Sequence record: ON287376.1 | Direction: 5' to 3' (one strand) | DNA: 64,000 nucleotides | In this document: positions 1 to 64,000 of the stretch, in pieces | Layout of the letters: each line of letters opens with the position of its first letter | Numbering within the stretch: the stretch's first letter is position 1 | Program-made: the position numbers and the translations under genes | The notes under the pieces: generated by a model | The model's database searches: none | Told to the model about the DNA's origin: nothing | The model's input: only the letters and a program-made list of their open reading frames with translations

Positions 1-130
1 TTGTGATCGCACATTCACTTGAGTCGAACAATGTTCTAACTATTGAAAAACTCATCGGCTACGATGTCGTCACTAAGTAACTAAAAACATGAGGGCTTCG
101 GCCCTCTATTATTTTTGTCAGGAGATCACC

Positions 131-682
131 ATGGCTAACAAAACGAGAGAACAGATGCTCGAAGAATTGAAAGTAGCAATTAACGCAAACGTCCAACAAT
201 GCTCCCGCATCGCAAAAACAAAAGAAGAAGCGGCCGTCATGGTCGCCGGGTCTATCCTCCGTATTCTGGACGGGGTAACTTCTTCTTTCCCTCACGCAGT
301 TAACCTGGTGGCTAACGCGAACACGAAAGAGGATAAAGAATATCTTCGCTCAACTAACCGCGATTGGCTGAGTGAGGACACCGACTTTACTCCAATGGAT
401 TATATCTATAAATCGATAACGATCGATTACCAACCTGCAGATTTCTTCCCGTCTTTAGTTAAGCGTTATAAAGACATGGCTATGTCGCTTAATCTGGAAG
501 ACCCTACCATGACAGGTAGTCATTTGGTCTGGATGTTAGAAGAGTTGGCTTCTAATGAAGATCAGTCCGATACCAAGAAACATCGTTGGTTAGGTTACAT
601 CCAGGGCATCCTTATTGCGCACGGCGTAACTACCGTCGATGAAGAACGTAACTTTACTCGGAGGATCTTCAATGGTGCGTAA
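131..682 (+). CDS. Hypothetical phage protein
   Basis: GGAG RBS at 121, ATG at 131 (the upstream track start lies in a terminator hairpin). C-terminal KKHRWLGYIQGIL motif is typical of a small phage protein family. Confidence 0.75.
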   Translation: MANKTREQMLEELKVAINANVQQCSRIAKTKEEAAVMVAGSILRILDGVTSSFPHAVNLVANANTKEDKEYLRSTNRDWLSEDTDFTPMDYIYKSITIDYQPADFFPSLVKRYKDMAMSLNLEDPTMTGSHLVWMLEELASNEDQSDTKKHRWLGYIQGILIAHGVTTVDEERNFTRRIFNGA

Positions 683-797
683 GGTTTGGGAACGTCGATT
701 AGAGATCATTATTGTTTTGGTCTTTGTTGTTTGTATCCCGGCCGCTGTAGTCGCGGCATTGATGTTCCTTCTGGAAATGAACGGTAGCCTTAAATGA
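672..797 (+). CDS. 41-aa single-TM microprotein (not in ORF track)
   Basis: MVRKVWERRLEIIIVLVFVVCIPAAVVAALMFLLEMNGSLK; GAGG at 661; stop overlaps the next start (ATGA). Confidence 0.6.
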   Translation: MVRKVWERRLEIIIVLVFVVCIPAAVVAALMFLLEMNGSLK

Positions 798-919
798 ATT
801 CTAAAGAAAACTTCATTTCATGGATTAACTCGATAGTAACCGCTGCAGTAATCGCGCTGCCGGTACTAATCTCGATGATCTTACTCCTTTACTTTTCTAC
901 TGGTGGGGAAGTCTACTGA
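794..919 (+). CDS. 41-aa single-TM microprotein (not in ORF track)
   Basis: MNSKENFISWINSIVTAAVIALPVLISMILLLYFSTGGEVY; ATGA-coupled upstream and TGATG-coupled to 919. Confidence 0.6.
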   Translation: MNSKENFISWINSIVTAAVIALPVLISMILLLYFSTGGEVY

Positions 920-1380
920 TGTTCCTTGAAACGTATCGTGATATGTGGAGATCCTTCTATACTCGCTACCGTTACGAAGGGGCAAAAGGAAAGGTCTTTA
1001 AATTCGCCGTATCTGAAGACGTGGCCGATACCTTAGATAAACGCATGGCAGTAATATTCCTAAAAGAGCCTGGTCAAGAACCTAAGCTCCTTTGGGTCTA
1101 TTACAACGAACCCATTTACCCTACAGTTTTCATCAGAGCGCTGAAGGCTGCGGGCGTTATTAAAGAGGGTATCGGTTACGAACACGGCTGTGCCGCCAAT
1201 CTCAGCGTGTCTAGACACTCTCGTAGCGATGTCTGGCAGATCTACACTGGTTCGCGGCCATTGTTGAAAGTAGGGTTGTTTAGCTCTACGTTCTACGCCA
1301 AAGCTATCGATCACGTCGGCTTCTTGGTAAATGACCATAAAGCCTTTCTCAAATTCTGTACTAATAAGGGTCTAAAATGA
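919..1380 (+). CDS. Hypothetical protein
   Basis: 153-aa ORF translationally coupled on both sides. Confidence 0.7.
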   Translation: MFLETYRDMWRSFYTRYRYEGAKGKVFKFAVSEDVADTLDKRMAVIFLKEPGQEPKLLWVYYNEPIYPTVFIRALKAAGVIKEGIGYEHGCAANLSVSRHSRSDVWQIYTGSRPLLKVGLFSSTFYAKAIDHVGFLVNDHKAFLKFCTNKGLK

Positions 1381-2447
1381 GCATTGCTACATTAGAGAAA
1401 TATAAAAAAGGTTTCCATGAATCTAAGCGCTTTACTCCTTGGATGGTTAACTTTGCCGAGGGTTTCATCGACCTATTCCTCGTAGCAGACGGGGAATACT
1501 CTTATTTGTTGAGTAGTCGTTTTACGTTGCACGAGCTGAGTGGTCACATCTCCGACCAACCTGCGTTACTCGCAGCGGTCACGGCCATATGGCAATCAAA
1601 TCCTAACCTGGTTCGCGTTGTACTGCGCGTCTGCGATCTTTTGCAAAACGGTCATCGACTCGACGTACTTGAAGAGATCGATCCAAATAAGGTTAAGTAC
1701 GACCAGATGTCGGATGTAACCTATTACGAAGGTTACGATATCGTTAAACAGGGCGATGAGTGGCTGGCGGTCTATCGTTCGAGAGTCCATCCTAGCGATA
1801 CTTACAGCACCTGGCAAAGTTTCGGGGAACGTACTCCGGTTAAGTTCCCATACGACCCGCTGGATGAAGCGGAGAAGACTTACTACACGACCCCGTATAT
1901 CCCTCTTCCGTCTGGCGGTGAGGAACTGGAGTATACGACCATTCCTAAAGGGACGGATGTTGATCTTTGGTTAACTGAACAGGCAACTAAGTACTACTAC
2001 GGCGTCAAGTATACCGAATATGGTAGTACTGTCTGTTTCCTTACTGCGGAGCAAGTAACTGCAGTTGCTGAATTGTGGGTAGGTAAACTCTCCACTGATG
2101 CGTTGGTTAAATCGTTAGAAGCAAAAGATCCGATGCTAGCTCACCAGATCTTACAACTCTACGGTATGATCTACATTCCGTCTATCCATCTCCCGCCGCT
2201 ATACGTAGGTCATGTGCATACCCACCTGCCGGGTATCATGTCGCCTGCGCCTAAGTACGACACTTTTGTACTGGCTGTCGATCCGGATAAGGTTCCGGCC
2301 TTCCTGGATAAAATGGGTACCCGTTACGAGGCATTCTTTGCTCGTGACGAAAAAGGGAACTACCAACCTGCTAAAGTCAAGCATCTCAAAATGACTGAGG
2401 TTGACATCGGTAGCCTGAAGTTGAAGACCTTCCCTTCTAAACTTTAA
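1377..2447 (+). CDS. Hypothetical protein
   Basis: 356-aa ORF, ATGA overlap, followed by a hairpin at about 2456-2480. Confidence 0.75.
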   Translation: MSIATLEKYKKGFHESKRFTPWMVNFAEGFIDLFLVADGEYSYLLSSRFTLHELSGHISDQPALLAAVTAIWQSNPNLVRVVLRVCDLLQNGHRLDVLEEIDPNKVKYDQMSDVTYYEGYDIVKQGDEWLAVYRSRVHPSDTYSTWQSFGERTPVKFPYDPLDEAEKTYYTTPYIPLPSGGEELEYTTIPKGTDVDLWLTEQATKYYYGVKYTEYGSTVCFLTAEQVTAVAELWVGKLSTDALVKSLEAKDPMLAHQILQLYGMIYIPSIHLPPLYVGHVHTHLPGIMSPAPKYDTFVLAVDPDKVPAFLDKMGTRYEAFFARDEKGNYQPAKVKHLKMTEVDIGSLKLKTFPSKL

Positions 2448-2515
2448 AACATAGACGAGTAGGGGAAACCCTACTCGCTTTTAACGTATCGCCGACTACT
2501 ATAGAGAGGTGTTAC

Positions 2516-3202
2516 ATGGAACAATTAATTGAGTTTGCTAAGACGTTCGCAATCGCTGCCCATTCTGCAATCGGGCAAAAAAGAAAGGGTAGCGACATTC
2601 CTTACTGGAGACATCCAGAGCAAGTCGCCAATATCGTAAGCCGTTACCATCCGATTCCTTCACTCATCGCGGCAGCGTGGCTCCACGACGTATTGGAGGA
2701 TACTCAGTCGGAGAAGCGGGACATTGCTTATGCGTTCTTGAATTCAAGGACGTTGCCGGATAAGGCAAGTAGTGAGATGACGATGGCTATGAAGATACTG
2801 ACTGAACTTACCGATGAGTTCAAGGGTACTCCTGGCGTTAATCGTCTGTACCGTGTGGCGGCAGAAATCCTTCGTCATTCTCGTTGCGACCTGGACGGAT
2901 TCTGGGTCGTGAAGATTGGGGACGTACTCTCTAATCTTTCGTGTAAGGATACCGTAGATCTTTCCTTCCTTCCGGTGTTCTTGTCAGAGACGTATACGTT
3001 AATGACTATGGCGCCGGAGCGCATCAAGGCTTTACCTATTTATCTCGATCTCATGACCGAGTTCGATAAGTATGAAGAAGAGGTTCAATTCAAAGAATCG
3101 CTTCGAACCGCTACTTACCGTGCAGCGATAAAAACGCTTAACGCTAAATTCCCAAAACCTTTTACTCAGGAGCAACTCCGTGACTACTTCACTTCGAAAT
3201 GA
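2516..3202 (+). CDS. SpoT/Mesh1-like HD-domain small alarmone hydrolase
   Basis: Motifs AH...Q.RK..IPYWRHP, AAWLHDVLEDT and VVKIGDVLSNL match the (p)ppGpp-hydrolase HD family. Confidence 0.85.
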   Translation: MEQLIEFAKTFAIAAHSAIGQKRKGSDIPYWRHPEQVANIVSRYHPIPSLIAAAWLHDVLEDTQSEKRDIAYAFLNSRTLPDKASSEMTMAMKILTELTDEFKGTPGVNRLYRVAAEILRHSRCDLDGFWVVKIGDVLSNLSCKDTVDLSFLPVFLSETYTLMTMAPERIKALPIYLDLMTEFDKYEEEVQFKESLRTATYRAAIKTLNAKFPKPFTQEQLRDYFTSK

Positions 3203-3626
3203 TTTCCCACAAGTTCACTTTAACCTGCTGTCTTCTTACGGTCTGGCAGAAGCTTCGGTCGGCTTCATCGACGGTCAACTGAAACGTAACAACGGCTCTC
3301 TGATGGCGCTTAAAGCGAACATGGTAACTAACGTTGCCCGTGCGCTGTATCACAGCGACTATCGCCAGGAACGTACCATCGGGGAAATCAAAGAGCAGCT
3401 TCGCTCTATGAGTCTTTACGAGCTGGGTGTGTTGGGCTATGCGATGACTATCGGGGAAGATAACTTCACCTTTGGTTATATCCAGAACGATGAAGCGCCA
3501 ACTGCGACTACCGTAGCCGAGCTGCTGCGCGAAATCCAATCTGCGTTCACCGAGCGCGGTAACACCGTAGCCGATAATATCCTGGCTGCACTCGTAACCG
3601 AATATGACAACAAGGCCCTCAACTGA
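3180..3626 (+). CDS. Hypothetical protein
   Basis: GTG start with AGGAG upstream; TGATG coupling to the next gene. Confidence 0.65.
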   Translation: MTTSLRNDFPQVHFNLLSSYGLAEASVGFIDGQLKRNNGSLMALKANMVTNVARALYHSDYRQERTIGEIKEQLRSMSLYELGVLGYAMTIGEDNFTFGYIQNDEAPTATTVAELLREIQSAFTERGNTVADNILAALVTEYDNKALN

Positions 3627-3976
3627 TGTCTACGCCATACGAGCAGTTAGTTGTAAACAGAGCGGCCGGGGTTTCTATCCGCTACTCCAACTTCAAGGAC
3701 GACCAAAGCCTGGATCATTGCAAAATGGTAAACCGGGCTTACCATAACTCGGATGAGGACATCGTTGTAGGTGACTTCAAAGAGGGTGATATTATCGTAG
3801 CGCTGAGTGTCAGGATGAATCAACCTGAACCAAAGAAGAACACTTGGAGCACTCAGTACTACCGCACCTTTATGCTGCGTGTGTTCGCTAAAACAAACAG
3901 CGAAGCATTCAAAGCTGCAAACAAATATCTGGATGAACATCCGGAGCTGATTAAAACCATCCCTCAAGGAGAGTAA
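3626..3976 (+). CDS. Hypothetical protein
   Basis: 116-aa ORF within the operon. Confidence 0.65.
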   Translation: MSTPYEQLVVNRAAGVSIRYSNFKDDQSLDHCKMVNRAYHNSDEDIVVGDFKEGDIIVALSVRMNQPEPKKNTWSTQYYRTFMLRVFAKTNSEAFKAANKYLDEHPELIKTIPQGE

Positions 3977-3977
3977 T

Positions 3978-4154
3978 ATGGACGAAGGCCAAGATACCAA
4001 CTCAGGAATAATTTGGGGTGTTGGGTTAATCCTGGCGTCCTTATTCATCATCTTTACTCTGGTCTGCGCTATAATCTGGAGAGCAGTTGGTTCCCTGGGC
4101 AGCGCAACCGTTACAATCATCAAACGAGGTACTCGTTATGTACTACGACGGTAA
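3978..4154 (+). CDS. 58-aa single-TM protein (not in ORF track)
   Basis: MDEGQDTNSGIIWGVGLILASLFIIFTLVCAIIWRAVGSLGSATVTIIKRGTRYVLRR; GGAG RBS; acidic N-terminus and basic C-terminus. Confidence 0.65.
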   Translation: MDEGQDTNSGIIWGVGLILASLFIIFTLVCAIIWRAVGSLGSATVTIIKRGTRYVLRR

Positions 4155-4455
4155 TGAGTTACGTGAGCGTTTCGTTGCTGATATCAAAAAGATCGCTGAC
4201 GAAGTTCGTGAAGGGACGAGTCACGATAAAGTCGGCCAGGTAGTCAAAGAGCTACTTGAATACATGGACGGTACTCACAAGCTCAGTGTCAATCCGATGC
4301 TCCTCTATGTCGATGCCATGGAGCAGGATAAGATCAATAAGTTAATGATGGCGGGTGATCAGATTATTGAAGATCCTATCTGCATTAACACGGGCGAATA
4401 TCTCGCCCCTCACTTTAAGGTGAAGCGCGATGACCCAAAGCCGATACACGAGTAA
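4138..4455 (+). CDS. Hypothetical protein
   Basis: ATG at 4138 (MYYDGNELRE) after GAGGT RBS. Confidence 0.65.
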   Translation: MYYDGNELRERFVADIKKIADEVREGTSHDKVGQVVKELLEYMDGTHKLSVNPMLLYVDAMEQDKINKLMMAGDQIIEDPICINTGEYLAPHFKVKRDDPKPIHE

Positions 4456-4771
4456 AGACCTCAATATGGAAGTCTTTGCTCAGGAACTGGAGCAAGGCTA
4501 TCTGCACGAAGATATAGCTTACCGCTACGATGTTCCGGTAAGTGACATTGAACGGATGCATAAACTCATACGGTTGACCGAGTATTCCGCCCGTACTGGG
4601 AATGCTATTTGCTTCCCGTTGCCATCGTTCGCATTTCCTGCCGATGAGTCTACTGCGGATCTTTTGCGCTATACTCCACGCAGCCCAAGGATGGACTCGG
4701 TTAATTTGAATCTCACCATGGATGAAATCCTCGACGATCGTTGTCCGGGTGAGATCTATCTGGAGAAGTAA
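4430..4771 (+). CDS. HTH-like protein, paralog of 13150..13446
   Basis: LEQGYLHEDIAYRYDVPVSDIE resembles a helix-turn-helix. Confidence 0.55.
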   Translation: MTQSRYTSKDLNMEVFAQELEQGYLHEDIAYRYDVPVSDIERMHKLIRLTEYSARTGNAICFPLPSFAFPADESTADLLRYTPRSPRMDSVNLNLTMDEILDDRCPGEIYLEK

Positions 4772-4772
4772 A

Positions 4773-5231
4773 ATGAAATTTGCTTTCTACAAGGGTCAGC
4801 GAGGTAAGTTTACTAAGGCTAACCGCGCATTGACTTCAATGGCTAATATCAAGGTCGGTGTCTCTGCTAGTCTGGGTTTCAACAACACAGTGATCTATAC
4901 TGACGGCGGTACACTTAATGTCTTGATGCTTGGCGATCGGATGTTACGCACCTCGGTGATTTATGTCAAGTCACTCAAACCGAAACGCATCCCTGGCAAA
5001 GACGGGAATGTGACATTCACTTCGGTTAGTATCGATACGGATATCGTAGGTTACGGTGATCTTGGCCTGACTTCTGGTTTCCGTGTATTGGGTGAGCGTA
5101 TCGTCAATGAGATTAATCGTGGTACCTTCGACGTGGCGAAACTTATTTACTGTCGCGACCATGGTCACTCTACCGTAACTGAAGGCTTGGCTGAAACAGA
5201 GCCAGGCGAAGAGTTTTACGTTAAGGCGTAA
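4773..5231 (+). CDS. Hypothetical protein
   Basis: ATG at 4773 after GGAG RBS. Confidence 0.7.
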   Translation: MKFAFYKGQRGKFTKANRALTSMANIKVGVSASLGFNNTVIYTDGGTLNVLMLGDRMLRTSVIYVKSLKPKRIPGKDGNVTFTSVSIDTDIVGYGDLGLTSGFRVLGERIVNEINRGTFDVAKLIYCRDHGHSTVTEGLAETEPGEEFYVKA

Positions 5232-5339
5232 TTAAATGTCAACTAACCGTTCTCGCCAGCGGGCGAATACTTATTCCGAAAAACTACCTAGCCCTAGGGG
5301 ATAGTCTTCTAGGGCTGATGGTTATTTGGAATATCAATA

Positions 5340-5585
5340 ATGTCAAATCGTACTCGTGCTTTCCGTCGTTACAAACGTGAACTTAAGAAACAAGCTGTTC
5401 GCCGCTATGGCGTTGCTGGTTACTGGTTCAATGGCGATAATCCCGTTAGTGACAAAGTCGTTATCGGTAAGGTTGCTACGACACCTAAAGCATGTAGTTG
5501 CTGGATGTGCGCCAATCACGGTAAGGTATTCGGCGAGCGTTTCTCCGATACTCGTCGTAAGTTGAAGCACACCGGCGGTGAGTAA
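5340..5585 (+). CDS. Small basic protein with CSCWMC putative metal-binding motif
   Basis: Arg/Lys-rich, KACSCWMCANH motif; flanked by hairpins. Confidence 0.65.
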   Translation: MSNRTRAFRRYKRELKKQAVRRYGVAGYWFNGDNPVSDKVVIGKVATTPKACSCWMCANHGKVFGERFSDTRRKLKHTGGE

Positions 5586-5634
5586 TCATAACGGCTAGGG
5601 GATTTCCCCTAGCCTATTTCTGGAGTTATACAAG

Positions 5635-5940
5635 ATGGTCATGATGTCTTTACCTACCGCAATCGTTGCTGCAAGTGACATGGAAGAGACCTTTGGTGAA
5701 ACCGTTACTCATGGCGGCTTCTCCGATAACGGTATGTTCCTTCTGTCTAACGACGGTAAGTTCCGTAACATCGTAGGGAGTAGTGATGACGGACGTAAAC
5801 TCTGGGATGAGTTAACTAAAGCTCGTACTATGGGTAAACCTATCCTCTGGGGCACTGGCTTCTTCAGTGAGGATCTGGTACTGAAAGGGTTCGGTGAGGA
5901 ACTCGATAAGTCTTACCGTAAAAGTTACCAAATGAAATAA
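5635..5940 (+). CDS. Hypothetical protein
   Basis: GGAG RBS; 101 aa. Confidence 0.65.
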   Translation: MVMMSLPTAIVAASDMEETFGETVTHGGFSDNGMFLLSNDGKFRNIVGSSDDGRKLWDELTKARTMGKPILWGTGFFSEDLVLKGFGEELDKSYRKSYQMK

Positions 5941-5948
5941 ATCTCACA

Positions 5949-5968
5949 TCTATATCACTCTATTGATA
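5949..5968 (+). promoter_or_regulatory. Putative early (virion RNAP) promoter
   Basis: tctatatcactctattgata matches the CTATATYAC-N5-WTGAWA consensus repeated in this window and the phiKZ early TATATTAC motif. Confidence 0.6.
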
Positions 5969-6033
5969 ACGAATCAAATAAATGTTTTCGTTATCAATAA
6001 CCATTCATTCAAACTGCAAAATAGGAGACTAAC

Positions 6034-6381
6034 ATGTCTAATGCAAACCAAACTAAAACCACCTTCTCTCTCGCTGATATCGAAGCTCAGGTCATGGAAC
6101 TCGAAGGTATCCGTATCGTCTTCCACGCTCCATCTCGCTTGAAACTTACCGGCGTTTCCTACGCTGATAAATACAGCAACAAAGTTGCCCATAACGGTAA
6201 TGCGACTTTGCTCATCAACCGCGTGAAAGCAGTTATCAAAGGCGCTGTGAACGGTAACCAGCGCGGCTGGCTTTCCACCTACCCGATCACTGAAATCGTT
6301 TTCGTTATCGTCGACGGTACCGGTAACGTACCTAACGGCGGCACGCACATCAAAACCATCCGCGATTCTTACTCTAAGTAA
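6034..6381 (+). CDS. Hypothetical protein, probably highly expressed, possible beta-grasp fold
   Basis: AGGAG RBS, strongly biased codons, own promoter and terminator. Confidence 0.75.
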   Translation: MSNANQTKTTFSLADIEAQVMELEGIRIVFHAPSRLKLTGVSYADKYSNKVAHNGNATLLINRVKAVIKGAVNGNQRGWLSTYPITEIVFVIVDGTGNVPNGGTHIKTIRDSYSK

Positions 6382-6419
6382 TAATCAATAAATAAAGGGG
6401 CTTCGGCTCCTTTATTTTT

Positions 6420-6875
6420 TTGTTCAATTTGGAGATACTCATGGCTTTAGCAAATGAACCAGCTGGGGAAGTTATACTCGTCAGCTGCAAGGTTAAGTCT
6501 CTCGGACTAGAGTTCATCTCCGAGTTGACTTACAAAATGGAAGAAGACGTTTCAGTTATCGCTGGGCAATCAGTTCAGCGTTTATTGAACGAGGTACGTA
6601 AGTTAGCTGCTAGCGTTAACAAACGAACTTTCTTTCTGATCTACCCATGGGAGTTCCTGAAGGTTTCTTGCGAATCAGATATCGATTATATCTCCTTATT
6701 CGAGGAGGCTATAAAAGATACTCAGGTTACCCTCTTGATCTTCCACAAACCGTCCACATTCAAATATAACGACGGTACCCATCCAAAGTTACGGGGTAAA
6801 ATTAAAACCTCGTACAAGCTCTCTAAGACAGAATTCTCACGCACCATCGTAAAGGTAAAAGGAAAATTATGTTGA
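6420..6875 (+). CDS. Hypothetical protein
   Basis: 151-aa ORF; start uncertain. Confidence 0.6.
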   Translation: MFNLEILMALANEPAGEVILVSCKVKSLGLEFISELTYKMEEDVSVIAGQSVQRLLNEVRKLAASVNKRTFFLIYPWEFLKVSCESDIDYISLFEEAIKDTQVTLLIFHKPSTFKYNDGTHPKLRGKIKTSYKLSKTEFSRTIVKVKGKLC

Positions 6876-7237
6876 CTCGCTATGAACGTATTGAGTTTCT
6901 CCTTAAGTCAACGGGTTCAGATATTAAGGTAGTTCGTCGTAATCTACCGAAGATCAGCGATCTGCTTCGTAAGAAGTGGAATACTCGCGGTCTGATATTT
7001 GATGCCATTGATTCTAATGGCCGTGCATTAGAGATGCGCCTGCTTCTTATCTACTTCAGAATCCCTGAAGGTAAGCTGTTGAAGTTAAACTGGCGTAAGT
7101 TTAAGAAATCTGTATCCAAGGAACTAGGTCAGGAATTCGTCCAATGTTTCAATCGCCCCAAACCGCATTGGATCGTTTCAAAGATCTCTGAGGATCGCGA
7201 CTACTTTAATGTCTGGGTTTCAGATAAAAAACCATAG
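6869..7237 (+). CDS. Hypothetical basic protein
   Basis: 122-aa ORF overlapping the previous stop. Confidence 0.6.
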   Translation: MLTRYERIEFLLKSTGSDIKVVRRNLPKISDLLRKKWNTRGLIFDAIDSNGRALEMRLLLIYFRIPEGKLLKLNWRKFKKSVSKELGQEFVQCFNRPKPHWIVSKISEDRDYFNVWVSDKKP

Positions 7238-7257
7238 TGCCTCCGAAAGGACGGCAC

Positions 7258-7290
7258 AAAAGAAAGGGCTTCGGCCCTTTCTTTTTTTTT
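7258..7290. terminator. Bidirectional intrinsic terminator
   Basis: aaaagaaagggc-ttcg-gccctttcttttttttt between convergent genes. Confidence 0.85.
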
Positions 7291-7304
7291 GCTTTTTTGA
7301 TGAC

Positions 7305-8576
7305 TTAGTCGATGCACTTCTCGATCAGGTCAAGTTCTGCGTTAGCCACTTTGAAGAAGTGACTGGTGTACGCAGCTACCGGGCCGGTGTAGCAACGAGT
7401 GTACATGCGAGACATGGAGTTAACCAGAGCCCACATGGAACGAGTGTCTTCGCCTTCCAGGATCCAGGTGATAACACCAGACAGTTCAGCAGATGCCCAG
7501 TCGATGTTTGCCATGGCGTTGGTTTTGGAGAAGGTTGCCAGGGTACCTGATGCAGTTTTCAGTTTACGGATGATGCCAGTTGCACTGGACTTATCCATGC
7601 CCTTGAACTTAACGGCGGAAGAGTGGTCGTTACTGGCCGGTCCGATATCAACCAGAGTCTTCTTAGCTGCGTTAGGGATCTGGTTAGCTTCAGTTACCTG
7701 AGTACCGAAGTTAGAACCCACGTAGAAAGAACCCAGCTCTTTGGAGTTTTCACCGTACAGACCTTTGGCTTGTTTCTGGAAGTCGTTGAACAACTTAACC
7801 AGTTTGCCACGCAGGTCATCGCGCAGGCGGTCGTTGTCTTTACCGCGGCCAGAGTTACGAGCAGCCTGGACTACTACTTCCAGGAATTTGTCGTATTCAC
7901 CAGCGGTCAGTTTGGACAGACCTACACCTTTACCCTGGACATCTTTGATGAAGGTTTCCACAGCAGAGTTCAGGGCAGCGGCGTTATCGATCTGATCATT
8001 ACCTACGGTCAGGGCGCGTTTAGCCAGAGCTTTAGGAACGTCGACTTCTTCTTTGAATTCGCCGGAACCTACTTTACTTTCTACTTCCTGAATGCGTTTC
8101 TTCAGAGCACCCAGGCGAGTGAAGGTTGATCTCATAAAGTCGGTGAAGGCATCTTTCGCAGATTCTACCAGATCACCAACGGCGCCGACCAGGGCTTTGA
8201 TTTTGTCCTGGAAGCCTTCCAGGGAAACGGTGGAGTCTACATACGCTTCCATCGAAGGCATGACTTCTTCCACTTCGATGCCGGTGCCGTCCAGGTTAGC
8301 GGCGGTCGCTTGTTCGATCAGTGCAACTTCGTTGATCGGGGTATTTTGGTTTGGGTTGATTTCGCTTTCGATGAACTCGCACATGTCGGTCATGCGATCG
8401 GCGCGGTCGGTCAGATTCTCTGACTCATCCAGGCGGTCAGCGATACCGTTGCGGCCTTCTTCCAATTCAACTGCCAGTTCGGCGTCATCGACATAATCAG
8501 GGATCTCGATTGATTCAAACGCTGGGCAGGAGAATTCTTCGCGTTTCTGTTGGATGATATTCCGGGTGTGTTTCAT
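7305..8576 (-). CDS. phiKZ-type internal head (ejection) protein
   Basis: Acidic ~120-aa propeptide ending in SME|AYVDSTVSLE|GFQDKIK, i.e. S-x-E prohead-protease sites, followed by an amphipathic helix as in the phiKZ internal-protein family. Confidence 0.8.
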   Translation of the reverse strand: MKHTRNIIQQKREEFSCPAFESIEIPDYVDDAELAVELEEGRNGIADRLDESENLTDRADRMTDMCEFIESEINPNQNTPINEVALIEQATAANLDGTGIEVEEVMPSMEAYVDSTVSLEGFQDKIKALVGAVGDLVESAKDAFTDFMRSTFTRLGALKKRIQEVESKVGSGEFKEEVDVPKALAKRALTVGNDQIDNAAALNSAVETFIKDVQGKGVGLSKLTAGEYDKFLEVVVQAARNSGRGKDNDRLRDDLRGKLVKLFNDFQKQAKGLYGENSKELGSFYVGSNFGTQVTEANQIPNAAKKTLVDIGPASNDHSSAVKFKGMDKSSATGIIRKLKTASGTLATFSKTNAMANIDWASAELSGVITWILEGEDTRSMWALVNSMSRMYTRCYTGPVAAYTSHFFKVANAELDLIEKCID

Positions 8577-8629
8577 GGTAGTCTCTAGTCCTTGGATACG
8601 GATAAAAAGGCCGGTAAACCGGCCATTTG

Positions 8630-10807
8630 TTAAATTTGCCTCATATAGATACTGTTGATCCGATGAGCCATGTTCATTGGTGCCCGAGTAATGTCAATCA
8701 TGAACGCTGCATGGGTCGCCCAGTCAGGAATCGTGGTAAAGGAAAGTGGCTGTCCGTCGTAACCTTGGATGTTAAGCGGAGTCTCGTAAGTCTTGATAGA
8801 GGACCCTGGGCCGTTCAACTGAAGGTCGTAACCGCCACCAACTACCGACTTGTAAACGATAGGTGAACGCTCGTCGTCTGGGCCGAAGAACTCAGCTGCC
8901 ATGTAGACTACGCGAATACTAATCGTACCCGAAGATGCCCAACTACTTAAGTTGACTCGAGCGATTACCGGACCGTTACCTTTGAGAGGCATAGAACCGA
9001 TATACAGTTGATACTTACCATCTTTAGGTACGGTGTTAGTACCGACTTGCATGTAACCGTTAAGGCGCTGGATGGAGAAGTTAGTAGACGAGGCAGTACC
9101 CCAGCCCACTCGGTTCTTACGAATCTCACAACCCGTACCGCCAGGAGATGGGATCCAAACTTCGTGTGCGTAGTGAGATACATCGCTAAAGATCTCTGAA
9201 CGGATGTAGTTCTCTTCGGGGACTTCAGGTTGAATCGAGGTCAATGCCAACGGCGGGCCGTTCTGCGGCAACTTACTATCGCGGAAGGTAACTGTACCTT
9301 TACCCGATACCCAACCAGTGATTGCAGAGTCGTCGTTGCTGATACCCAAATTACTGAAGTAACATTTATCAAACGACATCGCACAGCGATCACCTGCAAA
9401 GAAGACGTTACTCTTAGCCTTCGTATTGGATGCACGGAAAATGAAGTTAACGCCGTTGAACGCGATATTGGCATTGAGTCCGTCTTTCACTTCGAAAGCA
9501 TACTCGTAAGGACCTTCACCTTCGAACCATCCATCGTTAAAGATCAAACGAGCTGACCCGCTGTCTACTAAGACATAACGTTTGTACGCATAGTCGAAGG
9601 AACAGTTGTCAAAGATCGTGTGCGCTTTGTTAACGTTGATGAAGTAATTCGACTGGGAGAAGATACAGGAGATGAAGTGGATCTGTTCCCCGGAGTTAGT
9701 CATTGCAGCATTGTTGGTGTAGCAGATGTTACAATGGTTAAACTGGTAGTTGAAGAACTTGACGTAGTACGTATTGGAGTTATAGGTAAACCCAGTGGAG
9801 AAAAGATCACAACCGCCACCCATAAAGCACATGGAGTTCTGTGCCCAGAAATAAGCGAAGGTGTCGTTCATCCCCATGAAGTGTACGTACTTATCCATCC
9901 CAGGACCGACCGCACGGAGATTACGACACTCCATGGTACCTTGGGTATAACCACGCAAGTTAACCCAGCTAATGCCGTATACAGGCGCTGCTGCAGTACC
10001 TGGGGTCATCAGGGTAAAGTCGAGGATGGCTCCAGAGAAATCGTAATCGATTGTCTTAGTCTGTAGCGTAATCGTAGTCTTGATAAAGTACCGACCAGGA
10101 TTACATTCCATCTTAATGTTACCGTTAATCGAACGAGTCGTATCGTTAGTAAACGGAACAGTCTCAGACCACTTGGACATCCGGGTAAATGCAGGGCCAG
10201 AGTCGATGCTGTTGTCGTTAGGCGCCGCGCCCCAGAACGTAGGGTTGATTACACCGGCGTTGTCGAATACACGTTTCCAGCGACTACCATCTGTGGCAAC
10301 AATAGTTGCACCGCCATCATCAGTAGAAGTTTTGTCCGTCTTAATAAAGGTAAACTTACCGCCACCGATACCTGAACCTGCACGATAACTTTTAACTTCA
10401 ATAACTTCGTTATCGAAAATAGGTTTAGTAGTACGGAGATCAGAGACGCTCTCAACCGTACGTAATACTTTGGCGTACTGGAGTGCTTCGTTGGTGATGA
10501 GGCGTTTAATCTTACCCTGTTCGTTCAGAGTAGCTACTGCGCCAGCATCGTTACGAGTATATTCGTTAACGTAGAAGTGGCGACTGTCTTCGTAGGTAAA
10601 GAAAATATCGCCGACTTTAGTTGCTGCGATCCCTTTCTCAAGAGAATCAAACGCGGAATGATAATCAAGTTGTTTACGCAGATCGTTCAAGTCCAATACT
10701 GCGGTTTCCAATACACCTTGTTCATTCACCGTGTTGAATGGGAAATAGTCGTTTTCTTTTGGCGTAGACGACGAAGGTAATTGAGATATCTTTTGGCCAT
10801 TAATCAT
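8630..10807 (-). CDS. Tailspike / tail fibre with beta-helix (pectate-lyase-like) depolymerase domain
   Basis: GGGKF...DDGG...DGSRWKR neck, WGAAPNDNSIDSGPAF helix cap, and N/F/C-rich beta-helix repeats. Confidence 0.8.
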   Translation of the reverse strand: MINGQKISQLPSSSTPKENDYFPFNTVNEQGVLETAVLDLNDLRKQLDYHSAFDSLEKGIAATKVGDIFFTYEDSRHFYVNEYTRNDAGAVATLNEQGKIKRLITNEALQYAKVLRTVESVSDLRTTKPIFDNEVIEVKSYRAGSGIGGGKFTFIKTDKTSTDDGGATIVATDGSRWKRVFDNAGVINPTFWGAAPNDNSIDSGPAFTRMSKWSETVPFTNDTTRSINGNIKMECNPGRYFIKTTITLQTKTIDYDFSGAILDFTLMTPGTAAAPVYGISWVNLRGYTQGTMECRNLRAVGPGMDKYVHFMGMNDTFAYFWAQNSMCFMGGGCDLFSTGFTYNSNTYYVKFFNYQFNHCNICYTNNAAMTNSGEQIHFISCIFSQSNYFINVNKAHTIFDNCSFDYAYKRYVLVDSGSARLIFNDGWFEGEGPYEYAFEVKDGLNANIAFNGVNFIFRASNTKAKSNVFFAGDRCAMSFDKCYFSNLGISNDDSAITGWVSGKGTVTFRDSKLPQNGPPLALTSIQPEVPEENYIRSEIFSDVSHYAHEVWIPSPGGTGCEIRKNRVGWGTASSTNFSIQRLNGYMQVGTNTVPKDGKYQLYIGSMPLKGNGPVIARVNLSSWASSGTISIRVVYMAAEFFGPDDERSPIVYKSVVGGGYDLQLNGPGSSIKTYETPLNIQGYDGQPLSFTTIPDWATHAAFMIDITRAPMNMAHRINSIYMRQI

Positions 10808-10888
10808 GAGATAACCTTATCTGTATTTGGTCAATTCATAGGAAGTTGCATAATAGAGTAGAGCGGGTGACCCGCTCTACTCGTATGA

Positions 10889-11431
10889 CTATCGGTCAGT
10901 TTTGAATGGGTTGAATTGAACCGCTAACTGATATGTATCGAAGTTCTCGGTTTTCAACTTCCAACCCAAGTAGATCTTGATACGTTTACCTTTAATGAAG
11001 CTAGGGCCCATGTAATAAATCATCCAGTAGTGGTCTTTGTAGATCCCTGTCTGATTGTTCCAGGCCGGACCTTTTACCGTCGGTTTGACTGAAGACTTAG
11101 GTGCGCCCAAGAACCGGATACTGAAGTTATAGAGCGGGTTCCGATAAAGCCAAAGGACTCGGCAAATGTACTGTGCTGTTTTTGGCGGTAGGTTCTTTCT
11201 CCAGAGCGTATGCTCTGTCTTCCACCCGTTATCGCCATCCAAATCGTTATCTGGCATCATGAACCAATCGAGCCATTTAGGAAGTCGCGCATCCTTAGTC
11301 GCAAAGATTGGAAGGAATGGCGTCACTACTGCGGCAACTGCCAAAGCCAGTAGATATAGAACAAACAACAAACACCAATGGATAAATCCCTTCAAGGGAA
11401 CAGGTGTACTGAACACCGTAATTGTTTTCAT
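10889..11431 (-). CDS. Membrane-anchored phage protein next to the tailspike
   Basis: N-terminal hydrophobic helix; LPKWLDWF..PDNDLDGD and WLYRNP motifs resemble a family often seen beside phage tail-fibre genes. Confidence 0.7.
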   Translation of the reverse strand: MKTITVFSTPVPLKGFIHWCLLFVLYLLALAVAAVVTPFLPIFATKDARLPKWLDWFMMPDNDLDGDNGWKTEHTLWRKNLPPKTAQYICRVLWLYRNPLYNFSIRFLGAPKSSVKPTVKGPAWNNQTGIYKDHYWMIYYMGPSFIKGKRIKIYLGWKLKTENFDTYQLAVQFNPFKTDR

Positions 11432-11475
11432 CTTGAGTCACTCTAGGTTAAAGGTCATATCAAACTTAATTTACG

Positions 11476-11497
11476 CCTATATCACAATTATGAATAG
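11476..11497 (+). promoter_or_regulatory. Putative early promoter
   Basis: cctatatcacaattatgaatag. Confidence 0.55.
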
Positions 11498-11523
11498 GAT
11501 AAATTAATCTGAGGGCTTTGTGC

Positions 11524-12045
11524 ATGAACATTGAAAACTTCAAGAAAGACTTTGCTGAAATCGCTGACAAATTCAAAGTGATGTACGGTCACTTCAATCC
11601 AGAGAAGACTCGTCCAGATCTGGATATCAACAACGGTGACTGTGGCGTATTCGCACTGACTGTCGGTGCAGTACTCCAGAACAAAGGTTACAGTATCCAG
11701 TACGTAGATAACCTCAACCATGGCTTCATTCGTCTTTACGACGTCGATGAAGACCTCTGCTTCGACAGCAACAACTACGAAGGTTGTTCCACTGCCGACA
11801 TGAACGAGCGTTGGAGTTCGGATGAAATCAATCCGCTTGACTACAACGGCATGTGCGATGCGTTTGTCCCTTACGATGTTAAGGGTGCGTACATGATCAA
11901 AACTATCCTGGATCATTACTCGGTCCCATTGCCAGAGTATATCCAGAACGTACTCAAAGAAGAACTCGAATACGAGATCACCGAGTACGTTGAGAAATAC
12001 CAAGCGTTCATGGCTCGGTCTATCGAAGAACTGAACGCAGCGTAA
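11524..12045 (+). CDS. Putative papain/transglutaminase-like Cys-His-Asp enzyme
   Basis: INNGDCGVFAL...NHGFI...CFDSNNYEG; paralog at 48042. Confidence 0.55.
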   Translation: MNIENFKKDFAEIADKFKVMYGHFNPEKTRPDLDINNGDCGVFALTVGAVLQNKGYSIQYVDNLNHGFIRLYDVDEDLCFDSNNYEGCSTADMNERWSSDEINPLDYNGMCDAFVPYDVKGAYMIKTILDHYSVPLPEYIQNVLKEELEYEITEYVEKYQAFMARSIEELNAA

Positions 12046-12136
12046 CCCTGAGCAATTCCGCTCGACACCCCGGCCGTAGTTCTCACAGGTCAATAGCGAC
12101 ACTCGTAGAGGCTACGGTTTTTAGGAGAGTAGTACG

Positions 12137-13009
12137 ATGAAAACAACTGTAAAAGAGTTAACCAAAAAAGTCTATCTCGTCACCTTCGATCTGTTCGAGG
12201 CCAGTAGAATGATGAACATGTCCTACTCGGATATGCAATCATTATTCTGCCAACTACGTAACATGAACGTCGGTAAAGATGACATGTATGGTCGGGTTAT
12301 TAACAACCACCAACGTGCTCAGTACAACGGTCATGACCACTACGACTTCACTTGCTCACCGGACTTCATAATCCGGACAAGTGGTATTCGCATGGATAGC
12401 GAAGAGGCCATTGTCTCTATCAAGTTGGAAGTGCTCAACGAACACGCGTTCCCTGCATCAGCTCCTGAATTAGCTACCTACTTTAACGAGTACGGTTGGC
12501 GCTTCGTACCACGTTGCTTCTACGTGAACTACGAAGTCGAAGATGCTAAGTTTGAAAACCCAATTCGCTCTTACGTCGGTCAGCCGAAAGAACTGTCCAA
12601 AGGCTGGGTTAAGGTCGAAGGCGTCAATTATAGAACCATCGATATTTGGATCGATGACGAAACTGGTACTGAACTTGGCGAGAATCCAGAGGAAGATATC
12701 GGCGTGTCGGATTCCGATGAGCGTAACCCGGTAATCATCGTCGATCAGACCCATTCTGAAATCATCAAAATGATGCTCTGCTCCGGTTATAATTTCTCTA
12801 CTGTCATCGACGGTAAAGAAGTTCATTTCGAAATCACCGGCCCTAAGGAAAATTCAAATAACCCTTACGCAGCTAAGTTGGATGAGCACTGTAAAGATCT
12901 GAAAGGTTCCTTCAAACAGAAGGAAGGTTATGCCGGACCGACCTTTACGCCGGAACAACCTAAACACGTTCCCAATGATCCAACTAGAAGTATGTGGGGG
13001 CCAGAATAA
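12137..13009 (+). CDS. Hypothetical protein; N-terminal part may be a degenerate prohead-protease-like fold
   Basis: AGGAG RBS; MYGR...FVPRC spacing weakly resembles the protease-fold paralogs of jumbo phages. Confidence 0.6.
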   Translation: MKTTVKELTKKVYLVTFDLFEASRMMNMSYSDMQSLFCQLRNMNVGKDDMYGRVINNHQRAQYNGHDHYDFTCSPDFIIRTSGIRMDSEEAIVSIKLEVLNEHAFPASAPELATYFNEYGWRFVPRCFYVNYEVEDAKFENPIRSYVGQPKELSKGWVKVEGVNYRTIDIWIDDETGTELGENPEEDIGVSDSDERNPVIIVDQTHSEIIKMMLCSGYNFSTVIDGKEVHFEITGPKENSNNPYAAKLDEHCKDLKGSFKQKEGYAGPTFTPEQPKHVPNDPTRSMWGPE

Positions 13010-13019
13010 AAGAGGGTGT

Positions 13020-13190
13020 ATGGAAAAAGAAACCAAGAAAGAGAAGCGCCCGGCAACGGTGCGGGAGGTTATTGAGAATATCCTCGAACTCCAGCCTTCC
13101 ATTGATCCGAAGTATCTGAAAGGGTTCCATACCTTATCGGAACCCACGGATGACAACGGGAGGGTCTGTCGTGAATTCCTTCGCTGGTAA
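13020..13190 (+). CDS. Small hypothetical protein
   Basis: ATG at 13020 after GAGGG; 56 aa. Confidence 0.5.
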   Translation: MEKETKKEKRPATVREVIENILELQPSIDPKYLKGFHTLSEPTDDNGRVCREFLRW

Positions 13191-13446
13191 ACTCGCAATT
13201 GAAGGATCTTTCTTAGCCGATGAATTAGAGTTATCGGTGAGGGAACAAGATCATCACTTCGAAGAATACCGTAGACATAATGCTGACGTTAACGTTCTGG
13301 CTAACCGCCAACGGGAAATAATGCATTTACACGGTATTGCTGAATGTTTGGATCGTGGGGTATTGGCTGAGGAGATCGCCTACTACCTGGACGCTCCGGT
13401 ATCAGAGATCGAAGAGAAGATTGAAAAGATCAAGTCGTTTAAGTAA
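13150..13446 (+). CDS. HTH-like protein, paralog of 4430..4771
   Basis: LDRGVLAEEIAYYLDAPVSEIE at the C-terminus. Confidence 0.55.
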   Translation: MTTGGSVVNSFAGKLAIEGSFLADELELSVREQDHHFEEYRRHNADVNVLANRQREIMHLHGIAECLDRGVLAEEIAYYLDAPVSEIEEKIEKIKSFK

Positions 13447-13507
13447 ATAAATGAGGTAGGGTTAATTCCCTACCTTTATTCTGTCTTATCATAAAGGGTA
13501 ATTGTAA

Positions 13508-13669
13508 ATGCATATTTTAATTCTGTTGGTTCTATGGGTTATCGGCTCTTATGTTGTTGCTAATCGTGCGCAGTCTAAGGGCGGTAATTTCAAAACGTGG
13601 TTCTGGATCTCCATGATCTTCGATCCTCTCGGCGGCTACGTGATCTATAAGCTCCTGTTACGCAAATAA
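13508..13669 (+). CDS. 53-aa two-TM membrane protein (not in ORF track)
   Basis: MHILILLVLWVIGSYVVANRAQSKGGNFKTWFWISMIFDPLGGYVIYKLLLRK; AAGGG RBS; strong hairpin at about 13680-13710 downstream. Confidence 0.7.
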   Translation: MHILILLVLWVIGSYVVANRAQSKGGNFKTWFWISMIFDPLGGYVIYKLLLRK

Positions 13670-13737
13670 ACATAACACTCCCTCAGTAGACCTAATGGTC
13701 TACTGAGGGGATTATATCCATTTCCAATTTTTTTGGT

Positions 13738-13771
13738 GTCTATATAACCGTGGCGCAAGGGTAGAAGTAAT
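13738..13771 (+). promoter_or_regulatory. Putative early promoter (TATATAACC subclass)
   Basis: gtctatataaccgtggcg-N7-agaagtaat is shared with 41352-41385. Confidence 0.65.
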
Positions 13772-13951
13772 ACCTTTGTTAAATCACAAACCTGCCTCTA
13801 AAGGGGAAATACTGTAATCAGATAGAAACCATATACTCCTATTGAAGTACTTAACCAGTTTTGACTTACGGACTACGTGAGTCGAATAGCGTGTACGATT
13901 GTACACGTTAAACTGAGTTCCGGAACATTCGTCCGGAATAGGAGCACTACC

Positions 13952-14566
13952 ATGGAAATCGACTACGATTTCAAAACACCTAGTTTATGGATTGACAAAG
14001 GTGTTGTCGAAGACGCTAAGAGATTTAAGTCTCTTAATAAATCCGGCAAGAAAAAGTTCATTGAAGAACTAAACGACTACGCCAGTAAAATGGACGCGAC
14101 TGACTACTCTAGTGATGGATTGAATCTACTTTGTACTCTTCTTGATAATATCGAGAAGGGATATGACGTAGAGGCATCTAAGGTGGTTATCTACTGCTTG
14201 TTGAAGCGCGTTGGTTTCAATGAGCTCGCTGAGAAGTTAGAGTCAGCTACTATGGAATCGTTATTAGTTAAAATGATTTTGAAGAAAGCTGCTCGTACGT
14301 TGTTATTCTTTATCTGTACAACATACTTAAAGTCCTTTTCGATATCAGCTTTCATAGCTAAGTTTGCTTATGAATTCATGATACTAGTCGAAAAACGACT
14401 GGCGTTGATTAAAGCTGTTTTTAGATACTTTACCGTTAAAGAACATAAAGAGAAGACTGGGTGTGACCAGTCTTCTCTGATTTACGGTCTTGGTACTAAG
14501 ATCAGTTTGGTTTTCACTTTCTTAAAAAGGAAGTGGAGGAATATCCATAAGATACTGAGGAGATAA
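13952..14566 (+). CDS. Hypothetical AT-rich protein
   Basis: AGGAG RBS and ATG at 13952; hydrophobic and basic C-terminal half. Confidence 0.7.
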   Translation: MEIDYDFKTPSLWIDKGVVEDAKRFKSLNKSGKKKFIEELNDYASKMDATDYSSDGLNLLCTLLDNIEKGYDVEASKVVIYCLLKRVGFNELAEKLESATMESLLVKMILKKAARTLLFFICTTYLKSFSISAFIAKFAYEFMILVEKRLALIKAVFRYFTVKEHKEKTGCDQSSLIYGLGTKISLVFTFLKRKWRNIHKILRR

Positions 14567-14648
14567 ACTACCACTAGGTCCGTGTTACCGCACGGGCCAA
14601 TACCCTTTTCATAAAAAGAAAAGGTACGTAAAAATTGATTTCCATTAC

Positions 14649-14688
14649 TTTTCAAGTCTATATAACCTAGGCGAATATCCAGAGTAAT
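14649..14688 (+). promoter_or_regulatory. Putative early promoter, ~40-bp repeat copy
   Basis: ttttcaagtctatataacctaggcgaatatccagagtaat is nearly identical to 41345-41385. Confidence 0.7.
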
Positions 14689-14724
14689 CTGGTCTTTTAT
14701 CATATTTTATTTAGGAAAATAACC

Positions 14725-15060
14725 ATGTTCAACAAACTGAAATCTCACCCAATCGTAAACCGCATCAAAGCTATCGCTCAGAAAGTTCCAGTGATCAAAG
14801 TAGAGATCATGACTATCTCTGAAAACGATTCCGCTCTGCAAGTTGAAGTGAAACAGACTCTGAACTTCGGTCTGTCTGTAATCATGACCATCGCTCTGCT
14901 GGTAACTCTGGCAAACCTGATCGCAGTTACCTGGCCTATCCTGGCGTTCTACTCTGTTGTTCGTCTGTGCAACCGTGCTAGCCAAGCGTACAACAACTGG
15001 GTAGCTAAGCGTAAGGAAACCGAAACTCAAACCCCTGAAGCAGAACCAGTAACTGCGTAA
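14725..15060 (+). CDS. Membrane protein, possible paralog of 15157..15606
   Basis: Basic amphipathic N-terminus, KVEI strand, long hydrophobic segment, acidic tail. Confidence 0.75.
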   Translation: MFNKLKSHPIVNRIKAIAQKVPVIKVEIMTISENDSALQVEVKQTLNFGLSVIMTIALLVTLANLIAVTWPILAFYSVVRLCNRASQAYNNWVAKRKETETQTPEAEPVTA

Positions 15061-15156
15061 TAACTCGATAACCCAAACTGTCGCGACCAGTGAGGGATCA
15101 TCGAGGATCGTTCTATCACAAACTCCAATCCACTATCTAATATTGAGGAAAACATT

Positions 15157-15606
15157 ATGTTCACTAAAGCTAAATCTTTCATCCGTAATATCGTCTCTCG
15201 TGCTAAAGCTGAGAAAATCGAAGTGCTGACCGTTGAGCTGGTAGAAGTTCAGGACGTTGCTACTGCAGTTAAAACTGCTAAGAGCCGTCGTAACAAAGCC
15301 TTCGCAATCAACATGATTGCAAACTGCATCGTTTCGTTCTCCTTCGGTTACGCATTCATGTTCATCCTGTGCCTGTTCCCAGAAATCGTTCTGGCTCTGT
15401 GCACTCTGTTCGCTTTCATTAAATGCGTCGATAAGATTGCCAACTTCTTTGCGACGCGTGACGTTAACTCCACTAAAGCTCACCACGCTAACATGGAAGT
15501 AATCCTGAGCGTCTTCGGTGGTGAGGCTGTCAGCAATGTTCTGAATAAAAAATCTAAGTCGTCCAAGGAGGTGGCGGCTGACGATAGTGTAGTTGCTGCA
15601 GCGTAA
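15157..15606 (+). CDS. Membrane protein, possible paralog of 14725..15060
   Basis: MFTKAKSFIRNIV...KIEVLTVE followed by a ~45-aa hydrophobic segment. Confidence 0.75.
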   Translation: MFTKAKSFIRNIVSRAKAEKIEVLTVELVEVQDVATAVKTAKSRRNKAFAINMIANCIVSFSFGYAFMFILCLFPEIVLALCTLFAFIKCVDKIANFFATRDVNSTKAHHANMEVILSVFGGEAVSNVLNKKSKSSKEVAADDSVVAAA

Positions 15607-15669
15607 TAAACAGACGGCGGTGGTAATTCCACCGCCACTTATTTAAACTTGTTCAAAAGGTATATCCTA

Positions 15670-15843
15670 ATGGAACTGATCTTCTTGATGGTACTTCTCA
15701 TCGTACTGCTGTCTTTCGTCACCAAATACCGTCCGAGCTTCATTACCGTGTTAGCGCTCAATCTCGCTATTGATGAGATCGGTATTAGAATCGCGCAGAT
15801 GGCTTTCTGCGGTCTGGGCTCTGCTTTTAGTCGGGGTAATTGA
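15670..15843 (+). CDS. Small membrane protein
   Basis: MELIFLMVLLIVLLSF; 57 aa. Confidence 0.55.
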   Translation: MELIFLMVLLIVLLSFVTKYRPSFITVLALNLAIDEIGIRIAQMAFCGLGSAFSRGN

Positions 15844-15844
15844 A

Positions 15845-16042
15845 ATGGTACTAATCACTCTGTTGATGCTCATGTTCGTATTCGCTGAATGTAAGAACCC
15901 TATCTTGCGTTTCATTGCGAACATCGTATTCAAAATGTGTTACTGGATCGGGATGACTTATATCGTCATCGTAGGGACTTTCCTGAAACTGTTAACATTC
16001 ATCTACGCCTCCATCTTTGGTCGTCGTAATTCTTTAGCTTAA
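15845..16042 (+). CDS. Small membrane protein
   Basis: MVLITLLMLMFVFAE...WIGMTYIVIVGTFL; 65 aa. Confidence 0.6.
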   Translation: MVLITLLMLMFVFAECKNPILRFIANIVFKMCYWIGMTYIVIVGTFLKLLTFIYASIFGRRNSLA

Positions 16043-16053
16043 GGAGTTTAATC

Positions 16054-16335
16054 ATGATCAGTAAATTGATGATGTTCCTGTTCGTCATGACGGTATTCGT
16101 CTTGAACGCAGCAGCCGGTTTCGTAGTTACCATTGTCATGCTGATTTCTTGGATCGCCTCTAAGGTGTACAACGATGCGGCAGTGGGCTACGTGATCAAC
16201 GTAACTGCTCTGATTGCCATGGGTATCATCTTTGGCATCGATGCGGTAGTTCCAGTAATTGCTTTGGCGGTACTGTTCAAGGTATCTGCGGAAGTCATTA
16301 AGACAATGGCTACTCCAGTACCAGCAGTGGCCTGA
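16054..16335 (+). CDS. Three-TM small membrane protein
   Basis: AAGGAG RBS; almost entirely hydrophobic 93 aa. Confidence 0.75.
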   Translation: MISKLMMFLFVMTVFVLNAAAGFVVTIVMLISWIASKVYNDAAVGYVINVTALIAMGIIFGIDAVVPVIALAVLFKVSAEVIKTMATPVPAVA

Positions 16336-16408
16336 TCGAAAAATACTCTAATAACGAGTATTATGCTTTTGTTAACAACCCACTCAACTTAGTAAAGGAA
16401 AGTGAAAT

Positions 16409-17383
16409 ATGGCAACTCCAAAAGTAGTAGACTTCTTTGACACCAACGCAGCGGCAGCTAACCTCAACGTACCGGTTCGCAAGTTCCGTAGCTGGGCCAA
16501 TGGTCAGCTGAACAAGGCTGAAAAAGAAGCCGGTCTGAGCCTGGTCGGCTTCCCTAAGCCGGTGGGTAAATCCGGCAAACATCACTGGTCGAATCGTGCC
16601 CTGTCTAATTGGGCTAAGCTGAACAACGCAGCACTGGTTACTCTGGGTTACCATGTTAAGGTAGCTGAGAAGAAGACCGTTCAAACTATCGGCACTGCTG
16701 AACTGACTCGCGAATACGGTATTTCCGCAACCCGTCTGAATATGCTGGCGAAAGCAACTGGCGTGACTCGGGAAGAGGCTGGGGCAGGAATGTCCTTGGG
16801 CGGATTCCCTAAACCGATAAAAGTCGGGGCTGCAAATCTCTGGCCTAAAGTAGCGATCCGTAAGTGGTTCAAAGCTAACAAGGATGCCCTGGCGCATCTC
16901 GGTTATATCCCTGCACTTAACAAAAAGGCTGCTAAACCAGCTAACGCCGCTAAGGCAATCAAACCTAAGGCGCTGAAACAACCGGTCGTTAAAGCGAGCA
17001 AGAAAGTCGAAACGGCGCCGAATATTCTGGGCGAAGAAAACACAAAGAGAAAGCCGAGCTACTCTGCGACGATCTCCGCTCCGGATAATTTGAAATTCCT
17101 TATTGCCACTAAGCCCGGTAGTTCGGTTAGAGCGTCCTCTATCTCCGTTACCGGCACGGATGTAGAAACCGCCCTCATCGCACTGGCTGAACTGTTAAAA
17201 CCCGTCGTCGTCGTTAGCACCAATGCTACGGCTCGTCTTGTCATGAGCAAGTACAATGCTCAACTCAAAGAACTGATGGGTGACGCGGGACAGCTCAGTA
17301 AACTGAGTAACGACTTTGAAAAGCGTCTGATGGACGTTCAACGTCTGTCGTCCGGTATCGAGATCGCTGTAACTAAACTGTAA
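16409..17383 (+). CDS. Tandem AlpA/excisionase-like HTH DNA-binding protein with K/A/P-rich linker and C-terminal coiled coil
   Basis: Two internal repeats each containing SL.GFPKP...W...[LI]..W.K; linker KKAAKPANAAKAIKPKALK. Confidence 0.7.
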   Translation: MATPKVVDFFDTNAAAANLNVPVRKFRSWANGQLNKAEKEAGLSLVGFPKPVGKSGKHHWSNRALSNWAKLNNAALVTLGYHVKVAEKKTVQTIGTAELTREYGISATRLNMLAKATGVTREEAGAGMSLGGFPKPIKVGAANLWPKVAIRKWFKANKDALAHLGYIPALNKKAAKPANAAKAIKPKALKQPVVKASKKVETAPNILGEENTKRKPSYSATISAPDNLKFLIATKPGSSVRASSISVTGTDVETALIALAELLKPVVVVSTNATARLVMSKYNAQLKELMGDAGQLSKLSNDFEKRLMDVQRLSSGIEIAVTKL

Positions 17384-17453
17384 TATCCCTACCCGAGTAG
17401 AGAGGAATAACCCTCTCTACTTATAATCTTTTTTAACATCAGGAATAAATATC

Positions 17454-17897
17454 ATGAAGAAACTCACCGCTGTTATCGCACTGACCGCTGCTCTGTTCTC
17501 CGCCAATACCCTGGCCGGGACATGGGGCTCTTCCTGGGCACAAGGAACCACTGAGGTTATTAACAATAACGCAAACGGCTCCTCTGTAAACTTCTCCTGT
17601 TCGGACGATGGTGATAAGCGCATTCTGTTCGTAGATACTGCAGATGGCCGTCGCTACGACAGCGAAACTGACGGTTACACTATCGTTGCTAAAATCGATG
17701 GTAACGAAGTTCGGTTTGTTTCTACCCTTAGCCGTGTTGGTGCGGCGAACTGGGCGTACTTCTGGGAGAAGGCGGAAACTGTGAAATCCAAAACCATCAC
17801 AGTGATCGTCCCTAACCACAAGCCGTTCACTGTATCCACCGCAGGTCTGAAAGCTGTCGCAAAAGACAAATCGCTGAAAGACTGCTTCTTTAAATAA
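17454..17897 (+). CDS. Secreted/periplasmic protein
   Basis: Sec signal peptide MKKLTAVIALTAALFSANTLA; AGGA RBS. Confidence 0.75.
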   Translation: MKKLTAVIALTAALFSANTLAGTWGSSWAQGTTEVINNNANGSSVNFSCSDDGDKRILFVDTADGRRYDSETDGYTIVAKIDGNEVRFVSTLSRVGAANWAYFWEKAETVKSKTITVIVPNHKPFTVSTAGLKAVAKDKSLKDCFFK

Positions 17898-17908
17898 TCG
17901 AGGTATCG

Positions 17909-18208
17909 ATGAAGTTCGAAATTGATAAAGGCCTTCTGCAATTCCTGTACGCTGACGACACAGGTACTTACGCCGTAGTCGGTGCGCCAGGGAAACGTGA
18001 CTTCTCACTCAACCTTCGTTCCGGTGTCTACAAACAGGTTTCATTCGCTGAATTCGGCTCAAAGCCTAAAGACGGCGATAAGATCTACTTCGACGCCAAC
18101 GGGACTTTCGTCAGTCTCGTTAAAAAGGCGAAGAGCACTGAAAAAGTTAACGAAGGGAAAGGCGGTATGGGCAAAGGCTCAAAAACTTTCCGTGAGCACT
18201 GCTTCTAA
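17909..18208 (+). CDS. Hypothetical protein
   Basis: GAGGT RBS; 99 aa; terminator downstream. Confidence 0.7.
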   Translation: MKFEIDKGLLQFLYADDTGTYAVVGAPGKRDFSLNLRSGVYKQVSFAEFGSKPKDGDKIYFDANGTFVSLVKKAKSTEKVNEGKGGMGKGSKTFREHCF

Positions 18209-18276
18209 CGGAGCATAGGAGAGGGCATTTAGCCCTCTCTTTATTTTTTGTTTCATTGACAAATAAGGAGATCGCT

Positions 18277-18804
18277 TTGTCTATTATTCTTTATCACAAG
18301 GGTGTTATTGCTGCTGACTCAAGAGGGATTATTGATCAGGGGAAATACACAGAGCGTTTGTGCGGTATGCTCAAGTTATTCTCATTCGGCGGGAAAGTCG
18401 TTATGGGGATGGTTGGCGATAACACGACCATTGACTGGGCGTGTAAAGAGTTCTTTTATTTCAGTGAGAAAGTCATTGAAATGGAGGAGGGGGATTTAGA
18501 TACGCTTCCATTATCTAAAGACATCCTGGAACGGTACGGTATGGAAGACTCTACTCGTACGCTTTGCTTCATGACACGTAGACACCATTACTACGTCGGG
18601 GTGACGGGTATCATACGCTGGGAGAAAGGTATCCCGTGGGCAGCTGGTAACGGGATGCGTACTGCTCTGCAATCGTTATCTAACGGATTCGATGTAGAGG
18701 CTTCGGTGCGCAATGCCATATTGATGAATCCTGATTGCGGTGGCACGGTAGTCATTCACCATGCTAAAGATCTGGAGCTTATCAAAAGGAAGAAATCTAA
18801 ATGA
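18277..18804 (+). CDS. Proteasome-beta/HslV-like Ntn hydrolase
   Basis: TTG start 6 nt after AAGGAG gives (M)SIILYHKGVIAADSR; downstream Lys (MLKLF), AAGNG and AV..A...NPDCGGTV match the Ntn peptidase pattern with Ser1 as nucleophile. Confidence 0.7.
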   Translation: MSIILYHKGVIAADSRGIIDQGKYTERLCGMLKLFSFGGKVVMGMVGDNTTIDWACKEFFYFSEKVIEMEEGDLDTLPLSKDILERYGMEDSTRTLCFMTRRHHYYVGVTGIIRWEKGIPWAAGNGMRTALQSLSNGFDVEASVRNAILMNPDCGGTVVIHHAKDLELIKRKKSK

Positions 18805-19280
18805 AAAACTTCGCAGCTTTCTACGATGATAAAGTCATCTTTAGTACGAAGATCCAAAAGAGTTCAGGGCTACCGACTACTCTTAGCTGGGATTCTCTAT
18901 TCACGCCACACGGATTCATTGTCCCCTACTCTCTAAGCTGTTTCGCTATCCTTGATATCATCGAAGACAACAAGGTTCCCGTTGATCGTTCCGGTGAAAT
19001 GCTAGGGATGCTCATTACTCCCGAGGGTAGGGTTTACGAGTATGCGGTAGGGAGTAACAACAAAGTTATCTGTAACCGTCTGGTAATCGGTAAAGGTTTC
19101 CGTCATTGCCGTTCTGCTGATTACCTTACTGAAGATACAATGAACTCTGCGATCCACTTAACAACCAGTCCAGAAGCAGCGTTGGATTGGTTCCACAAAA
19201 CTTTGCCGACATTCACTAACAGTTACTTCGTCATGGGTGTCGACGACATCGTAGCCAAGATTAAGGAAAAGGGTCTATGA
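18801..19280 (+). CDS. Probable catalytically inactive Ntn-fold paralog
   Basis: NFAAFYDDKVIFST parallels SIILYHKGVIAADS; AIHLTTSPEAALDW parallels the C-terminal helix pair; ATGA-coupled. Confidence 0.45.
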   Translation: MKNFAAFYDDKVIFSTKIQKSSGLPTTLSWDSLFTPHGFIVPYSLSCFAILDIIEDNKVPVDRSGEMLGMLITPEGRVYEYAVGSNNKVICNRLVIGKGFRHCRSADYLTEDTMNSAIHLTTSPEAALDWFHKTLPTFTNSYFVMGVDDIVAKIKEKGL

Positions 19281-19900
19281 ACGAAATAGAAAAAGATGAG
19301 GTTGTCACCAGCAGGCCTCCCGCTACTGATCGCGCTACGCTTTACGATGTACTGAACGTAGACATCAACAAAGCGGTACTCCGTGTGCGTGGTCGCGTTA
19401 CGCCGGTTGATGCAGCTAAACGGCTGTTGGCTTTGGTGGAAACTGCTAGAAGTAAATACTCGGGTGAACATTCGATCGATCTTCATGACGTTTCTGATCA
19501 TCGTTACATGATCATCGAACGTAATAACGACATCATTGAGTTCGGTGGCGTCGATACTACTAGTGACCGTGTCGCCTCAGTTAATCTGTCTTTAGAGGTT
19601 GCTATACTGGATCGCGGTATCGAATTCCTCACCAAGTTCATTGAGATAAAGTCTGCGGAAGTTGATCAGATTTTACTCGGCGGCGGCCGTGCTATTAGTT
19701 GCCCGGCTGTAATTGAGAAATACTTCGAAGCTGAAGAGATCGAACTCTTACGCGATGAGTCTGAGTTACCTCAACTAAAGATGTTTAAACCTAAGGGGAT
19801 GAACATCCCAGGGAACAACCGATCCATCCACAACAAAGTTAAACCAGGGAAATTCTTCAACAAAAACAGGAACTTCCGTTCTTCTGGTCGGGGCAGATAA
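19277..19900 (+). CDS. Hypothetical protein with basic C-terminal tail
   Basis: 207 aa ending KFFNKNRNFRSSGRGR; double terminator downstream. Confidence 0.7.
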   Translation: MNEIEKDEVVTSRPPATDRATLYDVLNVDINKAVLRVRGRVTPVDAAKRLLALVETARSKYSGEHSIDLHDVSDHRYMIIERNNDIIEFGGVDTTSDRVASVNLSLEVAILDRGIEFLTKFIEIKSAEVDQILLGGGRAISCPAVIEKYFEAEEIELLRDESELPQLKMFKPKGMNIPGNNRSIHNKVKPGKFFNKNRNFRSSGRGR

Positions 19901-20070
19901 TTTCCCCTTGATTCTATGATTCCGGGAAGTAAGCAGTACAAATAATCCCTCCCTTTTGGGAGGGATTCTTAAGAGGGTCGTCCCTCTTTTTTTGTTCCCT
20001 TATTTTTTCAAATACTCTTTAAATAGTTTAGTAACAACTAGACTATCACCCCTCCTTTAAGGAATAAACC

Positions 20071-20229
20071 ATGCAACAGTCAGCACCTGCTAATGTAGCA
20101 GAAGTAAAACCAGAGAACGCTTATTTCGAATCTGGTTCAAACGAGCAACCTGTGTCAGTCTCTCAATGCGACTTTCATTACGGTAGCCTGGACGGCCTGG
20201 CAACCATTATGGCAAACCCTCAGCACTAA
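20071..20229 (+). CDS. 52-aa hypothetical protein (not in ORF track)
   Basis: AAGGA RBS; MQQSAPANVAEVKPENAYFESG...NPQH. Confidence 0.6.
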   Translation: MQQSAPANVAEVKPENAYFESGSNEQPVSVSQCDFHYGSLDGLATIMANPQH

Positions 20230-20240
20230 GGAAAATAAAC

Positions 20241-20510
20241 GTGACTAAAGATCTTTCTTCCTATTTCAAACCAGCCGCCGATTCTACTGCTCTGCCAGGC
20301 CAAACTCGTGGCGAAACTAAATTAACAACGACCTTCGACGAGCTCCCGGTAACTGGCGCCGGCGCAAAGGTTATCGATCAAAGCGGTGATTCCCTGGACT
20401 CTTTGTTCGATGGTATCGATTTCGATGCGGTAGCTGCTCGTAACGAAGAGCGGGCTGAAAGCGGTGAAGAGTTCGTCGATGACGGCGACTGCGAAGGCTG
20501 CAAGATCTGA
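20241..20510 (+). CDS. Acidic disordered protein ending in an NrdA-like CxxC redox tail
   Basis: C-terminus EEFVDDGDCEGCKI; AAGGA RBS, GTG start, highly biased codons. Confidence 0.75.
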   Translation: MTKDLSSYFKPAADSTALPGQTRGETKLTTTFDELPVTGAGAKVIDQSGDSLDSLFDGIDFDAVAARNEERAESGEEFVDDGDCEGCKI

Positions 20511-20523
20511 AGATAATTTCAGG

Positions 20524-20543
20524 TCTATATTACTTTAATGATA
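20524..20543 (+). promoter_or_regulatory. Putative early promoter
   Basis: tctatattactttaatgata is identical over 20 bp to 38903-38922 and contains TATATTAC. Confidence 0.75.
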
Positions 20544-20622
20544 ATCGAATCAGTCGATTAAATCGAGAGTAGGATTTTCCTACTCTCTACTATTTTACAA
20601 TTTAGTTTAGAGAGATTTACAC

Positions 20623-20997
20623 ATGAGCGTTACATCTTTGACCAAAGTCCGTTTACCGATTCCATCTTTCTGGCGTCAAAGCGATTTGGAAAAGATCGCA
20701 AAAGCTTTGAATAACCGTAGCGTGGTACTGGGTGAAACTAACCCTACCTTCCCAGTTAAAGAACCGGGTCGCTTCTACGAAATCAAAAAGCCAACGCATC
20801 GCCTGGAAAACTTCCGTGCTACTGACGGACAGTTAACCGCAAGTGTTAAGATCATCGACCCTGAAGTGCTGGGTGACATTATCGATGGTCGTTCTTACAA
20901 TTTCAGTATCCGTCGTAACAATGACGTTTTCGCTAAAGACGGTAGTACTTGCTCAAGTGCTCCTGGTCTGATCGCGATCGATATCCGTTTTAACTAG
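20623..20997 (+). CDS. Degenerate prohead-protease-like protein
   Basis: VLGETNP...PTHRL...QLTASVKII...NFSIRR parallels the GELxHP...SH...SxR layout of phage prohead proteases, but the first His is missing. Confidence 0.45.
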   Translation: MSVTSLTKVRLPIPSFWRQSDLEKIAKALNNRSVVLGETNPTFPVKEPGRFYEIKKPTHRLENFRATDGQLTASVKIIDPEVLGDIIDGRSYNFSIRRNNDVFAKDGSTCSSAPGLIAIDIRFN

Positions 20998-21044
20998 CCG
21001 TTGTGAAGTACGAGTAATTCACTGGCAATACCAGGGAAACCATT

Positions 21045-21338
21045 ATGTCTGAACTTAAACAAATAGAGGAAGCGATGATGAACATGAACCAAGTAGAAAA
21101 GGAAGAAATGTCGGATGCCCTGATCTCCCTTCAGCTGTGCAACTACAACAACCCGACTAACAACGTCGCGATTAAGAACTGCGCTGCATCTATCCGTGGC
21201 CGGGCACTGACTTTGCCGGTACGTGATCTGATGCATCTGGTTCAGATGTCGCCGCAACCACTGCGTTCAGTTATCAACGCGCTGCAGAAGTACCGTCCAA
21301 CTGACTTGAAGGAAGGTACGTTGTCAATACACCGTTAA
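21045..21338 (+). CDS. Hypothetical protein
   Basis: 97-aa ORF with RBS. Confidence 0.65.
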   Translation: MSELKQIEEAMMNMNQVEKEEMSDALISLQLCNYNNPTNNVAIKNCAASIRGRALTLPVRDLMHLVQMSPQPLRSVINALQKYRPTDLKEGTLSIHR

Positions 21339-21348
21339 CAGGTGGAAC

Positions 21349-21768
21349 ATGGCATTCAACACAACACCAGGGAAACGCGTCCTCGTACTCGGGGACGTAC
21401 CTATTTATTTCAAGGCGTACGCGAAAGCATACCGTCTTGATATAAACGACATCGCTAACGCGCTATTACAAGGTGTAGCCTATGTCCTCTCCAACGAATG
21501 GGACGCAAACAGCGACCGTGATGAGAACTTCTCTATGGCGATTCAGGACTACCTTTATTGGGAGTATGAATTAGCTCAGATAACGGAAGAGGACTTGCAG
21601 CACTTAATAGATCGTTGGGAAGAGATCATTCATAGCGTACTGGTAAACAACCGGCTAGATTGGTTAATTCGGATGGCGGAAAGTAACGGACTTGACGTCG
21701 ATAGTTGTCGAGATCGTTTCAAAGCTCGCGTCGTCAAGAATCGATTAGAGATCGAATTCCTGAGGTAA
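21349..21768 (+). CDS. Hypothetical acidic protein, same layout as the 53980-57513 array
   Basis: RVLVLGDV strand, helices, acidic core, terminal FKARVVKNRLEIEF hairpin. Confidence 0.65.
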   Translation: MAFNTTPGKRVLVLGDVPIYFKAYAKAYRLDINDIANALLQGVAYVLSNEWDANSDRDENFSMAIQDYLYWEYELAQITEEDLQHLIDRWEEIIHSVLVNNRLDWLIRMAESNGLDVDSCRDRFKARVVKNRLEIEFLR

Positions 21769-21773
21769 GAAAG

Positions 21774-21965
21774 ATGTCCGTAATTTCGATCACCCCTCCG
21801 GACTACAGTCCGGTTACAATTTCGGGTCAGGTTGCTCAAGATAGTCTGCGCGATATCGAAGTACTTGAGGCTAAGTTAGGTATCACACTTCCACGCAAAC
21901 TTCGTATCACGATGATCGAGAAGTTGATTACCAGCAAACTTAACAAATGTAATATCACACAGTGA
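21774..21965 (+). CDS. Small hypothetical protein
   Basis: ATG at 21774 after GAGGT. Confidence 0.55.
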   Translation: MSVISITPPDYSPVTISGQVAQDSLRDIEVLEAKLGITLPRKLRITMIEKLITSKLNKCNITQ

Positions 21966-22002
21966 GGCGAAAGCCTCACTCCTATTTTCTACAGGAGGAT
22001 AA

Positions 22003-22290
22003 ATGTCTGTACCTTCAGCTAATGGAACGTCAATGGATGAGCTTCGTTGCTTTATGGATGTCCTCATGACTATCGCCATCAGTTACAAAATTCATAACGG
22101 TAATCCCGGTAAGGTAATGGCTACTGCGATGTTGGTATTGCAGCGTGTCCCTTATGATTACCCTAAGGAAGTTTGCAAGGCGGTCATTAATGACCCTAAG
22201 AACACATTGGCAATCGTTAATACGATTACCATGTCTCACTTCAAACGACCAATAATCATCCCTTCGGAACGCGATCTAAAAAGAGGGTAA
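22003..22290 (+). CDS. Hypothetical protein
   Basis: AGGAGG RBS. Confidence 0.65.
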   Translation: MSVPSANGTSMDELRCFMDVLMTIAISYKIHNGNPGKVMATAMLVLQRVPYDYPKEVCKAVINDPKNTLAIVNTITMSHFKRPIIIPSERDLKRG

Positions 22291-22295
22291 GGCAG

Positions 22296-24652
<2,357 letters not shown>

Positions 24653-24757
24653 AACGATTAATTAAAGGCTGCCTCTTCGGAGGCGCCTTCCTTTTTGTTG
24701 CTGGCTTTTCTTTTTTGTTCGGATTATGGTTTACGTTTATAAACATCTGAGGTCAAA

Positions 24758-25036
24758 ATGCCATACGTAAATTTACCTGACGGTGAGTTAACCAAAGACT
24801 CCAGTTTAATCATCACCGGGGTAATTTCTAAGGAAGTTACTTATCTGCCTTTAGTCGATATTAAAACTATCGGTAAACCTTATCGTAGCGGGCCAGGTAA
24901 ATGGGCTCTCTGGGTATTCGAAGTGGAGAAGAAGGATGGTACTTCCATTACCCTTACTCCTTTAAAGAACTTCGGTGGAACTCGTGAAGAGCTCCATCAA
25001 AAGTGCGAGTTAATCAGTTCACTGTTGGGGGAATGA
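24758..25036 (+). CDS. Hypothetical protein (PH-like?)
   Basis: GAGGT RBS; YLPLVDIKTIG strand pattern. Confidence 0.65.
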   Translation: MPYVNLPDGELTKDSSLIITGVISKEVTYLPLVDIKTIGKPYRSGPGKWALWVFEVEKKDGTSITLTPLKNFGGTREELHQKCELISSLLGE

Positions 25037-25037
25037 A

Positions 25038-25970
25038 ATGTACGATTATCCTGTTAATGATAAAAACGTTGTAGTCTTCTATCACGATAGCTGCATGGAC
25101 GGCTTCGCAGCCGCTGCGCTGATGTATACTCGTTATCCATTGGCCACGTATCAACCAATTAACTACGGTCGTCCTAATACTCTGGACGTCGAAGGTAAGG
25201 TAGTCTTCTTCGTAGACTTCTGCCCTGACACTGAGTGGACAAGCGCTAACTGGGAAAAGACCCAGCGTTGCATTCTACTCGACCATCACAAAGACTCTAC
25301 TGACCGTGCTGGTCATGCGAAAGAGCACATGCGTCCAGGTGACCACATCGGTTTCGATATGGCTCACTCAGGTGCAGGCCTGGCATGGGAATACCTCTAT
25401 CCAAACGAACCAATGCCGCCTATGGTTAAATTGGTAGAACTGCGTGACCTTTGGTTACTTACCCCGGACATGCGTAAGTATCACGAGTACTTCGCTACCT
25501 TCCTGGCTAAGGGTGAACCGGATGTTATCTTCCCGCCGTTCGTTAAAGTCCTTTACACCCAAGACCAAGCTGGTGTAGATGAAATTACTGCGATGGCTGA
25601 TATCCTGGTCAAAGCACGCGATCAGCAAGTAGAGTGGTTCATGAAGAATGCTACTTGGTGGTATCGCGGTCAGGTTATTCGCGGCCCTAAAGGTCAAGTC
25701 GATACCACCATCGCCGTTCTGAACTGCCCGCATATCTTCATCTCTGAGGTTGCTTCTCAGATCATGGAGAAGAACCCGCGTGTTGATCTGGTGATCGGTA
25801 CAAGTATTAGCGGCAAGGGTATGGGATTCAGTTTCCGTTCTCGTGCCGGTTCCGGGTTAGCGTCCCATGTAGCTAAGAAGTTCTCTGGTGGTGGCCACCC
25901 TGATGCAGCAGGTGGTCGTTGTGCAGGTATTAAGAGTTACGAAGAACTGGTGAAAGAGGCCTGTGAATGA
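25038..25970 (+). CDS. DHH/DHHA1 family phosphoesterase
   Basis: YHDSCMDGF, FVDFC, LLDHHK, RDLW, SFRS and GGGHPDAAG. Confidence 0.92.
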   Translation: MYDYPVNDKNVVVFYHDSCMDGFAAAALMYTRYPLATYQPINYGRPNTLDVEGKVVFFVDFCPDTEWTSANWEKTQRCILLDHHKDSTDRAGHAKEHMRPGDHIGFDMAHSGAGLAWEYLYPNEPMPPMVKLVELRDLWLLTPDMRKYHEYFATFLAKGEPDVIFPPFVKVLYTQDQAGVDEITAMADILVKARDQQVEWFMKNATWWYRGQVIRGPKGQVDTTIAVLNCPHIFISEVASQIMEKNPRVDLVIGTSISGKGMGFSFRSRAGSGLASHVAKKFSGGGHPDAAGGRCAGIKSYEELVKEACE

Positions 25971-26479
25971 TCGAAGCTCCTGAACTCTCTATAGAGCCCT
26001 GCGGGGGCTCTAAACAAATGATTCGTTACGCCGGTACGACCATCGTAGTCGACTTCGATACACTGGCGAACATTTCAATCAATAAACCAAATTCCTTTGG
26101 CTATCGTTCCTCGATAGTCTTTATTGACAACACCGGGTTCCAACAAGTCGTCCAAGTCGAAGGTAACGACTTTGCTCTCTACGAAGAGTTCACTCTCCGT
26201 GTTATCGATATCTGGAAAGTTTGGCTGCGTAACACTGCTGGCTTTGTTAACGATATTGAACCGCCTGTTATGAGATATTATGCTGATAGAAAATTATTGG
26301 CTATCAAGTGGGGTGGTAATACAGTTAACGTCTACAAAGATGGACTCGAAACTGTTAGGCATTTAGGTGACCAATTGGTCATCGATTACGGTAATCGAAA
26401 AGTTATCAGGCTGCTGAGTGCTCGAGTGGATCTCCTGGATACAGTTAACAAGGAGATACAAGGCAGACTGATAGTGTAA
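25967..26479 (+). CDS. Hypothetical protein (two beta-rich halves)
   Basis: 170 aa; ATGA-coupled. Confidence 0.7.
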   Translation: MIEAPELSIEPCGGSKQMIRYAGTTIVVDFDTLANISINKPNSFGYRSSIVFIDNTGFQQVVQVEGNDFALYEEFTLRVIDIWKVWLRNTAGFVNDIEPPVMRYYADRKLLAIKWGGNTVNVYKDGLETVRHLGDQLVIDYGNRKVIRLLSARVDLLDTVNKEIQGRLIV

Positions 26480-26500
26480 TAATCACAGCAGAGTCCTCGT

Positions 26501-26776
26501 ATGCAAAAAGACATCTTTATGGCCCTTAACCAAGATGAGACTTCTTTCATCGTTAAGGATAAAAACAGTAACACTGTAGTAATGGCAGATAAGATCCTCA
26601 GTGTCGGTAATGTCTTCCGTCGTTGTCTGGTAGGATCTTGGTTCCTCGACTTACGTTTCACCTCCGGTGAAGCCGTCAGGTTCGTGGCCAATCGTGATCA
26701 ATTAATTCGCTTGAAGATCGCTTTGATCAGTGCGGTAGAAACTAACGCCCGACGTTTACGTCGAAAGACCAACTAA
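26501..26776 (+). CDS. Hypothetical protein (PH-like?)
   Basis: 91 aa; VVMADKILSVG pattern. Confidence 0.6.
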   Translation: MQKDIFMALNQDETSFIVKDKNSNTVVMADKILSVGNVFRRCLVGSWFLDLRFTSGEAVRFVANRDQLIRLKIALISAVETNARRLRRKTN

Positions 26777-26789
26777 GAAAGGAAAGTAA

Positions 26790-27407
26790 ATGGAACAACA
26801 GCTCGCTCAAAATATTCCCGGTTACAAATTGTTTATTGTCTGGGATCTGGACGATACCGTATTTGATACCGAACATGCTTTAGTTAATTGGATTAACAAA
26901 AAGTATAACGCCAACTATGTCTGGGGTAATCGACTGGGTCGTAAAGGTGTTGAAGGTGAACGCCTGATGGATGCACTGGAAGATGCATTCTTCATGCGCG
27001 ACGGAGTATTCTGTCCGGGCTGGGAAAAGTTCCCTGAATGGTTACGCTTTATGGAGTTCGCGTATCCTGAAGTTGGTCACCTCTTCGTTACTCACCGTGG
27101 TTACCACAAACGCGGCATGGAGTACACGTTAGAGAACTTCAAGAAACATGGCCTCGTTATGGAAGGCGTCGCTTTGGATCCTGAAGTTCACCCAGATAAA
27201 GAAGCCTGGCTGAAAACCCAGACTAACTTACCTTTCCTGTTATTCGACGATCGTCCTCATTGGACGAACGGCAATGGCGGATCGGATAATGTCATTTTGG
27301 TTAATCGGCCATGGAACTCTGAACTGCAGGGTTATCGTCGCGTTGAGTCTTTCAAGGATGTTCAGAAGCAAACGGTTGATTTCATTGTTTCTCATTTGGG
27401 TTATTAA
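26790..27407 (+). CDS. HAD-superfamily 5'(3')-deoxyribonucleotidase-like phosphatase
   Basis: WDLDDTV motif I, FVTHRG motif II, Lys, LFDDRP motif IV, RPWN tail. Confidence 0.88.
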   Translation: MEQQLAQNIPGYKLFIVWDLDDTVFDTEHALVNWINKKYNANYVWGNRLGRKGVEGERLMDALEDAFFMRDGVFCPGWEKFPEWLRFMEFAYPEVGHLFVTHRGYHKRGMEYTLENFKKHGLVMEGVALDPEVHPDKEAWLKTQTNLPFLLFDDRPHWTNGNGGSDNVILVNRPWNSELQGYRRVESFKDVQKQTVDFIVSHLGY

Positions 27408-27482
27408 AATAACGGAGTACGCTTTTGCGTACTCCGTTTATTTGTTTATGCACTCTTTTATTTTTTATTGAGGTATAACCTA

Positions 27483-28154
27483 ATGATGGAATTCGATCGT
27501 AACACTGCTAAGGCTCTGCAAGAGTCTCTGAACGCTGCAGGTTTTAACTGCGGCACTCCTGACGGTATCTGGGGAAAGAACTCCCAGGCTGCGCTGGAAG
27601 CATCTTATAAGCAGTACGATATCGCTTGGTCGGGTAACAAGAACGTCAATGACGAGTTCGTTACTAAGACTAAGAAAATTGCTAAGGATCTGCAGCAGAC
27701 AGATGATGGCGGTTGGTTAATGTCTTGCATGGCATTCGAAACAGGGCGTACTTTCTCCCCTACCATCCAGAATGGCGCAGGAGCAAGCTACTGGGGCCTC
27801 GTTCAGTTTGGATCCATGGCGATGCAGGACATTGGTGTCACTAAAGCACAACTGCTGACGATGACTGCAGTTCAGCAATTAGACTGCGTCTACAAATACT
27901 TCAAACCGTACACCGGTAAGCTCTACGATCTGACTTCATGCTACATGCGTATCTTGTGGCCGGTTGGTGTTACCAAACCGAACTCTTACGTCATGTGGGA
28001 TAAAAATATTCCAAGTCAAGCTAAGGCCTACGAGCAAAACCGTGGCCTGGACGTGGATAAGGACGGTAAGATTACCCGTGCAGAAGTGGGTACTACCATT
28101 TGGAAAATCTACGGCGAAGGTCTTCTGATCAAGAACCGTAAGAAGATCGCGTAA
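27483..28154 (+). CDS. Modular endolysin (PG-binding domain plus lysozyme-like catalytic domain)
   Basis: LQESLNAAGF..GTPDGIWGKNS PG-binding motif; MAFET catalytic Glu; GLVQF; EF-hand-like DVDKDGKITRAE. Confidence 0.85.
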   Translation: MMEFDRNTAKALQESLNAAGFNCGTPDGIWGKNSQAALEASYKQYDIAWSGNKNVNDEFVTKTKKIAKDLQQTDDGGWLMSCMAFETGRTFSPTIQNGAGASYWGLVQFGSMAMQDIGVTKAQLLTMTAVQQLDCVYKYFKPYTGKLYDLTSCYMRILWPVGVTKPNSYVMWDKNIPSQAKAYEQNRGLDVDKDGKITRAEVGTTIWKIYGEGLLIKNRKKIA

Positions 28155-28171
28155 CCTCGTAGGGGTGGCGT

Positions 28172-28294
28172 ATGAATGCAGAGATAGTAATTACTATTTC
28201 CGCAGCTGAGGTCTTAATCACTTCCGTGGTTATCTTGGCTATCCTGGTTGGGATATCGGGAGCAATTGCGTTTGTTAAGTTTGGACCTAAGTAA
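28172..28294 (+). CDS. 40-aa single-TM protein downstream of the endolysin (not in ORF track)
   Basis: MNAEIVITISAAEVLITSVVILAILVGISGAIAFVKFGPK; AGGGG RBS; upstream of the same terminator. Confidence 0.65.
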   Translation: MNAEIVITISAAEVLITSVVILAILVGISGAIAFVKFGPK

Positions 28295-28304
28295 TAAAGC
28301 AAAC

Positions 28305-28333
28305 ATAGACCAGGGCGTTTTGCCCTGGTCTAT
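28305..28333. terminator. Bidirectional terminator
   Basis: atagaccagggc-gtttt-gccctggtctat, a perfect 12-bp stem between convergent genes. Confidence 0.85.
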
Positions 28334-28349
28334 TATCTTATTTTGTCGA

Positions 28350-29219
28350 TTAGATACCGACACCGCCTTTGGACATTTTCTGCATCCACTCAACGTAACC
28401 AGTATCAGCAGCAGCAACGTCAGCTTCTGCGGATTGCAGGAAGGCCGGACGGGTGTTGATGTCAATACCAGTTTGACGAGCGCGATCCAGGAACTGCTGG
28501 CCCAGTTTACGAACACCGTCACCTACTTGCTGAATACCAGTGAAGGTAATCGAGTGAGTTACGGATTCAGGGGTAGCGGTGATGTCACGGCTACCTTCGT
28601 TACGTGGACCCTGCATTGGCATCATGTTGGTAACCAACCATGCTTCCTGGCAATAACGCTGAGATGCATCCGGCTCTACGAAGAGTACGGTGAACGCAGT
28701 GTAGTCAGGGTAACTGGTACCAGGGGTGATGTTGCCTTTGGCGATGATGCCTGGAACGTTACTCTCTGGGTTACCCAGGAAGTAAATGATGTAGCGCTGC
28801 CAGAAGTTCAGGACCGGACGACCGATCTTCTCTACCCACTCGAACTGAGGAACAGAACGAGCGCGGCGAACTTTAGCCAGAGACTGCATCATCTCACCAG
28901 AACCACCGAACGGGTTTTCGACGTATTCAACGTCCAACGACTGATCCAGGCCGGAGATAGAACGCGGGTGCAGTTCGATCAGGGCCTTCAGAGCTGCTTG
29001 CCATTTCGCCGGGTCATCCGTATCCAGCATTGCTGCAGGACATTCCAGAAGGAATGGGATAACCGGACGACGGGTGTAGTCAGCTGCACCGTGGTAGTAA
29101 CGGAAATCAGGAGCGTACCCCATCATGCCTGAGTTAGGCAGGTTGGTTACGGGCCCGAAGGACCCGTTGACGTACGCTGTGTTGGAAGGGAGAATGGTAT
29201 TTGGATCTTTCTTAGCCAT
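28350..29219 (-). CDS. Tail tube protein (phiKZ gp30-like)
   Basis: ~290 aa directly after the sheath; T4-gp19-like LFVEPD...EAWLVTNMMP pattern. Confidence 0.88.
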   Translation of the reverse strand: MAKKDPNTILPSNTAYVNGSFGPVTNLPNSGMMGYAPDFRYYHGAADYTRRPVIPFLLECPAAMLDTDDPAKWQAALKALIELHPRSISGLDQSLDVEYVENPFGGSGEMMQSLAKVRRARSVPQFEWVEKIGRPVLNFWQRYIIYFLGNPESNVPGIIAKGNITPGTSYPDYTAFTVLFVEPDASQRYCQEAWLVTNMMPMQGPRNEGSRDITATPESVTHSITFTGIQQVGDGVRKLGQQFLDRARQTGIDINTRPAFLQSAEADVAAADTGYVEWMQKMSKGGVGI

Positions 29220-31290
29220 TCGCTAACTCCTCGGCGGTATAAGCTACGGACGACATGTCCAATACGGTACGCATGTGGTTCGCACCGAAATCAACACGCA
29301 ACGACCAGCTGTAACCACGTTCACGGTCACCGTCGGTGATCTGAGCATGAGGGATATAACGCAGACGGTTATCGAAGGCGTTTGCACCGCGATCAGTTAC
29401 GATCTTCTCGGTACGTTCCAACAGCTGATCGTCAGACAGTTTACCGTTACCCGACAGATCACGCCATGCATCGAAGCCGAAGCGGTTGATGTTGGCAACC
29501 AGCAGACCAGTCATGGAAGACTTCAGCACAGAACCAGGTTCTGGGTAGAAGCTCTGCTGACCGGCATAGAACTGGGAGCGGGTGTCGTAGTCTTCCACGT
29601 ACACCAGACCACTTGCCCACTGACGGCGTTTTACACGCCAGGACTTGTCGAGGTTGGTTACGTTTTTGACTACTTGAACGATACGGTTCGCACCGTCGTC
29701 GATCGCGTTTTCAGATTTCAGTACACCGTTAGCTGCGCCGGCATAAGAGCACATTGCAGCGAAACGGTCCAGGTTCAGCGGAACACGGAACTTGCGAGTA
29801 GTACCGGTGTAGTCGCCACACTGACCTACGATCTGACCACGGAATGCCGGGGTAGCGAAATCTGTAGAATCAGGGAACTGTTGGACACGGGTCAACAGAG
29901 ACAGAGCGATGGACTCTTCTTCTTCGTTGGTGTTGTCCGGGAGGCTGATATCCTGTGTACACAAGCTGATCCAGGTATCAGCACGGAAGCCGATAATTGC
30001 CGGGATGAGTTGCTTGGTAGCCAGATCGTAACCGGAGTCCCAGAAGGCGTTGAACGGATAACGCGCCATGTTGCTCAGGTTGATACCGGTGTTGCTGGTC
30101 AGGTTACCCAGGATTTTAGCCACTGCCTTGTTAAAGGAAGCGTTACCCAGAGTACCGTCACCACCACCTACCATGTAGAAGGATGCGTTCTCAGAGAGAA
30201 CAGTACCGCCTTCAGAAACCGGCTGGATTTGCACAGTGTGGTAAGGTACGCCTTCCACAGTTTGCGCGCCGAACAGGTTGATCTCGTACAGGTCATCCGG
30301 GTTGTCAGAGACAGCCGGGTTAGCCGCAGATTCCAGAGCCTGGATTTCTTTCAGCAGCATGTCTACGTTAGCCTGGTACAGATAAGGCTTATCGATTGGA
30401 GATTCCAACCAAGTAGACGGGTCGCTATCGTTGTAGCGCTCATCGATGCGTTCAGCGAAATCGTAAACGATCCCGGTTTCACGGTCGATGGTGTCAGTCC
30501 CCAGGCTTACCAATACGGAAGATTCCTGAGACAGAGTCTCAAGGATTGCCGGAGAAGACAGTTCGTTTTCACGAACCAGCATCTGGAAGCGATACAGGAA
30601 AGACTTCAGTCGAGCTTGCAGATCGGAATCTGCCGCTTGACGAGATTGGGTGGTCGGAGCCCAGATGCGCAGTGCGGTGTTTGGACCCAGAGACGATTTG
30701 TCGCGAGCGATCCAGTCTACCAACGGCAGCAACTGAGATTTACCCGCGGTGTCGTCACCCAGGGTACCGTCGGATTTTTCACGGCGGCCGTACATTGTTT
30801 GTTGGCTATCTTTGTCAACCGGAATCGCGCCGAAATGGAACGACATCAGGATGCCAGGGATAGTGGTACCAGTTGCTTGCTTCTGGCCATTGGAGTCCAG
30901 AATGTAGCGACCTTCTTCGTCGCGTTTGTATTCTGGAAGATCTTTCTTCATCCAGTCTACAGACAGACCGAGAGTTGCTGGGTCGGGAATATCTTCCGGC
31001 TCAACACGCATTGCCAAGAACTGGTTGCCGGCTTTACGCGCTTCGATAACGAATGGCGTAGAGTGAGTAGCATAAGGGGAGTTCAGGTCAACAGCTTCGG
31101 AACCGAAGATATCTTCGAACTTGTTCGGGTCGATCCACATCGGCGTAGTTGGCCCTTTCCGCGAGAAGAACGGAATCAGAGGACGGTGCAAAGGGAGCGT
31201 GGTTGGTGCCCCAGTGCTACGCTGATAAGATGTGTCCCGAGTACCCCGATAATAAATATTGGGAGTAGAGCTTGTGATTTGCTCAGACAT
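29212..31290 (-). CDS. Contractile tail sheath protein (phiKZ gp29-like)
   Basis: 692 aa; RGTRD, LPLHRP, YPFNAFWDSGY motifs; synteny with tube and terminase block. Confidence 0.92.
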   Translation of the reverse strand: MSEQITSSTPNIYYRGTRDTSYQRSTGAPTTLPLHRPLIPFFSRKGPTTPMWIDPNKFEDIFGSEAVDLNSPYATHSTPFVIEARKAGNQFLAMRVEPEDIPDPATLGLSVDWMKKDLPEYKRDEEGRYILDSNGQKQATGTTIPGILMSFHFGAIPVDKDSQQTMYGRREKSDGTLGDDTAGKSQLLPLVDWIARDKSSLGPNTALRIWAPTTQSRQAADSDLQARLKSFLYRFQMLVRENELSSPAILETLSQESSVLVSLGTDTIDRETGIVYDFAERIDERYNDSDPSTWLESPIDKPYLYQANVDMLLKEIQALESAANPAVSDNPDDLYEINLFGAQTVEGVPYHTVQIQPVSEGGTVLSENASFYMVGGGDGTLGNASFNKAVAKILGNLTSNTGINLSNMARYPFNAFWDSGYDLATKQLIPAIIGFRADTWISLCTQDISLPDNTNEEEESIALSLLTRVQQFPDSTDFATPAFRGQIVGQCGDYTGTTRKFRVPLNLDRFAAMCSYAGAANGVLKSENAIDDGANRIVQVVKNVTNLDKSWRVKRRQWASGLVYVEDYDTRSQFYAGQQSFYPEPGSVLKSSMTGLLVANINRFGFDAWRDLSGNGKLSDDQLLERTEKIVTDRGANAFDNRLRYIPHAQITDGDRERGYSWSLRVDFGANHMRTVLDMSSVAYTAEELANG

Positions 31291-31325
31291 GGTGTTGCTC
31301 CGTATACAGAGTGATCTTACGTAAG

Positions 31326-31335
31326 TATGTACATA
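31326..31335. promoter_or_regulatory. Palindromic TATGTACATA, putative divergent late promoter pair
   Basis: Gives TATGTA on both strands between the divergent sheath and 31400 genes; the phiKZ late promoter core is TATG. Confidence 0.5.
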
Positions 31336-31399
31336 TCACGTGTGACATTACGCGTCATAATAAGCATTTAAGCCTTAGTTAAACATTTGGAGAGTAGAA

Positions 31400-32335
31400 A
31401 TGTTCAAACGAACCTACGATACTACCGCAGGAAGTATCCACTACCAGAACACTTTACCAGGTCGTCTGCTGGTAGCAAAAGCAGAACAAACCCTGACTGC
31501 AGATCTGATCCCTGGTATCCCTGACCTTTACTGTCTGGTAGAGAAGTCTGCTCGTACCGACATGATCCCGACTTTCTTCCACTTGATGAAAGTCTCAGCT
31601 TCCGCCAATGAAGCGCCGTTCTACGTTATCGACCTGCGTCCTTATCGTAGCCAACTTCGTGACGGTGGTAATGGTCGCCCTATCCTGTCTAACGAAGGTA
31701 CTGTTGGTCACTTCACTCGCCGTGCTCTGCTGGAAATGCATTGGGACAAATTCGGTGGTCGTCCTCTGCTGTTCGCTGGGGATGTTCCGGTAGTTATCTT
31801 CGCACGTTGGATCGGCGGTCTGCTTCGTAGCCGTTTCAATCTGAACGAAGAAAGCTCTCCGCGTGTTCAGGTGTTTGCAGCTTACTACTACATGTGCCTG
31901 CACTTTAATAAGGAAGACTTCACTGCTGATTCGAACAAAATGCTGGCCGTTCGTATCTCACGTGCTCTTCGTCTCCCTGTACAGAAAGTCATCGACTGGG
32001 TAGCACCGCTTCCTTATTTAGCTAACCTGGACGACTTCTGCAATATCGCTCTGGTTAAGAACAGCGGTACTGTAGCGCTAAGCGGTATTGACCGTCGTGT
32101 TCTCTGGGCCATGACCGGTACCGGCTGGTTCGGCTCCGCTGATACTAAAGAAGTATTGGCTGTCTCTCTGGAGTTCCCTCCAGCGTTTGTTTCCATGGTT
32201 TATACCGGGACTACCGATCGCCTGGCTCGTAAAGCTGCTCTCAGTCAATTGATTGAGAAAGAAGGTCGCACCCTGGGTGCACAGGCTTACTGTCAGCGGA
32301 TCGATGGTCTGATTCGTGAATTGAAAATCGTTTGA
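31400..32335 (+). CDS. Virion structural protein (phiKZ gp28-like)
   Basis: Size and position divergent from the sheath, matching the conserved block. Confidence 0.75.
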   Translation: MFKRTYDTTAGSIHYQNTLPGRLLVAKAEQTLTADLIPGIPDLYCLVEKSARTDMIPTFFHLMKVSASANEAPFYVIDLRPYRSQLRDGGNGRPILSNEGTVGHFTRRALLEMHWDKFGGRPLLFAGDVPVVIFARWIGGLLRSRFNLNEESSPRVQVFAAYYYMCLHFNKEDFTADSNKMLAVRISRALRLPVQKVIDWVAPLPYLANLDDFCNIALVKNSGTVALSGIDRRVLWAMTGTGWFGSADTKEVLAVSLEFPPAFVSMVYTGTTDRLARKAALSQLIEKEGRTLGAQAYCQRIDGLIRELKIV

Positions 32336-32342
32336 TGCTAAG

Positions 32343-34910
32343 GTGCGCGACATGAATAGTCTTACAGCTAGTTATTTACTCGATCATGCGCGCACTAACC
32401 TTTGGTGCGCACCATTCCAAGACCGACAGGTCATCTTAGACCTGACCCGTATCAGCCGAGATGGCGGTGCTTTGCAATCTATCCTTGTTCAATGGACAGA
32501 TATTCCACTGCCTACTAAGGATGAGTTCTACCACGTTTACCAGATCGGTAACAACAGTAGCTGGCGTACTAACTTGCCTGACCAACGAAACATTTGGTTC
32601 CAGATGAGTGCATGGTCTGCTACGGGTAATCTCATTACTGACCTCTACCTGAACAACGGGGAAAGAATCCCTACCTTCAGCAGTTACGTCCTTCGTACCA
32701 AGAATGACAACTTGATTGTCGCAGTGAAGCTGTATAAGTCTCGCTGGAATCTGGACGAAGACAATCTCTACCTCCGCATTTACAACAACGCCTTCTTCTC
32801 CTCTAAACGCTCAGCAACGATCGAAACGAAAGTTGCCTACGGCGGTGGTGAATACAAAACCCCTAATGATGGGAAAACGTGGCGTGACGAAATTCGTGCA
32901 TGGCGTAAGAAACGCGGCATCGTGAACGTATTCGTCAATGGGGTATGGGTAGACGATTTAAATCTCTCTGCGATGGTTACAGGCGATTTGGTCGAATGGG
33001 TTTATGACAGTGCTGTCTCCCGTATCGTTGACTTTAAGTTGACGTCGTTACCGGACTTCACTTCTACCTTAGATAAAACGAAAAAGTATTTGCTCCACCC
33101 CAGTAAGAACTCTCATGAGGAAATGATCTACTATCGTGACGATGTGGACGTTTACCTTTATGCCAAGAGTGGTGATGGCAACGACAAGTTGATTGGTCGT
33201 TATTACCAGCGTAACCGAGAAGACTCGATGCGCATGGTCACTCACGCCGACTACTCGATCCCAACGGGTTACATCTACAACTACGTCGTTGATGGGTGGA
33301 CTAACCGTGACAACTTCTACATCCGTTTACATCTGCGTGACAGCGGATTTAAGCGTCCTCTCATTAATGAGGTCAACCGTATCCAAACTCTGTATCGTTT
33401 AGACGATATGGATATTCTTCGCGCTATGCTGGGCATTGATGCGACGATCAAGGAATGGAAGGTTGAGAATCTGGAAGAGTCCATGTACACCGCTATCATG
33501 CGTGACCAGTACGCAACCTTCACTGCAGAAGACGTAGTGAACGCTTACGGGTATAACGCATTGGCTAAGCTGTTTGCTGACACCCCAGTAGAGAGTAACC
33601 CGGATAGTAATGGTGACTGGGCGCAAGTGCCATTCGGGATTCAACAAGGCGGGACATTCTTCGAGTACACCAAAGATGGTAAACTCTTAGGATGGAGTTT
33701 TGACGGGTTCAGCGATCGCTTCTTTACCAAGTTCGAAGGGACTGGAATGGTAGAGATGCTCATGGGTCACGGTAGAAAGGATATCAACTGGAATCCTTCT
33801 AACGACGATTTCCAGATGGGCGACAAGTACCAGTATTACTTCTTCGTAAGTCCAGTCAAGAACGGAGTTATTACCGGAGCATGGCGGCCTGCAGAGGAAG
33901 GTAAGGACTACATGGTTAGTCCTAATGGACTGGTTACCTGGATCCACGTAAAAGCGCGTAATATGGGTTTGGTGCTCTCTAACGAGTACTTCCTCTGTTA
34001 CACCCAGGATGTTAATCCGTCCGATGGCATCATGCGGTTCTCCATCACCCACTCTAATCAGCTGGGTACCGTACTTCCTATCCAACCTGAAGTTCTCGAT
34101 ATCTTCCAAGGGAGTTACTCGCTTATTGAAGGTTTGGACTATATCGTAGAGTGGCCGGTAGTTACGGTCATCACTCCGCGTTACAACGTGCCGGGTGATG
34201 TGCAGCGGTTTACCATTCGCGGTATGGGCTGGGAGACTCCGACTGTTAAACGTCGCAAGCCAGATGATGCAGGGTTCGCTTACCAAGGAATCTTGAGCCT
34301 CAACGGTCGCTTCGATGTACGTGACGATAAAGTCATGCGTTGCGTTGTTGATGGTAAGCTCGGGATCGCAAGTGAATTGCCATTTGCTGAGAACTACGGT
34401 AAGCCAGGAATTATTACTGTCCCTAATGGTACGGCGTATTCAGAAATGACCATGTACGTTCCGCTGTTCGGTTTGCCCACTAAACAGAATGAGATCCTCA
34501 TGCTGCGTGGTGAAGAAAGCGATAAGCGTTTGAGCGATTACATGACGCTGAAGTACCCGGAAGTAGTGGTAGAAGGCCCGAACCCGATTGAGGAACATTA
34601 TCGTCTCTTCAGTCCGTTGATCACCCGCCTCTACTATGAAATCAACTTGGGAACATTGACTCCTCCGTCCAATCCAAAAGATCGCGTAACGCTCTCTAAC
34701 GTGATCAATGATTATCTCGATTACTTGAACATCGACCCTTGTCGTTTCGATTTGAACGAGAACTATCTGCGGATTGATTGTCACCCGTTTGACGATATGC
34801 TTCCTATCGATAAAGCAACTTGGCTGTTCTTCGAGCAGGTTAACCAAGTGTACCTTCGTGGGAAACTCAAGTTAAATAGCTTCTTCATCATCAAGGACAA
34901 AACTGTATGA
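32343..34910 (+). CDS. Virion/baseplate structural protein (phiKZ gp27-like)
   Basis: 855 aa, NLWCAPFQDRQ N-terminus, conserved block. Confidence 0.8.
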   Translation: MRDMNSLTASYLLDHARTNLWCAPFQDRQVILDLTRISRDGGALQSILVQWTDIPLPTKDEFYHVYQIGNNSSWRTNLPDQRNIWFQMSAWSATGNLITDLYLNNGERIPTFSSYVLRTKNDNLIVAVKLYKSRWNLDEDNLYLRIYNNAFFSSKRSATIETKVAYGGGEYKTPNDGKTWRDEIRAWRKKRGIVNVFVNGVWVDDLNLSAMVTGDLVEWVYDSAVSRIVDFKLTSLPDFTSTLDKTKKYLLHPSKNSHEEMIYYRDDVDVYLYAKSGDGNDKLIGRYYQRNREDSMRMVTHADYSIPTGYIYNYVVDGWTNRDNFYIRLHLRDSGFKRPLINEVNRIQTLYRLDDMDILRAMLGIDATIKEWKVENLEESMYTAIMRDQYATFTAEDVVNAYGYNALAKLFADTPVESNPDSNGDWAQVPFGIQQGGTFFEYTKDGKLLGWSFDGFSDRFFTKFEGTGMVEMLMGHGRKDINWNPSNDDFQMGDKYQYYFFVSPVKNGVITGAWRPAEEGKDYMVSPNGLVTWIHVKARNMGLVLSNEYFLCYTQDVNPSDGIMRFSITHSNQLGTVLPIQPEVLDIFQGSYSLIEGLDYIVEWPVVTVITPRYNVPGDVQRFTIRGMGWETPTVKRRKPDDAGFAYQGILSLNGRFDVRDDKVMRCVVDGKLGIASELPFAENYGKPGIITVPNGTAYSEMTMYVPLFGLPTKQNEILMLRGEESDKRLSDYMTLKYPEVVVEGPNPIEEHYRLFSPLITRLYYEINLGTLTPPSNPKDRVTLSNVINDYLDYLNIDPCRFDLNENYLRIDCHPFDDMLPIDKATWLFFEQVNQVYLRGKLKLNSFFIIKDKTV

Positions 34911-36628
34911 CTGTCTTGAAAACGACTGGCGGTTTGCCTTACGTTACAGGACTTACGGATACCACACCGGGCGATGTCCCGGTTTGGAACCCCAAGGCCC
35001 TGTGGCAGTATCGGCACATCAGTGAAATTTATAGGGGTCGTGAAAATATTGGCCAGGGTAATATCGGTCGTTATGTCCCTAATAAAGGCGATAAAGTATT
35101 TGACCCAGAAACGGGCGATTACCTGGTATCCGAAGTTGATCAATCAACTCTGCTCTCTACGTTGATCTCTTATACGCCGCCGACCACCGAAGGTTCCAAT
35201 CTTCCTGATAAACTCCTCGGTGTTGGTCCGCGTTATCCGCAGGCCGGTTACTTTGTCTACGTTGACAGTACCGTTAACCCGCCACGGATGAGTTTCGACT
35301 CCATGCTTCACTACTACTCTAAGAGTGCGATTAAAGTTCGCGTCTATGCTGGAGAAGATATTACTTCTAACCCAGAGGTATTGTCTGCATGGTACGATCA
35401 GTCCGGTGTTTATCGTGGTGACACGATTGACCTGGTTAAGGTAAACGACATTGCCGGTAATGCCGACTACAAGGTTCCTCTGGAAGCCTGGTCTAAACGA
35501 CCAATCAAACAGGGTGAATCCGTCATGGTTGTCTGCTACAGCGCGGAAGGTATCCCTACTTCTAAAGTAGTGATGCGTGCCATCGACTCTGGTATCATCC
35601 GTCAGAACAACACTGCACAGCGCGAGATCCACTCTATTGAGTTGGTATCTAGTTACCTGTCACCTACCGATAAGACTCGTCTCCTGATTCCTTCTCAGGC
35701 TCTGATGGATTCTATCGACCTGGGTTGCCGGGTTACTTACAGCGACGGTACTGTATCTCCACTGAAACCGATCGATGACTCTAAGATTCGTCTATCTGGT
35801 TTCCGTGAGTACGTGTCTACTGAAGTTGGTCGTGAGAACCCGCTGACGCTGTTCTATCAACTGGATAGTACCGAGAGTTATTCCGGCACCAACACTTCGG
35901 CTAATGGCGTGGTTGCAGTTCGTTACACGATCGAAACAGTTGCTGTCCGTAACGCATTTGCTGTTAAGCTGTTCATGTATCCTTACTGGGTAGATGATAA
36001 CAACGGCTACCGTCTGCGCTTCTGGCTGCATTCCCTGGATCGTCTGTCGATGTACGACGTGACTAACTTGATCGAAATCTCTCCGAGCTCAGCTACCTGG
36101 GATCCGAAAGGTTACGGGATTAAACAACACATGCAGTTCGACTTGGACTTGTCTCGTGTTGATCCTAGCTATCAAGCGTATCGTCACACTCAACGTAACG
36201 ACATCTCTCTGGTTCGTGACGGTGTTACCGATGACGGTACTGCTTGGTTCGTTAACTTCGAGAATGGTGACGAGGACTACGGCGGTGGTTTGGAATGTCG
36301 TCTGAAGTTCGTGAGTTCTCAGAACTGGAGCGTCGATATCGCTGCTCAGGCTAAAACCCTGGAAGAGTGGCTGGATCGCGTTTACTACCGTACTCACCCT
36401 CTGTACGATAGCAGCAACGAACTGGCACCTCCGGCTCCGACTCACTTCGTACTGGTTGTTGACGGGATGCGTGTACGTCGTCCGATCTCTGATTGGAACC
36501 AACCGTTCACTGTTCCTACCGGTGGTAAAGTTGGTGATCTGGCAGCAGTTCACTGGATCAAAGAAGTCGACGATGTCGATTTGCAGTTGGGTACTAGCGG
36601 CTTCATTATCCGCCAGAACATCCCATAA
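34907..36628 (+). CDS. Virion/baseplate structural protein (phiKZ gp26-like)
   Basis: 573 aa, ATGA-coupled, upstream of the terminase. Confidence 0.8.
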   Translation: MTVLKTTGGLPYVTGLTDTTPGDVPVWNPKALWQYRHISEIYRGRENIGQGNIGRYVPNKGDKVFDPETGDYLVSEVDQSTLLSTLISYTPPTTEGSNLPDKLLGVGPRYPQAGYFVYVDSTVNPPRMSFDSMLHYYSKSAIKVRVYAGEDITSNPEVLSAWYDQSGVYRGDTIDLVKVNDIAGNADYKVPLEAWSKRPIKQGESVMVVCYSAEGIPTSKVVMRAIDSGIIRQNNTAQREIHSIELVSSYLSPTDKTRLLIPSQALMDSIDLGCRVTYSDGTVSPLKPIDDSKIRLSGFREYVSTEVGRENPLTLFYQLDSTESYSGTNTSANGVVAVRYTIETVAVRNAFAVKLFMYPYWVDDNNGYRLRFWLHSLDRLSMYDVTNLIEISPSSATWDPKGYGIKQHMQFDLDLSRVDPSYQAYRHTQRNDISLVRDGVTDDGTAWFVNFENGDEDYGGGLECRLKFVSSQNWSVDIAAQAKTLEEWLDRVYYRTHPLYDSSNELAPPAPTHFVLVVDGMRVRRPISDWNQPFTVPTGGKVGDLAAVHWIKEVDDVDLQLGTSGFIIRQNIP

Positions 36629-36771
36629 TCGATTATAGACCGAGAGGGGACCTTAGGGTTCCCTCTCTCTATTTTGTCTTATTGTGAGGCCCTATAGAGG
36701 CTACTAGCCTATTAACTGAGTCTTCTGGCTCGGTATTAACTATTAAAGCCAACCGTTTATGGAGCAATAAG

Positions 36772-38886
36772 ATGATACTGCACAAAAAAGATTGGGATAA
36801 GTTCCCCAGCGCAATTCCGCATATTACGACAAAAAATAAATCGTTCAAACGATTCGTCGGTGTGCTGCAGAAAATGGGGATCGAGAACTGTTGGTGGCCT
36901 TTGGCACTGCTCAACCCGGAGTTGGCTAATGTCGACCCATTCGACCCTAACCTGACTGACTCGCAGAAAGCAGCAGTCAAACTGGAAGCTGAATACAACA
37001 TCTGGTATTACCTGAGGGAATGCGTTCTCGTACCTAACCCTGCAGGTGATGGTGGCGATATGTTCCGTGCTAACCGTGCGAACATGTCCTTGATCTGGTC
37101 TTACATGAATCACGTAGCATATCTTCTGATTCAGCCTCGTCAGACCGGTAAATCAATTTCCTCTTACGTACTGTACAGCTGGTTACTTTACATCAAGTAT
37201 CGTAAGACTCGTATCTCCCTGGTAACTAAGTCGGATGAACTTCGTGCTGAAACCACAACTAAGGTTAGACAGATTCGCGAGCTTCTTCCTCCGTACATGA
37301 CCATTACGGATAAGACCGATACCATCGCGGGTGACAAGGCTACTTACAACGTTCGTCAAAACTTACTGGCTGTTGCGGTATCGCGTTCTGACCCAGCGGG
37401 TGCTAACAAAGTTGGTCGTGGTAACACCTCCCCTACGGTAGGATGGGATGAGGCCCCCTTCATTACCCACATCAAGATTGCATACACCGCAGCAATGCCA
37501 GGTATGAACGCCGCGATCAAAGCAGCGCGTGACCGTGGTATGCCATACGGTACCATCATGACAACTACTGCCGGTGAGCAAACAGACCGTGACGGTGAGT
37601 TCATCCACAAAATGTGGACTGAAGCAGCTCCATGGACTGAACACTTCCTGGACGCAGGGGATCAGGATAAACTGGAAGGGATGGTTAAGTTATCCTGTAA
37701 AGGCCGTCAGGTTCTGATCAACGGTACGTGGTCACATACTCAGGTTGGTGTTAGTGACCGTGAGCACTACGATAACATGGCACGTGCGCAGGCTGATGGC
37801 CCAGAGGCAGACCGTGACTTCTTTAACATCTGGACTTCTGGCGGTGCTAATAACCCATTGGATAAAAGTATTCTGGCTCAGATCGTTGCAAGTCAGCGTT
37901 ACTCGGATTACTCTGAGGTATTCGCTGGCGGGTATGTTATCCACTGGTATTTGAGTAAAGAAGAGTTAGAGGAACGCAGACCTAACCTTCAGATGATTGT
38001 GGGTGCCGATACCTCCGAAGGTGGTGGTAACGATGCCTTGACGCTCATCTTCACTGACCCGTATGATTTGTCGGTGCTAGGTACTTCGGTTATTAACGAG
38101 GCTCTTATTCCTAAGTACGCTGAGTTCCTCCATCAGATGTTAGTCCGTTATCCTAAGTCAGTCTTTATTCCTGAACGTAAATCAACCGGTCAAACCTTTA
38201 TCGACTACTTGTGTATCATGCTGCACAAAGACGGCATCGATCCGTTCACTCGTATTTTCAACACCATCGTAGACGAGGCGGACAGTGACCGTGTTGCATT
38301 CCAGGAAATAAAAGGGTCGATGGATCATCGCGATGACTCGTTCTACATTCGTCGTAAAACAAAGTTTGGTTTCTGTACTGGTACCACAACTCGTCGTACT
38401 CTCTACAACGAAATTCTTCAGATTGCTGGTAAGAAAGGTGCGAGTCGTGTCCATGATAAAGTACTGATCTCAGAACTGACTGGACTGGTGTCTAAGAATG
38501 GTCGTGTCGACCACGCTTCAGGCAAACACGATGATACCGTCATCGCATGGTTGCTGAGCGTTTGGCTGTGCGTATACGGTCGTAACCTCGATTACTACGG
38601 TATCGATGCACGTCGTGTAATGACACGTGCTCTGGAAAGCTCTGGGATGTCTAAGGAAGAAGAACAGCGTCACATGGACATCGAAGCGTTGCAACGTCAG
38701 ATTGAAAGTACCCTTGAGCAACTCAAGAGTGCAGATAGTCCAGCGTTGGCTATTCGCTACGAGAAACGAATCACTCACCTCAGCGAGATGTTAAGTGAGA
38801 TGGGTATCGATTCTGTAAACATCTCAGGTAAGATCGAAGAGATCAATGACGAGCGGAGACGTAAGGTTTACAACAACTATTACTAA
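36772..38886 (+). CDS. terL: Terminase large subunit (phiKZ gp25-like)
   Basis: Walker A QPRQTGKS, Walker B WDEAPF, nuclease GADTSEG and HDDTVIAWLL. Confidence 0.95.
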   Translation: MILHKKDWDKFPSAIPHITTKNKSFKRFVGVLQKMGIENCWWPLALLNPELANVDPFDPNLTDSQKAAVKLEAEYNIWYYLRECVLVPNPAGDGGDMFRANRANMSLIWSYMNHVAYLLIQPRQTGKSISSYVLYSWLLYIKYRKTRISLVTKSDELRAETTTKVRQIRELLPPYMTITDKTDTIAGDKATYNVRQNLLAVAVSRSDPAGANKVGRGNTSPTVGWDEAPFITHIKIAYTAAMPGMNAAIKAARDRGMPYGTIMTTTAGEQTDRDGEFIHKMWTEAAPWTEHFLDAGDQDKLEGMVKLSCKGRQVLINGTWSHTQVGVSDREHYDNMARAQADGPEADRDFFNIWTSGGANNPLDKSILAQIVASQRYSDYSEVFAGGYVIHWYLSKEELEERRPNLQMIVGADTSEGGGNDALTLIFTDPYDLSVLGTSVINEALIPKYAEFLHQMLVRYPKSVFIPERKSTGQTFIDYLCIMLHKDGIDPFTRIFNTIVDEADSDRVAFQEIKGSMDHRDDSFYIRRKTKFGFCTGTTTRRTLYNEILQIAGKKGASRVHDKVLISELTGLVSKNGRVDHASGKHDDTVIAWLLSVWLCVYGRNLDYYGIDARRVMTRALESSGMSKEEEQRHMDIEALQRQIESTLEQLKSADSPALAIRYEKRITHLSEMLSEMGIDSVNISGKIEEINDERRRKVYNNYY

Positions 38887-38902
38887 TCCACTTAGATTGA
38901 GA

Positions 38903-38922
38903 TCTATATTACTTTAATGATA
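38903..38922 (+). promoter_or_regulatory. Putative early promoter
   Basis: tctatattactttaatgata is identical to 20524-20543. Confidence 0.75.
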
Positions 38923-38998
38923 GTTGAGTAGTGGCTTCGGTCACTACTCCTATTTTACATCTATCCTGAAATAACTATGACCAACTGAGGAGAACATT

Positions 38999-39991
38999 AT
39001 GTCTGTTATGAACTTTGAGAAATTTGTTACCCGTGAAAAGAATCGTTATTCTGTTTACAAGCTTCATGAAATGTACATCATGAAAGATAACGATGAAATT
39101 ATCTCGGTGCTACGTAAAGATCGCCCTCTGGATTCAGAAACAGAGATCGTCGTTATTACTGAGCGCGGTGAGTCGGGTATCTGGTATCTGGGCTTGCAGT
39201 CCGGCAACATGAATAACCGTAAGGAGATTAAACGTCTCCTGAAAAGAAATGCACCTAAGGGCGTTAAGTTTGAGTTCTTCGAAAAGATCCGCTTCAAAAT
39301 CGATGGCAATCAACGCTTCCTGACATCTGCGGGCAATCGTATCGCAGAAGGGGCAATGAACGAAGACTTCAACAACTGGCGTGGGCCATTCAGTGGCCGG
39401 CAGTGGAAAGAAGATCTGGGTGGTAAATTCAAAGACTACCTGAAAGAACAGTTCGACTTGCAATGGGCTCACAAAGCCATTTGTCAGCGTCGCGGTGAAT
39501 ATCAATATCTGCCCGATGTTGCGCTGTTCTTCGACACCACTAAAGATCTGGTACTGAAGTTGATTAAGCGCCCCAATGACAAGGATAGCTGCGAAGGCTT
39601 CTACGTCGGTACGCTCTATGGTAAACCATTCGGTTACCACATAGACGGTAATCAACCTAAGATCACTCAGATCGACGACTACGTCCGTCGGTCGGTTGCT
39701 GACATCACACAGACTCCAATCGAATCTGTCGAACTCGAAGGCGAACGCTTCGCTACGGATGTTAACTACGATCGCGTTGCTGACCGCTGGATTCTCAACT
39801 CTACGATCGGTGAGATTGGTCATTTGGTCAAGGGGGTTCGTCCTGATAACACTTGTGATATTCGCAAGCACGTTAAATGGACATACCGCGTTAATGGATT
39901 TGCTCTCAACGAAATTCCATTGTTGGAACCGTTGTTGGTAGAAAGTTTCCTTCGTGGTTACCATCGTCTTATTCAGCACACCACCGTCTAA
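38999..39991 (+). CDS. Hypothetical early protein
   Basis: GAGGAG RBS; 330 aa; own promoter and terminator. Confidence 0.8.
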   Translation: MSVMNFEKFVTREKNRYSVYKLHEMYIMKDNDEIISVLRKDRPLDSETEIVVITERGESGIWYLGLQSGNMNNRKEIKRLLKRNAPKGVKFEFFEKIRFKIDGNQRFLTSAGNRIAEGAMNEDFNNWRGPFSGRQWKEDLGGKFKDYLKEQFDLQWAHKAICQRRGEYQYLPDVALFFDTTKDLVLKLIKRPNDKDSCEGFYVGTLYGKPFGYHIDGNQPKITQIDDYVRRSVADITQTPIESVELEGERFATDVNYDRVADRWILNSTIGEIGHLVKGVRPDNTCDIRKHVKWTYRVNGFALNEIPLLEPLLVESFLRGYHRLIQHTTV

Positions 39992-39998
39992 GTGGCAT

Positions 39999-40030
39999 AA
40001 AAGAAAGGGCATTGCGCCCTTTCTTTTTTT
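39999..40030. terminator. Bidirectional terminator
   Basis: aaaagaaagggc-attgc-gccctttctttttt. Confidence 0.85.
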
Positions 40031-40039
40031 GTGTTTTTT

Positions 40040-41293
40040 TTAAGCGGGACGAACACCAGTACGAGAATGAGAACTGCCGCCAGCTTGATAATACTTCATC
40101 GTAACAGTACGCAGAACGATGTAGAGAATAACACCGGTACGTTCTGAACTTACTGGGGTAGGCGGATTACGACCCGTGGCTTTACGAACGAGATCGTCGC
40201 CGTTGGTACGCAGGAACATGACATCCGGCTCTTTGTTACGCGAGGCGTTGATAACACCTTTCAACCCAGAGATTAGCTCTGCCAGGTTTTGAGGGTTAAT
40301 ACCACGAGCATGGATAAAGTCGAAAGTATATTCCAACGTTCTCTCAACAAAACTTTTCACCTTCTTGCCTTGTGGCTTAGAGTACATCGTAGAGATGAAC
40401 GTAAGCGTCTCTGTTAAGAGTTTAGGCTGAAGGCTAGGGTTTGTCTTACTAATCAGATCAACGAGCTCCGGTTTGACGAAGGAGCTTGTATCAGTGATAG
40501 TTTCGTTGAGGTAACGACGGTACATCGGGAACAGACGTTTAACGTCGCGTACTTCTAACGAGCCATCTACTTCAACCATAGTCGATGTAGCAATTACACG
40601 GTCGCCTGCTTCTTTGACTTGATAGTACAGCGCAGTCAGCGTCTTGATCACTACGCGGATACGGGTCTGTATATCTGACAGGATGTATTTCACATCGTCG
40701 TCGTCATTGAAACGAATAAAGGATTCGTAGTGAATCCCGTTAGTAGCGATGATTGACTTGGCACGTTCCTCGATTAACTTAGCCCAGGTCTTGTATTGCT
40801 TAAGGTCGTACTTGTAGGACATTGCCTCGTAAGTACGCAGGGCGATCTGGGGATCGGTACCGTACGGGAAGTACTGCGTTAAAATACCGCAGATGAACTT
40901 AAAGTGCAGGACACGAATAATGTCGATTGCGCAGTTCGTCTTTTGAGTCGGGTTCAACTTATCGCTAGTCAATACCCGGTGAACGAAGTAAATCGTTGTC
41001 AGGTTGAAAGCGTCAGTTGTAACGATGTGGTTAGGATCGATGTTGTCCAGGTTATCGATGTTGATCTTTAACGTGTCCATATCGGTCACTGCGATATTGT
41101 CGAACCATTCTTTCAGTTCGGTCATCGTCCAACGAACCTTGTGCGCTGCCAATAGCCCTGAACCAAAGAAGGCTGAGTGCTCGCCTTTGTTCATGAATAC
41201 ACGGACAAAGGTATTTATTTTTTTGGCTAAGCTAGGGTCAAAGGAGATGTGCGAATAGGTGCTGTCGAAAAGCTGTTTGATTTCCACGGACAA
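40040..41293 (-). CDS. Conserved virion protein of phiKZ-like phages
   Basis: 417 aa near the terminase block; TATGTA 28 nt upstream on the same strand. Confidence 0.7.
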   Translation of the reverse strand: MSVEIKQLFDSTYSHISFDPSLAKKINTFVRVFMNKGEHSAFFGSGLLAAHKVRWTMTELKEWFDNIAVTDMDTLKINIDNLDNIDPNHIVTTDAFNLTTIYFVHRVLTSDKLNPTQKTNCAIDIIRVLHFKFICGILTQYFPYGTDPQIALRTYEAMSYKYDLKQYKTWAKLIEERAKSIIATNGIHYESFIRFNDDDDVKYILSDIQTRIRVVIKTLTALYYQVKEAGDRVIATSTMVEVDGSLEVRDVKRLFPMYRRYLNETITDTSSFVKPELVDLISKTNPSLQPKLLTETLTFISTMYSKPQGKKVKSFVERTLEYTFDFIHARGINPQNLAELISGLKGVINASRNKEPDVMFLRTNGDDLVRKATGRNPPTPVSSERTGVILYIVLRTVTMKYYQAGGSSHSRTGVRPA

Positions 41294-41344
41294 GGTCCTT
41301 TGGTCAGTTATTCAAAAAGTTACATACCAACCGATTTCAAACAA

Positions 41345-41385
41345 TTTTCAAGTCTATATAACCGTGGCGAATATCCAGAAGTAAT
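41345..41385 (+). promoter_or_regulatory. Putative early promoter, ~40-bp repeat copy
   Basis: ttttcaagtctatataaccgtggcgaatatccagaagtaat. Confidence 0.7.
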
Positions 41386-41420
41386 GGGTAAAGTTTAATA
41401 ATCGAATAGGGTAATTCTTA

Positions 41421-41753
41421 ATGGCTATCAATACTATCCTAGATGCAAAGGTTCGTCTCGAAGAACTTCGTAAAGTGGTAGGTTCCGTTTCTCTCAATAA
41501 TGACGAATCGCGTAAGCACGCTTTTTTAACGGTGCGTACAATTACAGTAGGTATTGCTGACGTCATCATGCATGACTTCGGTAACGATTACGCTCGGCTC
41601 TTACTCAGCGCCGATCATTATCAGCTTTATATCTGGGCAACCGCTACAGCGTTCTACTGCAGTAAGATGTTAACGGAAGATAACTCTTCTAAGTTAATTC
41701 GTGCAATCCATTTCCTCGACGATCAGATTGAAGATCAGCTCGAAAAACTGTAA
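41421..41753 (+). CDS. Hypothetical early protein
   Basis: 110-aa helical ORF. Confidence 0.65.
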   Translation: MAINTILDAKVRLEELRKVVGSVSLNNDESRKHAFLTVRTITVGIADVIMHDFGNDYARLLLSADHYQLYIWATATAFYCSKMLTEDNSSKLIRAIHFLDDQIEDQLEKL

Positions 41754-41793
41754 TTCCATTTAATCCATTTTCACTAATAAAGAGGTATTTATC

Positions 41794-42228
41794 ATGGCTA
41801 TCAACTTCACCGAAAAACAAACTCGTTCTATCACTGCTGCGCGTATCGCTGGTCTGGTTCAGGCATTGGCTCATGAAGTCGCAATGTTCGGCCGTGATCC
41901 ACAAACTCTGCTGGAAACTGAATACCTGCCACTGTACTCTCAACTGCAGGATCTGGGCTTCAATGCCAAAGGCGACATCAAATGGATGTTGCTGCAGGAC
42001 CTGGAGCGCAACCACGGTATCGCGTTCCACAAAACCGATCTGGGTTTCGGCTTCCAGTTCAAAGGCCTGACTCTGGAAGTAGCTTCTAAAATCGAAGCGC
42101 AAAACTCAACTGGCGGTAAGGATTTTCCTTCCGTCATCCGTAACCGCGAAGCCAAATACAAAGGCTACGAAGTCGTTTACGCTGTTGCAACTAAAACCGG
42201 TAGCGACCACGCGATCGTACGCGCTTAA
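41794..42228 (+). CDS. Hypothetical protein, probably highly expressed
   Basis: GAGGT RBS; strongly biased codons. Confidence 0.8.
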   Translation: MAINFTEKQTRSITAARIAGLVQALAHEVAMFGRDPQTLLETEYLPLYSQLQDLGFNAKGDIKWMLLQDLERNHGIAFHKTDLGFGFQFKGLTLEVASKIEAQNSTGGKDFPSVIRNREAKYKGYEVVYAVATKTGSDHAIVRA

Positions 42229-42263
42229 AATCATCGCCGTTTTTCGATAAGTAAGGAAACAAA

Positions 42264-43028
42264 ATGACCATTAACAAATTCCCTCATGAAGTCTCTGAGA
42301 AATTGGGCTGGTACGTTTATACTCTCACTAATCCTCTGAATAATGACGAGGTGTTCTACGTTGGTAAGGGTTGTGGTAATCGCATCTTCGCTCATGTTAA
42401 TGATCAACTCAAAGCCAAGGATGCGAGTAACCTTTCACTTAAACTGGGAACGATTAAAGAGATTCATGAATCCGGTCTGGAAGTAGGTCACAACATCGTG
42501 GCCTACAACTTAAGGGATGAGGCGGAAGCCTTTGCTGTAGAATCTGCTTTGATTAACGTCTACCCTAACTTGACAAATGAAGTCAAAGGACACGGTAATA
42601 AATTCGGCGTACTTACTGTCGAAGAAGCCATTGTCCAATACGGGGCTGAGGAAGCTGTTCTGGAAGATGACGTCTTGATCATTAAGATCAATGACAGTTA
42701 CGATAAGATGAGTACTTACGACGCAGTACGTTTCTCCTGGCCAGTAGTCGTTAGTCGCGCTAGTAGAGCTAAAGCTGTGCTGGCTGTTGCTAACGGTATC
42801 GTACGCGGCGTTTTTGAAGTAGACAGTTGGAAACCTGCTACTCCAGAAAACTTCCCTGAGATGTATCGTTTAAGAACCATCGAAGATGTTGCTAAAGAAA
42901 GCAAAAGAAAAGCTTTCTCAGGAAGGGTGGCTTCAGAGCCACTCTATTCCCGTTACATTAACAAAAAGCTCCCTGCTGAATATTCCTTAAAAGGTTCTCA
43001 GCAATCAATCCGTTACAATTTCAAATAA
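42264..43028 (+). CDS. LEM-3-like GIY-YIG nuclease
   Basis: WYVYTL..P...VFYVGKG.GNRIFAH, EAEAFAVESALI and LTNEVKGH. Confidence 0.88.
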   Translation: MTINKFPHEVSEKLGWYVYTLTNPLNNDEVFYVGKGCGNRIFAHVNDQLKAKDASNLSLKLGTIKEIHESGLEVGHNIVAYNLRDEAEAFAVESALINVYPNLTNEVKGHGNKFGVLTVEEAIVQYGAEEAVLEDDVLIIKINDSYDKMSTYDAVRFSWPVVVSRASRAKAVLAVANGIVRGVFEVDSWKPATPENFPEMYRLRTIEDVAKESKRKAFSGRVASEPLYSRYINKKLPAEYSLKGSQQSIRYNFK

Positions 43029-43038
43029 GGAAACCATC

Positions 43039-43389
43039 ATGCATAGCGTAAACGCCATTATCCGTACTATCGAAACTAACCCAGAGTTTGACAAAATCGC
43101 TGCCCCGTTCAACCGTACCTTGGTTCTTACTCGTAAAGGTAAAGTCAAAAAGATGATCAAAATGATCGAATCTTTGGCTAACGAGCCTACTGAACTGTAC
43201 GTTATCAGAATCGAAACTGGCGATAGCTGGTTCAAAACTCCAGTCGGTGGTGATCACTGGATCCTTAGCCGGACTGAAATCTCTCGTCTGCGTGCCGCAC
43301 TTTATCGTGCGATCGAAAAGGACAGCTACCCTGTCAAGCTGAGCCGTACCATCGTTCAGTATCAGCCGATCGTAAACTTCGTAAAATAA
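43039..43389 (+). CDS. Hypothetical protein, tandem paralog 1
   Basis: Shares LSR.[ED]..RL...L.R.[IL]E....PV with the next gene. Confidence 0.7.
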   Translation: MHSVNAIIRTIETNPEFDKIAAPFNRTLVLTRKGKVKKMIKMIESLANEPTELYVIRIETGDSWFKTPVGGDHWILSRTEISRLRAALYRAIEKDSYPVKLSRTIVQYQPIVNFVK

Positions 43390-43410
43390 TTAACTTCGAG
43401 GCCAGAACAA

Positions 43411-43788
43411 ATGAGCACCATGGAAATTCTGTTATCCCACGTCGAATCTAAAGTTTGGCACAAGACTATCGATATTAGCTATCGCGAAATGAAACGCGCT
43501 GTATCGGCTTTAGAAGAGTTGTTGGATGAACCTGTACAGTTTGTCAACTTTGAAGATGGCGCTATGCGTGATCGGATTAGCGACTCTGTGAATGAGGTTT
43601 TGGAGTTGTCCACCGCTAAGTTCTGGCCTGGTTGGAAATTCATCTACAAAACCGAAATCGTTTATACTCTCAGTCGACTGGATGCAATCCGTTTAGTCGG
43701 TGAGCTGAAACGTCGTCTGGAAACCGGTAATACTGCGCCTGTAAGCTTCACTATCGAACGCATTCGCAGACTGCCTATCATTCGTTAA
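43411..43788 (+). CDS. Hypothetical protein, tandem paralog 2
   Basis: Same C-terminal motif as 43039..43389. Confidence 0.7.
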   Translation: MSTMEILLSHVESKVWHKTIDISYREMKRAVSALEELLDEPVQFVNFEDGAMRDRISDSVNEVLELSTAKFWPGWKFIYKTEIVYTLSRLDAIRLVGELKRRLETGNTAPVSFTIERIRRLPIIR

Positions 43789-43853
43789 TAAAACTATAGG
43801 AGAGGGCTACGGCTCTCTCCGTTTATTTTCTCTATTTTAAAAAGGATACTATC

Positions 43854-44174
43854 ATGGAACAGCGCATCTTCGATTCAGTTTTGGTTGCAGACTACAAAAA
43901 GACTATCATCCGTACTTTAGATCGTAAAACTGTAGTTATTCCACTTGACCAAATTCAAAAGGTCGCCTCTTTCGTTTCGATCACTAAAGATGAAGCTACC
44001 GGCTTTGTTCGTTTCTCTTTCTTTGGTGAGCGTAAAGATCTTTTTGTTCAAGTGGACTTCGGTAAGATGGACGAAGACACTCTGCAATACCCTGGACTGA
44101 TCCGTGAAGGTATCCAAACTGTTCTGGATCGTATCATCGGCTGCTACAACGTCGACGCTATTGTTAATAAGTAA
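43854..44174 (+). CDS. Hypothetical protein (PH-like?)
   Basis: AAGGA RBS; VVIPLDQIQKV pattern. Confidence 0.7.
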   Translation: MEQRIFDSVLVADYKKTIIRTLDRKTVVIPLDQIQKVASFVSITKDEATGFVRFSFFGERKDLFVQVDFGKMDEDTLQYPGLIREGIQTVLDRIIGCYNVDAIVNK

Positions 44175-44184
44175 GGAGTCAGTA

Positions 44185-44595
44185 ATGAGTAAGAACGAAG
44201 AACATCACAATGCGGAAGCGCGCTTAACTGTACAATCTTTCTTCGAGGCCTTGGGTCTGCGTACTCAACCTAAGTTGCCGGAAGGGATTATTGGTTACAA
44301 CGGCCAAGTAAACATTTCGTTGCTCCGTGGGATTATTAACGCGCATCCTCTGCGTCAGTTGATCCAGGTTTCTAAAGCCAAGTCTGACTTCACTAGTTTG
44401 CCTATGGCCGTGCAGGATATCGTCAAGGCACTGTCTCGTTATGAAGATAGCGAGTGGGTACTCACTAAGTTTGGGGTATTCAAGTTTAAGGTGAAGAAGC
44501 CGCAGGAAGAGATTCAAACCGTGATTGAAAAATACCGGAACGAGATTCCTAACCACGTTTACGACAAACTGAAAAACGCATTGAAGTCGTGGTAA
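44185..44595 (+). CDS. Hypothetical protein
   Basis: AAGGAG RBS, ATG 44185. Confidence 0.7.
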   Translation: MSKNEEHHNAEARLTVQSFFEALGLRTQPKLPEGIIGYNGQVNISLLRGIINAHPLRQLIQVSKAKSDFTSLPMAVQDIVKALSRYEDSEWVLTKFGVFKFKVKKPQEEIQTVIEKYRNEIPNHVYDKLKNALKSW

Positions 44596-44808
44596 ACCAC
44601 TCCCTTTAATTCATTTTTTACGTCGTGTCTTATAGTGTGCTAAAAGCACACAAGACATCTCGCAAGAGGGGTCACGGCGGAGCCTGTGACTATTAGGGGT
44701 TAGAATGACTGAGGAATGTAATGACGAAAGGAATTCCCTAAGAGTACGGCTAGCTAAATACCCTAGATGAATTAGTGTGATTATAACTCAATAATCCACG
44801 TCTAAGAG

Positions 44809-45168
44809 ATGGAAAATACGATGAGAAGAAACCAAGCAGTAATCGATAAATCAATCGAAGAACTGAACGATCTGTGCATTGGTGGCCCAGAGACTAAAGA
44901 GAAAACTCTGGCAATCAGCTCTGCTATGATGCAGATCTTTACCAACGGCTTAGGCTTGATGGTAAGTGCCTCTGAGGAAGGGAAGTATCCTCTGGGCAAA
45001 TACGATTCATTCGCTGAAGTAAGTTTAGCGTCTAGTCGTATCTACGGTCAGATCGTAGTCTTCCGTGTACGCATTGGTTGGCAGGACACGACGTTCACTC
45101 GATTCGTGTTCCTGGATGAAGCAGGTGCTCCAGCCGCGGCCGTTGATGATATCGGTACTCCGTACTAA
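44809..45168 (+). CDS. Hypothetical protein
   Basis: 119-aa ORF followed by a terminator-like hairpin. Confidence 0.65.
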   Translation: MENTMRRNQAVIDKSIEELNDLCIGGPETKEKTLAISSAMMQIFTNGLGLMVSASEEGKYPLGKYDSFAEVSLASSRIYGQIVVFRVRIGWQDTTFTRFVFLDEAGAPAAAVDDIGTPY

Positions 45169-45295
45169 GTAAAAATGATCCAGCTCATTCCTCTAACCAG
45201 GAGTGGGTTGGGTTATTCCTTTTATTTTTTGACGCTATGTATCCATGGTATAGCGATTATGCTAGTTTAACTATTGAAAACAAGGGAAGAGAAAC

Positions 45296-45943
45296 ATGTC
45301 TGATACTCGTAAGCCAACTAAGATCCTGAGCATGGGTAAGCTCGTAGTAGAAGAGCAAATGGTTCGTGTGGTCGATATTAATCTTCTGGATCAAAACGGT
45401 GCACAACGCCCGGATATGGAAGCATTCAATCCAGCCTTCGGCTTCACTAAAGATCCGGTAGTATTCCAGAACCCAATGGCAATGTTCGGTTGCGCCAGCT
45501 CTATCGAAGAGCTGAACGAGGCGATTAAACCTCACTACGAAAACCTGCCGTGGGAACTGTTCGAACTGATCGCTACCTTCAGCGAGACGTTCCGTATCTC
45601 CATCATGGTGAGCGCTAACAAAACGATCACCGCGCTGCTGGAAAGCAACGAAAGTACCACGCTGGCCTGGTGGGTACCTAACCAGGGCGTGATCTATACT
45701 TCCTCTACCGATCGGGTACAGGCGATTCAACGTCGTCCACTCAACCCATCTGAAGTTCTGTATGCATTCAGCATTGCGTTGGCACAGCTCGGTATCGGCG
45801 CGCCAGCGGTTAGCATCTCTCGTACCGAAGACAACGAAGGCGTAGCGGTTACTTATATCGACCAGGAAATGGCGATGAGCAACCCAGGTGCGTGTCGTAT
45901 CTCTTTCGTGTTCCCATCCATGGCCACGGAAGTAAAACACTAA
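45296..45943 (+). CDS. Hypothetical protein, probably highly expressed
   Basis: 215 aa, biased codons, terminator at about 45956-45977. Confidence 0.8.
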   Translation: MSDTRKPTKILSMGKLVVEEQMVRVVDINLLDQNGAQRPDMEAFNPAFGFTKDPVVFQNPMAMFGCASSIEELNEAIKPHYENLPWELFELIATFSETFRISIMVSANKTITALLESNESTTLAWWVPNQGVIYTSSTDRVQAIQRRPLNPSEVLYAFSIALAQLGIGAPAVSISRTEDNEGVAVTYIDQEMAMSNPGACRISFVFPSMATEVKH

Positions 45944-46063
45944 TTCATTCGACATGAGGGAGTTCGCTCCCTCTTTTTGTACAGGAGGATATAAACGCGA
46001 AGTGGTAACACTCTCCTCTCGCCAAGGTACTCGTTAAACACGACTACTTGAGGAAAAAAGAAC

Positions 46064-46732
46064 ATGCGCATGGTATTCTGGACTCTTGTCCTTTGCTTGG
46101 TAACCTTCAGTTTCCCAGCAACCGCATCTGTATCCGTGAACCAGGCCGGTTGGAATAAACACAAAACCGTCTTGCTTTCTACGTCCAAACGTACGGACGT
46201 AAACATGATGGATCTAGTCATTTTGGCTAGCATCGAATCAACTATGGGTCAAAACCGACATAACCGTTCCAGCTCCGCCGCAGGTCTGTTTGGGTTCACC
46301 GACAGTACGTGGCGTGTAATGGTTAAGCGTTACGGTAAGCAGTACGGTATTCGACCTGGCACCAGTAAACAAAACCCGCGGGCCAACGCTTTGATGGCTG
46401 CGGAATACATCAAGGAAAATCAACGATATCTTGAGAAGCAACTTCACCGTAAAGTCGGCATCGAAGAAATCTACATGGCTCACTTGCTCGGGCCTGGAGA
46501 CGCTGTCAAGATCCTCAAAGCGCGTAACAACCGTTACGCTTCTTCCGTAACGCCTAGTGCTGCTCGGGGCAATAAAGCGTTCTTCTACGATAAAGGACGT
46601 GCTCGTACTGTAGCAGGATTTAAGCAATACGTTCATTCGAAAGTTAACAGCCACCGTAAAGCTTATAAAAGCGAAGTGGTTCTCTTAGCTTACAAACATC
46701 AACTCCCCCTAACTTTAGCTGACGCAACTTAA
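46064..46732 (+). CDS. Lytic transglycosylase (phiKZ gp144-like catalytic domain) with signal peptide
   Basis: ASIES catalytic Glu, SSAAGLFGFTDSTW, YMAHLLGPG; N-terminal MRMVFWTLVLCLVTFSFPATA. Confidence 0.88.
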   Translation: MRMVFWTLVLCLVTFSFPATASVSVNQAGWNKHKTVLLSTSKRTDVNMMDLVILASIESTMGQNRHNRSSSAAGLFGFTDSTWRVMVKRYGKQYGIRPGTSKQNPRANALMAAEYIKENQRYLEKQLHRKVGIEEIYMAHLLGPGDAVKILKARNNRYASSVTPSAARGNKAFFYDKGRARTVAGFKQYVHSKVNSHRKAYKSEVVLLAYKHQLPLTLADAT

Positions 46733-46841
46733 GCGTTCCGGGAATAACGAAGTGACCATGGCGAGAGTAACTCATCCTTTCCTCTAGTTAATTCTAGAGG
46801 AAAGGGATCTATTCACTATTTTGTTAAAACAAGGAAACAAA

Positions 46842-47366
46842 ATGATTCACTATTCTCTGACTTTTCCATGTGGTTTGATCGAACGTGTCTCTAAGAAAGG
46901 AGATGCAACTATCGTCACTGCTAATATCGCCAAGGGGAATTTCCACTTTAACGTACGCGGTGTTCGGGTCTACGATTCTTCCGTAGATAAGAAGCTCCCT
47001 AAGGAACATAAGGCTGCTATCGAGAAGTGTGAGCTCTACGGAGTTTGGCTGCATGTTCAGAAACACGGCGTCCCACCGAAGGTTCAGTTCTTCTCAGACC
47101 TGCCGTATTACTTAGACGACTCGAAAGAGTTCCCTAAGTTCGTTCAGAGTTTCTGTGGTAAAGATGCCTCTGTGGTCGAGCTCTATTTCAAGCCAGGTTA
47201 TGACGATGACCTTTTCAAGTCTATCGTAGAGGCCGCAGGTCGACCGGTACCTTACCTCAACCCGATTAACCGACCTACGCTTTATGATGCGTTGACTTTC
47301 GACGTATTCGCGTCAGCGTTCAACCCTCGTGAACTTAAACAAAACATGTCTCGTGCAAAAGGATAA
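46842..47366 (+). CDS. Hypothetical protein
   Basis: AAGGA RBS, ATG 46842. Confidence 0.7.
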   Translation: MIHYSLTFPCGLIERVSKKGDATIVTANIAKGNFHFNVRGVRVYDSSVDKKLPKEHKAAIEKCELYGVWLHVQKHGVPPKVQFFSDLPYYLDDSKEFPKFVQSFCGKDASVVELYFKPGYDDDLFKSIVEAAGRPVPYLNPINRPTLYDALTFDVFASAFNPRELKQNMSRAKG

Positions 47367-47372
47367 CTGAAA

Positions 47373-47981
47373 ATGAAAACTGATTATATCCAAGTCTTTA
47401 ACTCCGGCTCAGTAAACGTTGAATCTCGCAGAGTAGACAACGACCAACTCCATTATGTCATTCGCATTGATGGTGGCGTTCAGGTTACATTCACCTCCGT
47501 AAAACTTCCACTGACCTTCGTACTCGAGCGAGCTTATATCCTGCACTACTACGAAAACTATGGTGGTTCTAACTATTGGAAGAAAGCGGTCCCTTCTGCT
47601 ATCGCGGAAGCCCTTCGTACCATCAGCACTACTCATCTGGTCGGGGAAGTTTATCTCGATACTTTCAAGCGTCTGATCGTTTCCGGCCAGGGTCGTTTGA
47701 ACATTCCCCACATGGTGAGGGAAGTTGCTAAGTTGATCGATATGGGTACCGAAGATTTTACTGTTAGGGTACAACGTTTCGAACTGAGTACCGACAGCAA
47801 GTTCCAGGTAATTCAAACTCTGTCAGCGGTATTCGATTTCGGCGAAGATCATTTCCGCCCGACCAAAACGGTCACCTTCACCCGCGTCGTTCCACAAGGC
47901 GCCTATCCGTTTAATTACCAAGAATTGGCTCAAGCTATGCGCGCTGAAGTCAATTTAGTTATCCGTGACATCAACGGCTAA
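47373..47981 (+). CDS. Hypothetical protein
   Basis: 202-aa ORF in the operon. Confidence 0.7.
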   Translation: MKTDYIQVFNSGSVNVESRRVDNDQLHYVIRIDGGVQVTFTSVKLPLTFVLERAYILHYYENYGGSNYWKKAVPSAIAEALRTISTTHLVGEVYLDTFKRLIVSGQGRLNIPHMVREVAKLIDMGTEDFTVRVQRFELSTDSKFQVIQTLSAVFDFGEDHFRPTKTVTFTRVVPQGAYPFNYQELAQAMRAEVNLVIRDING

Positions 47982-48041
47982 ATAACAACATACTCGCCTA
48001 GGGAATTCCCTAGGCGTTTTATACCGTATATCGGAGTAGTC

Positions 48042-48620
48042 ATGAAAGATTCAATTAAACACGCGTTTCGTACCGTACTTGAAACATACCGTACTGAGAT
48101 AGAGCCATCACGAGTCATTAGCGACCATGGTGGTATTGCCTTATTCCACCAATTTGAAACTGATTTACCAGAAGAACACATCCATACGGCTGCATTGATT
48201 AACATTACAGATCACGTAGATCTCTTCGACATTGATCCTCTACGTGGTATCTGCCTACCCTGTGCATTATTTGTTACTGCCTATATGCAGGATGTTTACG
48301 GGTATGACGTAGTTAGGCAGGATCTTAAAGTACCGAATGAAGACTTCAGTGATTCGGTATTCCTTCATACTTTCATCTTGGAAGACGGTCTGCACTTCGA
48401 TACATGTTACGTCGAAGGTCTGCGCTATATCCACGATCATCCTTTACTGCGCCAATTCGATGAAGACGAAGATTGGTGGTTATCATTCTCGGATACTAAA
48501 GAAGATTACGGTATTATCCATAAGGGTACGGAACTTAGTGACTTCTTCGTTAAATGCGCTGATTTGATCTACCCCGCTGCGTGCTCCCGTACGGAATTCA
48601 AAAAGATATTCCTTAACTAA
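48042..48620 (+). CDS. Putative papain/transglutaminase-like Cys-His-Asp enzyme (paralog of 11524)
   Basis: RGICLPCALFV...LHTFI...HFDTCYVEG. Confidence 0.55.
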   Translation: MKDSIKHAFRTVLETYRTEIEPSRVISDHGGIALFHQFETDLPEEHIHTAALINITDHVDLFDIDPLRGICLPCALFVTAYMQDVYGYDVVRQDLKVPNEDFSDSVFLHTFILEDGLHFDTCYVEGLRYIHDHPLLRQFDEDEDWWLSFSDTKEDYGIIHKGTELSDFFVKCADLIYPAACSRTEFKKIFLN

Positions 48621-48709
48621 GTTACGTAAAAAATAAACTCATCATCGTAGTCTATGTACGGGATTCTCTTTAGAGTATCCTTTAGTTCATTAACGAAGAG
48701 AGATTTCTC

Positions 48710-49309
48710 ATGGCTAAAAGTAATGAGAATGAAGTAGCGTTCTTCTTCCAGATTACGCCCGAAACACGGCAGACTCTGTTGGAGACACCAGACTACCTCA
48801 TCATCACTCAGTCGGAAATCCAAACCGTAGCCGACAACGGCCTGCGGTTAACTAACCGTGTTCGTCGTACCGAAGCTGTTCAGGCTAAGACCTCAGTTGG
48901 GGTTGTGTTTGAGTGCGCGACTAAATATCGGTTCCCTGGTAAACCCGGCGATATGACTTCTCGTTGTCTGGAACGTGAATTCCAAGTTAGCGAAGAAGAA
49001 TACGAACTTGCGTTGCCTTTTGGTGAGCGAGTTTACCACAAGCGTCGTTTCTCATTCAACTTAGCTGGATTTGAAGCAGACCTTGACTGGTTCGTCGAGA
49101 AAGAGTCTAACGACTTCGGCGAATGGGTTAAACTGGATATCAATGTTCCTGAGGAAGGCATCACTGACAGTAAGCTCTATCAGTTACTGACTAAGTTGCC
49201 GCAATCAGGCATCACTATTGCAAACCTGATTAACCCGCCTGGTATTTACAACGAACGTATCAAATCCACTATTAGTGACCTGATGCAGAATACCTGGAAC
49301 CTGGCATAA
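48710..49309 (+). CDS. CYTH-like (triphosphate tunnel) enzyme
   Basis: N-terminal ENE (ExE), RVRR, TK, ERE, KRRF and acidic C-terminal strands. Confidence 0.7.
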   Translation: MAKSNENEVAFFFQITPETRQTLLETPDYLIITQSEIQTVADNGLRLTNRVRRTEAVQAKTSVGVVFECATKYRFPGKPGDMTSRCLEREFQVSEEEYELALPFGERVYHKRRFSFNLAGFEADLDWFVEKESNDFGEWVKLDINVPEEGITDSKLYQLLTKLPQSGITIANLINPPGIYNERIKSTISDLMQNTWNLA

Positions 49310-49379
49310 AGCCAACCGTACGGCGTAGGGGAATTCCTCTACGCCAAAATACCCATTTATTTTTGAGGAGTATATCTCC

Positions 49380-49820
49380 ATGCGCAAACAATGTATTATT
49401 TGTAACGTAACCTTCGATCTTTCCCAATTCATGCGTGACGGTAAAGAACATGCCGATTGCAATGGTTGCAACTGCTTCCAAAAAGCGAAGCCTGCTGCCA
49501 AAGTATTTGAACGTGTTACTGAGGTAAAAGATACCTGCAAGTGCCCGACGTGTTTAGAAGAGAAATCGATTAAAGAGTTCACAAAGGACTACAAGGTATA
49601 TCGTTATTGCAATACCTGTCGTACCGAAGCACTCGAAAAACGAAGTGCAAAAAACAAAGAACTCTTGGGTGCATTCGCGCCCAAATCTCAAACGCTTTGC
49701 CGCTGTTATCGTTGCGGTCGCATTAGTGCCACAACGAGTGGGGATTTTAAAATATCAACAACCTCCGAAACAGGGTATAGCTTTTACTGTTATACGGTTT
49801 GTAAAGGGAGACGTGGATGA
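49380..49820 (+). CDS. Multi-CxxC zinc-finger protein
   Basis: CIIC, CNGC, CPTC, CNTC, CYRC and a terminal C-x3-C. Confidence 0.7.
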   Translation: MRKQCIICNVTFDLSQFMRDGKEHADCNGCNCFQKAKPAAKVFERVTEVKDTCKCPTCLEEKSIKEFTKDYKVYRYCNTCRTEALEKRSAKNKELLGAFAPKSQTLCRCYRCGRISATTSGDFKISTTSETGYSFYCYTVCKGRRG

Positions 49821-50278
49821 AAGTCACCGTTAAACTTTCTGAAGGTATTGTTCAGAACGTTTCAGTGATCGATGATAGTAACGACGTAGTGCTGAACATC
49901 GCCCGTCGTTCCTCGGTAGCCAGACATTGTTTAATCGTTGGTACCAAAGACGGTTTACAAGTTTACCGCATTACTCGTACGCAGGCTGGTCGTAAGTTAC
50001 CGATTCGCCCACTACTTAATCTCATCGAAGAAGATCTGAAAAGTCACTATAACTTAATGTTCCGTGGCGTATGCTGGGGTAAGCCGTCCTACTCTGTTTA
50101 CAATGGCGTTAACCACTTCGTACTCAATACCTGCTTTATTAGTACCTGGGAAGGCGAAATCACCGAAGTCTTTAAAGAGACTCTGGAAAAGGCTGGGCTA
50201 GACACAGTTCCCAAAGCTGGACTTGTCGAGTTCATCAAGTACTTTACCTTCCAAACACCTGAGCCAGAAGAAGAATAG
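49817..50278 (+). CDS. Hypothetical protein
   Basis: 153 aa; ATGA-coupled. Confidence 0.65.
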   Translation: MKVTVKLSEGIVQNVSVIDDSNDVVLNIARRSSVARHCLIVGTKDGLQVYRITRTQAGRKLPIRPLLNLIEEDLKSHYNLMFRGVCWGKPSYSVYNGVNHFVLNTCFISTWEGEITEVFKETLEKAGLDTVPKAGLVEFIKYFTFQTPEPEEE

Positions 50279-50353
50279 AGAGAGCCTCTGCACACTTTGT
50301 GTGCAGAGGTTTTTCTTTCTGTTACCCTCTTTTCTTTTTTGTTAGGAGTGCCC

Positions 50354-51160
50354 ATGGAACAAGTCACCTCAGCTATACCTGAGTCTACTGTAGATGAAAA
50401 CAAGTATGCCATGACCTTCATGCTTTCTTTCAAACCAGAGAATGTAACACCTGGGTCATTGATTATCGACTTGTATGCCAATGGGGAAACTTACCCCGTA
50501 CTGCTCTCTGTACCGCTGGGCTATGAAGTTCCATTTGAGAACACCGGGGACGTTAAGAAGATTATTGAAACCCTGATGAAAGGGGGTGCTAAGTTCACGG
50601 ATGATTGGAGGATTGTTTCTACTTTCCTGGTCCACAAGGTCATCCTCATCGACGATATGTATCGCTTTGAGTTTGGTGAAGTCGTTTGCGTTCCACACGT
50701 AGACGAAGATGGGTTCGTTAGCGACTATCAGGTTTTGGCTGACGATACTGAACTCGATATGTCTGTTCACCGCATTGATCGCCATCTCATTGTTGTTCAC
50801 GATAAAATCAGCAATGAAGATATTACCGTCCACATGGTGACTGAAGATCAACCGGTTAAAACTGGGGACTGCATCGCCACAATCTTCGATATCGATACCA
50901 AGGAGAACTTCATCTACAACCTTTACAACTACAAACGTAAAGACGATGAAGAAAAGACCAACTACATCTGCGCCATGGTTTGGTTGACTCAAACTCAATC
51001 ACTTGGTCAGTTTAGTTTCATGACAGGTGACTTCAGTTTGGCTAAGAGCGACTTAGGTGATATTGACCCAGGTTACCTTGCAGCGACAGTAACAGAACCA
51101 GACGGAACTGAGTACGATTTCGAAATTCCTAAAGAGCACTATATCGCCTCACTTCACTAA
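50354..51160 (+). CDS. Hypothetical acidic beta-rich protein
   Basis: AGGAG RBS, ATG 50354. Confidence 0.75.
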   Translation: MEQVTSAIPESTVDENKYAMTFMLSFKPENVTPGSLIIDLYANGETYPVLLSVPLGYEVPFENTGDVKKIIETLMKGGAKFTDDWRIVSTFLVHKVILIDDMYRFEFGEVVCVPHVDEDGFVSDYQVLADDTELDMSVHRIDRHLIVVHDKISNEDITVHMVTEDQPVKTGDCIATIFDIDTKENFIYNLYNYKRKDDEEKTNYICAMVWLTQTQSLGQFSFMTGDFSLAKSDLGDIDPGYLAATVTEPDGTEYDFEIPKEHYIASLH

Positions 51161-51200
51161 AACAAAATAGGTAGGAGGGTTTCCCCTCCTACTTGTGACC

Positions 51201-52034
51201 TTACATGAATCCGCCGATAAGGTTTCGGTAATAGTTCCCAGCTGCACTGGCATCCGAAAGGAAGTTGACAGCTTGCCATTCTTCCCTGAAGTATTCTTTA
51301 TAGAGCTCTGCTGCATCCGAGTATCCGTCGACGAACTCTTGGATGACTGGCATTTCACTACCACCTTCCAAGTAGCCCTGATTAAGACTTACCTTCAGAT
51401 TATTATAGATCCATGCTTTCGTTGCATAGACGCACAGCTGAACAAATTGTGGAACAGCCCTAGGTGGCAGGGTATTCATATCAGCGTCATGGGAAACACG
51501 GCAGGTAATAGAGCCTTGTTTAACAGAACCCATGTAGTCCGTGATGAGAATCGTATTCTCACCAATCAGACGGACAGCTGCTGAACCCGTAAGACCACCT
51601 GGGGCGGCGGAGGTGAGGATTTTAGATGCGTAGTTCATCAACTGGGAGTTACCGCAGTTGTTCATCGAGTAGTCGTTGTTCAACGTACCACCGATCATGG
51701 TTTGTGCACCCAGGTTATACGTATAGTTGAAGTACAACGTTTCAACAATAGTACGACCTTGAGTTAAACGTTTAGGGATACGTACCACGGTACGATAGTC
51801 ACCGGTTGGATCAGGGATAACTTCCGCTTGAGCTAATGGGATGTTAATCTCAAGAGCACCGAGAAGGTTACAATCTGCCCTGACTTTCGCATCGATAACT
51901 TTGTTACGGATCTCCCAGTCCAATGACCCCGGAGAGATTCGTTCCCTTCCTCGTTTACCGAGAAATGCTATTTCAAGGACATCGGTTGGAATTTCAAACC
52001 GAATATCCGAGATAACTTTATGAAGGACTGACAT
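51201..52034 (-). CDS. Conserved virion structural protein of phiKZ-like phages
   Basis: 277 aa divergent from phuZ; EIP.DVL..AF N-terminus; call rests mainly on synteny. Confidence 0.65.
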   Translation of the reverse strand: MSVLHKVISDIRFEIPTDVLEIAFLGKRGRERISPGSLDWEIRNKVIDAKVRADCNLLGALEINIPLAQAEVIPDPTGDYRTVVRIPKRLTQGRTIVETLYFNYTYNLGAQTMIGGTLNNDYSMNNCGNSQLMNYASKILTSAAPGGLTGSAAVRLIGENTILITDYMGSVKQGSITCRVSHDADMNTLPPRAVPQFVQLCVYATKAWIYNNLKVSLNQGYLEGGSEMPVIQEFVDGYSDAAELYKEYFREEWQAVNFLSDASAAGNYYRNLIGGFM

Positions 52035-52140
52035 GGGCTACCTCCTAGTAGGGTCCGTCAGGTTATTTTTTACATCTCTTCTGAAGATGTGTAGCAATTA
52101 CACAGATAAAGTAGTTTTTTCTTATCAGTAGTGAGGAAAT

Positions 52141-53103
52141 ATGCAAACTCGTAATAGCGTCTCTATCTATGGTTGTGGCGGTGCCGGTATCGACCTGGTA
52201 AACCGTCTGCTCGATCAAGACCTCAGTGGTCTGGCTTATGTCAACGCTGCCTTCGTAGACAGCAGCAAATCCAACTTCAACGGCCGCTACGATCCTAAGA
52301 CGTGTTACGTCCTGGAAGGCGTAGATGGCTCCGGTAAAGAGCGTTCGATCAACTACCCTCTGATCGCTCGTGCAGTAGACGATGTTCTGCTGTCACACAA
52401 ACCATCCGACCTGAACATCCTGGTCTTCTCTGCATCCGGCGGTACTGGTTCAGTATTCTCACTGAAAATCGCCGAAGCGCTGTGGGAACAAAACAAAGCC
52501 GTTCTGCTGTTCGTCGTCGGTTCGACCGAAAGCGGTAAAACCACCGGTAACGTTCTGGATACTCTGTATTCGATCGATACCATGGCTCGGAAGAAAAACG
52601 TCTCTGCGGTTGTCTACTACGACACCAATGGCAGCAACGTCCGTAACTCTGAAGTCGACATCAACATGCTGACCGGTATGCGTTGGATCCTGGATCTCTA
52701 CGCAGGTACTCACCACGGCCTTGATAGCGCCGATGTTCTCAACTGGGCTCGTCCTACTAGCGGCGCCAAGGTAACTCCTCAGCTCTGCCTGCTGGACATC
52801 ACCGAAGATCGCAACGAAGCGATCGAAATCGAAGCACCAATCTCTGTTGCTGAACTGCACGGTGACGACTATCGTGGTGAAGGTACTATCGCCGCTGACT
52901 ACAGCGCGTATGGTAACCGTCGCGAAAGTGGTAAAGGTTCTCTGTACTTCAGCATCTACACCCATGGCCTGGGTTCGCTGATGGATGAACTGAAAACCAT
53001 CAAGGACGATTACGAGCGCCGTAAGGCCTCTCGTGAGAAACTGACTTCTTCTGTAATGAAGAACTCTGGGCCGTCCGAAGACGACGGGATGTTTTTCTCC
53101 TAA
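52141..53103 (+). CDS. phuZ: Phage tubulin PhuZ
   Basis: YGCGGAGID, DSS, GSGKER, tubulin signature SASGGTGS, acidic DDGMFF C-terminus. Confidence 0.96.
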   Translation: MQTRNSVSIYGCGGAGIDLVNRLLDQDLSGLAYVNAAFVDSSKSNFNGRYDPKTCYVLEGVDGSGKERSINYPLIARAVDDVLLSHKPSDLNILVFSASGGTGSVFSLKIAEALWEQNKAVLLFVVGSTESGKTTGNVLDTLYSIDTMARKKNVSAVVYYDTNGSNVRNSEVDINMLTGMRWILDLYAGTHHGLDSADVLNWARPTSGAKVTPQLCLLDITEDRNEAIEIEAPISVAELHGDDYRGEGTIAADYSAYGNRRESGKGSLYFSIYTHGLGSLMDELKTIKDDYERRKASREKLTSSVMKNSGPSEDDGMFFS

Positions 53104-53106
53104 TAG

Positions 53107-53430
53107 TATGTAGAAAACATTCTTCGTGTTTCAAAGTAGTTCAATCTTGATCTTCGGCAGTTAACGCTGCGCTTGGATTCGGATAAAACTCTGGGCGGGG
53201 TTAACCTCCCGCTCCGTTTAACAATTTGGAAAAGGTCTGAAGAAGACCAACCCCTCGCGGATTAAGTTCCGTACATTAGCCGACTAAATCGTATTCGGCT
53301 CTAAACAAGATATACCGCACTATAGATCTGCAAACAAACGTTGAACGATTGAACGCTGTAGCGTCTTCCTTCCGTAGCTATCTCCCTCGGCGACCTTAAC
53401 CGGTCGTCGGGGAGAGATATGCTATTATGA
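53107..53430 (+). ncRNA. Candidate structured non-coding RNA
   Basis: No ORF of 60 aa or more in the track; starts at TATGTA; at least 6 hairpins; ends in a long hairpin before a U-tract. Confidence 0.35.
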
Positions 53431-53456
53431 CTTTTTTGCTCGAAATGATTTCAGAA

Positions 53457-53476
53457 CTATATTACTACATTGATAG
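53457..53476 (+). promoter_or_regulatory. Putative early promoter driving the paralog array
   Basis: ctatattactacattgatag contains TATATTAC. Confidence 0.7.
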
Positions 53477-53590
53477 GAGTTTTATACTCTAGAACTTACT
53501 GTATCAAATTGTACGTAGCTTTCACTTATAATGAGGGTAGTTGCTGCACATTTGGTATTAAATTGAATCTGGTGGATTACAGGGACAATT

Positions 53591-53983
53591 ATGATTGGGC
53601 AAACTACAGTAGTAGGTAACGTACCATTGCTGTTACGTTCTATCACGAAACCTTATCCTTACTTAGTCCATGAGAACACGATCTTCCAATTGATGTTATT
53701 CACTTGGTGGAGTGTAGGTGACCTCGGCTGGGCAGAGCAGTTGTATACCTGGGTAATCAGGACGGGTAAGGATGAGCTTCCTCGAGCAGCCATGCTACTA
53801 CCGGGAAGGAACCCGGTCGATTACGATAGGATGTTATTCGAGATATTTGATAACGTCTGTAATCACGAAGACATCCTCACTGACTACATGATCTCGAGCT
53901 TCGACCATTATCGACATCTGTACATTGAGGAAATCTATTTTAGGAAAAGGGAATTCACACTGAAACTAGCGGTGAGAAAATGA
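53591..53983 (+). CDS. Hypothetical protein, first gene of the array
   Basis: 130 aa; coupled to the next gene. Confidence 0.65.
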   Translation: MIGQTTVVGNVPLLLRSITKPYPYLVHENTIFQLMLFTWWSVGDLGWAEQLYTWVIRTGKDELPRAAMLLPGRNPVDYDRMLFEIFDNVCNHEDILTDYMISSFDHYRHLYIEEIYFRKREFTLKLAVRK

Positions 53984-54345
53984 TTATACTTTACGACATC
54001 AACACGATGATCAGTATAGCGAGAAAGATAGACCCAGAACTGAGCCAAGGAGACTTGCTTGAAATATTCATATTTTGCATTACGAAAGACAATGATCTAA
54101 ATTTGGTACATCCGACTTATATTGACGGATCAAACAGAAGAGTAGCTGAGACAGTCAGGAGATTATGGCGGTTCATGCCAGGTTATAATTTCTTGGATAT
54201 AGAGGATGTTCAACTCGCTCCATTCGGCCGTGTAGCAATACACGTAGATGAAGAGGAGTTCTACGACAGAAACCCTAATGCAATCCCTAGGAGTAAGTCA
54301 TGGAGAGAATATACCGTCTCGACTACCCAATGTCTGTTCAAGTAA
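53980..54345 (+). CDS. Array member
   Basis: MIILYDI strand...FGRVAIHV hairpin. Confidence 0.65.
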   Translation: MIILYDINTMISIARKIDPELSQGDLLEIFIFCITKDNDLNLVHPTYIDGSNRRVAETVRRLWRFMPGYNFLDIEDVQLAPFGRVAIHVDEEEFYDRNPNAIPRSKSWREYTVSTTQCLFK

Positions 54346-54716
54346 TCCTGAATAAGCTGGATGGTTTGGAAGCTAAATACCGATTCCTTTATTCGTTAGT
54401 GAACACCGCTATATGGACAGGGATCTACGAAGGGGAATCGGATAAAACCCTTTCCTTCAACGAACATTATTACAACGATCACATCGAGTACGTATACGAC
54501 GACGAAGAGATGTCTGAAGAAACTCTACAGGCTAGGATGAAGGAGTTGGATTTCTTATCTGACTTATTCACTCGGCCTGAGGGAATCAATCTCTTCGAGA
54601 ACAGCCTAGCTACAATGGGTCGTTCTTTGTCAGATATCGTAGACGGTTTAGCCGACCCAGTTCTGGCCGTAGAAACCGCCTTGATTAGTCACTACGATGT
54701 TTCAGTTATGGATTAG
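54300..54716 (+). CDS. Array member
   Basis: RIYRLDY strand; acidic core. Confidence 0.65.
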   Translation: MERIYRLDYPMSVQVILNKLDGLEAKYRFLYSLVNTAIWTGIYEGESDKTLSFNEHYYNDHIEYVYDDEEMSEETLQARMKELDFLSDLFTRPEGINLFENSLATMGRSLSDIVDGLADPVLAVETALISHYDVSVMD

Positions 54717-54725
54717 AGGATTGCA

Positions 54726-55205
54726 ATGGGCAAGTTAGTTGTCGTAGATAGTTATTCGTTAACCGGGTTCTTGCTCAGTACAATACGGCAGTTTATCCGT
54801 CGGTATCCTGAGTACCGTGAACGAATCGATCCGAACATTTCGATAAACAATTTGCAAGAAACCACCGAGCGCATCATCTGGAATATCATTCAGAAGGACA
54901 AGCGTTTCGGTTCCCCGGAGTATTGGGATGAGGTTCAGGAAATCGGGAAGTGGTTCAAGGGCTACGATCCCGAAGGCGTCTATATAGACGACCGTGGTGA
55001 AGAGCAAAATAGCGATGAGATGTCGGGTGAATTCTTCCGTGAAGTTATCGACATGTACGAAGTTCGTATCCGGTCAGTATTGGGATCGATCGGCGTAGAT
55101 CTCAACTGGGAATATTTGGAGTACGAGAAATCTACACCAACCGCTCTTCTATTACGGAGTCACGGTGACTATCGTATTTACGATTATCACAAACGTAATG
55201 GGTGA
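54726..55205 (+). CDS. Array member
   Basis: KLVVVDS strand...PTALLLRS hairpin. Confidence 0.7.
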   Translation: MGKLVVVDSYSLTGFLLSTIRQFIRRYPEYRERIDPNISINNLQETTERIIWNIIQKDKRFGSPEYWDEVQEIGKWFKGYDPEGVYIDDRGEEQNSDEMSGEFFREVIDMYEVRIRSVLGSIGVDLNWEYLEYEKSTPTALLLRSHGDYRIYDYHKRNG

Positions 55206-55208
55206 GTT

Positions 55209-55556
55209 ATGAGGACATGGTTGATTCCAGTAGAAACGCTACGGGCAAGATACACGAGGTTACTCGATAATGTAGATCGGGATGCGAAGAACTCAGTTAA
55301 CGTTGAAGTGCATCTGAAATACTTGTTGGCTAACCTCATGGAACCCGATCTCTTCTCCTACCGTGTTGATGAGATAGCGAACGACTTGAGTATGTTTGGT
55401 TTCGACCATATTGTCTTTGATTGTTTGGTCTTGGAGGTTAGTGATTTCTTCAAGAAACAAATCGTCTACCACACCGGATTACCCCCGCATCTTTTCGAAG
55501 GAAACTGGCACCTTGACTTCCCAACAAGAACGTTATCGGTCAGTGCATATTGTTGA
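55209..55556 (+). CDS. Array member
   Basis: RTWLIPV strand...PTRTLSVS hairpin. Confidence 0.7.
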   Translation: MRTWLIPVETLRARYTRLLDNVDRDAKNSVNVEVHLKYLLANLMEPDLFSYRVDEIANDLSMFGFDHIVFDCLVLEVSDFFKKQIVYHTGLPPHLFEGNWHLDFPTRTLSVSAYC

Positions 55557-56016
55557 TATCTCGAACCTACTCAGTCTATTTAAAGTCATGGTGAGTCCGT
55601 ATGGGCTCTCCGTGGCTGATTGTGTTCGGGTAGCATTCCTTTATGCCATGACCTATTCAGTAAACAGTGATGGATCCTCTGTCTTTGACATGAGGTTACG
55701 TTATCGTATCGTTAATGAGATGGAGGTACTGGTCGAGAAATCGTTGATCAAGAATCCACTTAATAACGAAGAGGAGTATGAATTACATCGGACTAATATC
55801 TACCTGATGATTCAGAAAATGTCTCGTAATCTAGGGCCGCAATCCTCAGGGTACTTCGGCGTTATTGATTCTATAGAGGATATAATGTTCGATTTTGATC
55901 TCACCTTAGGAACGCTCTATGTTAGATTTAAGAAGCCCGCCTGGGAGGCATTCAAAGAGAATAGTTCTATATCTCGATTACAAAGAGGAAATCCACGATC
56001 TCTATCTCAGCCTTAG
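55543..56016 (+). CDS. Array member
   Basis: Probable GTG start (HIVDI strand)...LGTLYVRF hairpin. Confidence 0.65.
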   Translation: MHIVDISNLLSLFKVMVSPYGLSVADCVRVAFLYAMTYSVNSDGSSVFDMRLRYRIVNEMEVLVEKSLIKNPLNNEEEYELHRTNIYLMIQKMSRNLGPQSSGYFGVIDSIEDIMFDFDLTLGTLYVRFKKPAWEAFKENSSISRLQRGNPRSLSQP

Positions 56017-56326
56017 TAAAGACTGGGGGATCATTGGAGCACCTCGATTGTTGATCGAAGGGGCTATCAACTCTATTACGGCCTCTACGCCTCCTAAGGT
56101 AATACTTAAGGAACTCTCCGAAATCATCATGTTAGTTCGTAATCCGTTCTTCCAGAAAGAGAATTGGGATATGAACAACTGGATGTCTGACGCGCTCGTT
56201 TTTTACGGCATGTTTCAAAAGTTCTATGCGCATGTTCTGCTTGCCAGGAACTTAACCGGAGAGTACTCCGTATCATCTATCGACTTCAGTCAATCTTCAA
56301 TAAGGTTGATGTTGGAGAAACCATGA
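55919..56326 (+). CDS. Array member (start uncertain)
   Basis: RIVLYLDY strand...SSIRLML hairpin. Confidence 0.65.
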   Translation: MLDLRSPPGRHSKRIVLYLDYKEEIHDLYLSLSKDWGIIGAPRLLIEGAINSITASTPPKVILKELSEIIMLVRNPFFQKENWDMNNWMSDALVFYGMFQKFYAHVLLARNLTGEYSVSSIDFSQSSIRLMLEKP

Positions 56327-56763
56327 TTAACCGTAACTTCACTTCCACGGCACTATTCGAGATTCGTGGATGGAATGCAAGTGTTCTAGATGCATTCGTA
56401 AAGAGGCACGCTCCGGATCTAACTGGCCCGGAGTTACTTAAGTATGCTGCTCAGTTGTCTTTGGATTACTACATCCATCCCAATGGAGAAGCGTTTGATA
56501 ATCTCCAGGATAATCTTGAAGAACAGTTTGGTTATAACGAGTTGACGGAAGATAGCCCGGATTACGTTTATGAGCAAATTGAACGTGAAGTGCAAGTATA
56601 TGTGGAAATCGTATCTGACTTCGCAAGGTATCTTGATAAAGAAATCGAACGCATCGCCAGCCGTATCGACATCCCGTTGAGCCGAGTCAGTATTGATCGT
56701 GCATTCGTACGCGGGCACACATTCGGTTTACAGTTAGTCGATTATGACCGGGAGGTTTGGTGA
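56323..56763 (+). CDS. Array member
   Basis: ALFEI strand...GHTFGLQL hairpin. Confidence 0.7.
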   Translation: MINRNFTSTALFEIRGWNASVLDAFVKRHAPDLTGPELLKYAAQLSLDYYIHPNGEAFDNLQDNLEEQFGYNELTEDSPDYVYEQIEREVQVYVEIVSDFARYLDKEIERIASRIDIPLSRVSIDRAFVRGHTFGLQLVDYDREVW

Positions 56764-57215
56764 GCACCGTAGCTAAAGTAATTGTCTTTGAAGCACTTGA
56801 GTATTTAAGGCTGTTGGAAAACCTGTGTTCTGTAGTAGAAGCCTCTGACGAAATGGTATATGTCAGCCGTGAAGGTATTACCCATTGTATTCTGGATGAT
56901 ATCATGAGCGGAGGCACATTCGAGGGTTCTATGCGGGGCTATGTGTTTGCCGATAGCAAATGTAAAATGGATGTTGCTCTTGAAATAATCGAAGAGCAGC
57001 GTGAGTTATTAAGGAATGAATTGACTCAGGTAATGATGCGTCAGTGCATGGGTGTAATCAAAGATGCCTCTTTCATTGATAACTTCACCATACTCGGGTT
57101 AACTAAATCCATTGCGATGAGATACCTGACAAATGATTCTGAAATGTTACCACAGCAGCGTATATCTCCCCGTCGTAATTGGGGAATACGTAGACGCGAT
57201 AACCGGGCGTATTAA
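56757..57215 (+). CDS. Array member
   Basis: KVIVFEA strand...DNFTILG hairpin. Confidence 0.7.
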   Translation: MVSTVAKVIVFEALEYLRLLENLCSVVEASDEMVYVSREGITHCILDDIMSGGTFEGSMRGYVFADSKCKMDVALEIIEEQRELLRNELTQVMMRQCMGVIKDASFIDNFTILGLTKSIAMRYLTNDSEMLPQQRISPRRNWGIRRRDNRAY

Positions 57216-57513
57216 GAAAGAGGCTAGCGAGTCTGGGGTAGATCTGGAGATCGACCCCGTCTTCGTCATGGAAGAAGCCGTTAAAGAGATTGAATGGTGT
57301 TTTGTTGAACTGTTGTCTCTCGAGGAAGGGGCACCGCCTACTTTCGATTGGTTAATTAACTCGAGTTTACCTGCAATCAATTTCTATCGTTCTTTGATGG
57401 ATACCGACGTCTTCACCCATCTACGCAATGAGGAGTTCGACTTCGTAAGTCTGGATGTTATGAATTCTTGCGAAATCTTAGTAACTCTGAAATGGAGAAG
57501 TAAAAATGGCTGA
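57133..57513 (+). CDS. Array member
   Basis: Helical core...SCEILVTL hairpin. Confidence 0.65.
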   Translation: MILKCYHSSVYLPVVIGEYVDAITGRIKKEASESGVDLEIDPVFVMEEAVKEIEWCFVELLSLEEGAPPTFDWLINSSLPAINFYRSLMDTDVFTHLRNEEFDFVSLDVMNSCEILVTLKWRSKNG

Positions 57514-57931
57514 AGCAGGTAACAAGATCCTGGGTAAGTTTAACCTGGGTGATCGGGTTACGTTCCAGATTTACCCGGTGACACTTTACGGTGACATTTT
57601 CCGTAACTGCGTCCCTACTGACCTTATCTCGTTCAAGTCAACGCCTCGCTTTAATGTCGATGCTGCCGCTGAACACGCTAAGGTTTACAACTTACTTCCA
57701 CCTGGCCAAGCGCCAAATGACCCTGCGGGTTATAAGTGGTTAGTAGTTACTCTGGAGAACGGCGATGAGCGCGTAATCGGGTTACCTTGGATTAAGGTTG
57801 ATACAATCCAGGTAATCCAGGTGGTTAACACCTACGTGACTATCCCGAACACTGCCCCAGAAGATCAAGAGAAGATTCGACTGGCACTCTCTGCCGCAGG
57901 TTTCAACGACGTCGAAATCAATCAGCGATAA
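57506..57931 (+). CDS. Conserved phiKZ-like protein upstream of the DNA polymerase (SH3-like beta-barrel)
   Basis: EHAKVY..LP...P.DP..Y.W......G...VIGLPWI; synteny. Confidence 0.75.
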   Translation: MAEAGNKILGKFNLGDRVTFQIYPVTLYGDIFRNCVPTDLISFKSTPRFNVDAAAEHAKVYNLLPPGQAPNDPAGYKWLVVTLENGDERVIGLPWIKVDTIQVIQVVNTYVTIPNTAPEDQEKIRLALSAAGFNDVEINQR

Positions 57932-58048
57932 CATACTCCTCCCTCTGCCATTAGGCAGAGGGAGGGCTATTTATTCTCTTTCTTTTTTCTTTTACGTCAT
58001 GGGCTGATGGTATAGATGAAAGTTTAAGATTAGAAAAAAGGGATTAAC

Positions 58049-60277
58049 ATGTCCGCTAATATTCAGAACCCATTTAATCGTCCTGCGTCACACTACACGC
58101 GTAACATCGATGTCATTACAGGCTACATCGAACAGAATACTTTACTCCTCCATAAGTCAACTGGACTTCCGATGGATGAGTGTGAAGCTTTCGTAAGAGA
58201 AGAACTCTTCGAAGGCCCGAATAAAATGAAGGATCCTGAGTTCCTGTTATTGGAAAGGGACGACGAACTCGACCAGCATCCTAAAGCAGTGAAGTTTACT
58301 CAGTACATCAGTACAGTGACTTCAAACGGCTGGTTACTGGCACCTACCTTCACTACGGTACTACCACCGCACATCAAACAGTCTCTGCTTTCCGAATACA
58401 TCAAAGGAAACTTGAGCAAACGTTCCGCTGAGAAGCACTTGATGTTTGAAGCCGAGCGTAAAGGTAATGGTTTTAAAGCTACATTCCACAAGAACAACCA
58501 GAACAACAAAAAGATCCTGAACAACGCCATCTCTGGTAACCACCGTTCTGAGCACAGCCCGTTACATGACCGTAGTACTCACCCGGTGCTGACTTCGTGC
58601 TGTCGTATTGCTAACGGTAGCGCTAACTCCAACGATGATCGGCTGTTGTCCGGTAACCGTCACTATTGGAAGCCTGAAGTTGTACTGAACAATATCAGTA
58701 GTATCCTCAGCCTGAGCAATTGGGACGAAGTGGAAGAAGCGGTAGTGAAGCATAACCTCCATATCCCGACAGTGGATGAAGTTATGGAAGTTATCCGTTG
58801 GGGTAGTGACCTTTATTGGGGCCGCGGTAACCCTGACTCACCGGCTCACCGTACAATCCGTAAGTACGTAGAGGGTTGCACGGATATCGAGCGTGCAGGT
58901 ATTGTTTATACCGGCGACCTTTACCACTTACGTAAATACAACGAACCGTTAGTACGTGACTTCATCTCTGGTTTGGTTACTCCGGCTACTGAGATTGACC
59001 CTGATCATGAAGCGTGGCTGAAACACGTAGATGATGACACCATCGCACAGATGAAAGTTATGTTCCCACACATTCTCTTGGAAGAGGATCTTTGGGACGA
59101 CTACGAAGAAGTGAGTCAGCGTGAAGGCTTTGGTCTGATGGGCACAACGTGCAAACAGATCTACCAGAAGCTGGACAAGTATAAGGAGATCATCAACGTC
59201 TTCTTCATGTCTAAGAACATTCCGTTCCTGACTTGTGACTTCCCTCACTCCATCCGTCGTAGTGGTGTAGGTTCAGATACAGACTCCGCAATCTTTACGG
59301 TACAGGATTGGGTACAATGGTACTCTGGTCACAACCGCGTGAACCATGAGAACATCATCATAGCCGAATCTATGGGCTTCATTGTATCTCAAACCACAAC
59401 ACACAACCTGGCTAGCTTGGCGGGTAACATGGGTGTTGTAGAACCTAAAGAAGTATTCCGTCTCTCAATGAAGAACGAATACCTGTTCCCTATCTTTACT
59501 CTTACGTCTCGTGCTAAGCACTACTTTGCTAACATGGCGGTACAAGAGGGGGTAATCTTTAAGAAGTATAAACGTGAGAAGAAAGGTGTGGAGTTAATCG
59601 CATCTAACTCACCGGCCGGGGTACGTGCTGACCTTGATAGAATCATCGAGGAAATCACTGACCTGGCTACGGAAGATAAAAAGATTAACCTTGCTCGTTA
59701 CTTACGCTGGGTAGCTCGCTGGGAATACACCATTTACGATTCTATTCGTAACGGTGAAGTAACTTACCTGAAAGCTGCTCGTGTAAAAGAGGAAGATGGT
59801 TACGAAGGTGAAAACACCCCTTACCTGAACTATGAGTTGTGGCAGGAAGTGTTCGCACCTAAGTATGGTTTGATCGAACCGCCTCCGTATTCTGCTTTGG
59901 CGTTTAGCATTATTCATGACACCAAGAAGAAAACGGATAACTGGTTGAATACGTGGGAAGATCAGGAGATGGCGGGTCGCTTCCGTAAATGGTTAGCGTC
60001 TAAAGGGAAGGGTTACGTTGGCCGTATGTTGCTGCCTGAGAGTATCATTATCTCCATGGGTATTCCATCAGAGATTCTGGATGCAATCGACGTACGCAAG
60101 ATTATCGGTTCAGCAATGAGCCCGATGTACCTGGTCTTAGAGAGCCTGGACTACTATCTGTTTGACAGTAACCAGACTCGTCTTATCTTTGACCACATCG
60201 ACCGTGACGTAGCCTTTATGGACGTAGACCAAGTGGACTCAGCACTTCGGACTCAAGTAGCTGAAGAGTTCGATTAA
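58049..60277 (+). CDS. Family-B DNA polymerase, catalytic subunit (phiKZ gp50-like)
   Basis: KKILNNAISG (motif B), GSDTDS (motif C), KNEY, KHY, KKGVE. Confidence 0.92.
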   Translation: MSANIQNPFNRPASHYTRNIDVITGYIEQNTLLLHKSTGLPMDECEAFVREELFEGPNKMKDPEFLLLERDDELDQHPKAVKFTQYISTVTSNGWLLAPTFTTVLPPHIKQSLLSEYIKGNLSKRSAEKHLMFEAERKGNGFKATFHKNNQNNKKILNNAISGNHRSEHSPLHDRSTHPVLTSCCRIANGSANSNDDRLLSGNRHYWKPEVVLNNISSILSLSNWDEVEEAVVKHNLHIPTVDEVMEVIRWGSDLYWGRGNPDSPAHRTIRKYVEGCTDIERAGIVYTGDLYHLRKYNEPLVRDFISGLVTPATEIDPDHEAWLKHVDDDTIAQMKVMFPHILLEEDLWDDYEEVSQREGFGLMGTTCKQIYQKLDKYKEIINVFFMSKNIPFLTCDFPHSIRRSGVGSDTDSAIFTVQDWVQWYSGHNRVNHENIIIAESMGFIVSQTTTHNLASLAGNMGVVEPKEVFRLSMKNEYLFPIFTLTSRAKHYFANMAVQEGVIFKKYKREKKGVELIASNSPAGVRADLDRIIEEITDLATEDKKINLARYLRWVARWEYTIYDSIRNGEVTYLKAARVKEEDGYEGENTPYLNYELWQEVFAPKYGLIEPPPYSALAFSIIHDTKKKTDNWLNTWEDQEMAGRFRKWLASKGKGYVGRMLLPESIIISMGIPSEILDAIDVRKIIGSAMSPMYLVLESLDYYLFDSNQTRLIFDHIDRDVAFMDVDQVDSALRTQVAEEFD

Positions 60278-61313
60278 CGTCTACTCCGGTAATCCCATTG
60301 AAGTAGTTACCGTTCTTTAACCGATTGAAATAGCGATCGAGGTATTGAGCAACGCGGGTATTGTTCTGCGTCTTAGTCTCTTTACCTGCCCAGGCAAGGA
60401 ACGCCAGGTATCGCATATAAGCCAGGGTATAAATACCTAGGTTCTGTCGGTTGAAGAACGTATCCGGGATTCGCAGTTTATCTGCGAGGTTATCCAGGAA
60501 GATCAGAGGGATCTGAGCTGGCAAAGTAAGGAAGTCTTTGTTGGCAGTACGTAACCGATTGATCAAGTCGGCAATAACCGAATCTGCAGGTGTGTTTAAA
60601 TCCACGGAGGCCAGCCCAATTCGTTTGGGTTGGCTTACCATGGGTTTATGCTCCCATCTCGCTGCCAGACGGTTAAAGAAGCAGGTATCGATATCGCTAC
60701 TGATCATGTTCACCAATGGGTATTGATAAACGAACTGAGTAACCAGCGGTTTGACTTCGCTATATGCCTGGATATTAACTTTCCATTTAACAAACTGGAG
60801 AGCAAGTAAACCGATGTCCAATTCTAGGAAAGCACCAGCCTTACCGATCGGATAATCTTCGCCGTTACGAGTCTGCATGGTCAAGTCGGTAAAAGGATGT
60901 GATATTACCTTAATAGGTTCCAAGTCCATCCAGATGTCTGTCACGTCCAAATTGGTTGGGTAACGACGCTTGACGCAGATAATGAATTCTCGAACGCTTT
61001 TAGGGAAGAAAGAGTTCTTACTCAGCGCACCTGACAGTTGAACTTCATTGTTCAGCCCAAGTGCACGGATGATCTTATCAGCCTGGGTGTTAACACGGTA
61101 ATAAAAGTCTTCATCATTACCCAGGTACTGGACTGCTACGTGCTGAAGAACCTGAACCAGGATATGGTCTGACTCCACTGCGTGTACAGATTTACGGTAC
61201 CAGTATTTGGTACGAACCAAATTCGATTGAGCATTGTTCCTGAGGAGATTCATGGCGCCAGGCGTATAATCCCTGACGTTATCTGTCCTTAGGTCTTTGA
61301 ATATTTCGATCAT
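60216..61313 (-). CDS. Conserved phiKZ-like protein between the polymerase and chimallin (gp52-like)
   Basis: 365 aa; conserved syntenic position; TATGTA upstream on the minus strand (61349-61354). Confidence 0.7.
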   Translation of the reverse strand: MIEIFKDLRTDNVRDYTPGAMNLLRNNAQSNLVRTKYWYRKSVHAVESDHILVQVLQHVAVQYLGNDEDFYYRVNTQADKIIRALGLNNEVQLSGALSKNSFFPKSVREFIICVKRRYPTNLDVTDIWMDLEPIKVISHPFTDLTMQTRNGEDYPIGKAGAFLELDIGLLALQFVKWKVNIQAYSEVKPLVTQFVYQYPLVNMISSDIDTCFFNRLAARWEHKPMVSQPKRIGLASVDLNTPADSVIADLINRLRTANKDFLTLPAQIPLIFLDNLADKLRIPDTFFNRQNLGIYTLAYMRYLAFLAWAGKETKTQNNTRVAQYLDRYFNRLKNGNYFNGITGVDVNRTLQLLESEVLSPLGLRP

Positions 61314-61502
61314 CGTTTACCTCATGGGTAAAGGGTTAGGTAATTTTTTACATACGATCCATTAGATATGTAAAAGTAACTATTCCGATTGGAATTGTTG
61401 CTAGGTACGTATAATCTATTATATGTACAAACTATTCTTGGGTGCCTCGGGGTGCTCAGGTCGTACTATAGGCTATATAGCCGAAATGAAACTTTTTTCA
61501 CG

Positions 61503-61525
61503 TCTATATTCCTACTATGAAGATA
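61503..61525 (+). promoter_or_regulatory. Putative early promoter of chimallin
   Basis: tctatattcctactatgaagata, a variant of the window consensus. Confidence 0.55.
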
Positions 61526-61601
61526 AACAAAGATGTTTGTTCTTCAACTAATTACTTTCATTGCAATGAAACAATAAACAATGCTTTTAAGGAGCAAAAC
61601 A

Positions 61602-63434
61602 ATGAGTCTGTCTGACCAAAACGTTAACGAAGCTAAAAACACCCAACGCGCTGCAGCTGCACAGGGTCAACAACCTCGCGAACAAGCAGGCCGTCGTCTG
61701 AACACCAACATCTTCGAAAGCGGCCAACTGGTACAAGCCGGCGTTTCCGGTAACGAACTGACCACTTTCATCGAGCGCTTCAACGCTTATCACGACGCAA
61801 ACAAAGCTGCTCTGTCTGCCGGCGGTCAACTGACCTGGGCCGTAATCCCAGCATCTTCTGGCGAAACCAAAATGAAGCTGGATGCAGCTGTCGTTGTCGG
61901 TAAAGCCACTACCTCCGAAGGCGTGATCACCACTGCACTGACTCTGCTGTTCACCGGCGGCCAGCCTCTGCCGAAGCAAGTCGTAGAGATCAGCAACCGT
62001 AACGAGCGTCAGTACTCTGCCGTCGCGAACGATCAGTTCACTGAAGCGTATCAGAAAAAGCTGACCGAAATCATCAACCGCAAAGCGCCTTACATGGGCG
62101 AAGCTGAAAACATCGTTCTGATGGGCGCCGTGGCAGTAACCAACGCGCAACTGAGCGAAGCGAAGTGCGAAGACCTGATCATCTCCGCGGTGAACTCCGT
62201 CTTCGGTTACCTGGGCAACATGCTGCGTACCGAACACTTCTCTCTGACCGATGCGATCGACTCTCAGCGCAGCGAGTTCGTTTCTCGCGTGATCTACAAT
62301 CAGGGCGATGCCCATGACGAAATCACCGAGCGTCCTCGTCGTCGCGATCTGGCCGTCGAAGTATCTCTGGCAACCAAAGGTCAGCGTAACCGTGTGTCTA
62401 ACGCACTGGAAAACGCTGAAGGCGCAATGGACATCGCAACCATCGAAGGTTACGTTGATCTGCTGTTCCTGGGTCGTCCGGATGGTCAGCAACGTCGTTC
62501 TCGCTACCGTTCTCAGCGTGAAGAAGACGCAGCGCGTCAGATCTACGGTAAAAACCTGGTCATCACCCACATGAAGCACGAAGCTTCTCCTGAGCACCTG
62601 TGCCTGGCACTGGCCCAGATCCCTGTACTGATCAACGAAAACGTTCTGACCACTGGCCTGAAGCCAGCCGGCGACAACGCGAAACTGCGTACTCCGGTTG
62701 CTCTGACCTACGAGCTGGACGAAGAGTTCGAAGCAGTGCCGGACGTTCTGGACGATGCAGAGTGGGCTGACCTGACCGACGTAGTGATCCAACCGGATCA
62801 GAACTTCGTAACCGTACTGATCGACGAAACCGGCATCACCACCCAACAGCAGAAACTGCTGCTGCAAGCGACCGACCGCATGAACCCGAACCGTGACCTG
62901 TTCGCAGACATGCTGGTACAAGCGGCTGATAACCTGACCAAAGGCGCCTTCATGGAAAGCCTGGGCGCAGCGCGTATCAACCCGCTGGATATCGGCGAAC
63001 GTCAAGACCGTATCGTCCTGCTGGGCGAATGGACTGACGACCGTGGCCAAATCCGTTCTCTGACCGAAATCGACTACTACGCGATCCTGACTGCCTTCGG
63101 CCAGAAAGATCGTCGCATCGTAGAAGACTGGGATCGTTGCCAGAACGATGTAAGCCTGCCGATCGAAATCCGTCTGGCGAAAATGGAAGAGATCATCGAC
63201 CAATTCACCGGCGGTTCCTACCGCATCACCGGTCACGGTGTTCCAGTACTGGTTAACACCCAGTGGCTGTTCACTCTGACCAACGCCGCAGAGCGCGCTG
63301 GTATGGTTACTCAGGCTGACGGTATCTATCAGGATACTCGTTTCCGTCGTGGTTTCCAATCTCAGTACGCTACTTCCGGTTACGCCGGCAAAGCGTTCCG
63401 TATGCGTGGTACTGGTCGCAACGATTACTTCTAA
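61602..63434 (+). CDS. chmA: Chimallin, phage nuclear shell protein
   Basis: ~610 aa with extreme codon bias; lies between the gp52-like gene and the nvRNAP beta' gene; GEWTDDRG..RSL.EIDY motif; AAGGAG RBS. Confidence 0.9.
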   Translation: MSLSDQNVNEAKNTQRAAAAQGQQPREQAGRRLNTNIFESGQLVQAGVSGNELTTFIERFNAYHDANKAALSAGGQLTWAVIPASSGETKMKLDAAVVVGKATTSEGVITTALTLLFTGGQPLPKQVVEISNRNERQYSAVANDQFTEAYQKKLTEIINRKAPYMGEAENIVLMGAVAVTNAQLSEAKCEDLIISAVNSVFGYLGNMLRTEHFSLTDAIDSQRSEFVSRVIYNQGDAHDEITERPRRRDLAVEVSLATKGQRNRVSNALENAEGAMDIATIEGYVDLLFLGRPDGQQRRSRYRSQREEDAARQIYGKNLVITHMKHEASPEHLCLALAQIPVLINENVLTTGLKPAGDNAKLRTPVALTYELDEEFEAVPDVLDDAEWADLTDVVIQPDQNFVTVLIDETGITTQQQKLLLQATDRMNPNRDLFADMLVQAADNLTKGAFMESLGAARINPLDIGERQDRIVLLGEWTDDRGQIRSLTEIDYYAILTAFGQKDRRIVEDWDRCQNDVSLPIEIRLAKMEEIIDQFTGGSYRITGHGVPVLVNTQWLFTLTNAAERAGMVTQADGIYQDTRFRRGFQSQYATSGYAGKAFRMRGTGRNDYF

Positions 63435-63474
63435 GTAATAGTTCGGAAGTAATTGAAGTACTCCCGTAAGGGTG

Positions 63475-63506
63475 AGAAAGGGGGCGTTTGCCTCCTTTCT
63501 TTTTTT
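63475..63506 (+). terminator. Intrinsic terminator after chmA
   Basis: agaaagggggc-gttt-gcctcctttct followed by a T-run. Confidence 0.8.
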
Positions 63507-63535
63507 CTATCTTTTCAGAAAAGAGGGGAAAGTAA

Positions 63536-64000
63536 TTGGGTGTTTATCTGTTAAATCCGGACTATGACAGGGATATCGCAGCTCTGCCTCGTCCTCCAAT
63601 TATCCTCAATGATATCGACCCGGCGCATTATGAAGGTACTGATCCAGTCAAAGAACTGACCATGACCGAATATAGCGACGACTTCATTGAGACATTACCG
63701 GCGTGTGAGTGTGGCCACACCCATGGTCGGTATAATTCATCGAACGACCCAAGTATCCCTAACACGGTATGTCCGAAATGTCAGACTGAAGTGATGAGCC
63801 CAATCGATCGAGGGTTTAAATCTTCTGTGTGGCTGAGAGCACCTAACGGTGTTCGTGCGTTCATCCGTATCAATGCGTTGGTCATGTTGCTGAAGAACTT
63901 CACCCAGGAGAACTTCTCGGCAATTGAATGGCTCTGTAACACCAAATATAAGCCAACCAACGATACCAGTGCCACGTTCCGTCGGTTCAAAGAACTGAAC
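63536..64000 (+). CDS. Non-virion RNA polymerase beta' N-terminal subunit (phiKZ gp55-like), partial; not in ORF track
   Basis: TTG start, MGVYLLNPDYD...LPACECG...CPKCQTEV zinc finger; open to the window end; directly after chmA. Confidence 0.85.
   Translation, partial: MGVYLLNPDYDRDIAALPRPPIILNDIDPAHYEGTDPVKELTMTEYSDDFIETLPACECGHTHGRYNSSNDPSIPNTVCPKCQTEVMSPIDRGFKSSVWLRAPNGVRAFIRINALVMLLKNFTQENFSAIEWLCNTKYKPTNDTSATFRRFKELN

Follow-up and report, generated by a model that had tools for sequence, protein, structure and literature searches.

A conserved gene pair of jumbo phages encoding a predicted HslV/proteasome-like Ntn hydrolase and a very likely catalytically dead protein of the same fold

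The record ON287376.1 is the genome of the Serratia jumbo phage Kodama (Moabitevirus), of which a window of 64,000 nucleotides was analysed. In this window, a gene predicted to encode an HslV/proteasome-beta-like Ntn hydrolase (gene 1) is followed directly by a gene whose product very likely adopts the Ntn/proteasome fold in a catalytically dead form (gene 2). The pairing of the two genes is strict across many very divergent jumbo-phage lineages, and we consider it fairly probable that their products together make up a two-subunit, proteasome-like peptidase of the phage. The HslV-family identity of gene 1 was already known from the annotation of phage Moabite, and the new results presented here are the fold of gene 2 and its pairing with gene 1. 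Gene 2 is a 'hypothetical protein' in every record of a related phage that was examined, and its family, phrog_8172, carries no function.

The features of the locus are collected in Table 1. The hairpin between the small upstream gene and gene 1 has a stem of 10 bp with six GC pairs, which is followed by TATTTTTTGT; a terminator is annotated at the matching site of the Moabite record, and homologous loci have a hairpin at this place as well. As described in an earlier note on this DNA, genes 1 and 2 share the sequence ATGA (18801-18804), in which the TGA of gene 1 overlaps the ATG of gene 2, and genes 2 and 3 are joined by the same type of overlap at 19277-19280. The stop/start overlap suggests that translation is coupled and that the gene 1 and gene 2 products are made in near-equimolar amounts.

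Table 1. Features of the Kodama locus, with positions counted from the first nucleotide of the window
Feature	Position	Strand	Remarks
Small upstream gene	17909..18208	+	99 aa; conserved; homologues precede gene 1 homologues
Terminator-like hairpin and T-run	18217..18250	+	between small gene and gene 1
Shine-Dalgarno AAGGAG	18265..18270	+	6 nt 5' of TTG; read from sequence
Gene 1, predicted HslV/proteasome-beta-like Ntn hydrolase	18277..18804	+	175 aa; phrog_1040
Gene 2, predicted Ntn/proteasome-like fold without catalytic residues	18801..19280	+	159 aa; phrog_8172
Gene 3, lineage-specific protein	19277..19900	+	207 aa; basic C-terminal tail
Terminator-like hairpin and T-run	19971..19996	+	closes three-gene unit; terminator annotated in Moabite too

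Start codon, family and predicted active site of gene 1

The earlier note had proposed moving the start of gene 1 to the TTG codon at 18277, six nucleotides after AAGGAG, which exposes an N-terminal serine. Both elements are present in the sequence, and the Moabite record marks the equivalent of the AAGGAG as a ribosome binding site. The codon matching TTG 18277 is ATG in all 11 homologues that were checked, and a stop codon lies directly upstream of this ATG in two homologues and one codon upstream of it in a third. Judged from these aligned ATG codons and upstream stops, TTG 18277 is the right start of gene 1. While the proposed start thus held, its novelty did not, since the deposited coding sequences of Kodama and Moabite already begin at this codon. 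The product translated from TTG 18277 reads (M)SIILYHKGVIAADSR. Residue 2 was Ser or Thr in all 18 aligned homologues of gene 1 as well as in four further loci, and the upstream gene of the pair began with M-S/T in each of the 16 loci with a readable N-terminus. An N-terminal Ser can act as the nucleophile in HslV of the Bacillus CodW type.

Comparison with PHROGs placed gene 1 in phrog_1040, 'peptidase HslV family', with an E-value of 7.8e-22. The AF2 model of its product (pLDDT 88, pTM 0.84) shows an alpha-beta-beta-alpha sandwich, and a Foldseek search of the PDB with this model returned 440 matches at E <= 0.001, the best of which were chains of HslV (five organisms), BPH, and 20S beta (E from 1.7e-7, probability 1.00). 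The resemblance to HslV and the proteasome, as seen in the sequence and in the predicted structure, is far above chance. Scans of Pfam (including PF00227) and NCBIfam (including HslV) gave no match for gene 1 even at E-values of 10 or 1. Consequently, gene 1 is assigned to its family by PHROGs, the predicted structure, and the catalytic residues. Searches of the PDB sequences with gene 1, by phmmer and by profile, gave mostly noise, with weak HslV matches for the profile; the top PDB matches of the gene 1 profiles, de novo designed helical repeat proteins, were discarded as an artefact of a repeated helix-turn motif, G-x-t-v-E-e-A-V. Homologues of gene 1 are labeled 'peptidase HslV family' in Moabite, 2050HW, and PhiEaH1 and 'proteasome-like hydrolase' in AH06, and those of RAY-type phages fall in PHROG 11389, 'unknown function'.

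An alignment of 18 gene 1 homologues with identities of 14-57% revealed M1, [ST]2, D14, K33, G47, and G124 as invariant positions. When aligned to S. aureus HslV, D14 pairs with its GDG element, K33 with its K, and the GxG loop with its GSG loop, where Asn takes the place of Ser129. Lys33, GNG at 124-126, and DCGG at 153-156, the Ntn elements that had been read from the sequence beforehand, were all present. The Ntn catalytic set is given as Asp17, Lys33, and the Gly47 oxyanion hole in the description consulted (PMC8665760). In size (~175 aa), Ntn fold, N-terminal hydroxyl nucleophile after Met, Asp/Lys/Gly set, and GxG loop, gene 1 is like HslV (ClpQ), and it differs by a shorter first hairpin, with the Asp at position 14 rather than 17+1. 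PHROGs, Foldseek, and the HslV alignment agreed with the proposal of a proteasome/HslV-like Ntn hydrolase with an N-terminal Ser, and gene 1 is best described, on its sequence and model, as such a hydrolase with intact active-site residues. Following initiation at TTG 18277, methionine aminopeptidase would expose Ser2 as the N-terminal nucleophile, and this residue would act with Asp14, with Lys33, and with an oxyanion hole at Gly47, in the manner of HslV and 20S beta subunits. We infer that the Met is removed and that the product is a peptidase.

Fold of gene 2 and conservation of the pair

An exhaustive HMMER search yielded 101 representatives of the gene 2 family at E <= 1e-3, where word-index protein searches had given four to nine relatives and one scan of viral contigs for related loci had given none. 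The AF2 model of gene 2 based on the 101-sequence alignment reached a pLDDT of 95.9 and a pTM of 0.90. In a wide VIA-align search with this model, Ntn hydrolases occupied the top 48 places among the best 50 chains, with Z-scores of 7.5 for 20S beta, 7.2 for HslV, 6.8 for Anbu, 6.5 for BPH, and 6.2 for connectase. The matches spanned 120-150 of the 159 residues, and residue 3 of the model aligned to catalytic residue 1 in more than 10 independent enzymes. Z-scores up to 7.5 are in the 'middling' range by the tool's own scale. The case for the fold comes from how uniform the matches are and not from one strong match.

Other searches with gene 2 gave results of varying kinds. Foldseek matches were weak, with a best E-value of 0.056 and proteasome subunits in first place, and the BFVD matches included a phage 'proteasome subunit beta'. 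The Atlas shape search returned TANGO2 and C45/CBAH clusters at a TM of 0.60, and of the 100 clusters lying nearest to gene 2 by language model, 48 carried PF00227. No match to the model was found among the AlphaFold DB fold clusters, no Pfam family was matched by gene 2 or any of the 101 family members, an NCBIfam scan of gene 2 gave nothing useful, and phmmer and profile searches of the PDB sequences gave no match beyond noise.

The predicted active site of gene 2 has no Ntn residues at its key positions. In the VIA-align register, Asn3 occupies the position of the nucleophile. The N-termini of the family are heterogeneous (MSN, MKN, MAN, MII, and others), and no Ser/Thr/Cys, Asp, or Lys is conserved at the catalytic positions. 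The family has conserved polar residues of its own, T35, D52, R93, R104, and E111, which are not the Ntn set. The confident model, the Ntn hit list, and the variable N-termini bear out the earlier reading of an Ntn-type fold pattern without a nucleophile, and gene 2 is very likely, as far as model and sequence tell, a catalytically dead protein of the Ntn/proteasome fold.

The relationship between the two genes was compared at several depths. BLASTP of gene 1 against gene 2 gave no signal, and shallow profiles of nine sequences gave a probability of 0.8%. A signal emerged only with the 101-sequence profile, for which hhalign of the two families gave probabilities of 71% and 67% with P-values of 3.8e-5 and 5.4e-5. 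This match covers the C-terminal halves only, which are topologically equivalent in the two proteins. The order of secondary-structure elements is common to both, minus one helix between the halves in gene 2. Of the 'dead paralog' that gene 2 had been called, 'dead' is upheld by the missing catalytic residues, while descent from a common ancestor with gene 1 is moderately supported by the shared fold and by the hhalign signal in the C-terminal half.

Conservation of the pair was then followed across phages, as had been recommended for jumbo phages in the earlier note. A gene-1-like gene of 165-209 aa lay directly upstream of the gene 2 homologue in all 18 loci examined. The paired genes overlap or abut in most of these loci, the gap is never larger than 12 nt, and the genes downstream of the pair differ between loci while the pair stays fixed. 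Tight synteny in phages can reflect shared regulation instead of a complex. It is very improbable, in our estimate, that the Ntn likeness of gene 2 arose by convergence or as an artefact of modelling, with the adjacency being merely an inherited order within a conserved jumbo-phage block. The middling best Z, the Foldseek E-value, the lack of Pfam matches in the family, and the empty shallow profile comparison would fit such an explanation, as would the partly syntenic neighborhood, in which a DNA ligase gene lies near the pair in Moabite and L024. However, the hit list is homogeneous and full-length with the same N-terminal register in independent enzymes, the model obtained from 101 sequences is very confident, the deeper profiles connect gene 2 with the gene 1 family at P ~4e-5, and the flanks vary downstream of an unchanging pair.

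Possible subunit roles and known proteasome relatives

20S proteasomes combine active beta with inactive alpha subunits, and inactive beta subunits occur in eukaryotes and some archaea. Likewise, the phage locus encodes predicted active and inactive members of one fold together, and the best matches of gene 2 are 20S beta. In the two-subunit reading that we favor, gene 2 would be a very divergent relative of gene 1 that has kept the same alpha-beta-beta-alpha sandwich, while its nucleophile and remaining catalytic residues have disappeared. It would co-assemble with gene 1 as a non-catalytic subunit shaping assembly, gating, or substrate choice. Compared with 20S alpha subunits, gene 2 misses the N-terminal gating helix H0, as strand 1 of its model starts at residue 4, and its VIA-align Z-scores were 5.0-5.8 against 20S alpha chains versus 7-7.5 against beta/HslV chains. 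Gene 2 also differs from the 20S fold by one missing helix between the two sheet halves. Its closest analogue would be an inactive beta subunit, as found in the proteasomes of eukaryotes and some archaea, and not a true alpha subunit. The alpha/beta-like architecture that had been suggested for the pair, and its suggested role against defence proteins or protein modifications, are conjectures.

Alternatively, gene 1 could work on its own as a homomeric HslV-like peptidase, perhaps powered by the host HslU, and gene 2 could put the dead fold to a separate use, either as a decoy or inhibitor that titrates host HslU or poisons host HslV rings, or as a regulator that holds the phage peptidase off until it is needed. 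We regard this as unlikely. HslV, BPH, and Anbu are described as homomeric (Fuchs et al., 2021; PMC8665760), and the conserved polar residues that gene 2 keeps are its own. A complex prediction of genes 1 and 2 at 1:1 gave a score of 0.26 and so fell short of the mark of 0.32; by the tool's own statement, such a score speaks neither for nor against binding. An HslU-type ATPase was searched for in the closely related phage 2050HW, where neither a PF07724 match nor a homologue of the HslU-like gp116 of phage RAY was found; unlike HslVU, gene 1 is thus without an adjacent or genomic HslU in the genome searched, which makes an interplay with the host HslUV plausible. Nevertheless, a decoy aimed at the host need not stay overlapped with an active peptidase throughout such divergent loci, and the resemblance of gene 2 to bacterial HslV does not exceed that to other Ntn folds. 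Whereas HslV is homomeric, gene 1 was always paired with its predicted dead relative in the loci examined.

Proteasome-like genes in Caudovirales phages have been described before, together with the families PPH, AAH, CPH, BPH, Anbu, and connectase (Fuchs, Alva and Lupas, 2021; PMC8665760). According to the same source, PPH (~140 aa) is without helix H2, and a helix is also missing at the H2 place of the gene 2 model. As far as these families are characterized in the sections consulted, they keep their catalytic centre and no active/dead pair is mentioned.

In the literature searched here, no report of an active/dead proteasome-like pair in phages was found. To our knowledge, a split into catalytic and non-catalytic subunits has so far been seen only in 20S proteasomes, and we know of only one subunit kind in each of the bacterial proteasome relatives characterized so far (HslV, BPH, Anbu). 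If the two-subunit reading is true, this widespread phage module would represent a second, viral, and independently evolved instance of that split, and the compact pair of 175 and 159 aa would be suited to studying how an inactive subunit controls assembly, gating, and specificity. PHROG 8172, now annotated as hypothetical, gains a fold and a testable role, which together with its metagenomic relatives concerns about 100 clusters. The pair may also bear on the remodelling of host and phage proteomes by nucleus-forming jumbo phages.

Gene 3, candidate ATPases and the small upstream protein

The third coupled gene (gene 3) had been put forward as a possible partner of the pair. By tblastn, it was found in Moabitevirus genomes only, and it showed no similarity to the downstream genes of other loci, where different genes occupy this position. 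Pfam, NCBIfam, and PHROGs gave no family for gene 3 and the Atlas no neighbors; a SigX4 match with an E-value of 0.0065, whose 15.7 bits fall far below the cut-off of 323, was rejected as noise. Although gene 3 lies in the same operon, its confinement to Moabitevirus places it outside the conserved module, and the proposed partnership was abandoned.

Candidates for an unfoldase partner were likewise set aside. An AAA ATPase gene adjoins the pair in two metagenomic loci; its family of phage ATPases is widely distributed, and it has no homologue in Moabitevirus. The sole AAA protein of 2050HW is of the phiKZ gp286 type; its gene lies at a distance of 29 kb and has no counterpart in RAY, and RAY gp116 is in turn absent from 2050HW. 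Because these AAA candidates are not shared between lineages, the idea of a conserved ATPase partner was dropped.

Homologues of the small upstream gene, 89-120 aa in length, lay directly upstream of the gene 1 homologues in every sequenced locus examined, as traced by blastp links and alignment. In this protein, a beta-rich part that carries YFDxxG is joined through a variable linker to an invariant Gly followed by Ser/Ala/Cys, and this site lies six to nine residues before the C-terminus. A tentative extension of the two-subunit reading, which we hold to be possible but doubtful, is a heteromeric phage proteasome-like particle in which an active subunit is joined by a dead one that shares its fold and is perhaps its ancient duplicate. 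By way of its Gly-Ser/Ala/Cys tail, the small protein would regulate this particle, serve it as a docking adaptor, or be its dedicated substrate.

The constant company of the small gene and its invariant site would also suit a sequence-specific processing or ligating enzyme, in which a connectase-like gene 1 acts on the small protein at or near this site and gene 2 is a scaffold. Connectase is described as a monomeric proteasome homologue that recognizes a short motif (PMC8665760), and it is among the structural matches of gene 2. However, the best structural matches of gene 1 are HslV and BPH, not connectase, a hairpin terminator sits between the small gene and the pair, and the C-terminal motif might just as well serve as a docking tail or as a metal or redox site, so we consider a processing enzyme very improbable.

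The small protein matched no Pfam family. Its profile gave a weak match in the PDB to the PepSY-like structure 3due (E 0.014), which is noted here as a lead only.

The peptidase gene and its start codon

The stretch at 17.4-20.0 kb is 100% identical to Serratia phage vB_SmaM-Kodama (ON287376, 275 kb, Moabitevirus) and 98-99% identical to Moabite, 2050HW, Haymo, Yaphecito, BUCT660, and Pectobacterium phage vB_ParM-25. A relative, Erwinia phage RAY, has been described as nucleus-forming (bioRxiv 10.1101/2023.02.24.529968). Genes 1-3 are bracketed by two terminator-like hairpins.

Features of the locus and of homologous loci (window positions unless a locus or accession is named)
Feature	Position	Remark
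Small gene	17909-18208 (+)	99 aa
Terminator-like hairpin with T-run, before gene 1	18217-18241 (T-run to 18250)	Terminator also annotated in Moabite
Gene 1, HslV-like	18277-18804 (+)	175 aa; AAGGAG, 6 nt, TTG 18277, read from sequence
Gene 2, Ntn-fold	18801-19280 (+)	159 aa
ATGA overlap, genes 1/2	18801-18804	Read from sequence
Gene 3	19277-19900 (+)	207 aa
ATGA overlap, genes 2/3	19277-19280	Read from sequence
Terminator-like hairpin with T-run, after gene 3	19971-19988	Terminator also annotated in Moabite
Small-gene homologs	L003:1634-1927 (RAY), L004:1562-1906 (PhiEaH1), L009:2124-2405, L011:2118-2402, L014:1562-1852, L021-L024
Gene 1 homologs as deposited	L003:1956-2504 (RAY gp56), L005:1950-2501 (AH06_60), L004:1945-2508 (PhiEaH1 gp117)
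HslU-type gene, RAY gp116	NC_041973.1 86352-88061	L026
AAA ATPase genes 3' of the pair	L014:3043-4194, L011:4546-5718	383-390 aa

The proposal that gene 1 encodes a proteasome/HslV-like Ntn hydrolase was upheld. The gene had no match in the Pfam or NCBIfam scans and matched phrog_1040, "peptidase HslV family," over its full length (E 7.8e-22); the Moabite counterpart, gp099, already carries that family name, and its entry notes an HHpred match to T. maritima HslV 1M4Y. A structure search with the AlphaFold2 model (pLDDT 88, pTM 0.84) returned 440 PDB chains at E <= 0.001, headed by HslV of Trypanosoma, Thermotoga, Staphylococcus, Bacillus, and E. coli, then BPH and 20S beta subunits, all with probability 1.00. 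All sequence features named in the earlier note were present, namely the TTG after AAGGAG, the N-terminal Ser, the downstream Lys33, GNG, and DCGG. In 18 homologs with only 14-57% identity to the window protein, Met1, Ser/Thr2, Tyr6, Asp14, Lys33, Gly47, and Gly124 were invariant, and four further loci had the same N-terminus. In a profile alignment to S. aureus HslV, Asp14 fell on the aspartate of the GDG element and Lys33 on the lysine of the active site, while G124-N-G126 matched the GSG loop; this agrees with the proteasome-type catalytic set of Thr1/Ser1, Asp17, Lys33, and Gly47 listed by Fuchs et al. (2021; PMC8665760). Ser and Thr swapped freely at position 2 and no other residue was ever seen there, a pattern that points to selection for a nucleophile with a hydroxyl group. 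Methionine aminopeptidase specificity leads one to expect Met removal before Ser or Thr, which would expose the gene 1 Ser. Gene 1 is very likely an intact HslV-like Ntn peptidase, an identity already known.

The earlier note had moved the start to TTG 18277 in order to expose the N-terminal Ser. The position was right, but the move was not new, since the CDSs deposited for Kodama and Moabite already begin at this codon; from it, the product opens (M)SIILYHKGVIAADSR. The alternative TTG 18256, which would hide the Ser, lies 6 nt past the terminator T-run and has no ribosome binding site ahead of it. The codon aligned to 18277 was ATG in all 11 homologs checked, with a stop codon directly 5' of it in Totoro and the metagenomic locus L017 and one codon further 5' in pEa_SNUABM_54. 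A start at 18256 is therefore not borne out, and the N-terminal Ser stands. The deposited starts of the RAY, AH06, and PhiEaH1 homologs lie 6-7 residues ahead of the Met-Ser/Thr, and GGAGG stands just 5' of the internal ATG-Ser/Thr in RAY and AH06; to judge from these sequences, the three annotations probably begin too early, so that the nucleophile at the N-terminus is concealed.

In a separate observation, helix-turn profiles of gene 1 residues ~130-160 (window 18664-18756) matched de novo toroidal/tandem-repeat designs (4yxx, 8s6p, and others) above natural proteins. These matches were dismissed as a search artefact, with a G-x-T-V-E-E-A-V-like motif repeating in the designs.

Fold and active site of gene 2

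Gene 2 is "hypothetical" in every record and belongs to phrog_8172 (E 2e-64), a PHROG without function. At E <= 1e-3, an exhaustive HMMER search recovered 101 cluster representatives, almost all of them 156-212 aa long, and none of the 101 sequences in the family alignment had a meaningful Pfam match. The AlphaFold2 model built from this alignment reached a pLDDT of 95.9 and a pTM of 0.90. Foldseek matches to the PDB were weak (best E 0.056), with proteasome subunits heading the list. Using VIA-align, which is independent of Foldseek, 48,161 chains were searched; of the 50 shown at Z >= 5, the first 48 were Ntn hydrolases, each with 120-150 of the 159 residues aligned. The Z scores were 7.5 and 7.2 for 20S beta, 7.2 for T. 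maritima HslV, 6.8 for Anbu, 6.5 and 6.2 for BPH, and 6.2 and 6.0 for connectase, all in the range below 8 where a match may reflect a common arrangement; acid ceramidase, NAAA, TANGO2, penicillin acylases, and bile-salt hydrolases came next. Model residue 3 coincided with catalytic residue 1 in more than 10 of the mature enzymes aligned. Because of the uniform match list and the constant register, the Ntn fold was accepted despite Z < 8. The ESM-Atlas shape search found TANGO2 and peptidase C45/CBAH clusters (TM 0.60 over 147-149 residues), the BFVD matches included a Caulobacter phage "proteasome subunit beta," and PF00227 occurred on 48 of the 100 nearest language-model clusters, which is a lead only.

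At the place of the nucleophile, residue 3 is Asn in the window, and the family N-termini are mixed (MSN, MKN, MAN, MII, MLI, and others). The family alignment has no conserved Asp, Lys, or Gly at the catalytic positions and instead its own conserved set of F14, T35, G38, P42, D52, G76, R93, G97, G99, R104, E111, and Y142. As the earlier note had read it, the protein lacks an N-terminal nucleophile yet has a predicted Ntn-like fold, and it is very probably an unannotated, catalytically dead Ntn-fold protein. Set against 20S proteasome subunits, it is beta/HslV-like rather than alpha-like. The gene 1 and gene 2 models share the same order of secondary structures, minus one helix between the two halves in gene 2; the second helix is missing as well in the phage homolog PPH, according to Fuchs et al. 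(2021; PMC8665760).

The further claim that gene 2 is a paralog of gene 1 was borne out in part. BLASTP and nine-sequence profiles detected no similarity between the two, whereas hhalign with a deep profile aligned gene 1 residues 91-169 to gene 2 residues 64-153 (probability 70.9%, P 3.8e-5), and the 18-sequence gene 1 profile gave 66.5% (P 5.4e-5) and placed GNG on the conserved G97-K-G99. Since this match, confined to the C-terminal halves, is in the topologically correct register, common descent is moderately supported.

Pairing across phages and the search for an unfoldase

Gene 2 neighbourhoods were examined in the window, in five divergent cultured phages (Totoro, PhiEaH1, RAY, AH06, and pEa_SNUABM_54), and in 12 metagenomic places picked over the whole E-value range of the family. 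One metagenomic locus (L024) looks like the pEa_SNUABM_54 locus again, agreeing in gene 1 N-terminus and length and in flanking gene lengths, which leaves about 17 distinct places among the 18. The expected co-occurrence across jumbo phages was found throughout: a gene of 165-209 aa lies directly upstream on the same strand in 18/18 places. In most of them it abuts gene 2 or runs 1-26 nt into it, and no gap exceeds 12 nt. The product of this upstream gene opens Met-Ser/Thr and carries the Asp and Lys wherever the N-terminus was readable (16/16), and all nine proteins scanned, including window gene 1 and the Totoro, PhiEaH1, and AH06 homologs, matched phrog_1040 or phrog_11389, several of them both. 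Among cultured phages, the sequence-detectable pair occurs in Moabitevirus, Agricanvirus, Iapetusvirus, and pEa_SNUABM_54; structural relatives of gene 2 in BFVD come from Ralstonia RSF1 and RP12 and Erwinia Derbicus and Huxley.

From this strict, overlapping pairing we infer co-assembly, and the balance tips slightly towards the two products acting as one complex. A single prediction job for the 1:1 complex, run with custom alignments, gave scores of 0.26 and 0.21 where the mark is 0.32; by the tool's own statement, such values weigh on neither side of the question of binding. That the complex has a specific stacked architecture of alpha/beta-like type is less likely than not. Functionally, the nearest comparison is with the 20S proteasome, which contains inactive subunits. 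Phage proteasome homologs on record include PPH, AAH, and CPH (Fuchs et al., 2021, PMC8665760) as well as RefSeq entries such as Moabite gp099, and a paper on Salmonella jumbo phage notes HslV genes without HslU (PMC7823757). No description of an active/dead proteasome-like pair in phages was found in the literature searched, whose incomplete coverage makes this no proof of novelty.

A search of the genome of the close relative 2050HW turned up no HslU-type gene. RAY gp116, an HslU-type AAA_2 ATPase reported to be nucleus-localised, is encoded far from the HslV-like pair gp56/gp57 and has no homolog in 2050HW; the pair therefore persists without a phage HslU. In Kodama an unfoldase, if the enzyme needs one, would have to be the host's. 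An AAA ATPase gene lies just 3' of the pair in two divergent metagenomic loci (L014 and L011; products 41% identical mutually) and in L014 overlaps the end of gene 2. It was rejected as a conserved partner, belonging to a general, widespread phage ATPase family with no Moabitevirus homolog.

Flanking genes and putative transcription signals

Gene 3, suggested earlier as a possible partner, does not qualify as a conserved one: sequence searches did not find it outside Moabitevirus, it has no family and no Atlas neighbours, and it is unrelated to the genes 3' of the pair in the other loci compared. Its last ~25 residues form a strongly basic, Gly/Arg-rich tail. Between Kodama and Totoro it is far better conserved (83% identity) than genes 1 and 2 (only ~50%).

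Unexpectedly, every sequenced locus has a homolog of the small gene, of 89-120 aa, immediately 5' of gene 1. In the protein, a beta-rich part bearing the motif YFDxxG is joined by a variable linker to a C-terminal motif, an invariant Gly and then Ser/Ala/Cys, 6-9 residues from the C-terminus; the tail often has Cys or basic residues. Docking adaptors are usually laid out in this way, with a conserved peptide at the C-terminus tethered to a globular part by a flexible linker, and a specific substrate might be built likewise. Candidate roles for the small protein are those of a regulator of the peptidase, its docking adaptor, or its substrate. Its profile matched the PepSY-like 3due weakly (E 0.014), a lead only.

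A GC-rich hairpin always separated the small gene from gene 1, in the window (18217-18250) and in the homologous loci L003, L005, L009, L011, L014, and L017. In 6/12 loci it was followed at once by TATG, ~10-25 nt 5' of the gene 1 start codon, which resembles the TATG motif that has been reported from phiKZ-type phages at their late promoters; the window has TTTATT at this place.

Follow-up and report, generated by a model that had tools for sequence, protein, structure and literature searches.

Why would a phage encode a small, acidic, free-standing protein that ends exactly as the large subunit of class Ia ribonucleotide reductase (RNR alpha, NrdA) ends? We use "the window" for the whole stretch of DNA that was analysed, 64,000 nucleotides from record ON287376.1. 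A first-pass annotation made from its letters had drawn attention to an 89-aa acidic ORF with a good ribosome binding site, ending in DDGDCEGCKI and containing no further cysteine, and each of these points was confirmed. The ribosome binding site reads AAGGA, the product has a pI of 4.05 (20 Asp+Glu versus 8 Lys+Arg), and its only two cysteines are Cys84 and Cys87, with no histidine in the chain. The last cysteine lies near the carboxyl end, followed by Lys-Ile and the stop codon. The locus, all on the plus strand, is organized as follows.

19971-19988, plus strand: terminator-like hairpin followed by a T-run, terminating the preceding gene; a small two-gene unit begins after it
20071-20229, plus strand: upstream ORF of 52 aa; its Totoro copy is 45 aa long and has the C-terminal half and one cysteine in common with it
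20228-20232, plus strand: Shine-Dalgarno sequence AAGGA, 8 nt 5' of the GTG and overlapping the stop of the 52-aa ORF
20241-20510, plus strand: mini-protein gene, 89 codons with the TGA stop included in the coordinates; GTG start, ORF intact
20241-20297, plus strand: residues 1-19, N-terminal stretch kept in the jumbo-phage copies Totoro, P0022 and P0031
20298-20375, plus strand: residues 20-45, low-complexity insert missing in the Totoro orthologue
20391-20459, plus strand: residues 51-73, conserved acidic/hydrophobic helical module, the presumed docking element
20460-20507, plus strand: residues 74-89, acidic linker and RNR-alpha-type tail
20490-20492 and 20499-20501, plus strand: codons of Cys84 and Cys87, then Lys-Ile and stop
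20565-20597, plus strand: terminator-like hairpin with a 10 bp stem, then a T-rich run, which ends the two-gene unit

The upstream 52-aa ORF is probably co-transcribed with the mini-protein gene. It was rejected as a conserved partner, as no homologue was found outside Moabitevirus among the compared loci. Conservation of residues 1-19 among the jumbo-phage copies supports the GTG start, and residues 20-45 appear dispensable because they are absent from the Totoro orthologue. Using an alignment of 22 sequences, AlphaFold2 predicted a disordered chain (mean pLDDT 57, pTM 0.21) in which residues 51-55 and 61-73 form two short helices and the tail is unstructured. The protein lacks a hydrophobic segment. 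A Pfam search with the ORF returned no match, in agreement with the earlier statement that the NrdA core is absent.

Serratia phage vB_SmaM-Kodama (275 kb, Moabitevirus) contains the window region with 100% identity; Moabite, 2050HW and other phages match it at 99%. Kodama is a phiKZ-like jumbo phage: ORFs of the window match the phiKZ gp28, gp29 and internal-head-protein families, and the Moabite annotation includes a PhuZ-type tubulin and multisubunit RNA polymerases. The 89-aa gene is annotated or conserved across all Moabite-like phages. Its orthologue in Totoro is shorter (63 aa, 57% identical), retaining the N-terminal 19 residues and the entire C-terminal half. Over the 63 aligned codons, Kodama and Totoro differ at 12, 6 and 33 first, second and third positions, respectively, with 23 synonymous and 13 non-synonymous codon differences, a pattern which indicates that the 89-aa gene is under purifying selection. 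Together, the conservation among Moabite-like phages, the third-position bias and the retention of the terminal motif across the wider family described below argue for more than a chance ORF.

These data bear on one explanation, namely that the ORF goes untranslated or is a functionless remnant of the 3' end of nrdA. Its similarity to NrdA is indeed confined to the 3' end, but the gene carries a ribosome binding site, a start and a terminator of its own, and the differences between Kodama and Totoro are concentrated at third codon positions. No nrdA-like sequence flanking the gene was found anywhere in the Kodama genome by tblastn. Its phage relatives belong to three unrelated lineages, and putative relatives of fixed length, 43 codons, are present in at least 103 bacterial species, the bacterial copies likewise differing mostly at third positions. 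We regard this explanation as extremely improbable. The first-pass annotation had already doubted that the ORF is a simple 3' remnant, and its independent expression signals, purifying selection and presence in nrdA-less lineages bear this out.

The last seven residues of the window protein are those found at the extreme C-terminus of class Ia RNR alpha from both phages and bacteria. Four RNR alpha ORFs with this end were checked against Pfam and proved to be full-length class Ia enzymes: they are 748-781 aa long and contain ATP-cone, all-alpha and barrel domains, and one of them belongs to T4-like Klebsiella phages. BLASTP aligned residues 71-89 of the window protein with the last 17 residues of that Klebsiella phage enzyme (11/19 identities, pairwise E 0.002), so the RNR-like tail proposed earlier is upheld by both comparisons. 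E. coli K-12 NrdA ends somewhat differently, in an acidic run followed by Cys-Glu-Ser-Gly-Ala-Cys-Lys-Ile. This CX4C end was present in 120/120 Enterobacterales NrdA clusters, including those of Salmonella, Enterobacter, Klebsiella, Erwinia, Pantoea, Pectobacterium and Brenneria, and it shares with the window protein the acidic run, Cys-Glu and the Cys-Lys-Ile end. Searched against E. coli NrdA and a phage NrdA, the window protein gave overall the tail plus one short weak stretch; the tail of E. coli NrdA was missed by BLASTP because of the CX4C gap. In class I enzymes generally, the tail carries a Cys pair with a CXXC consensus, the E. coli CX4C type being in the minority; this pair reduces the active site and is in turn reduced by thioredoxins or glutaredoxins (PMC9669993). 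The RNR alpha tail shuttles among the active site, the beta subunit and TrxA (PMC11903788).

How specific this ending is was gauged from a DNA scan for the pattern D-C-[D/E]-G-C-K-I-stop in a 596-Gb genome collection and a viral collection. With equal base frequencies the pattern is expected by chance about 1e-11 times per position, or about a dozen times in the 596-Gb genomes. The 120 genome matches listed comprised 111 acidic tail-carrying proteins, 2 RNR alpha ends, 1 antisense artefact ORF, 1 match without a stop and 5 chance-like matches. The viral collection yielded 112 matches: 13 RNR alpha ends, 30 acidic tail proteins, 9 fusions to a gp49_66 domain, 57 instances of a single antisense artefact and 3 chance-like matches. 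At least 15 ORFs from the scan place the tail after the conserved Tyr-Tyr-x-Asn of the RNR barrel. Chance-like singletons (5/120 among the genome matches listed, 3/112 among the viral ones) fit the chance expectation, and the tail pattern is both rare and specific.

Further upstream, the resemblance to RNR fades. Profiles of the phage and chromosomal groups with the tail masked did not recover RNR alpha tails, and hhalign of the module profile against the tail or the whole of E. coli NrdA gave no significant alignment, with one acidic stretch on the tail at E 0.076. On the basis of these negative results, the demonstrable likeness to RNR is limited to roughly the last 8-19 residues. When the helix module was compared with the tail of E. 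coli NrdB, the other subunit, we observed only a vague acidic/hydrophobic likeness.

That statistical similarity to RNR ends at the tail would be compatible with a convergent origin, in which the protein is a metal-binding or otherwise unrelated acidic protein, such as a nucleic-acid mimic or a clasp that holds zinc or iron between two chains. The terminal CxxC could supply half of an intermolecular metal site, and the protein is strongly acidic. Convergence is unlikely, however, to recreate seven consecutive residues of real RNR alpha ends, with the final Lys-Ile among them and the stop at the same position, and there are just two cysteines in the protein. Pfam, NCBIfam and PADLOC offered no match that would favor such a role, and the sole PHROG match is of unknown function. 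We consider this explanation highly unlikely.

The window protein belongs to a family. The first-pass annotation had suggested looking for other small proteins with an acidic CxxCK end, and these turned out to be numerous, comprising about 45 clusters across phages as well as a chromosomal gene in at least 103 species. The phage proteins are 37-103 aa long, occur in jumbo phages, Chaseviridae and Autographiviridae, and share a layout in which an acidic/hydrophobic helix leads via an acidic linker to the terminal Cys-x-x-Cys-Lys-Ile, directly before the stop. Using tblastn and profile searches, we found that the conserved module corresponds to the C-terminal 35-40 residues, which recur in small ORFs of very different phages. 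Among jumbo phages, the module is carried by Moabitevirus and Erwinia jumbo phages. In Chaseviridae it is found in Loessnervirus (Y2, Berlingot and others), where some members consist of the module alone (37-42 aa), and in Autographiviridae it is found in Koutsourovirus, with an additional N-terminal four-Cys cluster. Both cysteines are invariant in every family alignment and the terminal Cys-x-x-Cys-Lys-Ile is invariant or nearly so, in line with the earlier expectation that CxxCKI would be conserved in orthologues; one family member, P0039, has CX4C spacing.

Profile searches identified 30 clusters of family members, and an exhaustive HMMER scan of 1.84 billion representative proteins returned 26 at E <= 0.001. 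All but one of the latter are 38-98 aa long (25/26), the exception being P0047, a 462-aa protein with the module at its C-terminus. A family profile with the tail masked still found the window protein (E 5e-11) and phage mini-proteins that had been picked by their seven-residue end alone (E 1e-5 to 1e-3), indicating that the family is defined by more than its tail. PHROG 10239, a 47-position profile, matched residues 57-89 weakly (E 1.9e-4). Other family members match it too; it is unannotated and of unknown function, and it spans part of the diversity of the mini-protein family. Neither Pfam, NCBIfam nor PADLOC contained a match for the family. With PADLOC, the window protein, the Serratia 43-aa protein, a gp49_66 fusion, P0047 and P0003 were all without a match, and a known anti-phage defense or counter-defense protein was ruled out on this ground. 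Sequence searches of the PDB with the protein and with the module profile gave chance matches only, NrdA not being among them, and a literature search on the motif or on phage proteins acting on RNR tails found nothing relevant.

Several other identities were considered and set aside. Membership of the NrdA family was ruled out because neither the barrel (Ribonuc_red_lgC) nor the all-alpha N-domain is present, the flexible tail being the only NrdA feature. A thioredoxin-fold oxidoreductase (Trx, Grx or NrdH) was rejected for lack of a Pfam or NCBIfam match and of an AlphaFold2 fold, the CxxC lying in a disordered end. A zinc ribbon or zinc finger needs four ligands, and the protein has two cysteines and no histidine. 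No radical SAM enzyme or cyclase was found near the gene in Kodama or near other copies, and the chromosomal copies are monocistronic, which argues against a RiPP precursor. Some tblastn matches pointed to a spanin (Rz/Rz1), but these fall in a separate small ORF that overlaps the start of the spanin-annotated gene, and the window protein has no hydrophobic segment.

If the tail is an RNR tail, which enzyme could it serve? One proposal in the first-pass annotation was that it complements a tail-less phage NrdA, to be recognized by a missing tail in the nrdA of the same genome. Kodama, however, has no nrdA at all: neither nrdA nor nrdB was present in its whole-record annotation or in positions 1-50,000 of Moabite. 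By annotation and tblastn, no class I RNR alpha or beta was found in the complete genomes of Kodama, Erwinia phage Berlingot and Enterobacter phage Entb_48, and the proposal therefore fails for Kodama and the two other carrier lineages. The tblastn queries were E. coli NrdA, E. coli NrdB and one phage NrdA; the best hit on the three phage genomes had an E of 0.13, and positive controls gave E = 0. Class II and III enzymes were judged by annotation. A 151-aa gene labelled "ribonucleotide reductase" was dismissed, as it has a weak match, under the Pfam cut-off, to an NrdI-like flavodoxin. The three phages do carry thymidylate synthase or salvage genes. In 3/3 lineages, each represented by one complete genome, the free-standing tail thus occurs without a class I RNR, so any RNR partner must be the host's.

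Two observations lie outside what had been noted for the locus before: a putative homologue on host chromosomes, and the same tail on unrelated phage domains. The chromosomal counterpart was found in at least 103 Enterobacterales species, always with a length of 43 codons among the matches listed, in Pantoea, Erwinia, Serratia, Rahnella, Sodalis, Tatumella, Hafnia, Ewingella, Budvicia and other Enterobacterales. Its product has an acidic/hydrophobic motif at the N-terminus, then a helix and an acidic linker before the identical tail. Between copies, the mean pairwise difference per site is 0.14, 0.15 and 0.48 at the three codon positions, and the Pantoea gene has a ribosome binding site and its own terminator. 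The copies are monocistronic and their neighborhoods vary between genera, with ylaC and cvrA in Serratia, yedI and yodC in Pantoea, and cstA and nhaB in Hafnia. Given the lack of a match in Pfam, NCBIfam and PADLOC, the product of this 43-aa gene would add a new small conserved protein to those of plant- and insect-associated as well as clinical enterobacteria.

BLASTP of the window protein against the Serratia 43-aa copy gave 14/29 identities (pairwise E 1e-5), tail included. With the tails masked, the chromosomal and phage groups were joined solely via intermediates, at weak E values of 0.009 to 3.6. The last 35 residues of one Pantoea stewartii copy are the same as in a phage copy from IMG/VR, and for this reason the gene appears to be mobile between phage and chromosome. 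The gene is absent from the yedI-yodC interval of E. coli K-12, the position that it occupies in Pantoea, and no complete E. coli genome gave a blastn match to either the tail-coding DNA or the Serratia chromosomal gene.

The same linker and tail terminate nine Phage_gp49_66-like (N4 gp49 / Sf6 gp66) proteins in viral contigs. These carriers are 118-125 aa long, four are Pfam-confirmed, and the domain itself contains cysteine in 5/5 sequences. The module also forms the C-terminal end of P0047, whose fold is unknown. Since the same tail is attached to these unrelated domains, its client need not be RNR. It may instead be a general electron arm coupled to thioredoxin or glutaredoxin, a portable module serving whatever partner the N-terminal part has. 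On this explanation the client would be the protein's own domain in the fusions, and in the mini-proteins a partner docked by the helix. The domain cysteines of the gp49_66 carriers, the end of P0047 and the four-Cys cluster of the Koutsourovirus members would all accord with a client other than RNR, as would the neighborhoods examined, in which no nrd, trx or grx gene lies beside any phage or chromosomal copy. Against it, RNR alpha is the sole protein with a known function for this exact tail, the minimal members of 37-43 aa have no domain of their own, and the neighborhoods differ between genera and yield no client candidate. We consider such an arm for clients other than RNR unlikely.

The reading that we tentatively prefer, while placing it at somewhat less than an even chance, is that the window gene encodes a translated, disordered, acidic, free-standing copy of the class Ia RNR alpha redox tail that may act in trans on the host RNR and its thioredoxin/glutaredoxin axis. 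In such a mechanism, Cys84 and Cys87 would cycle between dithiol and disulfide, would be reduced by host thioredoxin- or glutaredoxin-type reductants that recognize the RNR tail, and would hand electrons in trans to the active-site cysteine pair of host NrdA. The acidic helix at residues 51-73 would serve as the docking element, and the net effect would be that the phage taps the re-reduction half-cycle of host dNTP synthesis. No acceptor for an RNR alpha tail is known other than the cysteine pair in the active site of RNR alpha. The invariance of both cysteines favors a working redox couple over mere binding, and the disorder predicted by AlphaFold2 and the free tail add to the likeness to an RNR tail. 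The mini-protein and the class Ia RNR alpha tail share the last seven residues, the preceding acidic run, predicted flexibility and a terminal Cys pair. They differ in that the mini-protein is detached from a catalytic barrel, has its own conserved helix ahead of the tail, resides in RNR-less genomes and has CX2C rather than the CX4C of the host enzyme. Both this mismatch in spacing and the absence of nrd, trx and grx from the gene neighborhoods count against a role as an arm for host RNR. The benefit of an extra free tail is also in doubt, because the tail tethered to host NrdA is itself present at high local concentration. The evidence for the mini-protein family and for where it occurs is strong; its mechanism is our inference.

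Binding to the same partners could alternatively be non-productive. As a brake or decoy, the free tail would fill the substrate/tail pocket of NrdA or tie up thioredoxin or glutaredoxin, capping RNR output. This could keep the phage below the threshold of dNTP-sensing defenses or handicap co-infecting phages that have a CX2C-tailed RNR. The small disordered protein Sml1, which inhibits RNR in yeast, offers a precedent. In their CX2C spacing the free tails match phage RNR alpha, such as the T4-like Klebsiella enzyme, in contrast to the CX4C of host NrdA, and the phage copies sit among early or accessory small genes, once on a 16-kb locus with a Tad3 family gene. Moreover, binding of tail and substrate in the RNR active site is mutually exclusive (PMC11903788), and several defense reverse transcriptases are reportedly triggered by the rise in dNTPs caused by phage NrdAB (bioRxiv 10.64898/2026.10.27.754916). 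On the other hand, a strong inhibitor would harm Kodama, Berlingot and Entb_48, which, being without an RNR but equipped with thymidylate synthase or salvage genes, depend on the host dNTP supply. A free tail in its reduced state would be no sink for thioredoxin or glutaredoxin, and the strict conservation of both cysteines suggests genuine redox turnover. A brake or decoy is a possibility to be taken seriously, although we judge it rather unlikely.

Small proteins of this general kind are known from yeasts. Sml1 and Spd1 are small disordered regulators of the RNR large subunit that interfere with the action of the R1 C-terminal tail, Sml1 by competing with it, and their inhibitory role has been shown experimentally. 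They resemble the window protein in size and disorder and differ in being eukaryotic and in having demonstrated inhibitory activity. To our knowledge, neither carries a tail-like Cys pair. Classical RNR peptide inhibitors mimic the C-terminus of the beta subunit, block subunit association and contain no cysteines. They provide a precedent for a free RNR tail acting in trans, whereas the window protein copies the alpha tail instead. By extension, the mini-proteins could form an unrecognized bacterial class of trans-acting regulators of ribonucleotide reduction, functional counterparts of Sml1 made from a freed redox tail, encoded by Enterobacterales chromosomes as well as by RNR-less phages, and used in host-phage or phage-phage conflict over dNTPs, a broader idea that we hold to be unlikely. 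If it were true, these regulators might keep a phage under dNTP-sensing defenses or disable the CX2C-tailed RNRs of competitors.

The availability of DNA precursors is governed by RNR, itself a drug target, and how its flexible alpha tail reaches the active site and the reductants is still under study. A natural, selectable free-standing tail, if that is what the window gene encodes, would be a ready probe of the re-reduction half-cycle of RNR and would imply a new level at which dNTP synthesis is controlled, or sabotaged, in infected cells. Such control is topical because several defense systems are reported to sense phage-driven changes in dNTPs. Collectively, our findings point to an undescribed way to tap or tune DNA-precursor synthesis.

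Modular exchange of RNR electron-delivery parts has been encountered elsewhere. In Facklamia ignava, a glutaredoxin fused to NrdB has been reported (PMC6187632). There, as here, parts of the electron-delivery pathway are shuffled as modules; in F. ignava the reductant is joined to the enzyme, while in the mini-proteins and the tail fusions it is the enzyme's arm that has been freed or fused elsewhere.

A conserved 43-codon gene whose product shares the architecture of the phage protein and carries an identical tail was found on the chromosomes of Enterobacterales, including Serratia, Pantoea, Erwinia, Rahnella, Hafnia, Sodalis, and others. Four copies are given below, with coordinates as positions in each compared locus (L-number), and at least about 100 more loci fall within L017-L136.

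Copies of the 43-codon chromosomal gene
L020:6205-6333, + strand
L056:3805-3933, + strand
L043:4021-4152, + strand
L075:1077-1205, - strand

Differences in this gene lie mostly at the third codon position. Its flanking genes vary from genus to genus. The Pantoea copy is equipped with a ribosome binding site and a terminator of its own. The gene had no matches in Pfam, NCBIfam, or PADLOC, and a blastn search of all complete E. coli genomes did not find a counterpart. The last 35 residues of the Pantoea stewartii chromosomal copy (L074:4412-4540, - strand) are shared with a copy on an IMG/VR viral contig (L202). This common end suggests that the P. stewartii copy is prophage-borne, and that the family gene has been exchanged between phage and chromosome.

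Family members also occur in other phages. Those of Koutsourovirus have an extra N-terminal Cx3Cx3Cx4C-Pro cluster plus a fifth Cys ahead of the tail, and in these phages the gene directly precedes the one for the phage RNA polymerase.

Koutsourovirus members
L003:3851-4135, + strand
L253:25619-25816, - strand

In Erwinia phage Y2, a 40-aa member (L001:3983-4105, + strand), unannotated in the original record, overlaps the start of gp40, an Rz-like spanin according to RefSeq. On one metagenomic phage contig, a family member shares a 16-kb locus with the gene for a Tad3-family protein (L013:1-720), among many small accessory genes.

The tail is not confined to free-standing proteins. Some Phage_gp49_66 proteins (PF13876), 118-125 aa in length, share the acidic linker and, after it, terminate in D-C-[D/E]-G-C-K-I, which suggests that the tail is a portable module. 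All five of the tail-bearing sequences read also have a Cys within the domain.

Tail-bearing Phage_gp49_66 proteins
L183:1913-2266, - strand
L165:2822-3178, - strand
L173:1753-2106, + strand
L246:8801-9175, - strand

The entire helix-linker-tail module forms the C-terminus of P0047, a 462-aa protein known from short metagenomic contigs (L010:1378-2766, + strand), which ends in Cys-x-x-Cys-Thr-Ile and had no match in a Pfam search.

A 133-aa Cys/Ser/Arg-rich ORF whose last seven residues also fit D-C-[D/E]-G-C-K-I (L141:6839-7240, + strand; about 57 similar IMG/VR loci) is an artefact, antisense to a 173-aa gene (6895-7416, - strand) conserved in related prophage-like contigs. The Kodama gene annotated 'ribonucleotide reductase' (record 120465-120920; L007:20465-20920, + strand) matches NrdI-like flavodoxins only weakly (E 1.3e-4, under the Pfam cut-off), in a genome that lacks RNR. 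BLASTP aligned residues 44-55 of the 89-aa protein (window 20370-20405) to E. coli NrdA residues 226-237, with identities of 7/12 to this NrdA and 8/12 to a phage NrdA (pairwise E 0.07-0.11); this likeness is probably due to chance, since conservation of these residues does not extend across the family.

Upstream of the 89-aa gene, a 52-aa ORF (window 20071-20229, + strand) has a stop codon overlapping that gene's ribosome binding site. It is conserved in phage Totoro as 45 aa, with the C-terminal half and one Cys in common; no homologue was found beside other family members. Further genes of the window are as follows.

Other features of the window
22577-24652, + strand, 691-aa ORF, syntenic with a Totoro gene that carries the annotation NAD-dependent DNA ligase
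25038-25970, + strand, DHHA1-domain protein
28350-36628, phiKZ-type structural genes: tail tube, gp29, gp28 vertex protein, DUF7193
36772-38886, terminase gene

Follow-up and report, generated by a model that had tools for sequence, protein, structure and literature searches.

Introduction

Large bacteriophages carry small, fast-evolving paralogues encoded in tandem arrays. Among the closest described systems is the gene cluster of phiKZ, in which orf47 is imp2 and orf48 is imp4 (bioRxiv 10.1101/2024.03.27.586873), both lying directly upstream of gp49-gp50. Imp2, Imp4 and Imp5 are reported to be conserved only in Pseudomonas phiKZ-like phages (bioRxiv 10.1101/2024.03.27.586873), and Imp2 and Imp4 were termed cargo-specific adaptors in a later preprint. 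The phiKZ imp2 and imp4 genes were without disruptive transposon insertions (PMC12676376). The predicted promoter is TATATTAC in phiKZ and TATATTACDWHDGTG in 201phi2-1 (PMC7058600 Table 2).

The window analyzed here, a 64,000-nt stretch of record ON287376.1, belongs to Serratia phage vB_SmaM-Kodama, a nucleus-forming jumbo phage (chimallivirus) of the genus Moabitevirus. Ten plus-strand ORFs (g01-g10) were located at 53591-57513 between the tubulin (PhuZ) and DNA polymerase genes. The original prediction had read them as diversified copies of one fold and placed some phiKZ import-factor genes just upstream of gp49-gp50. This placement was correct for orf47 and orf48; in Kodama the array is followed by g11, a gp49 homologue, and then by the gene for the gp50-type polymerase.

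Organization of the operon

A promoter element of the phiKZ-type early class (virion RNA polymerase), TTTCAGAAC-TATATTAC-tacatTGATA, was present on the plus strand at 53449-53477, with the TATATTAC core at 53458-53465 and the g01 start 133 nt downstream. Three copies of TATATTAC occur in the window; at least three were also found in 27 of 100 shuffles, so the count alone is not significant. All three copies share the longer motif TTTCAGRNC-TATATTAC-N5-TGATA, the other two sites being at 20526 and 38905. The promoter ahead of the ten ORFs is conserved: in all 15 relatives checked, TATATTA[CT] followed by N5 and TG precedes the first array gene by 29-150 nt, with two exceptions to the exact motif (one relative with TATATCAC and one with TA for TG).

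The PhuZ transcript ends at a plus-strand terminator hairpin (53375-53428) that was mapped onto the window from the annotated terminator of Moabite, a 99%-identical phage (locus 2976-3029); the sequence itself shows an imperfect, GC-rich hairpin with a T run after it. A strong bidirectional terminator hairpin of 13 pairs (57937-57966, no strand assigned), found in the sequence and also annotated in Moabite, lies before the DNA polymerase gene and ends the operon. Within the array, g01 and g02 overlap by 4 nt (ATGA), intergenic gaps are 3-9 nt and the other overlaps are 46, 44, 98, 4, 4 and 83 nt, confirming the tight coupling described originally. The pN values were far below pS in all ten genes when compared with phage Totoro, indicating purifying selection. 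Because of this promoter, the terminators, the coupling and the low pN, the ten ORFs are real genes, and g01-g10 together with the gp49-like g11 constitute one transcription unit, bounded by a phiKZ-type early promoter and a strong terminator.

Genes of the array

When TTG 55513 is taken as the g06 start, the ten proteins, all encoded on the plus strand, are 115-167 aa long. Slot 1 is occupied by g01 (53591-53983, 130 aa, dN/dS 0.17 against Totoro), whose family has nine members and which showed weak hhalign links to g03 (17%, 84 columns) and g08 (13%, 130 columns). The g02 protein (53980-54345, 121 aa, N-terminus IILYD) has 15 family members across the clade, and its only hhalign match was a short N-terminal one to g04 (17 columns). 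The fastest-evolving slot is g03 (54300-54716, 138 aa, net charge -17), with 46% identity to Totoro; by sequence its family is confined to Moabitevirus, while positional equivalents are present in every array. The most conserved slot of the ten is g04 (54726-55205, 159 aa), a single-domain homologue of the phiKZ gp43 N-terminal domain. For g05 (55209-55556, 115 aa), supported by the ORF and by pN/pS against Totoro, iterative searching revealed 13 members, one of them adjoining a gp43-like gene in Erwinia phage pEa_SNUABM_54.

The g06 gene (55513-56016, 167 aa), a paralogue of g08, lies in a frame open from 55396, and its TTG start follows from the alignment to its Ea277G orthologue together with an AGGA that resembles a Shine-Dalgarno sequence. 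Its tail overlaps g07 (55919-56326, 135 aa) by 98 nt, and g07 is 73% identical to its Totoro counterpart, the overlapped part included. A HMMER profile search with g08 (56323-56763, 146 aa, net charge -13) against 1.84 billion representative proteins retrieved only 15 small proteins (136-164 aa), and all eight whose contigs were read sit in the g08 slot. Similarly, 16 of the 18 matches in the iterative search with g09 (56760-57215, 151 aa, GTG 56760 start, TTG 56757 also possible) lie in the g09 slot. The g10 gene (57133-57513, 126 aa, net charge -12) overlaps g09 by 83 nt, and its best-conserved part is the N-terminal part inside this overlap. The annotation of g10 in the Kodama record covers the last 81 aa only. 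The last gene of the operon is g11 (57506-57931, plus strand, 141 aa), a homologue of phiKZ gp49 (blastp 3e-17; Pfam PF20287 SH3DP, matched on g11 orthologues), which stands outside the fast-evolving set with 87% identity to Totoro.

Conservation of slot order and rate of evolution

Among 19 arrays, four of which were partial, the ten-slot order was identical in the 15 related phages or contigs with complete arrays, and it was kept across Moabitevirus, Siatvirus, FBKp24-like, PCH45-like and Iapetusvirus genomes. The array is therefore an old operon of ten fixed slots kept in order throughout the enterobacterial chimallivirus clade, and neither a recent nor a lineage-specific expansion. The genes g01-g10 evolve at 2-6 times the rate of PhuZ, the polymerase or g11, and their identity between Kodama and Totoro is 46-76%, while the polymerases of these two species are 95% identical.

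The composition of the array is also distinct. AGA and AGG account for 37% of Arg codons in the array against 14% in the other window ORFs, and ATA for 24.5% of Ile codons against 6.5%, in agreement with the codon usage noted originally; the G+C content is 43.5% against 47.5%. Poor codon adaptation is also compatible with accessory genes of low abundance, whatever their function. The proteins had been described as acidic, which holds strongly for g03, g08, g10 and g04 only, the net charge ranging from -17 to +3. The hydrophobic N-terminal strand ending in D, E or P, attributed to most of the proteins, was present by a strict rule in six of the ten, compared with 13 of 72 control ORFs (Fisher p = 0.009), and was missing by that rule from the other four.

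Several of these features would suit a different reading, in which the array is a mixture of early proteins for host takeover or anti-defence that have size, helical content and an operon in common but no ancestry or import role, and an arms race with host targets drives their fast evolution. An early-type promoter drives the array, its genes change faster than the neighbouring core genes, codon usage is atypical and G+C content lower, and pairwise BLASTP among the ten proteins gave no match; many phage inhibitor and DNA-mimic proteins are strongly acidic, as several array members are. However, such genes usually differ in presence or order among relatives, whereas here one order is kept between genera whose polymerases are only 55-65% identical. 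The g04 family extends to Pseudomonas phages and Goslar, the models of g04 and g08 agree in topology and have common Foldseek neighbours, and imp2 and imp4, which lack disruptive insertions, occupy the same position in phiKZ. We regard this reading as possible, though on the unlikely side.

It is less probable still that the array proteins serve the replication machinery as accessory subunits or assembly factors, co-expressed and acting with the gp49-like SH3 protein and the divergent DNA polymerase, whose genes come next downstream. The array does lie directly upstream of the gp49-like (PF20287) and polymerase (PF20286) genes in all 15 contexts with complete arrays, and g11 is co-transcribed with it; however, a strong terminator stands between the operon and the polymerase gene, replication accessory proteins are normally well conserved, which the array proteins are not when set against the polymerases, and no resemblance to clamps, clamp loaders, primases, SSBs or other proteins in the PDB was detected.

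Fold and relatedness of the array proteins

AlphaFold models were obtained for g04 (pLDDT 90, pTM 0.84) and g08 (pLDDT 84, pTM 0.80). The g08 model consists of E5-12, H19-29, H35-51, H56-68, H80-114, E122-130 and E133-144, and both models show one order of elements: a strand at the N terminus, then stacked helices, one of them long, and finally a beta-hairpin at the C terminus. The strand-helices-hairpin architecture originally proposed for the array could thereby be seen in both modelled proteins (two of the ten). The BFVD library holds roughly 350,000 models, and the top-50 Foldseek lists of g04 and g08 had nine targets in common. Nearly all matches were chimallivirus proteins, and most of the placeable ones lie in the PhuZ-polymerase array, unnamed matches being assigned to array genes by protein length. 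For the five phages checked (PhiEaH1, PhiPA3, 201phi2-1, Psa21 and Ea35-70), 15 of 16 named matches were inside this array; further named matches came from Goslar, Noxifer, RP12 and others.

The g08 model matched the PhiEaH1 g06 orthologue with Foldseek probability 1.0 (TM 0.52-0.54), and g06 and g08 were also connected by a collinear 95-residue phmmer match (L023 g06 against Totoro g08) and by hhalign (27% over 94 columns). In addition, g08 matched two adjacent PCH45 proteins (probability 0.97-0.98) whose lengths fit array genes upstream of g04, and g04 matched the PhiEaH1 slot-10 protein (probability 0.80). On the basis of the models, g04, g06 and g08 share one small alpha/beta fold, which has no solved relative and appears to be restricted to chimalliviruses.

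Across slots, several hhalign pairs gave long collinear profile-profile alignments; eight real pairs had at least 80 columns and a score of at least 17, compared with none among reversed-control pairs; eight pairs exceeded the reversed-control maximum, and 33 exceeded the control's 95th percentile against 10.5 expected. No cross-slot pair was individually significant, the best probability being 38% over 106 columns (g05-g09, slot alignments of 18 and 15 members, respectively). Neither g07 nor g10 could be linked to another slot, and g02 was linked only weakly. The proposed single fold is partly supported, for g04, g06 and g08; we infer that most slots, perhaps all, hold ancient paralogues of this fold whose cores were kept while surfaces diverged. 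The ORF at 21349-21768, suggested as a further family member, gave just a 25-column match to g01.

The array proteins had no match in Pfam, NCBIfam or PHROGs, sequence-profile searches of PDB with g04 and g08 gave nothing credible, and no sign of an enzyme was apparent. The Moabite annotation of g04 as a thymidylate-kinase-like enzyme, based on HHpred matches to PDB 5X86 and 3HJN (probability 61) and in keeping with a hydrophobic strand at the g04 start like that of P-loop kinases, is contradicted and highly improbable, as g04 has no GxxGxGK[ST] P-loop, no Pfam, NCBIfam or PDB-profile match, and no Foldseek match in PDB (best E 0.45, TM below 0.25, no kinases).

Possible function

The explanation we favour overall, although tentatively, is an old one-fold operon whose fixed slots hold partner-specific modules. 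A role as import adaptors is a positional hypothesis, drawn from where the genes lie. It is possible, though on the unlikely side, that every slot holds a non-enzymatic module for protein binding. Each protein would recognise a single partner (a cargo, a nuclear shell component or a component of the PicA/Imp1 import machinery) and would license or tune its entry into the phage nucleus, as proposed for Imp2 and Imp4. Early expression would supply the adaptors during nucleus building, and fast evolution under purifying selection may represent co-evolution with the partners.

Comparison with known systems

For g04, homology to the gp43 N-terminal domain of phiKZ was established: Foldseek matched it to PhiPA3 gp039 of the gp43 family with probability 1.0 (E 4.3e-4), hhalign aligned it with this family over 144 collinear columns (probability 76.7%, E 2e-5), and a C-terminal GD(Y/W)R motif is common to both. 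Within the family (PhiPA3 gp039, 201phi2-1 gp75, Psa21 gp039 and a 325-aa Goslar protein), g04 is collinear with gp43 residues 2-150, and both genes lie in an operon ending with a gp49-like gene ahead of the polymerase. In contrast to gp43, g04 lacks the C-terminal half of roughly 200 residues, and a 158-aa single-domain form also occurs in Erwinia phage pEa_SNUABM_54. Moreover, gp43 is the first gene of the phiKZ cluster, whereas g04 is preceded by three slots. The array together with g11 is the counterpart of phiKZ gp43-gp49.

Homology with phiKZ holds for g04-gp43 and g11-gp49. Imp2 (gp47) and Imp4 (gp48) share the genomic position of the array, just before the homologues of gp49 and gp50, and are of similar size (127-178 aa). 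Imp2-family proteins were retrieved by the g04 and g08 models (PhiPA3 gp044, 201phi2-1 gp79, a 178-aa SL2 protein and the 183-aa Psa21 gp042, the last placed in the family by length), and the Imp4-family 201phi2-1 gp80 by g08 alone, with TM 0.2-0.43 and probability 0.06-0.66, below the usual same-fold threshold. They differ in having no sequence or profile similarity to the Kodama proteins: sequence searches gave no link to Imp2 or Imp4, and hhalign scores against both families were no better than reversed controls.

Like the paralogue arrays of large phages in general, the Kodama genes are clustered, co-oriented, translationally coupled and divergent, with a fold that is at least partly common. 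Those arrays expand and contract, whereas the copy number and order of the Kodama array are fixed across genera and each slot is its own orthologous lineage.

Genomic context and coding potential of the array

Sequence identity of the region was 100% with Serratia phage vB_SmaM-Kodama and approximately 99% with Moabite, 2050HW, and others of the genus Moabitevirus. Over the same region, vB_ParM-25, for which Pectobacterium aroidearum is the recorded host, shared 99.2% identity with the Serratia marcescens phages. A gp42-like head protein gene on the minus strand lies 5' of PhuZ (52141–53103), which is followed by a non-coding gap of 487 nt (53104–53590) carrying a terminator hairpin and then a promoter. 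A gap of 205–945 nt was found at the same place in all relatives, and an Rfam scan of 53000–58100, which includes the gap, revealed no credible RNA family. Ten small ORFs on the + strand (g01–g10, each position being termed a slot) occupy 53591–57513 and are followed by g11 (57506–57931, + strand), a homologue of phiKZ gp49. The DNA polymerase gene (58049–60277) is located 3' of a terminator and is followed by a head protein gene on the minus strand and then by chimallin.

All ten ORFs are labelled hypothetical in public records, except g04 (54726–55205), which is labelled "thymidylate kinase-like" in Moabite. Across 55209–56016 and 57133–57513, near-identical records had discordant gene calls: g06 (55513–56016) is missing from the Kodama record, in which g05 (55209–55556) is cut to 111 aa and just 81 aa of g10 are annotated; the record of the related phage Totoro lacks g07 and g10; and that of Moabite lacks g05, a short minus-strand ORF being called instead. 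Selection analysis supported all ten + strand genes. In comparison with Totoro, pN was far below pS in every one of them, including g07 and g10, and dN/dS was 0.11–0.22 for the genes without saturated dS. The array proteins shared 46–76% amino acid identity with their Totoro counterparts, compared to 87–95% for g11, PhuZ, and the polymerase.

The original prediction described tightly coupled, acidic ORFs with a codon usage of their own. The coupling was confirmed, with gaps of 3–9 nt or overlaps of 4–98 nt, and so was the codon usage, as AGA/AGG made up 37% of Arg codons in the array compared to 14% in the rest, and ATA 24.5% of Ile codons compared to 6.5%. The acidic character applied strongly to g03, g08 (56323–56763), g10, and g04 but not to the remaining slots. 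The G+C content of the array genes was 43.5%, compared to 47.5% elsewhere. Three overlaps between different frames were unusually long, namely g06/g07 (98 nt, 55919–56016), g09/g10 (83 nt, 57133–57215; g09 spans 56760–57215), and g02/g03 (46 nt, 54300–54345), and both frames of each were conserved relative to Totoro; the overlapped N-terminus of g10 was its best-conserved part. Elsewhere in the window, the ORF at 13877–14566 had the lowest G+C content (0.38), with AGA/AGG in 7 of 12 Arg and ATA in 5 of 17 Ile codons, and may be a recently acquired gene.

Conservation of slot order

A total of 19 arrays, four of them partial, were gathered from annotated phages (Totoro, Centimanus, KpLz-2_45, PCH45, SPLA10, and Ea277G) and from IMG/VR, metagenome, and Logan/NCBI contigs. 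All complete contexts showed the same layout, consisting of a minus-strand DUF7484 gene, PhuZ, about ten small genes, an SH3DP gene of the g11 family, and the divergent polymerase, followed by another gene on the minus strand and by chimallin. Clustering and iterative HMM searches placed the ten slots in one order with a separate orthologous lineage for each slot, certain lineages having diverged past sequence recognition between genera. Since the order is constant and the lineages are separate, the array is old and positionally fixed, not a recent tandem expansion. The alternative that the slots encode unrelated early takeover or anti-defence proteins would have to accommodate this constancy of order across genera, which argues against it.

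With the g08 family profile, a HMMER search of 1.84 billion representative proteins retrieved no more than 15 small proteins of comparable size, and all eight matches with readable contigs sit in the g08 slot. Polymerase-based scans of viral and metagenome contigs yielded few additional loci. All chimallivirus arrays examined contained a member of the g11 family (PF20287, SH3DP), invariably placed immediately 5' of the divergent polymerase (PF20286); g11 is well conserved and closes the fast-evolving operon, with which it is co-transcribed.

Promoter and operon structure

Three copies of TATATTAC were present in the window, all on the + strand, a copy number that is not significant when taken alone. 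An extended motif around TATATTAC was common to all three sites, comprising the core and flanking consensus of the phiKZ-type early promoter. In 15 of 15 relatives, a motif of TATATTA[CT] (TATATCAC in one), N5, and TG (TA in one) was located 29–150 nt 5' of the first array gene. The predicted phiKZ promoter is TATATTAC (PMC7058600, Table 2), the extended 201phi2-1 promoter consensus in the same study fits the window sites, and AT-rich early promoters are the start sites of the phiKZ virion RNA polymerase (PMC10914365). Judged by its motif, the array promoter would belong to the phiKZ-type early class used by the virion RNA polymerase, and early expression of the array may be expected. The other two extended copies, at 20526–20533 (+ strand, 5' of the ORFs at 20623–20997 and 21349–21768) and 38905–38912 (+ strand, 5' of 38999–39991), are probably additional early promoters.

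Terminator hairpins at approximately 53375–53428 and 57937–57966 flank g01–g11, and together with the promoter they define the eleven genes as one unit. Against a role of the slots as replication accessory factors, a terminator lies between the array operon and the polymerase gene and the array genes evolve fast.

Homology of g04 to the gp43 family

By hhalign, the profiles of g04 and the phiKZ gp43 family aligned collinearly over 144 columns (probability 76.7%, E 2.1e-5) and scored 40.9, compared to 26.4 for the best reversed control, and a GD(Y/W)R motif was common to both. Foldseek matched the g04 model to PhiPA3 gp039 (E 4.3e-4, probability 1.0, TMq 0.52) and to the gp43 homologues of Noxifer, Psa21, and Goslar (probability 0.98–1.0). 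Thus, g04 is clearly a homologue of the first 150 residues of gp43-family proteins. The gp43 family consists of two-domain proteins of approximately 305–365 aa, whereas g04 and all 17 of its clade orthologues (approximately 157–191 aa, ORF-extended) carry the N-terminal domain only. With g04, Imp2, and Imp4 as queries, word-indexed protein searches retrieved near-identical proteins only. In pEa_SNUABM_54, a 158-aa gp43-like gene is followed by a g05 homologue, bridging the Kodama and phiKZ layouts. Given this bridge and the homology of g04 to gp43 and of g11 to gp49, the array corresponds to phiKZ gp43–gp49.

An identity of g04 as a thymidylate kinase, as in Moabite (CPT_Moabite_030), was not supported: neither a P-loop nor a Pfam or NCBIfam hit could be found, and the PDB gave no match by sequence or fold. 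The label is misleading and is corrected here.

Relationships among the slots

Sequence comparison revealed little similarity between slots. Pairwise BLASTP of the ten proteins and the ORF at 21349 gave no match below E 0.047, scans of the array proteins against PHROGs, Pfam, and NCBIfam gave none above threshold, and iterative searches from the Kodama seeds gave no cross-slot match. The sole link at the sequence level was a collinear phmmer match of 95 residues (18.5 bits) between a g06 and a g08 orthologue. This one edge merged the two families during clustering, a merger which was rejected as neither seed reached the other family in iterative searches; by sequence, the edge may be regarded as supportive, not decisive. 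Cross-slot matches seen in iterated profiles dropped to E 0.007–0.07 with unbiased core profiles and were left uncounted.

Profiles were compared by hhalign using column-reversed targets as controls and shallow slot alignments of 2–19 sequences; these replaced initial alignments of 2–7 sequences, with which the probability reached 4% at most. The three best pairs, g05–g09 (38%, 106 columns), g06–g08 (27%, 94 columns), and g01–g03 (17%, 84 columns), were not significant alone, nor was g01–g08 (13%, 130 columns) or any other, and g07 and g10 had no link to any slot. Collectively, the slots exceeded the reversed controls: eight pairs scored above the best control, 33 were above the control's 95th percentile compared to 10.5 expected, and a score of at least 17 over at least 80 aligned columns was reached by eight of the real pairs but by none of the control pairs. 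The ORF at 21349–21768 matched the g01 N-terminus (28%) better than the reversed controls did, although the 25 columns of the match are too few for interpretation.

The AlphaFold2 model of g08 (pLDDT 84.3, pTM 0.80) shows a strand (E5–12), four helices including a long one (H80–114), and a hairpin (E122–130/E133–144), while that of g04 (pLDDT 90.0, pTM 0.84) shows a strand (E3–8), helices including a long one (H98–121), a hairpin (E129–136/E140–148), and a terminal helix, with a small hairpin inserted in the acidic segment. The two have the same topology, which is the one given in the original prediction, without detectable sequence similarity. Chou-Fasman secondary structure predicted on the alignments was discarded (Q3 0.47–0.50 against the AlphaFold models).

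Among the best 50 BFVD matches of each model in Foldseek, nine targets were in common, and almost all matches came from phages which we take to be chimalliviruses. In PhiEaH1, the g08 model matched both its own orthologue (E 1.5e-7) and that of g06 (E 3.6e-3, probability 1.0, TM 0.52–0.54), and in PCH45 it matched two proteins (probability 0.97–0.98) that, by length and by their adjacent accessions, fit neighbouring array genes; the g04 model matched the PhiEaH1 slot-10 protein (probability 0.80). Within these best-50 lists, 15 of 16 named matches from the five phages checked fall inside the PhuZ–polymerase array: five in PhiEaH1, gp038, gp039, and gp044 of PhiPA3, gp74, gp79, and gp80 of 201phi2-1, four in Psa21, and one of two in Ea35-70, where a 114-aa protein was the sole named match outside. 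Further named matches, outside this count, came from Goslar, Noxifer, RP12, and other phages, and unnamed matches were assigned to array genes by protein length. UniProt accessions of Moabitevirus array proteins were absent from the best-50 lists and so gave no cross-slot mapping. Against the PDB, Foldseek gave no match for the g04 model (best E 0.45, TM below 0.25), and sequence-profile searches with g04 and g08 were empty or spurious.

According to these models and matches, at least g04, g06, and g08 share one fold, which appears restricted to chimalliviruses. The original prediction of a single fold throughout the array was therefore borne out in part: the strand, helices, long helix, and C-terminal hairpin recur in g04 and g08. 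We infer that most slots derive from one ancestral fold.

Comparison with phage nuclear import factors

The array comprises ten real, fast-evolving genes of fixed order in an operon with a predicted early promoter, including a homologue of gp43. The original prediction had also placed some import factor genes of phiKZ at this syntenic position, and this proved right. In phiKZ, orf47 and orf48 are imp2 and imp4, which were obtained from nuclease-fusion selections and proposed to encode cargo-specific factors (bioRxiv 10.1101/2024.03.27.586873); a later preprint names them cargo-specific adaptors. Factors of this kind are required for a specific cargo to be imported, and import of Imp2 itself depends on Imp1. 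Neither gene carried disruptive transposon insertions in phiKZ (PMC12676376), and of the gp numbers of the phiKZ cluster searched for in Tn-seq, antisense-oligomer, and nucleus-interactome papers, only imp2 and imp4 were mentioned. JADA, the Avs5 activator, was considered as a link to the array and rejected, being the unrelated phiKZ gp124.

Comparison of any slot with Imp2 (gp47, PhiPA3 gp044, and 201phi2-1 gp79) by hhalign gave a best score of 18.0, inside the reversed-control range, and none scored above controls against Imp4 (phiKZ gp48); the array and Imp2 families never crossed in iterative HMM searches. Four BFVD models of the Imp2 family, one of them assigned by length, were among the best 50 Foldseek matches (TM 0.19–0.43, compared to a same-fold threshold of 0.5; probability 0.06–0.66), recurring for g04 and g08 except that of Psa21, seen for g08 only; Imp2- and Imp4-family matches together had TM values of about 0.2–0.43. 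From position only, we hypothesize that the slots may be partner-specific binding modules in nuclear import. A broader proposal, which we consider rather unlikely, is that the ten slots, the gp43 N-terminal domain, Imp2, and Imp4 form one chimallivirus-specific superfamily whose fold has no solved relative, and that this battery sets which proteins are admitted by PicA/Imp1. Every nucleus-forming phage would then carry, at a fixed position beside its polymerase gene, a set of fast-evolving paralogous adaptors, and this set would fix which proteins the PicA/Imp1 machinery lets into the phage nucleus.

The array speaks to the question of how cargo is chosen for import into the phage nucleus, and suggests that import specificity may reside in an ancient paralogue family. 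It also provides a concrete list of candidate adaptors for tractable systems, namely PCH45 with Serratia sp. ATCC 39006 and Goslar-type phages with E. coli. Should the import hypothesis fail, the array still defines a fold family without a solved structure. The accessory factors Imp2, Imp4, and Imp5 have been reported to be confined to Pseudomonas phages (bioRxiv 10.1101/2024.03.27.586873). The enterobacterial chimalliviruses carry a ten-slot operon at the imp2/imp4 position, in which one slot is clearly homologous to gp43 and several share a fold almost confined to chimalliviruses; like imp2 and imp4 of phiKZ, the Kodama array lies directly 5' of the gp49 and gp50 homologues.
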